64,000 bases of DNA from Sphyrna mokarran (Eukaryota). Below, piece by piece: positions 1 to 64,000 of this stretch (position 1 is the stretch's first letter; every line of letters starts with the position of its first letter). Made by a program: the position numbers and the translations under genes. The notes below the pieces were generated by a model. That model did no database searches. It was not told the origin of the DNA and saw only the letters and a program-made list of their open reading frames with translations. The stretch is from assembly GCA_024679065.1 (NCBI GenBank), contig JAGIQG010000027.1, positions 4,588,001-4,652,000 of the forward strand, read 5' to 3'.

Positions 1-2105
1 GCATTTCAGATTGAGTGCAAACATTTATCGACTGCCTTAACAACTGGAAGAACGCAAGTAGATAAAAGCAAATTCACTAAAAAAAACATCCTTAAGTTGT
101 TTTATTAAATAGCCCTTTTTGGCGTAGATACTGACGTGAGACATTAGGATTCTCTATATAATGTCCAGTGCTGATTAGACCAATTTAAGACTGTTGATTA
201 CAGACGATAAAGACTTATGTATTTTTAAATGAATATAACAGCTGCTTCAAAAATAAGATTAGAGCACATCTCGAATTGTGGATTTGATCATATTGCACAT
301 GTAATTTTAGAATTAAGTTTGAGTTCCTTGCTCTCGCCGTTAAGTTTTGGAATATGAAATACAATACTAACTTTGGAGTTCAAGACTTGCAATATATCTG
401 CTAAATATCAGAGTGATAGGATTCGAGTTATCTTTGTGGGATACATGATTGCAGACGAGCATTGCATTCGGGTTTTAAATGGGATGTGGTCGGAGGGACA
501 TATTTATTGGGATGTCGGATTCTGAGTACAATGAGGACTATGGATATTTGGATATTCTTTCGATCCACTGCTCCGTTAGAGAAATGTTATGCCACAATCG
601 GTGCAGGTGTTCCCAATTTTGAGTACCAGCACCGGGGTTTATCAGTTTCTGTTCCCCAAGCTCTCGTCATAGCAGGAGGGCGATCTGAGAAGTAGAAATG
701 GAGATCGCCACATTATACTGTTTACGAGTTAGGAATTTTCGTCGCTGCGATCAATTTCAAATGACCAACAGATCTTGATTTCCACAGTGCTCTGTCAGTT
801 ATTGGAAATGTATTTTAGGCAAAGTGTACACTCTCCTCGAAATTTATTTAATTCGTTAAACTTATCTTTCACTATCCTTTTCTGTACTAATAAAGAGAGA
901 AGTTATGTAGGGATTGCCACCTATTAAGAGATAGGATGTAAATGTGTATCTATTTATCAATTTTTATGTGCTTGTGGAAATCTCGGATAATCGAGGATTT
1001 TCAATCAGTGTAATTTATGTATTTGTCTATTTATTTGCCCAGCAACATTTGGAGGAAGTTCCTTGGACGTATGTTTTGTAAGGAATAATAAAATATGGTT
1101 TCAGTGATGTATCTGTAGAATTTCTTGACCACCTCTTGTTGACAGGGTACTTTAGTCGGGAATGCAATAAGACCTCCTTCCGGAGGCACTTGTTTGTTTA
1201 TGCGGGTTTCTATGCAAATAACGGTGGTGGGAGCAATCGGACTCCGAGGTGAGAGATATGAACTGGCTGGTTCTCCTCGGGCACGCTGCATCTCTAACAC
1301 ATAGTTCCTGACAACGGGTGCAAGGGTTGCAGACAGTTTGAAGTATTTAGATTCCTTATCTGCAGTGTACATAAAGATTGGAATTAAAACGAATTAATAA
1401 TGATTCACAGAGGGATTACGATGTAAAAAATACCTTCCGGTGCAAAAATAGCAAACCCATCAGAGACTATGTTCCACGTTACATCGCAAAGGGTGTTAAC
1501 AAACTTGTGCCAATCTATATTATATATGTACATAACCTATTCATATGCAATGTGTTTGCCTGTATATATAATATATAAAATTAAATGCACAATATTTGCA
1601 AAATATATAGCATATTCATATTTGTGTACACTAGTTATGTATATATACATATAAGATGTGAGGAAACTCATATGGAGTAGAAACAGCGGCATTGACCATT
1701 TCGGCTTTATTGCACAGAGATCGGCTATTCGGTCCAACGGGTCAATGCCAGTATTTATGCTTTACAGAGTCCTCTTTTCACCTTCCATCACCTAACCCAA
1801 TCAAAGTATCCTTATATTTTTTCTCCCTCATGTCCACATCTCAAATATACTTTCCCTCAAAATGTTCTCCCTCAAATGCATTTATACGATTTGCTTCAAC
1901 CGTTCCCCATTCACACCTCTCTCTGGGTAAAGGTGTTTGAAGGTGTTTTTTCTCTGAGTTTCCTATTGGTCTTATTGGTGACTATCTTATATTTATGGTC
2001 CCTAGGTCTTTCACCCCTTAAGCGAAAACAAGTTTTATATTGTGATAACCTGAGCAATCCAATGTTTAGATATACAAAACTTTTCTCACCTAATATATTG
2101 CACAG

Positions 2106-2152
2106 AGATAGATAGGTAGATAGATAGGTAAGTAGCTATATAGATAGATAGA
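2106..2152. repeat. Imperfect (GATA)n microsatellite
   Basis: Run gagatagataggtagatagataggta...tagatagatagat seen directly. Confidence 0.8.
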
Positions 2153-3630
2153 TTTAATTATTTTCAGTAGAATGTTTCTGAACATTTATCCGTTTGACAA
2201 GAGCATTGATTAAGGGAAGTCATATTAATATTTTAAGAAAAAGTTCCCCAACAAAATATATACGTGTTTAAAATTATCGGTTCTAATCTTCTTGGTAGTT
2301 TTTGAAATATTCCTATGTGGTACCTTAACCCCAAACACTGAACATTAAAGAAATACTTCTTGTATTTTTCGAACAAAATAATCGACTTCCTATAAATGTA
2401 TGACTGCGAGTTTTCTATATACACGGGATAATGCCTCGCAACTGAGACATAAGGCTGAAGGTAGGTTATAATCTGCCTCAACTAATGAACGGAAACTTTT
2501 AAAATTGTTTTAATTTGATCTTTTTTCCCTGGACCTGACTGTTGATAGAGGCGGAGAGATTTGATTTCGTCGCTGTTGTCAGATATTTCCGGGAAAAAAA
2601 CCCTCTCGGCCTAATTTTAACTATTATACTTTTAACAAAAACGGGATGAATTAGATTCTTGCCAGAATTTGCGACATGCTGGGCCTTTTCACGTATCCTT
2701 GAAAGAAGTTCTACTGGTGCTCGTGTTTCTTAAAAGAAAATAGTCATCATTTGTGATAAATAATGCTTAAGTTTCAGTTGCTGCATTTTCTGTAGCAATT
2801 TCCTTTCTCCTCCTGTTTTTCATAATGTAATGAATAAGAATTTATAGCTGTAATAATACGTTGCTGGAACAGTCCATCGCCGCGGTGTTATTACCGTTAC
2901 GTCTTGTTTCATTGATAGATGAGAACGAAGCTTTTGTGACCCCGATACAAAAAAATAAGCCAAATGAGAACATTCATTAATGCAATAAAGATTCATCTGA
3001 GGCAGACTTTGCTACGAATATTTTAGCGTCGTGGTGCTGTGTTAAATCAAATATTGATGGATTTTGATATAATAGTTGGTAATGTTTAAATAATTAAACT
3101 GATTGCGCCACCCATAAAACAACGAAATACTTGGAAATATGAAAAGAAAGCATTTGGAAACTTCAATAATTAGCTTCCACCCCTCCCATTATTTTTTTAA
3201 AGTGTCTGCCTTTGCAACTTCATGATCAATCTATTTCATACCAAATAAACCATCAGCTTGTGTAAATGATCAGATTTTTATAAGGTCACGATTTTATTAG
3301 GATGGTAATATCCCTATCTCCATAACCTCAGTTTGCGACAGGCGTGGCCAACGCCATCCATAAACTGCCATTAACTATTCATATATGCAGTGTAGATGCG
3401 ACCTTTGACCTTCCTAGATCTAAATGAGTTGCTATATACCCTTTATCTTAACACTTCCACATTGTACGAAATAATTCTAAAGCTGGTTTGAAAAAGGCGA
3501 ATTTTTGCCTTAAAACCTGGGACGACAGGGAGAGAAGAGAGAAGCTTCCATCTAGTCCAAAGTTGACCCTAATCGAAGAGCTACGAACGCTTAATCAACA
3601 GTGACCCAGACTACTGAATTAATTTCGGCG

Positions 3631-3647
3631 TGAACTCTCCGTGAACC
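3631..3647 (-). promoter_or_regulatory. DR5 retinoic acid response element 3' of HoxB1
   Basis: Minus strand GGTTCA cggag AGTTCA is a perfect DR5 about 4.6 kb beyond the HoxB1 stop. It matches the known group-1 3' DR5 RARE type. Confidence 0.85.
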
Positions 3648-6645
3648 AAAGACTAGTGAAGGAGAGCTGACTTCTTGTGGCTGGCCCTGGGCAAACCTTT
3701 CAGCCTGAGTAAATATTGAACGAGTCCAGCTGATGGCCGAAATGAAATGGTCCTGTCAGGCAAAAGTAAACTTAAAGAGGATATATCCAAATGAGCTGAA
3801 AATTATCCGGCCACTTCTTCATTGTTTTCCATTCAGGTCAAACTCTCCTTCACCTGCCTGCTGAGTAAAGATACACAGAGGTGATCAGTAATTAAATGGA
3901 GAAGGGACAAGTTACTGTCAAATGCATCTCCACATTCTCAGTACACTTTAAAACCTTAACTGAAAAACACAGGAAACAACTGATGGTAAAACAACATTCT
4001 TCTCAACGTTAATAACTTGCACATATGCATATTCAAAAGTTTAATTCCCGTCGTTTCTCAGGGAAGAGAAAATTAGATAAGTCGCCGTCCTGATCCGACT
4101 TTCCAAACAAGTGATCTGATTTGGAAGCGGCCAGGGTATTTTAATAAGATAGAAAGTGAATTGAATCGGATTAGCAACTATGCTCTGGACAATTCAGAAG
4201 TCATGTCCCATACACCAGGGGGAGGGCCAGTCTCTTTCAAGTGCCTGATCCATTTGGGAACTTCGAAAATGAGCTTCTAATCTCCCACCCCTCCCCATAA
4301 TTCGTGTATGATTCCCCTCTCTGCTACTGCGCAAGTTGTAGTACAGTAAGAAGTCTCACAACACCTCCTTACTGTCTTTACCCCAGTCCAACACCCGGCA
4401 TCTCCCCATCAAGTTGTAGTAACTAGGGCTGTAATTGAACTTTACGAGCAATATTTGATGTAACATTTTCAGGCAAATATGTTGTGATGATAGGCTGAAT
4501 AGGTGGGGACGTATTGCTGAAAAAGATGTTTACATTGTAAAATAGAAATGTCGTGGTTATAGGCTGAATATTAACGCAGAGGAGGTGAAATCCTGAAAGT
4601 TATTTAAATTTTTGCCGATTGTTATCTTTCTAAAGTTGATTATAAGTTCCCTGTTTGCTTTTCGTTAAATACAAGAAGTATTTAATTGTGAAACTCGTGA
4701 AGTTGCAGCCAATTCAACACCAGTCTTGTGGAGAGAAAAACACCAATGACAAAGGTCTGTTAATGGTTCAAAGGGACCGTCATAAATTTTATGACTGCGG
4801 TTTCCTTTACATCAAAAGGTATCACATAGAGAGGTTAACCCAGCACCACCCCCCTCCCAAAAAAAACACAAGTGCAATTAACACAAAGTCGTCAGGAGCA
4901 GATGGCTGTGTCTTTGCACTCAGGACAGAAGTCCCTTTGAAATTACTTCTTTTTTGAATCAAATCCTCTACGGCTGTGAAGAACAAGAGAATTCCGAACC
5001 TTAGCTTTTATTTATTTTCAGCTCTCTCGCGATGTTTTTGGGCATGAACACTGAAATCATTTATTTACATATTTACCGAGATGGGAGGGGGAACGCGAGG
5101 GCTGTTGCAGCTTTTTGCTGGAGTCGTCACTCCGAATACTCCTTCTCATTCAAAATGAATTTCAAAGGCAGGCTTGAAAAAAGTGCGACACGAGAACTAT
5201 GTGAATCGCCCCAGAGTTTGTAATTAAAGGGTTGGAACTGTGTGCGGTTGTCAGTGACAATAAAATGTTGACCCAAGAGTCACTTTACATCAAAACTGTT
5301 AGACAGTATTTATTACTGTGGACGAATTCCTTAGATGTTTACAGTAAAAGTGCACAAAATGCCCCATAACCTGAAGGAACCGGGCAGTTTGCAGCGTCTT
5401 CCTTTTAACAACTTCCCGATTTCATTGGAAAGCTGTTCTTGTCTTTTGTCTCCTCAACACAAACCAACTCAGAAGGATTCCCTGGTTACATCATTGTTCT
5501 CCAGCACATATATTCAGTTGAAATGCATGTTTTATCGATGAGGCTTTGCAATGTGCCGCTTCGGGCGGAGTTTATGGTATTCTTAGGCGCAAGTAGAAAT
5601 CAACATGCTGTGAAATGAAAATAACTGCTGGCGGAAATCAAATTTGCACTAATCACGCTCCAAGAAACAACACACATCTCTTTATTCCCAAGAACCGGCT
5701 TTCTCGGATAAGACTGTACTAATTCCTTCCCTTTTCATTCTTAGATATAACTTGGCCTATTTCCTCAATGTAGTCTCTTTGTTCCACAATCAATACTCTA
5801 ACTTTAAATCAGATTAGGCTGACTCTAGTCTAACTTTCCTTGTGCAGTTTTCTTCTAAAGGTGACGGTAGCACCGGTGAAAAAAAAGAGATCTTTCAACC
5901 GTTTTGTTTTGCCGAATAAAACATTTCAGATTCAAATTTGTCGAGGCGGTTGTGATGAGAGGTCTCAGTATGTGTAATGTGTGCGATTCTGATTTTTGTG
6001 CGTGAATATTGAATATGTAATTTATATTTCTGCATATCTGTGTGGATGTGTAAATAACTATGTAACAGTACATTTGGGGTTATATATGAACGTTTACATT
6101 TTGTGCAAAAGCTATAATATGCGCTTGAGAGTACGCGCCATACCTCAGAATGGGCCTCGATACTTACAACTGAATCATGTGTTAACTTATATAGGTCACA
6201 ATGTATATATCGAATGGGTTTATTTAGAAATGAAAGCTTAACGCATTATTGCATTGTTTTAAATTCGATAAATGAATCTGGTCTATTCCAGTCACCACAC
6301 AATATTTAGGCAGCGGAGATTACGGAACAATAGTTTTCTTTAGATGTAACATTTTCCATCTAGATTTATGCCACAAGAACCAACCGGCGTGTAAATCTAC
6401 TAATAAGAAACATAAATTTCAATCTTTCCCGGATGTTGACTTTTGAAGCCATCAGTCCAGTTTTATTGTATTAATTGTACCCCTCAGTTTACTCTGAATT
6501 TTGCCAGTCTCTACATTCTCTCTCTCTCTGTTACGTATAATGTAGATATACATGTAAAAAGTTAGAGTTCTCCGCCTGAGATGAACAATGGTGTAATCTT
6601 CAGGCTACTTTTGTTGACTTGTTTGTTAATCCCAGAGGCGTTTGG

Positions 6646-6659
6646 AGGTAAAAAGGTCA
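6646..6659 (+). promoter_or_regulatory. DR2 retinoic acid response element 3' of HoxB1 (early neural enhancer type)
   Basis: AGGTAA aa AGGTCA, the sequence I recall for the conserved Hoxb1 3' DR2 RARE, in the expected position. Confidence 0.88.
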
Positions 6660-7741
6660 TTCGTACATCCGGAGTTTGCTCTTGCATTCTTCGCTTTGCC
6701 TATGCATTTCTTTTAAAGAAGCTCGTGTTTGTTTAATGTCGTTCACGAACGATATTCAACCTACAAGAAGTGACTGCTTCGTTTGAGATTCCAGCAGTGC
6801 CGAATACATTGGATTAAATATTTCCTGAAATTACCCATATTTGCAGTCACTGAGTGTTGTTTTGAGCTGTTGATCGTATTTGCATTTCTTAAAGTTCTTG
6901 TATTTTTTCATCAGAAGGGCAACTTCAATGTCTCAAATAACAACCATTCAGTGATCTTGTTTTGTGTGCTGTTTTACTTAAGGACCACTAGCAGAAAGAT
7001 TATTGACATAACTTGGAATATTTCATTGTAGTCAAAGTGCAATAACCACAAAGAATAAAATACAGCTCAAGATCATTGTATTATCTTTGATATTAAAGCT
7101 CCAACATTGAGCCTCCTATCTTATATAACTTGTATTATTTGAAGAAAGACAGACAACAGGAATGAAAACAATCAGGAAGCAAATTGTATTATAATAAGCA
7201 AATTGATTTTTATTGGAATGAGGTAGCTGAACACTAGGGTTGTAATTTGAACGAGGTGAGCATGTTGGAAGGGCTGTTAAACAGGTTGAGAAACCTAAAC
7301 TGATAAAACTCAGTAAAACAGCTGAATGACAGACAGCATGATCACCTGAGGTAGAATTACTGCGGTCGCCACGTCTCGTGACATGGGCGATGATACTTTC
7401 TGAAAATGAGCTGCTGTCGCCTTTCCGAGTGAAATCGCACTCTCGACCATCAAAGGCCAGAGAAAATCTTTGTGGATGCATATTCTCACACCACAACACA
7501 TTTGGCATCTGAACGGATTCACTCCAAAATTCTTCACTATCGATATCATCAGATACTTACTTCCACTCTTAAAAACAATGGAAAAGTCAAACATTTTCTG
7601 AATTATTATTTTTTCTCTGGAAACATTTGGTTCTGTTGTAACAGTTTCTGATTTAGGGACAAACAAACTTCGATAACTCAATAGAAACAATATAAAATGC
7701 CAGAAAAGTGAAGAAACGAGACTAGTATTTGTCTGTTAACA

Positions 7742-7747
7742 TTTAAT
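7742..7747 (-). terminator. Candidate HoxB1 polyadenylation signal (ATTAAA)
   Basis: ATTAAA on the minus strand about 540 nt after the stop, followed by a T-rich stretch. Confidence 0.45.
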
Positions 7748-8287
7748 ACGCGTCTGCTACACTTTCCACTCAATTTTTTTTCAAATCTTCATCTCTTTTC
7801 TAAACCTAGCATGTATCTTTTTAATCGATAACCCTGTTACAGTATTAGTAGTGCAATCAAAAGTACCACAGATTTCACAAGACACACTCCACACTGCAGA
7901 ATGACGGTATGTCTTTTTTTCAATTTCCTATATATACAAACAATTCCGTCTGAAATCACGTTTCTTAAATACAAAATAGACTGAGACTACACCTATGCAT
8001 AGGCATCAAGGCTGTGTGAAACCAGACTCCCTGAAAAGTTACCAATAACTTAAGGCGGGATGTCAAATCGCAATATGATGTACAGTATTACAATCATTAT
8101 TATCAAAATGTGGGATGGGATTCTGCCATTGTAAACATGGGAAAAGTGCAATGCTTTTTTTTGGTAATTTCCCTGAGTATAGCACAATAAAGAAGGGCAA
8201 ATGACATCAGTAAATTGTAATGAAAGAAATTGAAGTCATATTATCCCCTTTTTATATAAAAAGGTAGATATTTTTTGATAGCCTGAG

Positions 8288-8631
8288 TTAAGAGGTCTGG
8301 ATGTTCTCTGATGTCGACGATCTGGGTGATGTGGATGGAGAGGTAGTTGATGACTTGTCCGATCCGTCCCCAGTTTCCTTTGCAATGTTAACCGACAAGT
8401 GGGGGGCAAATCCCTCTTTTTCCCGCTTCTTCTGCTTCATTCTACGGTTCTGGAACCAGATTTTTACTTGGGTTTCATTCAGCTCCAGCGTGGCCGCTAT
8501 CTCCACTCTCCTGGCGCGGGTGAGATACTTGTTAAAATGGAATTCTTTCTCCAACTCTGTTAATTGCTTGGTGGTGAAATTGGTGCGCATTGTATTGGTC
8601 TGGCCACCTAACCCATAATCAGCAATTCTGG
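8288..8631 (-). CDS. HOXB1: Homeobox protein Hox-B1, exon 2 (homeodomain)
   Basis: [57 protein letters not shown]; AATLEL is the B1 signature. Acceptor ttttcgcag at 8632-8640, phase 1. Confidence 0.96.
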
Positions 8632-9387
8632 CTGCGAAAAAAAACGAAAAGGAACACAATTAGATCGACCCTACATGAGCAAGCACCCCTCCCCCACCCG
8701 CCAGCATTAACCAACAACTTCAGCACTTAGTGTTCCGGAACTTGATAAAAGCAAGAGATAAAATACAAGACGAGGCTTTTAGGCTGAATCTAACCCATCT
8801 CGTTGAACGGCATGATTGTAAAACATAACAATAAACCTTAATTAAGTCATTGAAAATTCAACGCGAAACACTTGCTCCCTCCTCGTGAGTTTTTCAAATA
8901 CATATTGGGTCAACTTATTTTCAGAAGGATGCATCTTAAATAACAAATGAGCAACTTGTATACAGATGTGAAGCTACGGCGAATGGGGTTAAACGGACAG
9001 ACCCTTGCACATCACGTTTAAAGCTGCAGTCCCATTTTCCACAAGAAGCAGTCTGTCATTTTCAGGTCAGTTTCATAAATTCGGAATCAACTGAACATTC
9101 ATCTCTTATTTACTCCAATTGGAAGGGGGAAGGGGGAGGGGCGCCAGCAAATGGGTGATTGCAAAACCCATTCGAATATTGTAGGTCTTATTTTGCAAAG
9201 TTCAAATAGAGGGCAAAGTATTTTTCATTCACTGCAGACGCTTTTGGGAGCAAAAACGTGCTAACGTCAGAGTTATTTTACAATTTGGAAGAATTAAATT
9301 GTAAAAGTTGGGAAGTGTTTGAATTGAATTTTCGCCAGTTTTTATTTGACTCAGGGTGGAAATGATTCGAACATGTCTCATACTAAC

Positions 9388-9979
9388 CTGTTTTAGGAGG
9401 GTTTCTTTTCACTTTCATCCAGTCAAACGTCTGGCCCGTTGAGGATAAATCAGAGGTGCAGGAAGGTTCCTTTTCCCCTTCTTGAGATGGAGACAGATTA
9501 GCATAAATCCCATACGCCAAACCCTGTTGCTCTTGGCCGTAGGAATGCTGATACTGGCCCAACCCTGTGACTCCACAATAACCTTCTGAAAGCGGATTGA
9601 CAGTGGATGCAATATTACCAGTGTACCCCGAGCTTTGGAAGTATGCCCCATCCGAATCTTGGTTGAAAAAGTAATGGTGATTGTAAACCGGATTATAAGT
9701 TTGGGTCGTAGAGTTGTTGGGACCTGGACTGGCGCATGGGTTCCCCAGACTGGAATGATGCGAATAACTGGCTGGCTGGTGCTGATGCTGGAGTGTATTG
9801 TGCGCGTTTCCTCCTACTAAGAATCGTCCATCACCATTGTAATTGTCAACGTTACCTGCACAAGGAGCGAAAGCTGTTATCCCTTGTTCTGAGTGGTGGT
9901 AACCCTTGGATGAGTAGGCGCTCGTCCCACGATTACAAATTGCGTACTCTAAGAAGGAGTTCATTCTGGTATTGTCCAT
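9388..9979 (-). CDS. HOXB1: Homeobox protein Hox-B1, exon 1
   Basis: Starts MDNTRMNSFLEYAICNRG and ends TFDWMKVKRNPPKT (group-1 hexapeptide). Donor GTTAGT at 9387. Confidence 0.96.
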
Positions 9980-10038
9980 CTGCCAGTGATGGACGGTCAA
10001 CCTGTTCGGGATTCTCCCTGCCCCTGAAACCCCAAGCA

Positions 10039-10065
10039 CTATGTCACCCAGTCAACTTCCTCCAT
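10039..10065 (-). other. Upstream ORF in the HoxB1 leader (MEEVDWVT*)
   Basis: gccATGGAGGAAGTTGACTGGGTGACATAG; strong Kozak context, out of frame, starts 86 nt upstream of the main ATG. Confidence 0.6.
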
Positions 10066-10105
10066 GGCTCGCTGGCAATCAAACGATATCAGTCAAGAAG
10101 ACATT

Positions 10106-10127
10106 CACGTGACCCCGAGTCACCAAT
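10106..10127 (-). promoter_or_regulatory. HoxB1 proximal promoter: E-box plus CCAAT box
   Basis: CACGTGAC 10106-10113 and CCAAT 10123-10127. Confidence 0.65.
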
Positions 10128-10164
10128 GGCAAGGGACCTCCTGATGTTAGTGAACTGTATGAGG

Positions 10165-10230
10165 TGATCCATCACCGCGGTGACATTTACATCACAAAAG
10201 CTTTCAATCAAAGTTATCCGCATCAATCTG
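10165..10230 (-). promoter_or_regulatory. HoxB1 rhombomere-4 autoregulatory element (b1-ARE)
   Basis: Three Pbx-Hox repeats on the minus strand: AGATTGATG (10221-10229), TGATTGAAAG (10201-10210) and TGATGGAT (10167-10174). A Sox/Oct-like CTTTTGTGATGTAAAT and a TGACA Meis/Prep core (10181) lie between repeats 2 and 3. Confidence 0.9.
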
Positions 10231-12227
10231 ATAGCAACACTTAAACGTCAAATCGGTCTTCAATAAGGTGGGGGGGGGAGGTGGAGAGAAAGTTGGAATT
10301 ATTCAAGATTGTCTTTAAAGTGTTAAAAAGATTTAGTCAAAGCAAGAACTACAGCTGCCCACAACTTGGGCATAATATCTTACAGGAGCACGGCAGAGCT
10401 CAAGTAGGTCATCTAATATATATATATATTTCGATGTTTTACTTGAATAATACAAATAATAAGAGAAAAACCTTTGCATTCTTGTCGCTTAGGACAGTTT
10501 TTATTTGAATGAGAGTCGCGATAAAAGGTGCATAACACCTCGCTTAACTTGGTTTGTAAAAGTCTAGACTACATGGAAATTAATCAAACGTCAATGCCCA
10601 AATACAGAAAACATGTGTTGAGGAGGAGTTATAAAATAAAGCATCCGGCTGAAATAAATTGCGATGATCTTTTGGCGAATGTTGTATTGGATTAAAAGCT
10701 ATGAGATGTCCATATGATCTTTGGAAATGTAATGTTCCTCATGGGATGTTTGATAAAAGGTCTCATAACAAATGTAATATAGATGAGTATTACCCTGTTA
10801 GAATTGCATGTTGCTTAATTACCGTTTTTTATATCCCAATTTTGTAATTCGTTGGGATCTGCTATAGAGTCATAAAACCATGGGTTAAATTTAGAAGTGT
10901 ATTGTAATAAAACATATTCATGCTGTCATTTCTGTTCCTTTAGTGAAACTGTATAGGGAATTCAATGAAATGCAAAACATTAAAGATATAATGTCAATCC
11001 GACAGAATATTCCCCATAATTTGAGAGTTGAGCCAAAAATAATGTATATTTAAAAGGCTTATTACGACGCCATGGAAGTGATTGCTTTGCGAAGAAATGC
11101 ATCCAGTCAAATCATCAATAATATATCTTCAAGAAAATAAGTAGACTATATGCTTTTTATTTAAAAACATTTTTGCTAAAAAAATTGAGGCATTTATCTT
11201 TTATATCCTCAGCCTTACTATAACGTTTATGGATATGTGTAATAGATGCAGTGCTGACAGCATTACGGGAGAAATCAGTCATCTACTTTCTCAGTGGGTG
11301 CCATACATTACTTCCCAGCACCAGGACTGAAGTTTTGACGATTGTACAGGAGAGAGAGGGGGAGGGGGCGTTATTCAGTGGGTCATAAATATTTCCTCAT
11401 CTAAAGTTTTGAAATGCATCTTACCTAAGTCAGCAAACTCAAGTCAACTAAAAGTGGCAGAATAGCCTGACAAAGTGAATAGTGATCATTCATATTTTGG
11501 AGGAATTGAAAGCATCTCGAACAATGTCCTTCACAGTCGAGTTTCGTTAGCTGTCAGGAAATGTACTATTATCTCAACATTTAAGCACGTTTAATATGTT
11601 TGACATAATAAGATGGTTTTCCCTTTACATTCTGGGTTATCACATATATACACACAGTTTAGTGGTGATTAGCTAGAAGCCCGGGGCCTACAATTATACT
11701 AATTTACTCAGTTAACAGAAAAAGATTAATTGTACAGTATGTGATGTGTCACTGTTGCACCTAGACATTCGAGCTGTTCGTCGTCCGCCATCTGTTAGGT
11801 TCATGGAGAGCTTATATTTTCTACATAATGATACCTTATCACTGTCACCGAATTCAAGAAACATTATTTTTGCCTTCACTCATTCAGTCGGTGGATCCAT
11901 ATGTCAAAGGCAGCTCTGGCAGCGAGCAATTTAAATGTTTGATGTCAGCTCCATTTTGCTGCTGCTTATTATTGCATTCTTCTCTTTAGGGAGGGGGAGA
12001 AAGGGAGAGAGACATAAAGAAATAGATGGATATTTTCAGTTACAAAGGGAGGAATGCAAAAGAAAATGAATAGAACAAGGAAAGGGATAGCTGAAAGGAA
12101 TAGGGATAGAGAAGGCGAATGGTACAGATGACAAAGTGTGGAGAGAAAGAAAGAGAACGTAGCACAGTAATGCGTGAAAGAAGGATGAAAAAAGAGGATA
12201 AAAGCACGATGTGTGCATGAAATGAGC

Positions 12228-12250
12228 TAGAGAGAGAGAGAGAGAGAGAG
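12228..12250. repeat. (GA)n microsatellite at the end of a purine-rich tract (about 11990-12250)
   Basis: About 11 AG units seen directly. Confidence 0.85.
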
Positions 12251-15200
12251 GAGTTATTTAATGATATAACTATCAATGAGTTTTTATTACAACTAGACAA
12301 AACTCGCACATGTTACTTTAGTTGTCAGAATTCCGAAAGAAACCCTCAATACTAGATGATGGTCTACAAAAACAACATGAATCTTTGGATTGCAATATAA
12401 CATATAAGTAACTCAGCAAAGTTTTCTAACAGTAATGTCCCAAGTATTGTCATTTGCTGGAGCTTCACTGAACCGATGATTTAACACGTGCTGACACAGG
12501 ATTGTGAATGAGCGCCATATATGTTGTTCATCGACCGGCTGCTTTTGCAGGGTGCCAGATGTAGCCAGTATTGACCGAACAGACGACCTCTGGCGAGTAA
12601 AACTTATGGGTTGGCAAAACTGTACAGCCACTATGAAGCAATATGCTTTGTTCGTGTTCGCTTTAATTGTTGCATTTTGAGAAGATAGACCTGTGTCCGA
12701 TCATGCATTCAACGTATAGCCTTATACTTATTATGAAAAACATTTAATTAATCAATTGAAAATAACTGTACTGACACAGATTACTTAATAAACCAGCAAT
12801 TTCCATTTAAGCTGCCTGTAAATGGAAAGAAGGTGGTTGACCGAAATGAATAGTACTTTCAAGCCATTTTGAATTGTTTTATTGAATAATTGCGATAGTT
12901 GGGAAGCAGGGGTAATGCATTTGATACCATATTATGCAATATTAGTTATAAGCATTTAGCTGAAGTGAACTAAAATACGTTCAATTTTCAGCGGTCCAAG
13001 TTCCAAAATCTTTGATAAAAACAAAAAAATGTAAAAGCTAATGTGCATTAAAACTAGACAGGTCCGGTCATAACTGTAATTATGTGTTCAGAAGCCGTTT
13101 TCTCTCTTTAAAAAATGAAAATGCTCCAAATGGCAATAGTTGCTTTCAATTTAGCAGAGAAACATAACTGGCTCGATTTAGGATTAGAGGCCGTTTTTTT
13201 AACGAGATGTTGCGGTTTGATTTACAGACTTACGCTTTTGTCTGTAAGTCAAACAGCAAAACTTTAAACTCCTCAGTCAAAATTCTGAATTGCAGTTGCA
13301 GATGATCCCTCAACAATTCTTGATATCGATCTGTTTCTATGTCAGCATCCTTTAGCAATGCCTGTGTGATCCATTCATCCCAGTGACTATCAAAGCTGTT
13401 GTGTTGGATTCAATATACCGAGAAAGGGGTTAATACGTTTTTTCAAAGTATTAAAAAGTGCCTTATTTGAGAAATAAATGTATGTTTTACTTTTGTGTCA
13501 AAATCTTCACATATTTTATAAAATAAGTAGTTCCATTTCTTCTCCAGTGCATCGAATTAATATTGATACCCGAATGCAGTCTTAAGGGGGCACTGATGTC
13601 TGAAGTATCACATGAAATCCATCTGCCCTATAACATAAGGGGTAAGAAGGCACAGAGTAGAGTTAAGCATTGTGTTGTCATCCCCCACCCCCCACCTCCA
13701 CCACAGAAAATCTTCTGTACTGTGTTTTTCCCAAGGCTCCAATCTAAACCAGATGTAAAGCCCCACTGGTTATCCTGTTAAAATATTTCCAACACAGAAA
13801 TGCAAGAAATCAGAATCTTTTAAAGATAAAACACTAAACAAAGGATCAAAGCCCCATATGTAAGGCAAACTTGAAGATAATAATAAGATAAGTGATGAAC
13901 AAAAGTGAGATAACTGAAGGAGAAGTTGCAATTTGATTGCTAAAGACCAGTAGATTATAAGAAGCAAAGGTCTGTTCTGAGGCCCTGGAAAATAAAGGGT
14001 TAAAGAACGGACAAGATTAAAGTAACAGCGAAAATGGCTAAATGCTGCACTGCTAAATTGGTGTCTTGTCGAAAATCTGTTGTAAAGCATTATTTTCAGG
14101 CAAAAGCTTTATGCATTTCAGTTGCCATAGCGACGTGCGTTGGCAGTGGTTGTCCATTTTCTCAGGTCTGATGGGATAGCTTATGTGCAAAAAGTACGCT
14201 TACGCTAGTTAGTACTTCCTAGTATATGCGATGTGAGGTGAAACGGTGTGCAAAAAAAGAAATGGAACATTTCAAAAACGAGAAACCATGTGGTTTGTTG
14301 CAGGTTATAATGTTTCAACTGCCACCAATGGACAGTTCAATGTGGATAGACTACACTAGTCCTTCACTGAGACGCGAATTGTAGATTTCTGTTTAAACAG
14401 GCAGCCTCTTTAAAGCGCTAGACATTACATCCCAAGGCTTTTAAAGGTCTAATTTAGCGACTGGTAATATACAAATCCAGTGTCTGGCATTTGTCATTCT
14501 GACTTATATAATCGTTTTATTATTGACATTTAGTGTTTAATTGTTAAATTTATTATAGTATTTGTTTCTTAAATAATATTTAAGTTTTAGTTCAGTTATC
14601 TGTTTATTGAATTCCCAGTTTTTAAGCCAGAGTACATGAAGAAATATGTCTGAACGATTGATTTTAAATTTATGAAATTGATCAGAAATTGACAAGTAGG
14701 AGGAGAAAAAAAGGGATACACTATGTCTTTAAGGAAGGTCGGATTGAGTGGTTAGTTCCCATTTATTAAGGCTGTTTTGTGGGCGTAGAATTGATTTGTA
14801 ATTGTCACTGGCATGTTCCCTGGACGTGCAGCAAGTTTTACTGGTCATTATGCTATGTAAAGAGGCGCTCGTTAGAGATTTGTATTGATACCACGTCAAG
14901 GTTTGCACATGTAAGTTGAAGGAGTTTCTACTCAATTAAACTGTCATGCATTTATATTGGAATAAAGCAGCGCGCATAACTCTATGACAAGGTTAAATCT
15001 TATAATTCCTTAGAATGCAGTCCACGCCCTCAGACTGCATTAAACACATGAGCAGAATTCCTCTGACTAAGAGAGCCAATTTTTAAATTTGTTTTTAGAA
15101 TCATTTAATAAACAATGTAGCTCTATCTCTTCCTCTCTGTTAACATGTCTCTGCTTGTCCTCACCCCTGTGTCTGACTCTGCTTACTTACATGTTTATTT

Positions 15201-17689
15201 ACATCTCTGTATATTCCTCCGTATCTATAGTTACCCCGCACGTTCTGATCTCTTTTTGTAGCTTTCTCAATGCGCCTTTTAAACCATTTATTGGTCCCCC
15301 CCCCCTCCCGTTTTCTCCGTCTCTGCAGTTTTAAGTTTGTTTTTATGTCCCTCGCGATTCTTCTATTCAGATAATGAAAAATATGAAGCTTGTTAAAGAA
15401 ACAGCATTAACGTTGCCCGCCTCAAGTCATTAAACATGAATGTTTTAGTGTGTGATATGCATTTTCTGTTGAATATTGTATTGAAACCCATCGATTGACG
15501 AGAGTTATACGCAGTCTGTGCTACAAGAAGCTTTGAAAAGGAGGTGCAGTTATTACAATTGGAACAATGCCTAAAATATTAAGAGTAAGAAAAGATAAAA
15601 TAAAGAAACGAGAGACGGGAGGGGGGGGCTGAAAAAGTAAAACATGATCTCATTTAGTAGGTGCTTCAAGGTATTTTGAAATCATTACGAAACAAAACTT
15701 GAGATTTTAAAATACCATTCAACAAAGAATGCAATATGCAGAGTTAAAATACTGCACAATATTAGCAAATGGTGAGAATGTTTTGTGTGTCAGACCACAC
15801 GGCGCCATTTTGAGACTGGTAAGGCGGGCCTGGTGATTCTGGACATTTACAGCATCTTCTGTGGAGCGTTTCCAAAGGCCCTACCAAATTTCTGCCTTTC
15901 TTAGGAAACACCCATGACTAGGCAAATGCGTAATATGATTTATTTTTATGTCACTGCGATTGATTTCTCAAGATGACCTCCTCATTCATAAAGCAACTTG
16001 ATGTATGAGTTTAAGCAAAAAAAATTACATCTTGTAAATAAACCTCCCTTGGCAGAGCGCGGGATGGGGTGGGGGAGGGAGCACAATTGCGAATATAAAA
16101 AAATGGACTGATGATCGATGTTGTTAGTTATTTTCTGGTCAGTTGCGCGAAGCTTTCCTGCTCGCACCCTCTCTTTGTCGGGCAGTTTTTCCTGCCTTAC
16201 CCAATTATTTTAGCCGCTGCTTCTTTTGTTGTCTCAGCTGCACATCTGGCTCCAATGTGTAAAATTTTAATTTCTGCCTCTCCAGATGTTATGTTTTAAT
16301 TTCCTCACTATCTTACTCTGTCGATCTATCTCACCATTCATTTTATCGCGGTGATATTAAGTATGAGAAACGTGGTACTTGCACTGATTACAAACAATTC
16401 GAGAGACCCAACCACTGATGCAGGAAAGCCAACGGAATTGAGAAGGTTCGTGGCAGGAAAGGTATCCGGCTGTTAAACCAACCGCCAGATCTCTTTTCTT
16501 TCACCCCACCCCCACAAAACAAAAAAATGATGTTTGATATAAAGGATAACCAGCCAGCATTGCGACATTGTGACGATCCTATGTAACATGGAAGGGGAAG
16601 AAACTGTAAGAGAAAAGACATACAACGCCAGACATTTAAAGCAGCGCATTGCACCAACTCAACAGGATTAAATTTCACGAGAAAAGTACACTTTCGGATA
16701 GTTGTTAAATCATTTCATTCAGTAATGGGTAGTGGAAAGAAGCGGATTCGTTTGGGTGGATGGGAACATTGAACTCCTCCGCCCCTCCCCCACAGGGTTT
16801 CCGTATTTATAATAAACTTCATGTTTTCCACATTTCGATCAGCTGTTTTAGGTCCTATGATACCTAAAACCTATCAGAATAAATTTAAAATGGACATCAT
16901 ATAGAATAAAATAAATCTTAATGCATGTTGAGCAATCTGCCCATCAAGCCTGTTAATACTCTGCTCCACGTTGCAGATAACTACTTTAATCACTTTCAGC
17001 CATTTTTTATATTAATTCTTCAAGTAGTGTTCTAAGGAATTACACATACAATAATATCAGAAAATTTACTGTTCCCCTCCACCCCCCAGAAATTGACGGA
17101 ATCAGGGAACTGGACACTTCAATTCAGCACTAGATGGAACATCGGTTGAATAATAGTTGATCACTCTGATACAGGAGCGGATGGGGGCGGGGAGAGGAGG
17201 TTCAACACAGACATAAATGGCATTAACTCTCCAAATCGTTTTCAATACACATTTGGTTTACCCATTTCACTGAGCCACATTCAAGCATAAATCGAGACAT
17301 ATACAAAAACATATACATTATACCTTGACAAAGAACGCTGCGGAGGGAGTAGTTCCAAACAATGTTAGAACACTTGGTTATGCATCCTGTTTGTTGCTTA
17401 AAGCGATGGAATGGCACAACAACTAGGATAAATAACTCCTGCCCTTTTATCATTGTAGATCCAACAAGATCAATCCAAATATCCAGGGTAGGCACATTTC
17501 TCTTAGATTAAAAATATTGTGATTTCCTTTTTTAATCAAGTGTGTGTTACTTATTTTTGTCAACACACAGTGAGTATTTTCTGCATAAGCTATCTATGCT
17601 TTAATTCTTGGTGCACATATCTCGAAAAAAACACACTAGCAGTCACCTTGAAACACAGACGGTGAGGTTTCATTAAAGAATTAAGTCGT

Positions 17690-17695
17690 TTTATT
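17690..17695 (-). terminator. Candidate HoxB2 polyadenylation signal (AATAAA)
   Basis: AATAAA on the minus strand about 450 nt after the stop, at the end of an AU-rich 3' UTR. Confidence 0.6.
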
Positions 17696-18143
17696 TAAAC
17701 TATGAAAATAATGTACAATAAATAATTTAAAGTTCACTATTTCAGAATTTATAATAAATAGGCTACCTCTAAAACATAAAATAACTCGTCACAGTTGTCC
17801 TTTTGGGAGCTATAGGATAAAACAGCTTTACTATAAATACAATTCCGATATATGTTTTCCTGAGATAGTAAACACGAGGAATCTACATTTTTTTACGTCT
17901 TGGCGAATTTAGGAAAATGCAACTGAATAAAACCGTACTTAATTAAATACCTGTGCAATAAAGACTGCAATTCTTGTAGACTCCAGGTCAAGGCTGAAGG
18001 ATAAATTATTTACTGTGAGATCAATCCTATATCACACAGACCTTTCTTTAATATTCCACATTACTGTAATATAAAATAGGAAATAATGAGCATAATTTTA
18101 AACATGGCTGTATTTCTACACGAGCCTTATGTCTTGCGAATCG

Positions 18144-18859
18144 CTACTGATAATTAAGGTGCTGCAAGTCTATTGTGCAGAGAGCGCTGGTGAAAAAATC
18201 AAAACTGTCCTCGGGGATATCCACAGGGCTGTCGATGGAATCCTGCAAGCTGGGAGATAATCCATCGGAGAACGGCAGATAGGAATCCGAAGAAAACATG
18301 TTTAAATCTGGCAAGGAGACCAAATCCAGGTGCTCGGAGTTGAGAGTGTCCAGACCAGAGCTACACATCTGGCCTGTTGTAAACCCGTTTTCAACACTGG
18401 CAGTCAAATAAAAGGGGCTTTTGGCTTTTCCATCGCTGCCGCACGCAGTCAGGTCCTGCAGGTTTTGGAGTTCTTTGCTCAGTGTGTTTTGGTTTTGCTT
18501 TTTTGCTTGTTCAGCGCAGTTTTTATATTCTAAATAAGTTCCTGACGCTTCGACAGGTTGGCTATAAGGCGATGACTCTTCGGCTTTGTCTTCTGGAAGC
18601 GAGCTGTTGGAGTAACTAACCTCTCCGTCTTGATTTTCTTTATACTGTGCTTGCCGCTTATGCTTCATGCGCCGATTTTGGAACCAGACTTTAACTTGCC
18701 TCTCGGTCAGTTCGAGTAGGGCCGCGATCTCCACTCTGCGGGGCCTGCACAGATATTTGTTGAAGTGAAACTCTTTCTCTAGTTCCAAGAGCTGCGTATT
18801 TGTGTAGGCTGTTCTTAACCTCCGGGAGCTGCTGCTGTTATCTTGTTCACCCTGGCCTT
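18144..18859 (-). CDS. HOXB2: Homeobox protein Hox-B2, exon 2
   Basis: [59 protein letters not shown]; C-terminus [17 protein letters not shown]. Acceptor ttgttag at 18860-18866, phase 1. Confidence 0.95.
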
Positions 18860-19469
18860 CTAACAATAAAGGGTAGAAAGAGAGAAAGAGAAAGAAAGAC
18901 CGTGAGGAGGAGTGAAAGTAAATGTTTAACATGCTCATTGAAAAAAAAAGCTGCAGTAGTTTCTGTTGGGCGAGAAACCGTCCTTTCACAAATTAAAATT
19001 GACATTAGCTTTGTAAATGTTACTTTCTCACAACCGGTCAATAAGTAACATTGCCTTTAATTAAAACATTAAAATTAACAAATTCTTCTAGCAAAACGCA
19101 TCTTGCCCTTCCTCGAGTTGTTGCAGTTTATAAGAGTTTGTTCAACATGGCCGCCGAGAATGCAAATACCAGAATCTACAATATATCGAAACACTCTGAC
19201 AACATAACTCGCATATTAAACCAACATTAAACAAAATATTACAATAAATCAACATTTTAAAGCACTGGATCTATCAGGCAATTATAAATGCATTTCATAA
19301 ATCAAACTGCAATAAAATCCTAGATTAGCCCGCTGCTTTATAAGGCGTTGTCATCTATGCCGTAATTGGTATAGATGCTGCACACTAAAGTTTTGTAAAT
19401 TACGTATTTTGCTCTAAAAATATATAGCTTAATATAAACGTGCAGAGGAAGTCTCGGCTTTGGGCAGAC

Positions 19470-19833
19470 CTGTCGGAGACTCCACTGTACGTGAGGAGCT
19501 AGGGACCGGAGCTGACAATGACAAAGGTGTTTCGTTGATTTTTTTCGACGACTTTTTCTCTTTCATCCATGGAAACTCGGCCGCGGCAGCAGATGGGAAT
19601 GAGCCATTTGGAGGCCGCTTTTCGCGACTTGGCCGCGGCTGGTTGCTGCTGGGATTCAGGCTCGGGATGGTCTGCTCAAAAGGAGGAGGAATTAGTGTCG
19701 AGTGTGAAAGCGTCGAGTTCTTGATTGATGAACTTTGAAATGTATCAGCGACAGCAGGGAAGGACGTCAGGCACTCGGCAAGCGAAGGCTGGCTGTTAAT
19801 AAAACCAATCTCTCGCTCCAATTCGAAATTCAT
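19470..19833 (-). CDS. HOXB2: Homeobox protein Hox-B2, exon 1
   Basis: [26 protein letters not shown]...EFPWMKEKK (group 2; MNF and EFPWM are B2-type). The donor CAG|GTCTGC at 19469 gives a phase-1 join. Confidence 0.93.
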
Positions 19834-19986
19834 GGCTTTCTTAATCCCGAATGGAGAAAGTTATGAATATTGCAGGTCGAGAAAAAAATATTTTCAGGCT
19901 TTAATTCTGTATCTCTGATATTACAAGGCGTATGGGGACAGACTCTATTAAACTGAGGACCAGATTGAAATTGGACCAAATTCGTT

Positions 19987-20010
19987 GTCACATGATTGGC
20001 GTTGCCCAAT
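19987..20010 (-). promoter_or_regulatory. HoxB2 proximal promoter: E-box-like motif plus two CCAAT boxes
   Basis: GTCACATG 19987-19994, ATTGG 19995-19999, CCAAT 20006-20010. Confidence 0.6.
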
Positions 20011-20878
20011 AGCAATTTGTTGTCTATGAAAAGAAATCATTATCTCTGCAATTGATCCAAAAAGTGAAGAAAATTCGATTTTATTTTTATTGCTAGAATT
20101 CTAAATTTACCTTCAGATTTTACCAATTCTTCGCATGCTTCTTGTTATTTTGAAGAAAGCTGCATGTTGATTTTTTAAAAAATCTGTCTATTATATCAAA
20201 GTATTTTGCAATTCAAGTGAAGAAGATTTGCACCTAAAATCTGGCGGCTTGAGTAATTAACAAGGTACCTCATTAATCTTCAAAGTTTTGACAAGAGGGC
20301 CTGTAACAAAATAGAACTTTCACAAGATCAGCCAGGCAGTTGCAATTTGCCTGTAGGAAAGTTCCAAACCCTTTAAATGTCTGTATCATTGGACACAATT
20401 CACAAAATGTTCTTTTACCAATTATGGAATGGATATAAGTGTTATTACTATAGTTTTTCAAAGCAGAGAAGAGGTTTCTGAAACCAGGTAAGTATTGGAT
20501 TTTAATTTGAGGTAGGCTTGAAATAGTGAGAAACTATTGAGTAACCAGTTTAATCTATTTATGTATCCTGGAAAATTTTACTGCAACACTTTTCTAGCTA
20601 TCTATTTATCCATTCATTTATCTATCCCGCTATCTACTTATAGACAGAATTTCCTTTTTGAGATGTTTTTGATTACTATCATCCCAAAAAACTTGTTTAA
20701 AACTACCCAAGTTTATTGAAAACTCATTTTAAATCTACCGCTTCATGAGAAAATTCATGACAATGTAAAAAGGAGCCATTTATTTTAAAAACATGTTATT
20801 TAAAAGAGTCACTAGCTTGAAAGTCGCAACAAAAATCTTTTTAAAACGCTGAACTTAAGGAGGAACTGAAAGCGGCCA

Positions 20879-20911
20879 CGATCAATCTTTCCCCACAAAA
20901 TGGCTTGACAG
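20879..20911 (-). promoter_or_regulatory. HoxB2 r4 enhancer (Pbx-Hox site plus Prep/Meis site)
   Basis: Minus strand CTGTCA (20906-20911) and AGATTGATCG (20879-20888), the motif pair known from the Hoxb2 r4 cross-regulatory element. Confidence 0.82.
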
Positions 20912-21189
20912 CTAAGGCTTGGGAGCAAACACAGAAGAATTTGCTTCCCCATATCAAATGCCAGGAAGTGAGGCTGGCCTTCCTTTCTTACCATTTTTTT
21001 AAAAGCAGGGTGACGAAATGCATTTATTTTTAAATCAAAAGCCGCAAACATATAATAATAATGAATCCCTGACTTCATGAGAACGGACTGAGGTTGCAAA
21101 TGAATAGTCAGATTGGAGCCCCTTCATGTTTTCAAGGGGAATATATAAAACATTGCCTTGGTTTGGCATGCAATCCCTCCTGTTAAAAC

Positions 21190-21262
21190 GCTGTGTGGGA
21201 TGTGTAAATGAATTCGCGCGACGGGGCCTAGAAACCTTTGTTTGCCAAACATGTGTGGGTGC
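21190..21262 (+). promoter_or_regulatory. Candidate HoxB2 r3/r5 Krox20 (Egr2) enhancer
   Basis: TGTGTGGGTG (21252-21261) and TGTGTGGGAT (21192-21201), with CTTTGT (21236-21241) nearby; just upstream of the r4 element, as expected. Confidence 0.6.
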
Positions 21263-23913
21263 AAGTATTTAAGTGCGGGCCCCTTTACTTGCCGCTGAGA
21301 TAGTGAAATCATTCAGAACAGAAGAAATCTATCCTTAACACTGCAAGAAAATGATCCCAACATTAGGATCTTTAACTAATTTTAAAATACGTCTGATCCG
21401 GCCAGTAAAATTAGCAACATTTTTTCCTGCACCACACTGTAATTCATTGAGCGTGAGGGTTGCAACGGGAGCATTGACCGAGGAATAATTGGTTAAAATG
21501 TGACGTGAGAAAAGGCTGTATGTAACATGGCGTGTGGTTTTGTTTTGAATTGGTAGCTGCGGAATTATTTTCATTGTGCGTGTATCTTAAAACGATGCTT
21601 ATTTTTAGCTGTGAAATATTTGATCTTTGAAAATATAAAAAAGGTTTACGAGTTAAAAAGAGATAAAGTTAAATATTTTTCACTTTTTTGGTGTTGTTTT
21701 ATACTCAGTCTCTCTCTGTACACATATTTGAACGAATCCAATATAAACAGTGAAATAAGATTCTTGGCGCTGCAGACAAGTCTTCAATACATTAAGTAGC
21801 GGGGAATATAGAAAGCAATGTAATTAATTAAGTAACACCAATAATGCCAAAAATAAAATTGCTTTCTTGATGGTAAAATACTGTTTTTTAGTTGAGATCT
21901 GAAAAATGCTAAATGATTGAAGCATTTTTGCGGACCGCCATCGAAAGCAAAATGTGTCCGGGCTTTTTTTGCTGGAAGCTGTTTTTTTTCTCTCTGGGCA
22001 GCGAGAGGTCGAAAATCGAACAACATGGCGCCGAATCGTTTTAGCGCTGGTTGACATCAGCTGCGAAATTGTATTTGGAAAACCCTGGAGAATTGTTATA
22101 TGATCTCAGGAAAACTTTCACACAGATCTGTGGCTTTTAAATGATCCATATCACTATGCATATGATTAGGAACTGACTGGGAGAGCTTTGCCTTTCATGT
22201 TGGTACTACAAGAACATAAAATAACTTCTTTAAAAAATCAAAGTTTCGCAAAAAAATCAAACATGATGGTAAAATCACCAGGATTGCGATTTAAAATGAA
22301 GAACATTAGTTAAAGAAGCACTAATTATGATAATCAATACATTGGATATTAAAGATTATAACTAATGCCCGCTTTAAGTCGTGTTTGGTTTTGTTCTAAT
22401 GTTACAGCAATAAGAACATATCGATGAACTCTTGCCTTGAGAAATAAATAACGTATAAAATAAAGCAATTTAATACTTTATATTCAGCAATTAATTTTAC
22501 TTGCCTAAGAATGGAAAGTACTAAATGTAATTCTTGCTGTTCAAACAATTAGTGTACAGAAAGCTTAAAGAATGAGTCAATATAATTGCTTTGTGGGAGA
22601 TAAAATTATCTTTTAGTCACTGTTAGAAATAATTGCTATGTTATATGATTAGATAACCAGGATCGCTGTATTTAACTTTCCTAGGTCGCAGATAGGATAA
22701 AATCATTGTTAGAGTATAACCAATGTGTGGTTTTGACTATGTTTAAAGTGGTTACTATAAAAGGCCTGCTTCAAACTGTTTTAGAGCACGAAAATCCAAT
22801 AAATCTAATTTTAAAAAGCATAATAAAAGTTTTGTTAGATCAGTAAGCTTCTCAGATATTTACATTCTGTAATTTCGTATCAACAATTGAATAATTGGGA
22901 AATCAAATTAGGTTTTCATGGCGGTTAATATTATTTTCTCATGCTTCAGATTTCATAGAAACCTTGAGAGTAAAATTCTCATACATATCCTGATCTCATA
23001 ACATCACTTTATAAAATGAATTGATTGCCATACCGAGGAAAACATCTTTCATTTTGAATGGAATGGGCTGGAAATGTCTGTGTACTTTGGCAGACTGCTC
23101 ATGCTTTGGTCTTTGTTTCTATTGCAGATCCAATGACTGCTTTGCCCAGACAGCACGTGGTGTCTCCTTACACTGGATGGAAACTTTTTACCCCTTAATT
23201 CCTGAATGTTTGTGTAAGTTTCTGGACCTTGTTTGGTAATAAAGATATTTACAAGCTGGAGAAGTGCTTCATTCTTTAGTTTTGTAAGAGGCATTATGTG
23301 AGCACTGTCCTCCGCACAAATCCCCTCCCCCATTCTGATATTAGAATAGACGAGACATATAAAAGCAGTGGAATGATTAGGCAACGATCCATAAACGAGT
23401 TAAATTTTCCTAGAGTAACAAAGTGTGTAAGCGTGTTTGTCTGTGTAGGAGTAATGCAAAGAGAGCTTAAAATGCATGATTTGAATAGCTTGGCCATCCC
23501 AGTTGCCTATTTCATAGATAATGGCTAATATACAGCCTCTTAAATATTTTTAATGGTTGCATATATATGTTATATTTCCATGTTATGATCATTGATACAT
23601 AAACCATACAACAAAAATCTGTTAACAGGAGATTTATTCCAGAATTGTTTGACAGACAACTCTTAGCAAGGAAAATAACTACGAAGAAGGCAAGGAGTGT
23701 CAGAAAAGCAGAATATGCTATATTTTTCTAAATCATGACTATACAATTACTGTCCGATTCTGTTCCCATGCCTTCAATATAACTACATTATTTGTAGGTA
23801 CAATGGTAACAGAAAGCTACATTTTTGTTCTAGTTTACATTAACTAAAATAAACTTGTTTACAGTGACATGAATACAACTGCTTCGACAGGTAAATACTA
23901 AAAAGTACAGATT

Positions 23914-23919
23914 TTTATT
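23914..23919 (-). terminator. Candidate HoxB3 polyadenylation signal (AATAAA)
   Basis: AATAAA on the minus strand about 650 nt after the stop; another candidate lies near 23633. Confidence 0.45.
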
Positions 23920-24568
23920 TTTTATATAAATACGTATTGTTGGGGATAAATAATACAAAAAAAGAAGAAATATTTTCCTGGCATTAATCAATAAATATAT
24001 CTGAATGTTCACCAGAATAGACACATATTGAAAGACGCACCAGCTACTCATTTTTAAGATTCCTTCAAGGCCGAGTTGGAGTTGTTTGCCTTTTATGAGC
24101 TTTTTCACCCATTGAAATGTAAACAATAAGTGCAATACAGGTGTCCAAAGGAAATTCAGCATTAGCAAATACCAAAATGTCTTCACTTTTGCTTTTTTCA
24201 AAGGACAGAAGATTTGTTAATTTACCCTGTTTCACGTTAAGTCCAAAAAGGAAATGTACCTGTACAACCTTTAGGATTGTGCATTACCAATTTCAAAGAA
24301 CCCTAAAGATTGTAATGGGGGGAGGGGCAGAGGAGGAGGGGTGGAGAGATCTGGGAGTGAAGAGAGGGCTAAGGTGGTGGGATGGGGCAGAGATACTCTG
24401 TAGAGGAAGGGTGGTTCTGTGAAGGGACAATATGAACAAAATATATTAATACAAGTCGACATACATGAAACAAGAAGACACAAATAAGGAAATGAGCCAA
24501 AGAGGTATCATGAGAAAAGGAAAAGATAACTCGTTATTCTCTTCAGTAAAGCTCCTTGCTTAGGCCTG

Positions 24569-25338
24569 CTACAGATGGGTCAGCTTGGGAGCTTCTTGAA
24601 TTCTTCCCTGAGAAGGATGATGCGATGAAAGGTCTGTATAGGTTGGATGTGGATCACAAGGTCCATGGTGCTGACTGGGAGCCATCTGAGCAGCACCATT
24701 GTAGTCCATGTTTGTGGATGGAGGGTGAGAAAGGTGATTGAGGCCGAAGAGGGAAGGCCCCGAAGCGGACATAGAATCCACATAGTTCCCGCCAACATAC
24801 ACAGGGCTACCCTGCAAGTTTGGTGTCCCGTAGTTGCCATTTCCCTGTAGTACATGGGGGTCGTATTCTGGAGCTGTCCCAGGGTATCTTTTCTGTTGCT
24901 GAGATGGGCAGCCTTTCATTGGGTTTTGGTAACTTGTGGTCATAGCATAAGCGTTCTGATGAGGTTTATTGAAAGGCGGCGGTGATGGAGCGTCATAGGC
25001 AGAGTTGTTAGCAAGCGGATGCATGGCGTTTACAAATCCGGTGGGGGGCTGGACGGAAAGCGGAGGGCTTCCCGTGGGCGATTGTCCTCCGGAAGAACTC
25101 ACCATGCCTTTCGTTTTTTGATCCTTTTTGTACTTCATCCGGCGGTTCTGAAACCAGATCTTGATCTGTCGTTCACTGAGGTTAAGCAGGTTCGCCATCT
25201 CCACTCGGCGAGGTCTGCAAAGGTAACGATTAAAATGGAATTCTTTCTCCAGTTCCACCAGCTGCGCGCTGGTATAGGCAGTGCGCGCTCGCTTTGAGGC
25301 AGAACCCGGCGGGCTTTTGTCCCCGCTGACATTTTCAG
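24569..25338 (-). CDS. HOXB3: Homeobox protein Hox-B3, last coding exon
   Basis: [70 protein letters not shown]...[13 protein letters not shown]; NLSERQ is B3-type. Acceptor ctcacag, phase 1. Confidence 0.96.
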
Positions 25339-36650: not shown

Positions 36651-39600
36651 GTGAACGGACTATCAAGAAAAAAAGACCGAGTCGTTTAATTATTCCAGAT
36701 GCTTAATTCTGTACAAATCGTTAAAAATCAAACTATTATTCTAAACTCAGCATGTTTAAGGATAGGCTGTTGACAACGGGAGGCAGTACAAAAAAACCCG
36801 ACAGAATGCTAAATGGAACACAAAATAAAGATGTGAGTTAACGTGTCCAATAGGAACGGGCCTGGTCGCTGGATGTCGGAAATGATTTCCGTATGAGCTG
36901 AGGTATCGCAGTTCAACATTTGCCCGACTCCTTTAAATACGGAGCATGCCAGTTAAATACTTTGTGATATTCAGCAGCGGGTTAGAGTGAATAAGATTTG
37001 CAGAAAGGGAGGGAGAGACATACAATCGAGAAAACAGAGAGAAGAAAGCAATAGCGTGAGAGAGGAGGGAGGGAGAGAAAGATGGGGAAAGAGAAAAAGT
37101 CACAGAATGCAGCAATGTTAGTTTTTAAGTACAATGATCCAGTCCTACTATGTCAATTTCCTAACAATGTCCAAGTGATTTATAAAATGATTACAATCAT
37201 TACTTTCAAGCAAATAAACCTCAAGTCTCCACGGAGTGCGAACAGGGCATCACCTTATCCTATTTTTGTTCCTCCAATTGCAACAATTTCGGACAATTGC
37301 TCCTTAGAGACCGACTACATTTCAACACAAAGGAATGGAAAAACATGGCAAATCTGGCACCAAAAATACAAGGTTTTCGGTTATGTGAAGCCAGCACTGA
37401 GCAAAAAAAAAATACAAATCGTCATATCTCGTAAAAGAGAACTATATACCACTGAACCCATCAAGAGAATTGTTCCTCAAAATTAGTTTCGTTTTGTATT
37501 ATCAGTGAAAGGTCAGAGGTTATAGTTATTGCATTTTCACTTTTCTAATAGCCAGTCTGGGAGCATGGAGCAGCATCACTATAATTTATTACCCTGTCTG
37601 TGCTGGAGCTAATTTTATCGGTTATTGAGAGGCGTTGAAACGCCTTGAATTGCAAAGTCAAGAACGGTACATACCTACCTACAATGCTGACCGTTTAATT
37701 ATGCATTCTTTAAGAAAATATATGAATTTATATTGAACAAATTTACCCACACTGACCGCTTAACTTGGCTATCTCTGTCCATGTTGACAAGTATTATTTT
37801 ACAAAACATTAGCAGCAAAATTATGCATGTTTGTAACATTTTAGTTGTAACCCATGATCTTATCGTATGCCCTGGATCCATTCTTATATTAAGTTTTCAT
37901 TAAATACTTCTTACAACATTGTGATTCAATGAATGAACAAAGCATAAATTATCTAACTATTCGACTCTTATTTAATAAGCGATTTGTTGATAAGTTGTAA
38001 GGGCTATATGTTTAGTTTTGCTTCCTATCACTATTCAAATATGAAGAAATGTAAATATATTGACATCCTCACCCATTCTTCTGCACGGTGTCTGAGAAAC
38101 GCTATGGTACAGTTCCATGGAAAATAGTCGTAATTTTTCATTAATTTTAAATAGCCATATATAGCCCAGCAAAATGTATTAACAGGGAGAAGGGACATGA
38201 TTTATTCTGAGGAATATAATTACCTGTATATTAAATAGCCATCTTATAAGGGCAACGTCTATTCTCAGAATACGTAGGGTTGTTTCCTTGCAACCATTAA
38301 TACATTACCATCCTTTAAGAGGATTTTATTTAAAATATATCTGTTCAGTTTGAAGGATTTCAACGCAAATGAACGATGCAGATAAGGAAGAGAACAAAGC
38401 AATTATGAAATCAGACACCATAAATAAATCTTATACTCGTCCACAAAGTTAATTCTGGTAGCTGATGGATAAAGGAAAAGAAACACAGTTAAGAAGAAAA
38501 GAGTCCAGAAATCACAAAACTTGAGCAACGATCCTCCTGTTTGCATAGTTTTGTTGTTTTTTCATGCAGTGGAATGTGATCTGCAGGAGAAAAAGATTAG
38601 TAGACAACGTGATAAAAAATTCCAAGAACTGAAAAGAATCAGGCACAAAATATTGTTCAACATATCGGCTCGGTTTCAAATGTTATATTTTAGAGTTTTT
38701 CTGTTTTTGAAGTAGATTAGCTTTAGTCTTTATGTGCTGCTGTCTATAGAAGTCGCCACCGCTCCTTAAAGAGAGGCGAACGAACAAAGCCTTTAGGAGG
38801 GGCTTTTCGTTGAGTGGATTGGCGCCGCGTTGTCAGGCTTGTTTTAAAGCACAGTTACCGTCAGTGCGGATGTGGCTGCAAATTTTCTACCGACAGAAGA
38901 AACTGCCTTTAAGCCTTAACATTTTCAGAGTATAAGAGCGTATTTTGCCTTTCCGTGGTATAAATTATTTCTAAAATAAAACACACATTGCTATCAGCGC
39001 CGCTGAACGAATGTAATGCCATTGAGCATGATTCATGTGTGTTGAGGGCACTGAGTCACATTATTTTTCCATTTTGTGCTGGGAGTTATCAATTAATAAA
39101 GCCTCAATTGAATCTAGGGTCAGGCTTGCAAAGAAATTTACACATCTTTCCTATGGAAGCTAAGCAATATCCAATTGTGTTCTAATATCGATTTGCTAAT
39201 GCCTTACCCCCTTCTCTTTTCTCAGGAGCATTTTTTTTTGGCAAATGAAGAAAATCGACATCCCAAAGGCCTGCCAATCATAGAGGAACTCTGTATTTTC
39301 ATTGTCCCCCCCCCCATTTACAAGCACACACTGTTACTCAAATATTGAGGAAAACAGATTATGTGCTACAATTTGTTGAAAAACATAAGACTTTGCCAAT
39401 CCATCCAATGGCTACCTACATTAACTTCGTGCAACATACACACACACACATATATATAAAACCTGAAACATATATGTGTATGGCAACTACAAAAGAACAA
39501 AGACAAATATTCCATATTTATGACATAAAATATATCGCATTCATTAACAAGTTAAACATTGTTCCACGTACTTGTAGTACGTTCTCAAGTAATAGTGTTT

Positions 39601-40529
39601 GTTATTGACACCTATGTTTTGTACATTAAATAATTAAATGGTTAACAAGTATTTTGAGAGTTTCATCTTTGTTGAGCTACCAGATAGAACATACAATAGG
39701 TAGAATTTATAATAGATAATTCCAACGAAGCCTTGCATAATTATCAAAACAAACACTTAAAAACACTTCAGGTAATCATAATTAAAAACGATCATTAAAT
39801 ATCCCTCAATAAGATAAAGATTGCTATTCAGCTGACAGATAATGGTATTTTGAAAGGCACGCATGTTTCAATACTGATGTTCCTTGCCTGCTGCAACCAT
39901 TAATATTTAATGCCAATCACTGAGTTATTCTAATTTTACTACATAAAGGTTTGCACTAACGATCGGTGTTAAATGTTACGCTGCTATTAATGGCTTCAAT
40001 TTGACTGGCTGGCGTCCAACCGCAGAAGAAAAGGACCGAGGCGTTGTGGAAGTCTGTTAGTCTTCGCTCATTTTCAAAATTGGGTTTCGCAATTCATTTC
40101 TGGTCACCCAAAGCGCCTCCTTCACTAGGTTTTTATTCCAATGAGGGGTTGTGTTTTAAAGAATTCATACAAAACTATCCATAATTGGTAATCACGGATG
40201 CTGTAATTTAAGACCCCCAGCTATAGCTTTCATATTATCCTCTGATCTATTGCTACAAATGGCCCGCAATAATCAACTCTGGGGAGAGGATTACAACCTT
40301 CCTCATTCCTGAATATCATCACTTGCACATCATTCTCAAAGAGCATGATTTATCACGCAGACGAACATAAACAACACACAACTTACACACAATGGCATCC
40401 ATAGTGTTGCTGACATATTTTGCAATAAATCAAGAAAGCAAGAAGAAAAACATTCACAGAAAAATCAAAGAAAATGGAGAAATAAACAAACATACCACCG
40501 TGGTAAATTGAAAAATATGAGGAAAGACA

Positions 40530-40812
40530 CTATTTATCAAATGTTATGACAGTCTTGTAAAACATAAATAACACACATAATATTTACATACAGAGACACG
40601 AGGCGCTGCAGCTGTACTTACAATAATCCAACCCACGGTGTGCCTCTCTTCCCAAATTGTTTTATTCCAGCCTCTCTCTCAAGTTATAGGCTTGTTTTTA
40701 AAAGGACAGTAGAATTTCACGTCAGACATTGGGAGACCATGTCGGCGATTTACCGACGAATACATATCTATTCTGCAACAGCTGCATTAATTATTTAATG
40801 AGTCACGTGATC
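40530..40812 (-). promoter_or_regulatory. Non-coding block between HoxB4 and HoxB3; candidate distal HoxB3 promoter and first exon
   Basis: GCTGCATTAATTATTTAATGAGTCACGTGA (Hox TAAT cluster plus E-box), donor GTAAGT at 40621, and further Hox/Cdx-type motifs at 40530-40570. Resembles a conserved group 3-4 intergenic element (from recall). Confidence 0.6.
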
Positions 40813-42939
40813 GAGGGGGAAGGGGGTATTTCAAATTCATACTCCAAGGAGAAGTGTCACCTTCCACTGGGAGGGCGGAAAATATTTCATATTTCTCTTT
40901 ATTCCCAATGAATTTTGTTTTTAAAATTGTATCAATGCATTACTAATGATTCTTCTTACAAAGCGGGATTCAGAGGTTTTTGCAGAGATTCTATAAGGCA
41001 AGAACTAAATAGAAGTGTACTGTATCAATGGACTCAGGGCTTTCCTGCCTCGCTTTTTGTATGCTTCTTCAGACCCACAACCATGACCACCTTTTATGGC
41101 GCCGATGGTATTCTAGTTATATATGTTAGACTTAGGAACTGCCTCCTTTACTCTAAAATAAATTTGCTTTTCGCGTGCATTGTTTTTCCAAGTTTTCTAC
41201 TCTACGTTTTCTCCTTCATATCATTCTCTTCTGTGGTACAGTTGTCTTTGTACTACTGTGGAACCAATGTTTCTTGTACAAGAACAGTCTCTTTTCACTT
41301 ACGCAAGGATACTGTTATTCCCTCTGTTACAAACTGGCAACCAGTCGCCACCCAAATACCTCCCAAAAATTAGAGTAGTTACAAGAATAATGCATTTTTA
41401 TAAAATCCATTCTAATACGTTTTGCAGTTGTGACATTATAACTATTCGGAGCAAATCTGTGCTAGGGGACAATGAATCTGTTATTGGTAAGAATGTGTAA
41501 ATAGATGTGGGCGATCCTCTTTTTTTACTGGCAGCAGCAGTGCTTTGGAAAAAGCAATAACCTTAGTCAGAATCATTCTCCGAGAAACCAATTTGACACA
41601 GTGCTGTCTAACTTGATCTTGTTTTAATATTCTCTCTGCGGGTGATTCCTAACGTGCAGACTAGCAATTGCAATCGGTGTATTTACAATAGCACTAGAGG
41701 TTATTTCGTTATAAGTTTTAAAATTCCGCTCTATCTAGCCCACACTAATACCTGGAACTCGGCCTTTGTTCTCGTCAGAAACCCCACCGTTTTCAGAAAA
41801 TTACGATGACATAATTTTATGATATCCAGAATAAATCTCATCCATCATATTTATTGCAATCTAAAAGGGTGTTAGAAAATTCCAATGGTTTAGAAAAGGA
41901 AATAAAGATTATTTAGTTGTAAAAGCCTCATAAATACTTCGAAAAAGGAAAGGATTGAGGGGCGGGGACTTCTCAAATAACAAAGGCAACCATTTCGTTT
42001 ATTTCCTTTTAACACACATTTGAAACTTTCCTCTAAACTACATGCTGAATTATTGCATTCACGTGTTTATTGTCTAGAACAAGCAGTAACGTTGCATTAA
42101 TAAATTGGAGTTAGCGAATTCAGTAAAGGTGCAGAAACTGGGCTTCAGTTCACGCCCTCTTAATAGAATTTGTGTTCCACGGCAGTTGCTTTCTTAAATC
42201 GTGAAAAGGTGATATCTATTTCTTCTCTTAGTGAAGGAGGCCACTGAGTAACAATAAGGTTTGAATTAGGGCGTTCACTTCTGAAGCGGGGCTTTGATAG
42301 GAATAAGCTGCTTTGAAAAGCCCAACACGTTGTATCCATGGAATGTCTCTTTCTATTCCTCTCTGTCTCTCCCTCCTGCCCAATGCTCATTGTCCGCAAA
42401 CAAACGGCATTTAAAGATTTTTTTAAAAGTCAGGTTAAAATTTTATCGTTTTCATTAATACACAAAAACTTTGAAATAAAATTTCAAGGTATGTCAATAC
42501 GTTAAATTTCCTACAGAGAAAAGGCAAGCTGAGAAAACAATGGTCTATTTTCCTTCTCAACCGTTGGATTTTTAGAGACCATTTTTAAATATGTTTGCAA
42601 CACGCACACACATACAGACAGCTGTGTATGTATCTAAAAATCATTCCACAATCTATTCTTAGTTGTCACTGAATATTTTAAAAAAATCAAAACTAACGTT
42701 CAGGATCATCCATCTTCTCTAATGCAAGTTGGGAAATAATTGCACAGAAGCAAGCCTAACAGGACGGATACTATTCGACCACGCAGCACAGAATTTAAGT
42801 CGAATGAACGAGGGGTAACCCTGGATTTTTTTATCCTTTAGTATTGAGAATGTTCAGATAGAACAGAGTCATGTCTTAAAGGTCAAGGGTTTCAGAGGTC
42901 AGACTGCTAGAATAAAAACAGCTAATCGGATAGAAAAGT

Positions 42940-42956
42940 TGTCCTTTCCGTGAACC
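42940..42956 (-). promoter_or_regulatory. HoxB4 3' DR5 RARE (early neural enhancer, ENE)
   Basis: GGTTCA cggaa AGGACA about 2 kb past the HoxB4 3' end; matches the group-4 3' RARE pattern RGTTCA-n5-AGG(A/C)CA. Confidence 0.82.
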
Positions 42957-43718
42957 CTTTCGGCCGTCCTGCTGACCAACCATCATGCTGATTTTATTCC
43001 GTAAGATTCATATATACTTAAAAACACATTTCAAATAATAAGCAACGAAACGCAGATTATAAGCAGATACTTCAGTTAATGCATTGGCTGTGCATTCAAA
43101 GTTGCACAGAATGAGTGTGTGTTCACATTTAATTATCAAAAGAACAACAAAGCGATTCAAAGCGAGGAAATTAATTGGCTTTGTTTGCTATTACCTTTCC
43201 TTTCAGCATTTTCCTTTTTCGAACCCAGAGCATTTTTACGATTTTTAATCATAGTTGAGACGGAATCTTCCGGTGTGACTGAGATATTCCACGCTCTGCC
43301 CATATTTTTAAAGAACCCTCCAGGTCGCTCACCACTTTTGCCCGGGACCAGCCATCCAGATTTGCTGTTGAGCAACAATGGGAGAAGTATTTAAAGAAAG
43401 CAGTGATTAATGATTTCAAGTTAATTCTCACATTTTCAGAACCTCTTTGCGTACAAATAATGCCTCTGAACTTTAGTTGTATAGCATGCATTCAGAGCCT
43501 TTGGCAACAGTCTGGCAGAGGGTGTAGGACTGGCTGGCCTGTTATCTGTGTCTATGAATAGAGAAGATTGAGCAGTGATTGCCGAGATTTAATGAATAAT
43601 TCTTATATTATTAACTAAAATAATTGCTCCTCAAAACACTTCAGAATTATATACCTTAACGAAAATGTTACATTTGGAAAGGCTGCATTTCGCATCGTCT
43701 CAGTTTCGTGGGACCTCC

Positions 43719-43759
43719 GGGGGGAGGGGAGGCGGGGGGGGGGGGGGGGGGGGGGGGGG
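43719..43759 (+). repeat. Poly-G tract (26 consecutive G at 43734-43759)
   Basis: Seen directly. Confidence 0.9.
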
Positions 43760-44862
43760 ACATAAAACACGTATACATTGGTTAGACAAGAGTTACATTG
43801 GTTAGACAGAGTTTTCTCATATAAGCGACAGATTGTAAATCGTTGTATTGTCTCTAAAGACAAAATGTGATCTAAGAAAATCAAACTTTATTTTTGTTTC
43901 TTCTGTGACAGTTGAATATACGAAATTTTATCAGTTTGCAAAACACAATATAAACGATCGAAAAAGGCATATTATATCATGTGCAGATCAGTGATGTTTT
44001 CTGGGTGTATTTGGCATGAATATTTTTGAAGAATGAGGATGGGGTACGGTGGGATTACCATACCCTTTCAGTTACAAAGTCAAAATGTAGTTTGGTAATA
44101 TTATTTGTTAAATTGTAGGACTAAGTCAAAACACGTGCATAGTAAGTTAAACTCTTGAACCAGAGAATATTTCTCCCAAATATACAATATTGTGCTGTGC
44201 AGAGATGTAAATTCCATGGAGGTTTTCTTTCGATATTTGCTGCATTTTTAGATTCCAGATTGCATATGCAATGTGCTATATGAAAGAAAATTAAAATTAA
44301 TATGAAGCTTCATCTGACAAAAGAGGTCATTTGTCTTCTTGATTATCTATTTGCTTGTCAAAGCTTGAACCATTACACCCTCCAATCCCTTTCCAATACC
44401 CAAACGCACATGCACAAAGAAAAAATGCTAAAAAGTATGGTATAAATAATAGAAATGGATTTAACTTTAAAAGATTAAGGATTGTACAAGAGAAAAAATA
44501 GATCTGGCAGTGATCCTAAACAATCAAGAAATAACAGATATCCAGAGTGAAGTAGCCAATCTTTAAAACAGTGTGTTTTCCAAACTTATTATCCTATTGC
44601 ATTATTGTACAATACATCTATATCTACAAACAGGTGTAAAGGCCTTTAACAATGTCGGATAAGCATTTCATTTGTTTTGAGGTGTACCCCTTCTGGCAAT
44701 ATTTCCACCAAGCCAATGTCCTTTGTTATCACCCTGGCCAACTCATACAGATGGATGAGCTTAGAAAAATCTCCAGTCATGTCACCAGATCATATTGCTT
44801 CGAGAATTGGACCAGCAGACTACGCATAAATAAACAAAGGAAAAGATACACCTTGAAAAAAA

Positions 44863-44868
44863 TTTATT
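44863..44868 (-). terminator. Candidate HoxB4 polyadenylation signal (AATAAA)
   Basis: AATAAA on the minus strand followed by a GT/T-rich downstream element, about 900 nt after the stop. Confidence 0.6.
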
Positions 44869-45774
44869 TCGGTTATTACTATTTACACATATTTTGGTCT
44901 GGATGAGAGTCAATACATACAGAACAATGCAAGGACATAGACTGCTAACGAAAATACAAACTCCTGTGGGCCCGAACGATGTAGCTGCTAAACTTCATAT
45001 TTTGGAATGTTATAAAGAATGATAAGGAAATTAAAACAGTTTATCTACCTATCCGTCCACTTCTTTCAGCTAATGTACAATCTATTAATACTAAGGCCAG
45101 AAGCAAGTATTGTATCGTGGCTGTACAAGTCACATGCAACATTTTCATAACATTTTAAATAACTTTGTTGACATAATTTATTCCTACATTTGATTTTTAC
45201 ACGTTTGCTTTTAAAGTCGAACTACATACATTTTTATTGGCACCGAAAGTAATATATTTGGGATCTTAACGTCTGAGGAAATGGAGTACATGTCAGTGTA
45301 ATATTCCAAAGAAAATACCCAAAATGTTTCTTTTTGTAAACCCCATTGGAAAATGACTTCGAGCTTAAAACCACAAGGGCCATCTTGCCGAACTGCTTCA
45401 ACATTCTTGTTGTGAGTTTGTTTTTGTGTGAATAAAAGACAGTTTGTCATCCCAGGTTGACGAAACGGAGCCTCATTTATTAAAGTGTTCGTTTGCTGTC
45501 GAGGTAATCGTAGGCATAGAGTTCATCCTTTGTACCACCAAGTAAACATGACAAATGGGGAGACTTTGGCGTGATTAAAGATGAAACGAGGATTCATCTT
45601 TGCCAATCTCTTCTGAAAACTGCAATCTACAATATTACTTATGGGGGAGGGGTGAAAGGAGTGGGCAAAATCGGAGTATTTACAGCTTAGACTTTGCCAT
45701 TATAAATAAACAGTCTTTCTGTTAAAATTCTATGCTTATGCGCGCGTCTACCACTTTCTCTCCCACAAGAGCAG

Positions 45775-46094
45775 CTATAATGTGGCTGATGGTCCACTTG
45801 GCTCCTGGTTCTGAGAGCTTCCTTGCGATTGATGACTTGCAGAGGATGAGGAGCCTGTAGTAGACCTGATTTTGGTATTTGGCAACTTGTGGTCCTTTTT
45901 CCATTTCATTCGCCTGTTCTGGAACCATATTTTAATCTGTCGTTCTGACAGGCAAAGAGAATGGGCTATTTCCACCCTGCGTCTCCGGGTTAGGTACCGA
46001 TTAAAATGGAACTCCTTCTCCAGCTCTAGAACTTGCTGCCTCGTGTAAGCAGTGCGGGAGCGTTTGGGTTCCCCTCCTTTGTAATTAGGGTTCA
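45775..46094 (-). CDS. HOXB4: Homeobox protein Hox-B4, exon 2
   Basis: [77 protein letters not shown]; RRVEIAH and TKIRS are B4-type. Acceptor tttgttcag, phase 1. Confidence 0.96.
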
Positions 46095-46279
46095 CTGAAC
46101 AAAAAGCAACAACACAGAAATAACTGACTGAACACCACGAATCTCACAAGGAATAGAACTAGTGCACTTAAAGTAAGCATTAGCGTAAGAAAAATGTAAA
46201 AGTTCACTTCTATCATTAACTGCTGCTCAAAGAGATCTGAGCGGCTAAGACACAACACATCAAAGGCACATGGCCAGAA

Positions 46280-46350
46280 GTGTAATTGTACTGCAATAAA
46301 AATTTATGGAGGATGTGATTACTGACCTCCAGATAGGCGATCGTAAATCT
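46280..46350. promoter_or_regulatory. Group-4 intronic homeodomain-binding element (HB1-type)
   Basis: GTAATT...GCAATAAAAATTTATGG...GGCGATCGTAAA motif cluster near the 5' end of the intron, typical of Hox4 introns. Confidence 0.7.
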
Positions 46351-46425
46351 AAAGAATGGCTATTTACAGTGGGTGCAATAGATCCCGGGCTTTCAGGTGG
46401 TAAAAAGCCCAGGCAAACGACTCAC

Positions 46426-46831
46426 CGACGTTTATATGTAATTTCTTCATCCACGGATAAACCACAGGCTCTTTGGAACAAGGAGTGTTTTGGTTGCTGA
46501 AGTTCTGACTGCAAGAGGGCGGTGGGCTTGGAGTCACCGAGACACACTGGTGGCCATGCTTGTCTAAGTGGTTCTGCAGGCCGGTCTGCGATTGTACGTG
46601 ACCCCTAGGCGCCACGACTTGCTCGCCCGAGCCCTGGAGGTTGCTGCAAGAGGAGTAGGGCTGCTCGCTGTACGCTGACCGCGGGTACATCGCCTCATGC
46701 TGGAACCCGGGCTCCCGTGCCCGGGTAAAGTATTCCGGAGAATGGCTTGGTAGGTAATTGTTCTGAGAATACTCTTCACACGGTGGAAATTTAGGGTCCA
46801 CATAGTTAGAATTAATCAAAAACGAACTCAT
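46426..46831 (-). CDS. HOXB4: Homeobox protein Hox-B4, exon 1
   Basis: MSSFLINSNYVDPKFPPCEEYSQ...KEPVVYPWMKK; donor G|GTGAGT at 46425. Confidence 0.96.
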
Positions 46832-46901
46832 GACCTTTAATATCTGAAATGCAAAATAACTCAAAATTTTTTCTAACCCAGCCGTTTTTCCTGTTACCTA
46901 A

Positions 46902-46995
46902 ACCCTCCTACTTTACTGTCAAGTGAACAAAGTTAGGCGTTCATGTGACACCGGCAGCCAATGGTAGGTCCCGTTCGATTCCCGGATAAGGAAAT
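46902..46995 (-). promoter_or_regulatory. HoxB4 proximal promoter and conserved leader
   Basis: CTAACTTTGTTCACTTGACAGTAAAGTAGGAGGG block, CATGTGAC (46942-46949), GCCAAT (46957-46962), ATTCCCGGATAAGGAA. Confidence 0.7.
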
Positions 46996-48194
46996 AGAAT
47001 TGGACGTTGAATGCTCCCAAGCTTCTCCCCTAAACAGTTTTTGATTACAGCATTTAATATGCCTTTTTTATTCCTAAAACTTGGCAACTTTGCAGATAGG
47101 ACCTTTTTTCCTTTAAGTCCGCTGAGTAGAATTGACGTCGTCCAAACGGATTTGTTTTATGATCAGTGGTTTCTTACCAGTCGATATCACTTCCAAAAAA
47201 AGACTTAGCTTTGCAAAAAAAAATAAAATAGGAGCTTATACGTTAGAATCTATCCATAGCTTGTAAATCTTTTTGTAATGGCAATGCTAACGCCTTTGCA
47301 GAGCTTGGGGAGGAGGAAGGCGTTTTGGCTGGCAAAGATAAATCGGGTTGCTTTGGATCAATAGAAAATTCATCAACTAATTCAGGACACCTAAGTCAAC
47401 AAATTGCGTTTAGCAATGCATTAGACTGGCGATTTTCACCCAGAATATCTCTAGTTGAAACGATTCCCTGCGAAACATCCCCAGAATACGTAAATTAAAA
47501 GAGAAAAACATTTCAGAGGTAACAACCACACGCAAGTCTAAACGAAGTTGCCCATGTTCGATTATGATCATGATACCAAAGAGTGGAAGGAATACTAATA
47601 CACGTTTGCCTCTTGCTACATTTCGTTGACTTTAATTAAAAGTGTGCACTCTACAATGGAGCTACTTTTATTTGTGAAATCGCAATGTTTCTGAATTCTC
47701 GAGAAGACATGACACAAATAACTGTAAAGATTTATTAAAAATGATACATATAAACTGAGAAGAAATCCACAATTAACTGGAATTAAATAATTGAAGATGC
47801 TCATATACTTTTACTGTATGGTGGACTGCAATTTCATGGACAGCAAACGACATGCGTGGGAGTTTCGAATTGATTAATTTCTAAGTCATAACAAACCTTG
47901 TAAAGCTGACTATTTTAACGGAGGTATGCGCGGGATTATCGAAAAAGGTAACAGTAACATTCCATATTTAAATGACGTAACAAATACAGCACCAGAGTGC
48001 TGAGAGTTGTTGCAACAAGACTGAAAAGGAAATAAAAAGGGCAGGACGTCATTCCAAGCAGCAGACTGGTCCGCAGAATCAGGTAGATGAATACTATGTC
48101 TCGCTTTTATTTATTTAGCTATAGTATCGATTTATACGAAGAAGATTCTAGGCGTGAACATATTCTTCTGGCTTCCGGGTGAATGTTGTTGCGT

Positions 48195-48288
48195 TTGTGT
48201 CGACTACATACTCCCCTAGATACGAATTTGTGACCACAACTTTGTCAACACAAATTCGGATCTACAGGGTATATATAGAGGACAGACA
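48195..48288 (-). ncRNA. MIR10A: microRNA miR-10a precursor
   Basis: Mature 5p TACCCTGTAGATCCGAATTTGTG at 48249-48271 and 3p CAAATTCGTATCTAGGGGAGTA at 48209-48230 form a hairpin, in the canonical position upstream of HoxB4. Confidence 0.97.
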
Positions 48289-48734
48289 TATTTTTCAGCA
48301 TTTTTGTAGCCCAGAGACGTTCAAGAACATCCATGTAAATGTGCACGCATCATTGAACCAAGTGCACATACATGTGTGTTTTATATGTATCTGCACAACT
48401 TGAGTGAGGACCCCTTTCTCCGATTTCTTTCAGCAATTTGTATTGTCATTCATGCATCTTTTATGAAAAATGAGGCGCTCCATTTTGCAAATGTAACGAA
48501 AGTAATGTAAGTAAATTATGAACAAAATATTCTGGAAGAATCCAAAGAATCCACTTTCAGGGTCAACTTCGAATTATCGTAAAAGCAAATACTCAGCAGC
48601 CAGATCTAAAGCGGCCAGATAGGAGGATAAGTCACATGTGATACTTTCCCAAAAGTTTGTTTCGAGCTGCAACAGAGACAAAGAAATTTTCTTTATATTT
48701 AATTTATTCAGAAGCAGTGGAGAAGTCTGCACGC

Positions 48735-48990
48735 AGTGGTTACATAAATCTTACAGCAGACATTGTGAAAATCACGCACCCTTCGCTCTGATAAATTCCT
48801 ATAAAAGAATGAGTGTTACTCTGATGTACCTGGGTGATTTATCTTTATGTAACACGCGGCCCAAATAGTGAGTACTAAAAGACCAACTAAAATGACTCGA
48901 GTAATTTCCTTTAGGGTAACACCTTTTTTTTCTTAAATCCAATGGCTGCCATAAGTTGCCCATAAAATTACATATTACAAATTTTGCCAA
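48735..48990. promoter_or_regulatory. Candidate conserved non-coding block upstream of miR-10a
   Basis: Dense Hox/Cdx/Pbx-type motifs (CATAAATC, TGATTTAT, TTTATG, CCATAAAA) and CCAATGGCTGCCATAA. Confidence 0.5.
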
Positions 48991-50357
48991 TCTGAATTCA
49001 TTTTCGACGGAAAAAAAGAAATACCAAGTAGTTTAAACACAAGAGTCTTTTATGAATAGGTACCAATGTTATTTGCACCATCCGAATTTGTTTCAAAGAA
49101 CCTTATTTCCGATAGTAATAAAACATTAAAATGACACAGAGACTCTCAGTCCTCCCCCACATGTAAAAAGACTTTATGGCTTTTTTTTAAAAAAAAGCCC
49201 CTTTTTATTGGTCTAGCTTTACGATCGTGTTGATCACTGTCATTCAAACCTTCCAAAAATCAGAAGAGGAATTTTATGTAATGTTACTGTGATCCAATAG
49301 CTTTGGCCCTTACAGCTGTGTTTTTTAAACATGCTTCCACTATCGTAGTTAAAAAGGAAACGTGGAGCCCTTTCAAAGGTGTCTTTTCATAAAAGATCAT
49401 CCTAGTGCTTTGTTTAACTCGCCGTAATAAAAATGTCGACATATCGGAAGTTTGGAAGATGAATATATTTACTGTCCCTATCTGCTCTGCATTTCAAAAG
49501 AATCTCGCTACAGATTGCTATCCTAACAGAGGATGCAAACATCAGCGGGATGGGGGAGGCCTTTTCCCCTCCTGTTTGTAGCTTGCCATAGGAGAAGTGA
49601 AACGCAGGCCTCAACCTTATTGTAGCAAAGGAGTCACGACAGCCAATGATAGTGATTTAAACAATTGAACATGCAAATACTGTGAAAATACTAAGTTTAC
49701 TTGCTGTATTAATATAAATATCAACATTCTTTATATATTTAGAAACACGGCGGCAATTAAGTGATTGCATTAATTTTGCACTACTGGTACTTAAATCACA
49801 TATTCTGACCATTTTTGCAAAGTTATTTTGTGATATTCGGTTTTAAGCACACTCATAAGCACACCTCTCTCAACATCGCCCCCAACCCTTCCATCTAATG
49901 AGGTTAGTTCAAGGCTAAACATGCCACCAAGTTACTCCTGCATCTTAGAATACTTTTCTGATTGCGTTAAATCACATACATACCCTCTCACACACACAAA
50001 AACCCTTTTGTCTTTCTTCCTCTACATTCTCAAATTATACATTACAAAACGCGCTGGTGGGCTTTGCAAAAAAATCGAACAGAGAGGTCGAAATTACCAA
50101 CTTCAACACAAACATATTCGTTCTCCTTTGTCTGTTCTTGCACTGATAACATCTAGTTAGAGTAAGGCTTTCCAGCAGCCCTCTTTTTTTCCCCATTCGA
50201 AATGCCTAGCAGCTTTTTAAGAAGTGGCCGAGAACCGGCCTGGTGAACATTTTGTTTTCTCCCTCAGTTTTCGTATTAATCTCATACACTGACAGTCTTT
50301 GTTAAACACCAAGGCGTGCCGTGCGTCCGAGTACATTTTAATATTTGTTAGACGCTT

Positions 50358-50374
50358 TGACCTGAGTTTCACCC
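50358..50374 (-). promoter_or_regulatory. HoxB4 upstream DR5 RARE (B4U)
   Basis: GGGTGA aactc AGGTCA, the group-4 5' RARE pattern, upstream of miR-10a. Confidence 0.85.
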
Positions 50375-53300
50375 CGCTCTTGGACTCTCCCCCTCTACAA
50401 GTTCTATAGTATGGATAGGTCTCTCAGTCATATTGAATTTTGCTCAGGTCATTACGTTTGAGAAAAATAGCAAGGCAGGAGTTTACCCAAAACAGCAGTA
50501 AAGATCTGGAAATTCTCTCAAGCATTGCATGTTCTATGATTCCATTAGCATCAAATATTTATTATACAAGTCACAGCTCTAGTCTTCTATTGGCAGATAC
50601 GTACCCAGATTCCAATTTGAATAACAAAAGTAATTAATAGATCTGTTTTCTTGTGCATGCTTAGTTGCATAATATGAAATGTTATCTTTTTCATAGTTGC
50701 ATATTTCCATGTATTATTACATTGGCTTAGTCAAAGAATAACATAAAGAGATAAGGCAACAGGCGAATAAAAAGCCCCAGCACATTTCATATTTTGTGCA
50801 TGTGTGTGTAACAGCGAATTGATTTAATTTGTTGAAGACGATTGTTTTAACACGTCAGAGGATTTTCTAATTAAAACTAAGGAGAATACCCTCAGTCGAC
50901 ACAACCCCCTCCGGGCAAATGTCAGCAAATTTGTTGATGAACTTATATTCAAACTTGCTCAAACTATATTTCATTTCATTCTCCATTTTCTCCTGATACA
51001 TTTTTTATCTATTACCAGATTAGTAGAATTGTGTCGGTACAGTGTTAAACACGGAGACATGCATTTATAAATATGTTCAAGTATTTTCCAATTCCAGCAT
51101 GTTATTTAATATACAAACTGGGAATTTCAATTTCATCGAGGAGTTTGGTGAATGTTACTTTTGAGTGAATATTTCGGTTACAATTGAGCAAATTGCAGGT
51201 TTATGACACTGATTCAATCAATTGTCGTTAGTTCGACGTTCTCGGTGAAATGCATTGTTTAAATCATACGTTTGTTGCCCATCATAATACAGTCATAGTT
51301 GGTAATAAATGATATAAACATCCCCATGGTGCTGTTATTGTTCGTGTTGATGATTACTTCCCCTCCCCCTCAAAAAAACCTTGTATATTATAGAAGCTAC
51401 AGTGGCCTAAAATAACGAATTTAAGGTATTGAATAAACAAGTATCAGAACATACATTTATAGAGAATACATACTAATACATGCGAACTTATGAACATATG
51501 ACTTCAGATGAATATGATCTTTTCGCCATTTCCGAGTATAGACAGCTTGTTTAGTGCCGAATTTAAAACCATGCAAAACAGTTCATATGCAAAAATAGTG
51601 TTTTGTACTCCATTTATATCAGCCAGTGGAAAGTAAATATATAATCCCTACTTTGCAACAGTGACCATATTTCGAACAGTGCTCAATTTGCTGTAAAAGC
51701 GCATTGGGAAGACCCGTGAATGTGAAAGATGCTATGGTATAGATTACAAGTAAGTTATATAAGACATAAACATAATCTAGTCATGATTTAAAAAAAACCC
51801 TTAAATTCCATTCGTTCTAATTTCAGTTAATTGAAAAGAATAAATACATCTCTGCTGTCTTTGTAAAAAATAAGAAAAAGTATGCCGTTACTTATTGATT
51901 TCATACTTACAATATTATGTTATATAAAAACATTTGTTCGATGTGAATGGCAGACAATGCAAGGTAACTAGAAGAGTATGCAGCCCCTAATTCTCCCTTC
52001 ACTCTCTATAAATGTGTGTGTTTGGAAATACTTCTGATAGCTTGCTACACAAAATGTTCATTCAAATGTAAGAGCTTGTATATTTACTTTGAACAGATTT
52101 ATTGCAGAACAACTATAGTGTAAACAGATTTAAAACGTGCTCGGTGCGCAGAACGACCGCAAAACCATTGCCTTGCAGACAGATTTAAATGTCTTACTTT
52201 GTTTAAATGATCGGACAAAGGCCTATGGTTTGCAATGCTTAAAAAAAGCTATTGGGTATAGTCAGCAACAAATACGCATTAATAATAATTTTAAAATGAC
52301 TAATGCCTACTTAATTTACAATATGTTTGACTTCTATGGCAAGAAATTAGATGGATCTTATTATTTTCTTCACTTTTTTAAAATGGAATCAAGATTCCCT
52401 CAATCTCTCTGAATGGCAAATTTCATTCTAGGTCTATGTGCAGGTAACTGGGCGAAATTTTTAAAAACAAATGCACGGAGAAATGAAAGAAATTAATCTT
52501 TTCTGTTTAAGAATATGCAAAATAATTTTCGTGTGTTACTGTTTTTCATGCCTGACCTTGCTTTATGTGATACTTCAAACCCCAGCAATTAATCAATTAA
52601 TTCCAAAACCTCTGTCTCTACTTTTTGAACTCCCTTCTGCTTTCTTTCTGTATTTACACCTGTACATGCCAAATCGTGTGTGTTTGAAAATCTGATGATT
52701 GTACATGAACTCCAATTTTACGCGCTATTTTCAAATTAACTTGTATAATGTATTTTTGACTTATCATATATCCTCTTGTCCTGAAAAATCAACAGATATT
52801 TACTATTAATCCTTTTTCGTCATGTCACCCATTATAAATCAACCGTTTTTATATCCATGCAATTTGACTCTCAAATGATTTTAAAAGCTGATTACATCTG
52901 GCGGGAATTATTTGTCTTGTCTATTTGTGTTTTCAAAGTCTCTTATAACCTATGCCGCAGCTACTTCCGTCATGGATCTTGTGATTTCTATTTATTGTGC
53001 AGTGTCCTATAAAAGGGATCAATTAATCCTCTCCCTTTTTTCAAAGATCGTGATCAGGATAGTTAGCTGTAACCCCCACCCCCACTCCCACTTCTCTGTC
53101 TTTCTCCGTCCCCCTCGTCTTATTTTACCTACTTTGTAGATTGTTGTTCATTGCTAAACTCTACTTCCACTTCCACATCACTCCTCGGTATCATTTTCTC
53201 ATCTGTGCCGATAGCCAAGATCATCCCTTTTACCATTGACATCGAACTGGGTCTATCTATGCAGACAACACCAAGTCACGCACGACGTAAACTTTTGACC

Positions 53301-56300
53301 CTCCACTTTTTGACCCCTTAGCTATAATGCTGTACTAACAAGCCCCCATGAACAGTTTCAACATCGCAATCCTCAGACAGTATTGCTGTACAGTTTTGTT
53401 TTCCCCCCACGAGTCTCGACTTTACTTTAACTTCAGTGTTGCTTCATTTAAGACATATAAGCTAGAAATCGAAAGGTTTTATTGAGATACTGGAAGTTTT
53501 TGAAAGTTAGGTTTGAACTCTTCAAAAATATATTCTTTTTCTTACCGGCATTGTTTGAATGAATTTATATCACTATTCGTCAAGAAAAATGTACAAACTG
53601 AAAGGGTGAGTTTTGAAGAGACAAATGACTATAGCACTTAGAAACTGTAGATAGTGCATAAGTAGAACATTTTGGGGAGATATCAAACAGACTGCTCCGA
53701 CTCTGTTCCACCAGATTAACTGCAATGGAAAGGCTGGTAAGCGTTGTGGCAGAAAGGAGACTATAATGACTATGAACTTGGTCTGAAGCGGGCTCTGGTG
53801 GCGGATCCGACACGTTACATGTGTAAAATAACTCCCCTGGTTCTGTTTCAAATTCTACTTATAAATCCGATTTTGATTGCGGAAAGATATCTTAAGTTGT
53901 TAGTAGCAAGTTTTTTTCGAAACCTTTGTCAGTTTTTTCTATTCTCTGCGTTCCGTGTCACGTTACACTGGCAGTAATCATGACTCGTTTAATAAAAGCG
54001 GAGTATATTTAATATAGGGAAGCAGCTCATCAGAATAATCCCTCAAGAGATGAAGCATTAACAAAGGTTTTATATTGTCTTTGTCATCAGATTGTGTAAT
54101 AATTTTAGAATCTTAAATGCAATGCAAAATTAAATTAAACCAAGTTCAATTCAATTCAATTAAATCGTAGTTTTGTTCTTTAAACGCTGTATAACGAATA
54201 CTGGATAAAATAGTTCAGTATATTGGTAGCATTTTCTTGAAACTAAATGAATAAGGTTTTCTATTGCAAAATGTCTCGTTCAGTTGCACAGCAAATGTCA
54301 GGCGTCAACCTTGTTTCATGTAATCATGGATTAGAAATCTGCAAGGCCTGTAGACGATAATAAAACAAAGTCTTTTCTACAGTATGAGGAATGTTATGTT
54401 GCTTGATACCAATTATATTTTGGTTTATAGTTTTTTCTTACATTTAACTATTTATTAAATGAAGTAGACGTATCGAAAATAATAGTTATATGTAATTTAA
54501 GATCTCACCTTATGCCCGTGTTGCATATAATTAGACTATGATATGTATGCTGGCCTCGCTTAGGTCGCACGTTCTGGAACAGGGTGCCGGTTTATGGCCT
54601 AAAGTGTTCCCAGTTACTGCCGGTTGAAACCACGGGGAAGAGTTAATGATAACGTATGAGATATGAATGCTTTTATCTATGTGTCTGCAACTAGATGTTT
54701 AATATGGCGATATAATCATCTGACACCTTTATGACTCCTTCGCGCGTTTGTGTGACTGTCTTTTGTTCACGTTTCCCCCTAAATTACAACCTTAACCCAG
54801 TCCTCCTATCCATCTAGTGACTATAAGCGCACCATATGCACATCACTTAAAAACCTTAAGGAAAATACATCACCTTTAGACTGTGCATTTAACCTGATAG
54901 GGATGATTATCGATCCTGTACGTTTCTGTGAAACAGATAATTCGCTTCTGATAGTATCAAGAGCAGATACATCTGTGTTAGAAGGGAAAAGAAACAACAC
55001 CACTTTCCCTGAAACCAAATTAAGCAATGTTGCAATTCACTATCGATTCACACCATAAACGTCGATTTACGAAGAGGAAGGGAAGCCCGGTAACTTTAAA
55101 TAGATTGGGAATGAGTGGGAATGGTTATTTGTGCTTTAGAATTAATTATGAAGTATTTATAATGCCTTTCTCCCTAGTTCAGTTAGCTGCAATTGGAACG
55201 CATTCAGTATTTTTCTCTAACAGGGTAAATTCAGTCTTCAAACATATTTGATGCTATTTAACATTCTTACACTCAATTGTAACATTCTTGGCCAGGTTTA
55301 ATATTTTTAAAAACGTATCAGTGTCTACCAAGAGCCTATATATATATTTGTCTTTTTCTAAAATTATTTATACTCTTTCAGTTTCTTACTTACACTAATT
55401 ATAAACTATTATTTCAAAGTATTTCCTCAGCATCCTGTCTTTAAATCAGGTTGAGGAATCTAATTGAAGGGCCAAATGTAGGACACCGCCAAGGTTGAAA
55501 AGAATGGTGGTGTAGGAAGTGGATTTGAAAGTGACAGATTATTTTGCTTCTGAGCAAAACAATGCGATATTGCAAAAAAAGGGCTTATCTCAAACTCAAA
55601 ACCGTGACCCATTTTCACTGTTATACGCACACGAATAAAATATGTATTCAGGAATTTGAAAAAAAAATAGCATTAATTGTTTCTCTCTCACCTTTTACAA
55701 CAGAACATTGAAGAAAATCATTCAGTTCCACTGAACACTGAATAAAATGAGAAATGAAATGCAAGACCACATGTACTTCCTCCATCAGGGATGTGTTTTC
55801 CTGTTTACCCTTTGGATTTCCTCAGCTATCAGCGCGGAAAGGCAATAAAAAAAAGATGACAGAAACACTTCGACTTTCTGAGAGAAAAAAACTTTGACTC
55901 CTAACATTGATTTAAAAAGCTCCCTCCCCCGCCCCTCAAACTTCAGACCGGAAGCGGCGAGAATTAAAAACTTGACGGATTCGAGGACTATGTCACAACA
56001 ATGATTATCAACGGGTGAGAAACTTGACATTTACTGATGAGAAATGTCAAAGTATAATTTTCCTCTTGTGTATCTACATTTCTCCTTAGACTAGTTTGTG
56101 ATCGCACGTAATCTTTACAATGAACCTCAGAATATGCAGACAATTGTTAGATTAGCATGACAGGAAGTCCATTACAGTAAGGGTGCTACTTTTGTCAAAG
56201 AACTGTAACATATAGTAAGTGCAGTATCTAAATAAAACCTAACTAAATTATAAAATGTTAGTCCATACTTGCTTCGGATAATTATTTGCTGTAGGATCAA

Positions 56301-58074
56301 AAGGTATCTGTTTGTGATAAGAATCTCTTTAGCCTAACAAATTGATATAGCACCTATTCCCCTGTTTCTCACTTCAACTTGAAACCCCAAAGGAAACATT
56401 TTCGTATAAAAGTCTGCACAACGTTCAATTAGTCGTACTTAAGAGTCACATTTTAAAATGATGACATTTATAGAGGCTAAAAGTCTGTAATTCAAAACTG
56501 ACAGCACTGCAAAAGTTAAAGCTATAATTTAGAAGTCGTGATTGGATCTCTAGTATGAGTCCAGAACTGTTGCGGACAGAATGGCGCATTTAATAGTTTG
56601 GAAATATTTTACTAGTCATCAAATTTTACAATTGGCGATGGGTGTTTCTGGACATTTTGGACATTTAAGCCTTCTAGCGCATATTAACATTTCTGCTGTT
56701 ACCTTGCTCGCCTTGAAGACATAGTGAGTACTAAAATAGCTCAGAGATTCGGCACCCCAGCCTAACTCAAACCTACTGATGGAAAGTTGAAAACAAGTTT
56801 GCGAGACACTGAAGGTGAGTTAGTGGAGGAGGGGCGGGGCAGTAGTTTAATCATAAAAAGTCATTATGGGTCAATCTGAGATTAGATTCCATCATAACAT
56901 GGCTGCTTTTAAGTAGAGCCCTCTTTGACTTTAATCTTTACAAAGTTTTATAATATGATACAAGCATTGTTTTTGGATGTACCTTCCTTTAGACATTAAA
57001 GCAATGACGATACATTTGACGTTTATTTAAAAAGATATATAATGATTAATTTTCCGGCATTCAATTAGTGGGGGGAGGGGGTTGCACTTGGAACATTAAT
57101 AAGCCAGTTAGTGCTTTAAAAAATACGAAGGTGTCCTTGAGTACACAGGGCCTTCCTCAAAAGACCGATTTCCTTTTTAAACAATATATGTGAATGTACT
57201 ACAAAAGATTACACTAATCCACACGTGACAATGCTAAACTGCCCGTTTTCCAGAAGAATGATGTTCCAGGAAATTACAAAAACGTTGTTGATATTTTGAA
57301 AATAAAACGCAGTTAGGGCAGAAACGAGGAAACTGCATCCAGGTTGAGTTAGGTTTTGTAAATGGACTATTAACAAGAGTAAACTTTACACTGGATCAAC
57401 AACTAACACTACAAAGATGTCTGAGCATTCCTACCCCCATCCTTGCTCACAGACAAAATTTTCAAATTCATATTTATCTTAATCTTTGCTTCAAAGTAAA
57501 GATTAACAAATCAAGTTCTAAAATCAAAGCATACTTTTGTAATTGCATCAAGTACACGGAAAAAACGAATTCTCAACTATGTAATATAGAAAAAGAAACT
57601 CAATATAAATATAATTAAACATCACAAGCATATAAGTCTATTTAAGTAAAATAATCGGCCACGAGGAATGAGGCCTATTAATCCATCCACCATATCTTAC
57701 GTCTTTTCACAACTTGGGCCCATTGCATTGATTAAAGGATGGAAAAATATATTTGTAAAAGCTATAATCTTTCCACTACAGTCAATTAAACATTTTTAAA
57801 GTTTTGTTTTATTTTGGAAGCTTCTCTGCGCCCTATTGCCAGGAGCCAACGCGTCGTGGTTTATAGTTCGACGTAACTTACCTTCGGCTGTACAGTTCCA
57901 TGTGATTTTAACTGTAGTCAGTAAAGGTTTTAGACTCTATAGGTCTGTGGAGAGAGTCTTGCTCTATTCCTCTGGAAGGCTAGTATTATACGCTTACAGT
58001 CTCTGCAAACCCAGTCAGATAAAGTTCAGCGTCACTAGCATTACACAGAATGTGAAATATATTGTACCTTGTCA

Positions 58075-58215
58075 ACTCCCCAGAACCATAAAACTAACTT
58101 TAACGACCCCACGTGACTTTTGAGAGCCAGTAGGGGTATCTGCCTGCGGTATGGGCGATTTTTACGATCTAACTTTGAGATAAATACCCAATTCATTTGA
58201 CATCGCAATGTCATA
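58075..58215. promoter_or_regulatory. Candidate highly conserved non-coding element 3' of HoxB5
   Basis: CCATAAAACTAACTTTAACGACCCCACGTGAC...GGGCGATTTTTACGATCTAACTTT: Cdx/posterior-Hox motifs plus an E-box; resembles mammalian HoxB4-B5 intergenic sequence (from recall). Confidence 0.6.
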
Positions 58216-59693
58216 CCGACTTCTTGTATATGTAGTTTGTTATATTCACAAGGGAGCAGGCACTTTGCAGGATAGACCTAATATTTGCTGTGTGACTTAT
58301 CAGCTACCGATAAGTACTGGGACGTTCATTTGGTAAGTTGAGTTTAAACTAAACTAAAGGTTACCTGTTGCACAAAAAGGAAACCCGATTTACAAAAGGA
58401 ACGCGTATAATTTGTCATGTAGAAACAGTACACCTTGTTACTGTACAAGCCTCTTGGGACATGGCGCAGAAATCAAGTCCGAGATACCCTATTTCTTTCG
58501 AAAATACATGACAGCAGCGAACAGAAAACAACCCTGTTGAAGTGTTTATCTAGAAAATGACGGGTTCAGTCAGATCCAGATGCAAGAAGTCAACTCACAT
58601 AAATACTGACTTTAAATATAAACGAGCTACTCAGCCGCGCACGCAAAACAGTAAGCCTTAGATAAGATTTAGGATTCAACATGAACGCTAAACTAATAGA
58701 GCCAGGTATGGTTACCTGATAATAATACCTTATAGACGTGGTTACAAGTGATAAAACGAGAAGTAATCAAAGATGTTAATGAAAATTCATTATGTGTGTC
58801 GTTAATATGCTTTACAAAACACACGACATGAAGTTGTTATCAAAAACACGTAACGATATTCAAATGTTTTCTAATATTTATTATACGAGATACCAACAAT
58901 AGGTATTCCCCAGATGCAATAGACCGCATTACACGGGGTAATAAGATACCAACCTATTTACTGTCAACATATTACACTTCAGAGATAAGGGATGATTATC
59001 AGAAACTTTTTACTTTATTTCGAATTAAGCTACAAACAAATACAAAAAGCTTGTTGGCAGCAAACTGTAGGAGCTAAGCACAGTTGTCATTCACTTCCAC
59101 AGAAAATATGCCATTTATCACTCTGCCCATTAAAGACTAGCTATAGGCAACATTATAAACTTTTTTTATTATTTACAACCATTATAACTCACTAAATAAT
59201 CGTGTACAATCATCGCTGATTTCAGAAACTATCCACATGTATTACCAAAGATTAGAATTCTACATGGAATTTCGACATATAGACGTTGCTTAAAATCACG
59301 GACAGCATTCAGGACAGGAACTCACAAGAATGTGGTTATATTTTTCCAGAGGTGATAGTGCAAGGGCAAAAATTTCAGTTTTCCATCAGCGTGTAGGAGG
59401 GAAAGAAGATCAAATTGTACAACTTGTGTCAATTATAAATAAGTTATACCATTTACAGTTCACAAAAACCATGCTACTTTTTCAAGACAGCACCAACAGT
59501 TCACTGACACAGACATACTTAAGACAGCAACAAGCATTTAACAGCGGAAAGACAACACAGGTTAAAAGAAAAAAATGTTAGCAGTACCACAGGAAAGTTT
59601 AATTCATCTTAAATATTTAACAACACGCGGAGAAAAAGGTGCCTCGCTGTACAGTACTGGTGCACGGTGTCTGTTATTTTTATATTTGATTTG

Positions 59694-59944
59694 TTAGGGT
59701 TGAAAGGCGCTTGCTCCGGCCGTCATACTCATGCTTTTCAGCTTGTTGTCCTTTTTCCATTTCATTCGCCGGTTCTGGAACCAAATCTTGATCTGCCGTT
59801 CTGAGAGACACAGAGCGTGGGCAATCTCTATCCTCCGCCGTCGGGTTAGATATCTGTTGAAGTGGAACTCTTTTTCCAACTCCAACGTCTGAAAACGTGT
59901 ATAAGCAGTCCTGGCTCTTTTCCCGTCGGGTCCACCCATACCAT
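59694..59944 (-). CDS. HOXB5: Homeobox protein Hox-B5, exon 2
   Basis: [79 protein letters not shown]; GPDGK and AFQP are B5-type. Acceptor tagcag, phase 1. Confidence 0.96.
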
Positions 59945-60194
59945 CTGCTAATAAATATAGGAAGGGTTTTTTTTAAAAAAATCCAAGCTGAATTGTCTAT
60001 TTCCTTGAAAAAATCATTTGAAAATAAAATTTACACTAGGAAAGTTGGAAGATGATCTCCCTCACGGCCTCTCCGGACATGAATATCAAAATGAAAGTAT
60101 ATTGTCCCAATCTGAATTGCTATTAATTATCATTTTCCTTTTCATTGTCTGACTATGTAACCTGTGCCTTGACGGCTGCTCTTCTAATTATCTA

Positions 60195-60270
60195 CACACA
60201 GACACACGCAGATACACACGCTTTCTCACACACACATATCAGATATGAGCAGTCACACACACGCACATAT
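60195..60270. repeat. Degenerate (CA)n tract in the HoxB5 intron
   Basis: Interrupted acacac runs seen directly. Confidence 0.6.
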
Positions 60271-60702
60271 ACATGTTCATACATTTTTAAAAAAAATCTG
60301 TAATTGCAAACAGATCCATGGAAAATGGGTCACGGCAATGCTGACTGTCAATGGTTGCTGCACAGTTCTCTTTGTTATTATGTTGATCCGTGCAGCACAA
60401 TTCTCAGCTTTCGATACACTAGGATCCCATATAATATATAATATTTGCAATTTATCCGCATTAAATATAAATATTTTAATATTTACTGAATTATGTTAGT
60501 CGAATTCCGCATTATTTTTACACACATTATAACATTGTTGTTTAATGATTTAAATTAAATTTACGGAAAAATGTTTAGTTTCTGTAGAGCAAAGAATCAC
60601 ATTGTTCATATTTTGTGTCACCTAGATTGCACAATAGGACACGATGAATTATTACCTGACCACAGAGCAATATTTAGAGTGATAAACAAAATTAAAGTGT
60701 AC

Positions 60703-61237
60703 CATGGCCAATGTGCAGTTTTCTCATCCAAGGAAATATTTGTGGCTGCTGTTCTGGTGTTGTTGCTTGTGCTGGTTCTTGCTGTGTCCTGGGATGGTTG
60801 TTGTTGTTGGTTGGAGTGCCCTCTTCGGCATCCGAGGATGCTCCGGCCTCGTCCATTTCTGTAAAATTACTTGCTGAACTAGAGGAGGTAGTCGGGTCGG
60901 ATGGGGAACCCTTGACTCCGTGACTGTCCTTGCCGGAACAAGGAAGGGGTTCTGGAGATGAGAGGGTGCAGCTCGCTGCTTGCCTGAACCTGGTTTCTGT
61001 AGCTGGAGGATAGCTTCTGGACTTTTCTGTATTAACCACTCCAAAGTGGTTAGAGGAAGCTGAACGGGTGATGCTAAGGTCCATACCATTGTAGTTGTAG
61101 CCGTAAGTGCCTGAATGCATGGTGCCTGAATCCCTGTATGGTCCGTTCTCGGAGCTGCTCGTCCCATAATTAAGTAACTGATAATCCGGGCCATTTTGAT
61201 AGCGACCGGAGAATGAGTTTACAAAGTAAGAGCTCAT
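60703..61237 (-). CDS. HOXB5: Homeobox protein Hox-B5, exon 1
   Basis: MSSYFVNSFSGRYQNGPDYQLLNYG...YGYNYNGMDLS...PQIFPWMRKLHI; donor G|GTACAC at 60702. Confidence 0.96.
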
Positions 61238-61284
61238 TTGGGTTTTTTTGGGTTGATTTGTGGTTGTTAGTCGTTATAACCCAG

Positions 61285-61470
61285 TCCTGCACGATTTATG
61301 ATATATTAATGAATTATAGAAATGACTGTACTTCGTTCGCTTCTATGTATGCGGCCAAATATGGGGGGTGCGAGTCGGAATCACGTGCTTTTGTTGACCA
61401 GTCGTAAATTCTCACTGATGACCTCAAGGGGTAATTCATGCTCTATGGTTACAAATAATGACGATCCGAG
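61285..61470 (-). promoter_or_regulatory. Conserved group-5 promoter/leader block
   Basis: CGATTTATGA, TATTAATGAATTATAG, TCACGTG (61381-61387), GTCGTAAATT and ACAAATAATG motifs typical of Hox5 upstream regions. Confidence 0.7.
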
Positions 61471-61522
61471 AATCGTTACGCCATGTGAATGCGAGGTTTC
61501 AAATGGTGGCCAGGTTTGCAGA

Positions 61523-61540
61523 GTGCGCCACCTACTGGGC
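61523..61540 (-). promoter_or_regulatory. CTCF consensus site between HoxB5 and HoxB6
   Basis: Minus strand CCAGTAGGTGGCGC fully matches CCASYAGRKGGCRS. Confidence 0.72.
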
Positions 61541-63232
61541 TCCGTCTCAATTACACGAATTAATGTCATTGCTTGTCTATTAACATTTGTATTGTTATAC
61601 GAATAATAAAACAACAAAAAAGTTATTTTTTAAATTTACCTACCTCAAATCAATATTTTCCAATATTGCATTGCATTTTGTTACACATCTTATTTAACTT
61701 TTGACACTGCATTTGTTTAAAAGCGCTAAAAATCAAATATGCTGAACATAAAACGGCAATTCTATTAGCTTGCAATTGAATCAGAAATCACGTTTTATAG
61801 CTATACTTGGAGTGGAGCAATTTATTTCGTTTTTTGACCAGATACATTTAAAAACAATTAACTTGCCATCCTTGACTAGTCAGTTAAATGTACCCGCATT
61901 CATCGACTTACCTTTAGTCCTGTCGTTGTAAGCATTGATATTTACTAATTTTATCGTTCCTGTACGTTTGCGGGACTGACATTCGTTATGAAATGTTGCG
62001 TATAAAGTGTGCTTTTAAAAAAAACTTTATCTTCAAATTGCACAGATAAGGGAGAGACTAAATTTTAGAAGGTTCTAATTTGTACCCTGGGGCACTCTTT
62101 AGGTTGCTCGAGTAGCACATTTCTTTTCATTAATGTGCTTTGAAGGAATCTACTTTGAAAATACATGGTTGAACTACCTTGTATCACCTCCCCAATTCGG
62201 GATTAATGTGCTCTTTTAAAAAATTACCATGCAATTTTTCTGATTTAAGTGCCAAAGTTAACAATACTAATTAACATTCTAGAGACACGAATCTTTCATT
62301 CGCGTTCTTTTATACAGTAAGCACAATCTTACTAACGTTCTACGATCTTTTAGCGAGTCCGCGTAAATCCTTCATACAACTCACCTCCTAGAGGTTCGAT
62401 GAATAATTAGTAGAGGCACTCCAGCATTTCTGGGGGCCCAATGTTGTCTTATATTGTGTAAGGAAGGATTAAAGTTCTAATATGCATTATATAAAACGTG
62501 ATGGAGTTTGCGGACATGCAATCGGTATGGTTGCAAGCTCTAACTCCTTTTTTTAGGAAATGTGAGTTAATAAGATGGTGGCATGACTGGGGCACACATC
62601 TAGATAGACGTATGCCGAGAGGCATTCACTTGCTTGTGTAGCGGAGACTAAAATATCTTGAAACCAGAAAAGCAGTTGTGAAAAGCTGCAATATCCTGTA
62701 CTTCCTTTCTTCTGGTTGCGAATTTCAAAGATTTGCCTGGTATCATTAGCCAATTATGTTTCTATAATGCAGTATGCTTTTTAGAAGCGGGCAGTAAGCT
62801 GATTACGGGAATGAAATTTAAATTCGAAGGGAAATCAGAGATAAATCAATTACGAGAAAGTCAATGAGGACTGTCAACTTTTTGTTTTGTGATAGATCGC
62901 AATCTAGGCTTGAATAAGGTATGAGTAGAGATATTGAAAATGTAGTTTTTGTATTATTTCTGTCTGTCAAATCATCAATTGATTTTCATGCATATTATGA
63001 TTCTTAAATTGAGAAATACGCATTCTTTTTAGAAAACAACTTTTTTATTATCATTCCAAATAAGGATGCCTCATTTTTAAAAAATTATCACGCATGCTAC
63101 AATCACATTAATTTAACAGAAAACAAATTAAAAAATAACCTCTTACTCAATTTTAAGACATTTGTTTTTATTTTTCTCTCTCCGTTACGAAAACAATCCA
63201 AAATACAATATTTAGACCTCACTGTGTGATTT

Positions 63233-63272
63233 ACACACACACGCACACACATTTCCACACACGCACGCATAC
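63233..63272. repeat. Degenerate (CA)n tract in the HoxB6 3' UTR
   Basis: acacacacacgcacacac...acacacgcacgcatac. Confidence 0.7.
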
Positions 63273-63621
63273 ATTGATAAAATAAATCAAAAATAGTCGC
63301 TCACATTTCACAAAGAAACATCCACTATCATTAACTAGAGAGCTGAGACGAACGCCAAAGAAATCACAATATTGCAACAGCTCAGTTGAGATGCAGAATC
63401 CATGGAATACTCCTAGTGTTTTTAAACTATTGACACCAATGTAAAATATTGCCTGTTTGGCTAGACCAAAGGAATGCATAACTTTATAATAAATCTCACA
63501 ACAAATACGGAAATGTACAACTCCACTGGTGCGCAACAGCAAACAAAATGTAAACTTTTAATATCCATTATTCATTTTTAATTGAAGAACTGCATAGCGT
63601 TCCCCTTTCTTTTTGTTGTTT

Positions 63622-63999
<378 letters not shown>

Positions 64000-64000
64000 A

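What the first reader, a model, noticed from the sequence alone, without database searches (positions are those of the whole stretch)
10039..10065. HoxA1-type uORF (MEEV...) retained in HoxB1 with a stronger start context than the main ATG
Seen: the leader contains gccATGG AGGAAGT, encoding MEEVDWVT*, which stops 59 nt before the main ATG; the main ATG context is weaker (cagATGG). From recall, the mammalian HOXA1 leader has a conserved inhibitory uORF beginning ATGGAGGAAGT (MEEV), whereas mammalian HOXB1 has a very short leader. Inference: the uORF predates the cluster duplications, survives in this lineage's HoxB1, and makes translation depend on leaky scanning or reinitiation. This would be a translational control layer lost from mammalian HOXB1.
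Basis: partly seen in the sequence, partly recalled or inferred. Interest (0 to 1): 0.75.

Follow-up and report, generated by a model that had tools for sequence, protein, structure and literature searches.

The report
Ancestral upstream start codon of HoxB1
A shark HoxB1 gene carries a tiny upstream reading frame whose start matches the one known from mammalian HOXA1 and lines up with the start of a predicted longer HoxB1 protein in newts, turtles and birds, so this start codon likely predates the Hox cluster duplications and may tune how much HoxB1 protein is made.

Summary
Confirmed on the minus strand: an 8-codon uORF (10065-10039, strong context) ends 59 nt before the start of a shark HoxB1. 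Its start shares 13 bases with a published human HOXA1 primer, and the promoter in front aligns with a teleost hoxa1 locus, so a pre-duplication origin is supported. It is not lineage-specific. The same ATG opens a predicted in-frame 32-residue extension in 14 named newt, turtle and bird species; skate and frog records are compatible with it; one teleost HoxB1 has GTG there. The position of the start is conserved, but not the peptide, length, frame or context. The weak context that defines the Hoxa1 stringency sensor is not met. Spliced RNA of a close relative covers the ATG with 37 nt upstream, but promoter spacing puts the transcription start at about the ATG itself, so a DNA-level role is a serious rival. 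Translation and loss in mammals were not tested. New variant of a known kind.

The parts
10165..10229 (-). Three Hox-Pbx-type repeats (10229-10220, 10210-10201, 10174-10165), read as the rhombomere-4 autoregulatory element of HoxB1
   Evidence: Pattern scan; aligned with teleost locus L001; consensus described in PMC8846413
10123..10127 (+). CCAAT box, 148 nt before the main ATG
   Evidence: same place in L001; compatible with skate and frog read-through peptides
10106..10111 (-). E-box CACGTG, 46 nt before the uATG
   Evidence: present in teleost hoxa1 locus L002, and as CACATG in L001
10086..10091 (-). TGATAT motif 14 nt after the E-box; the same spacing in L001 (HoxB1) and L002 (HoxA1); function unknown, possibly TATA-like or initiator-region
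   Evidence: the E-box + TGATAT pair occurs once in the window; not evident in the frog peptide
10039..10065 (-). uORF MEEVDWVT*, G at -3 and +4; holds an ETS-like GGAAGT and a TGACA (10046-10042) (motif names recalled)
   Evidence: identical in a contig of a close relative (X17 record 17)
9980..10038 (-). 59-nt spacer without ATG; its 3' part reads NRLTVHHWQ in the main frame, matching NRLTLLHQWQ of tetrapod extensions
   Evidence: no gaps in the four contigs that cover it; no folding signal, z 0.37
9388..9979 (-). HoxB1 coding exon 1; main ATG 9979 (C at -3, G at +4), second in-frame ATG 9964 (A at -3)
8632..9387 (-). Intron, GT..AG
   Evidence: Skipped in contigs of runs X16, X17, X18
8288..8631 (-). 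HoxB1 coding exon 2 with the homeodomain

Best explanation
An upstream ATG in strong context opens an 8-codon reading frame 59 bases before shark HoxB1; it is likely inherited from the group-1 Hox gene that predates the A/B duplication, and it is predicted to lower HoxB1 output in mRNAs that start upstream of it. Shown: the sequence, its homology with HOXA1 and with the HoxB1 leaders of other jawed vertebrates, and RNA of a close relative reaching 37 nt past the ATG. Inferred: the ATG lies inside the spread of transcription starts, as in mouse Hoxa1. Long-start mRNAs would load most ribosomes on the strong ATG and make HoxB1 by re-initiation (short frame, 59-nt spacer, two in-frame main ATGs) or by leakage when the ATG is near the cap; short-start mRNAs would skip it. 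Because the upstream start is strong and the main one weaker, high eIF1 should not relieve repression as it does for Hoxa1. What the frame encodes is not conserved, so the act of initiating, not the peptide, would be the function.
For: 13-base identity with the human HOXA1 uORF start. Promoter alignment of the window with teleost hoxa1 locus L002, score 47 against at most 36 in 1000 shuffles. A mouse Hoxa1 primer ends the leader Q-stop-Q-M where tetrapod HoxB1 reads Q-W-Q-M and the window H-W-Q-M. 24 of 275 HoxB1-type proteins begin 32 codons early, at a Met that aligns with the window's ATG (scores 31-56 against at most 24 in 200 shuffles each, six peptides), while the next residues vary (MEG, MDG, MAG, MEW). 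Skate record P0192 aligns without gaps over the uORF and fixes a purine at -3. X17: spliced form present, no intron cover, contig 9949-10102 with one difference, in the coding part. No gaps in the leader in 4 of 4 runs, against many in the intron. The Hoxa1 uORF is translated and mildly repressive in mouse.
Against: No translation data for any HoxB1. The CCAAT box lies about 60 nt before the ATG, the distance to the major start of mouse Hoxa9, so the main start may be at the ATG itself. The tetrapod evidence comes from protein annotations, which can only show species that have an open in-frame ATG; 247 of 275 HoxB1-type proteins show no extension, and annotation differs within one genus and even one species. 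In skate and frog the A of the ATG falls on a wobble position and is not fixed by the peptide (1 of 4 proline codons keeps it). Teleost L001 has GTG at the site and teleost L002 has no ATG there. The newt leader keeps the DNA through a frameshift, which fits a DNA element as well. A cap-proximal uORF repressed only weakly in reporter work on HOXA11.
Confidence: 0.5

Rival explanations
1. The conserved stretch is a DNA element of the core promoter (initiator region with ETS-like and TALE-like sites). The ATG is a passenger at or upstream of the main transcription start and is rarely translated.
For: CCAAT and E-box spacing points to a start near 10065. TGACA and the bases around it are kept in shark, teleost, newt, frog and bird while frame and peptide change. 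Teleost L001 keeps 11 codons' worth of the element but not the ATG. Hox leaders taken for translation elements have turned out to be promoters before (PMC9456764).
Against: X17 and X16 contigs run 37 and 132 nt past the ATG. The homologous Hoxa1 ATG is translated and repressive in mouse. ATG is kept in 14 named tetrapod species while the next codons vary, with the annotation bias noted.
Confidence: 0.3
2. The ATG is an old alternative start of a longer Hox1 protein. Newts, turtles, birds and ranid frogs still make the extended form; sharks (early stop and frameshift) and HoxA1 (stop two codons before the main start) closed it into uORFs.
For: Open in-frame extensions of 32 codons in newts, turtles and birds and an in-frame Met 30 codons upstream in ranid frogs, reached by different indels. 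Turtle and duck extensions differ at 3 of 32 residues; teleost L001 encodes 11 of these residues unchanged. Emydura P0092 has Thr in place of the main Met.
Against: Only open in-frame forms can appear in protein collections. The newt peptide is frameshifted over about half its length, so the residues are not what is kept. P0092 is flagged low quality. Shark (86 nt), skate (88 nt) and teleost L001 are closed or out of frame. 0 of 27 HoxA1-type proteins (all from cartilaginous fish) have an extension.
Confidence: 0.13
3. The match to HOXA1 is coincidence or convergence, and the shark uORF arose on the HoxB1 line alone.
For: Only 13 bases match. Bony-vertebrate HoxB1 has one extra base in the motif. 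No HoxA1 DNA from a cartilaginous fish could be fetched, and teleost L002 lacks the ATG.
Against: No match above 11 bases in 3000 shuffles; promoter paralogy; similar 3' end of the leader; similar position relative to the main start.
Confidence: 0.07

Closest known systems
Hoxa1 uORF (Ivanov et al. 2022, PMC8892498)
   Same: Same first bases (13 identical with the published human primer), one AUG-started uORF in a short leader of a group-1 Hox gene, paralogous promoter, similar last bases before the main ATG.
   Different: In HoxB1, which that paper's main text never names. Strong context (G at -3) against conserved weak context; 8 codons against 21; out of frame with a 59-nt spacer against a stop that lies 3 nt before the main ATG (inferred from a primer); frame not conserved across vertebrates.
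Short re-initiation-permissive uORFs such as ATF4 uORF1 and GCN4 uORF1 (recalled, not from a call)
   Same: Short frame, efficient start, spacer long enough for re-initiation.
   Different: No second inhibitory uORF between it and the main start, so no delayed-re-initiation switch of that type; 8 codons is longer than those uORFs.
Hox promoter unit of CAAT box plus E-box (Akirtava et al. 2022, PMC9456764)
   Same: CCAAT next to a CACGTG E-box a short way upstream of a short leader.
   Different: Described for Hoxa3, a5, a7, a9 and a11; that paper reports no such E-box in its non-IRES leaders, Hoxa1 among them. Here it is a group-1 unit shared by shark HoxB1 and teleost HoxA1 and HoxB1 loci.

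Membership tests
Conserved inhibitory Hox uORFs with weak start (Ivanov 2022) | AUG-started uORF upstream of a Hox main ORF | tested here: met
Conserved inhibitory Hox uORFs with weak start (Ivanov 2022) | uAUG in suboptimal context (no purine at -3 and/or no G at +4) | tested here: not met
   G at -3 and G at +4; purine at -3 also fixed in the skate record; the frog record implies a pyrimidine at -3
Conserved inhibitory Hox uORFs with weak start (Ivanov 2022) | uORF lies inside the CAGE-defined leader | tested here: inconclusive
   Contigs reach 10102 and 10197 in 2 of 4 runs and end at 10063 and 10061 in the other 2; contigs cannot show starts or strand
Conserved inhibitory Hox uORFs with weak start (Ivanov 2022) | uORF conserved across orthologues | tested here: inconclusive
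   Start site conserved widely; closed short frame shown in the window and one close relative, compatible in skate; in-frame extension in newts, turtles and birds; GTG in one teleost
Conserved inhibitory Hox uORFs with weak start (Ivanov 2022) | Translated, repressive, and responsive to eIF1/eIF5 | not testable with these tools
   Needs ribosome profiling and reporters
Conserved-peptide uORF | Peptide conserved across species | tested here: not met
   Only ME is shared between shark and tetrapod forms; the newt form is frameshifted
Paralogue (ohnologue) of the HoxA1 uORF start | Homologous position and flanks in A1 and B1 | tested here: met
   13-base match, promoter alignment, 3' end of the leader; no full mammalian or shark HoxA1 leader was held
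Vertebrate HoxB1 | Orthology by sequence, cluster position and r4 repeats | tested here: met

The most novel reading that the evidence does not exclude
One upstream AUG of the ancestral group-1 Hox gene has been rewired line by line: a weak 21-codon uORF in HoxA1, a strong 8-codon uORF in sharks and skates, and the start of an undescribed longer HOXB1 protein (30-32 extra residues) in newts, frogs, turtles and birds, kept in frame through different indels, with the choice of transcription start deciding whether it is used.
Probability: 0.2. Interest if true: 0.7.

Novelty: new variant of a known kind. Interest (0 to 1): 0.45.

Why it matters
The Hox uORF survey covered mouse leaders one gene at a time. 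If this start codon is shared by HoxA1 and HoxB1, it is a translational control point older than the cluster duplications, and it offers a natural series in which one AUG acts as a weak uORF, a strong uORF or an in-frame extension. HoxB1 feeds back on its own rhombomere-4 enhancer, which lies 100 nt upstream, so a modest change in protein per mRNA could matter. It also predicts a longer HOXB1 form in bird, turtle and amphibian embryos that can be looked for. If the rival holds, it is an ancient group-1 core promoter: useful, less surprising.

Tried and rejected
No whole genome is held for the window, so its own HoxA1 and HoxD1 leaders could not be compared. No RNA holder listed as such among 24 runs; 4 of the 6 rows guessed as RNA were laid and no DNA run. 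Contigs of X15 and X18 stop at 10063 and 10061, at the uATG; without a DNA run beside them, with human-like records filtered out and with 5' ends under-read, this is less than a weak hint and is not used as evidence for a start site. X15 shows no spliced joint and has deeper intron than exon contigs, so it may hold DNA. The table of other letters hid 188 rows, so the uATG could be read only for X17. Degenerate DNA patterns for the Hox1 N-terminus found nothing in metagenome, prokaryote or viral contigs. A search with the duck extension found only the 4 clusters already known and missed the newt forms; the representative library gave 2 repeat proteins, not relatives. A HoxA1 N-terminal search gave 4 cartilaginous-fish clusters. 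RNA structure in the leader: none, z 0.37. A bacterial promoter scan is not relevant. MAFFT placed the uATG differently from the pairwise and peptide alignments; I relied on the scored alignments with shuffles. The middle piece of the long skate transcript could not be placed (best 28, shuffles 25-35). Conserved-peptide reading rejected (frameshift in newts). Earlier scan notes: nothing bearing.

Full report
OBSERVATION. The window holds Hox genes of paralogy groups 1-6 on the minus strand. The group-1 gene is HoxB1 of a shark: its exon-1 protein hits elasmobranch HoxB1 first, is identical at 183 of 190 residues to Mustelus HoxB1, and is separated from HoxA1 by a 100/100 branch in a 29-row tree (two near hits labelled 'A1-like' group with B1). 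Three Hox-Pbx-type repeats lie at 10229-10165 (consensus from passages of PMC8846413). The uORF is as described: ATG at 10065 with G at -3 and +4, MEEVDWVT, stop ending at 10039, 59 nt to the main ATG at 9979, which has C at -3 and G at +4; a second in-frame ATG follows 15 nt later with A at -3. An ATG in 120 nt is expected by chance (P 0.89; strong context 0.19; the exact GCCATGG 0.003).

KINSHIP WITH HOXA1. Two papers print the same human HOXA1 primer (one passage each of PMC11493384 and PMC5778893). It shares 13 bases with the window at 10067-10055; the best of 3000 shuffled leaders reached 11. The human base at -3 is C, the shark's G. A metagenome scan confirmed 2 of 28 candidate stretches as group-1 loci: L002 groups with HoxA1 and L001 with teleost HoxB1 (both are long branches). 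The window's promoter aligns with L002 over 46 nt (score 47; at most 36 in 1000 shuffles), and all three loci have an E-box or near E-box followed 14 nt later by TGATAT; the pair occurs once in the window. A mouse Hoxa1 cloning primer (one row of a supplement of PMC9456764) shows the leader ending Q-stop-Q-M, where tetrapod HoxB1 reads Q-W-Q-M and the window H-W-Q-M. Promoter, uATG and leader end thus all point to a shared A1/B1 ancestor. Against: L002 itself has no ATG at the site, and I held no full mammalian or shark HoxA1 leader.

THE START IS WIDESPREAD, THE FRAME IS NOT. Of 323 proteins held, 21 lacked the N-terminal motif, 27 were HoxA1-type and 275 HoxB1-type; 28 of the 275 and 0 of the 27 begin early. 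Only 120 of 298 hits were listed, and no mammalian protein was among those held. 24 of the 28 have exactly 32 extra residues: 6 named bird species, 6 turtles, 2 newts and 8 unnamed records identical to the duck form. Their first Met aligns with the window's uATG (six peptides, scores 31-56, at most 24 in 200 shuffles each). The shark stop falls on a tyrosine codon of the bird and turtle form. Teleost L001 encodes EGSFTALTYYL, identical to the duck, but from GTG; an ATG 6 nt upstream opens the same frame, which stops after 16 codons. The newt form is frameshifted over about half its length yet keeps the DNA. Three ranid-frog records read through the whole promoter in frame, with a Met 30 codons before the main start and a possible orthologous ATG 4 nt earlier in weak context (score 78.6, at most 1.2 in 30 shuffles). 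A skate record (P0192) aligns with no gap across the uORF and an 88-nt distance; it fixes a purine at -3, but ATG and stop depend on wobble bases. Distance from E-box to uATG: 46 nt in shark and skate, about 48 in frog, 30 in L001. Caveat: protein collections show only open, in-frame forms, and annotation varies within a genus (Cygnus, Mauremys) and a species (Natator), so neither the share of species with the ATG nor selection for the frame can be read from these counts.

IS IT IN THE mRNA? Four runs guessed to be RNA were laid (4 of 24 listed). Three show the 8632-9387 intron spliced. X17, a close relative with a spliced joint and no intron cover, has a contig from 9949 to 10102 with one difference, in the coding part: the uORF and its context are identical and RNA extends 37 nt past the ATG (depth 2.9, strand unknown). 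X16 reaches 10197 but also holds intron contigs. None of the four contigs over the leader has a gap, while intron contigs have up to 21. X15 and X18 end at 10063 and 10061, which I do not use as evidence (see tried and rejected). For comparison, mouse Hoxa1 leaders are 64-98 nt with a 21-codon uORF; if that count includes the stop seen in the primer, the uAUG is at -66 and the starts straddle it (inference). In mouse Hoxa9 the CAAT box is about 60 nt before the major start; here that is about 10065. So the ATG probably lies inside the spread of starts.

MECHANISM. Most likely (0.5): in mRNAs that start upstream, the strong ATG captures scanning ribosomes, and HoxB1 is made by re-initiation after 8 codons and 59 nt, by leakage when the ATG is near the cap, or from shorter mRNAs that lack it. 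The effect is probably modest: removing the Hoxa1 uORF gave a modest rise, and a cap-proximal HOXA11 uORF repressed little (passages of bioRxiv 10.1101/2025.07.28.667205). The weak context that defines the published class is absent, so the eIF1/eIF5 response should differ from Hoxa1 (inference). Rivals: a core-promoter DNA element with a passenger ATG (0.3); an old alternative start of a longer protein (0.13); chance (0.07). Nothing about translation was tested.

LITERATURE. PMC8892498: I read parts 1-6 of 9 of the text and supplement 4; Hoxb1, shark and lamprey do not occur in the main text, and Hoxb1 is not among the 13 genes with conserved uORFs. Its SI PDF, with the Hoxa1 alignment and the mouse Hoxb1 start, could not be read and may bear on novelty and on loss in mammals. 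PMC9456764: passages and supplement rows. PMC8293171: passages, nothing bearing. Searches, seen as listings only: Hoxb1 + uORF, 8 papers, none on this by title and abstract start; searches likewise. The library lacks most subscription papers, and bioRxiv supplements are closed. The names ETS, TALE, ATF4/GCN4 and the hoxb1b label are recalled.

VERDICT. New variant of a known kind; interest 0.45.

Noticed in passing
window 23165-23127 (-), about 10235 (-) and 9430 (-): Two unnamed skate-type records (P0192, P0188) read as long-range spliced transcripts: a first piece between HoxB3 and HoxB2, an unplaced 26-residue piece, then either entry upstream of the r4 repeats and on through HoxB1 in one open frame, or entry at TFDWM near the end of exon 1.
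   Followed up: partly
window 15805-16035 (+): Rfam match to HOTAIRM1 conserved region 2 (47.3 bits, cut-off 37) between HoxB1 and HoxB2, a HoxA-cluster lncRNA family matched in the HoxB cluster; a possible paralogous conserved element.
   Followed up: no
window 48203-48278 (-): mir-10 precursor between HoxB4 and HoxB5, as expected.
   Followed up: no
window 10111-10086 (-); L001 2854-2879; L002 286-311: E-box, 14 nt, TGATAT with identical spacing in shark HoxB1, teleost HoxB1 and teleost HoxA1: a group-1 core-promoter unit shared between clusters.
   Followed up: partly
L001 2986-3003; L002 445-462; window 9979 and 9964: Both teleost loci have lost the first Met and start at the equivalent of the second in-frame ATG; the tandem start may buffer the weak first one. 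L002 has a 3-codon uORF overlapping its start.
   Followed up: partly
P0092 (Emydura HoxB1): Thr in place of the main Met behind an intact 32-residue extension; the record is flagged low quality.
   Followed up: no
window 55785-55775 (-): Second exact copy of the 11-mer, between HoxB4 and HoxB5, not near a Hox start; probably chance.
   Followed up: partly
window 61237 (-): HoxB5 main ATG in poor context (C at -3, A at +4), as reported for mammalian Hoxb5.
   Followed up: no
window 10313-10358: A conserved stretch upstream of the r4 repeats matches the end of a 725-nt contig in run X18; possibly a divergent transcript from the HoxB1 promoter.
   Followed up: no
L001 1078-1497: An ORF ending like Hox3 lies 1.5 kb before the Hox1 gene with no Hox2 ORF between, which suggests the teleost HoxBb cluster (label recalled).
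   Followed up: no
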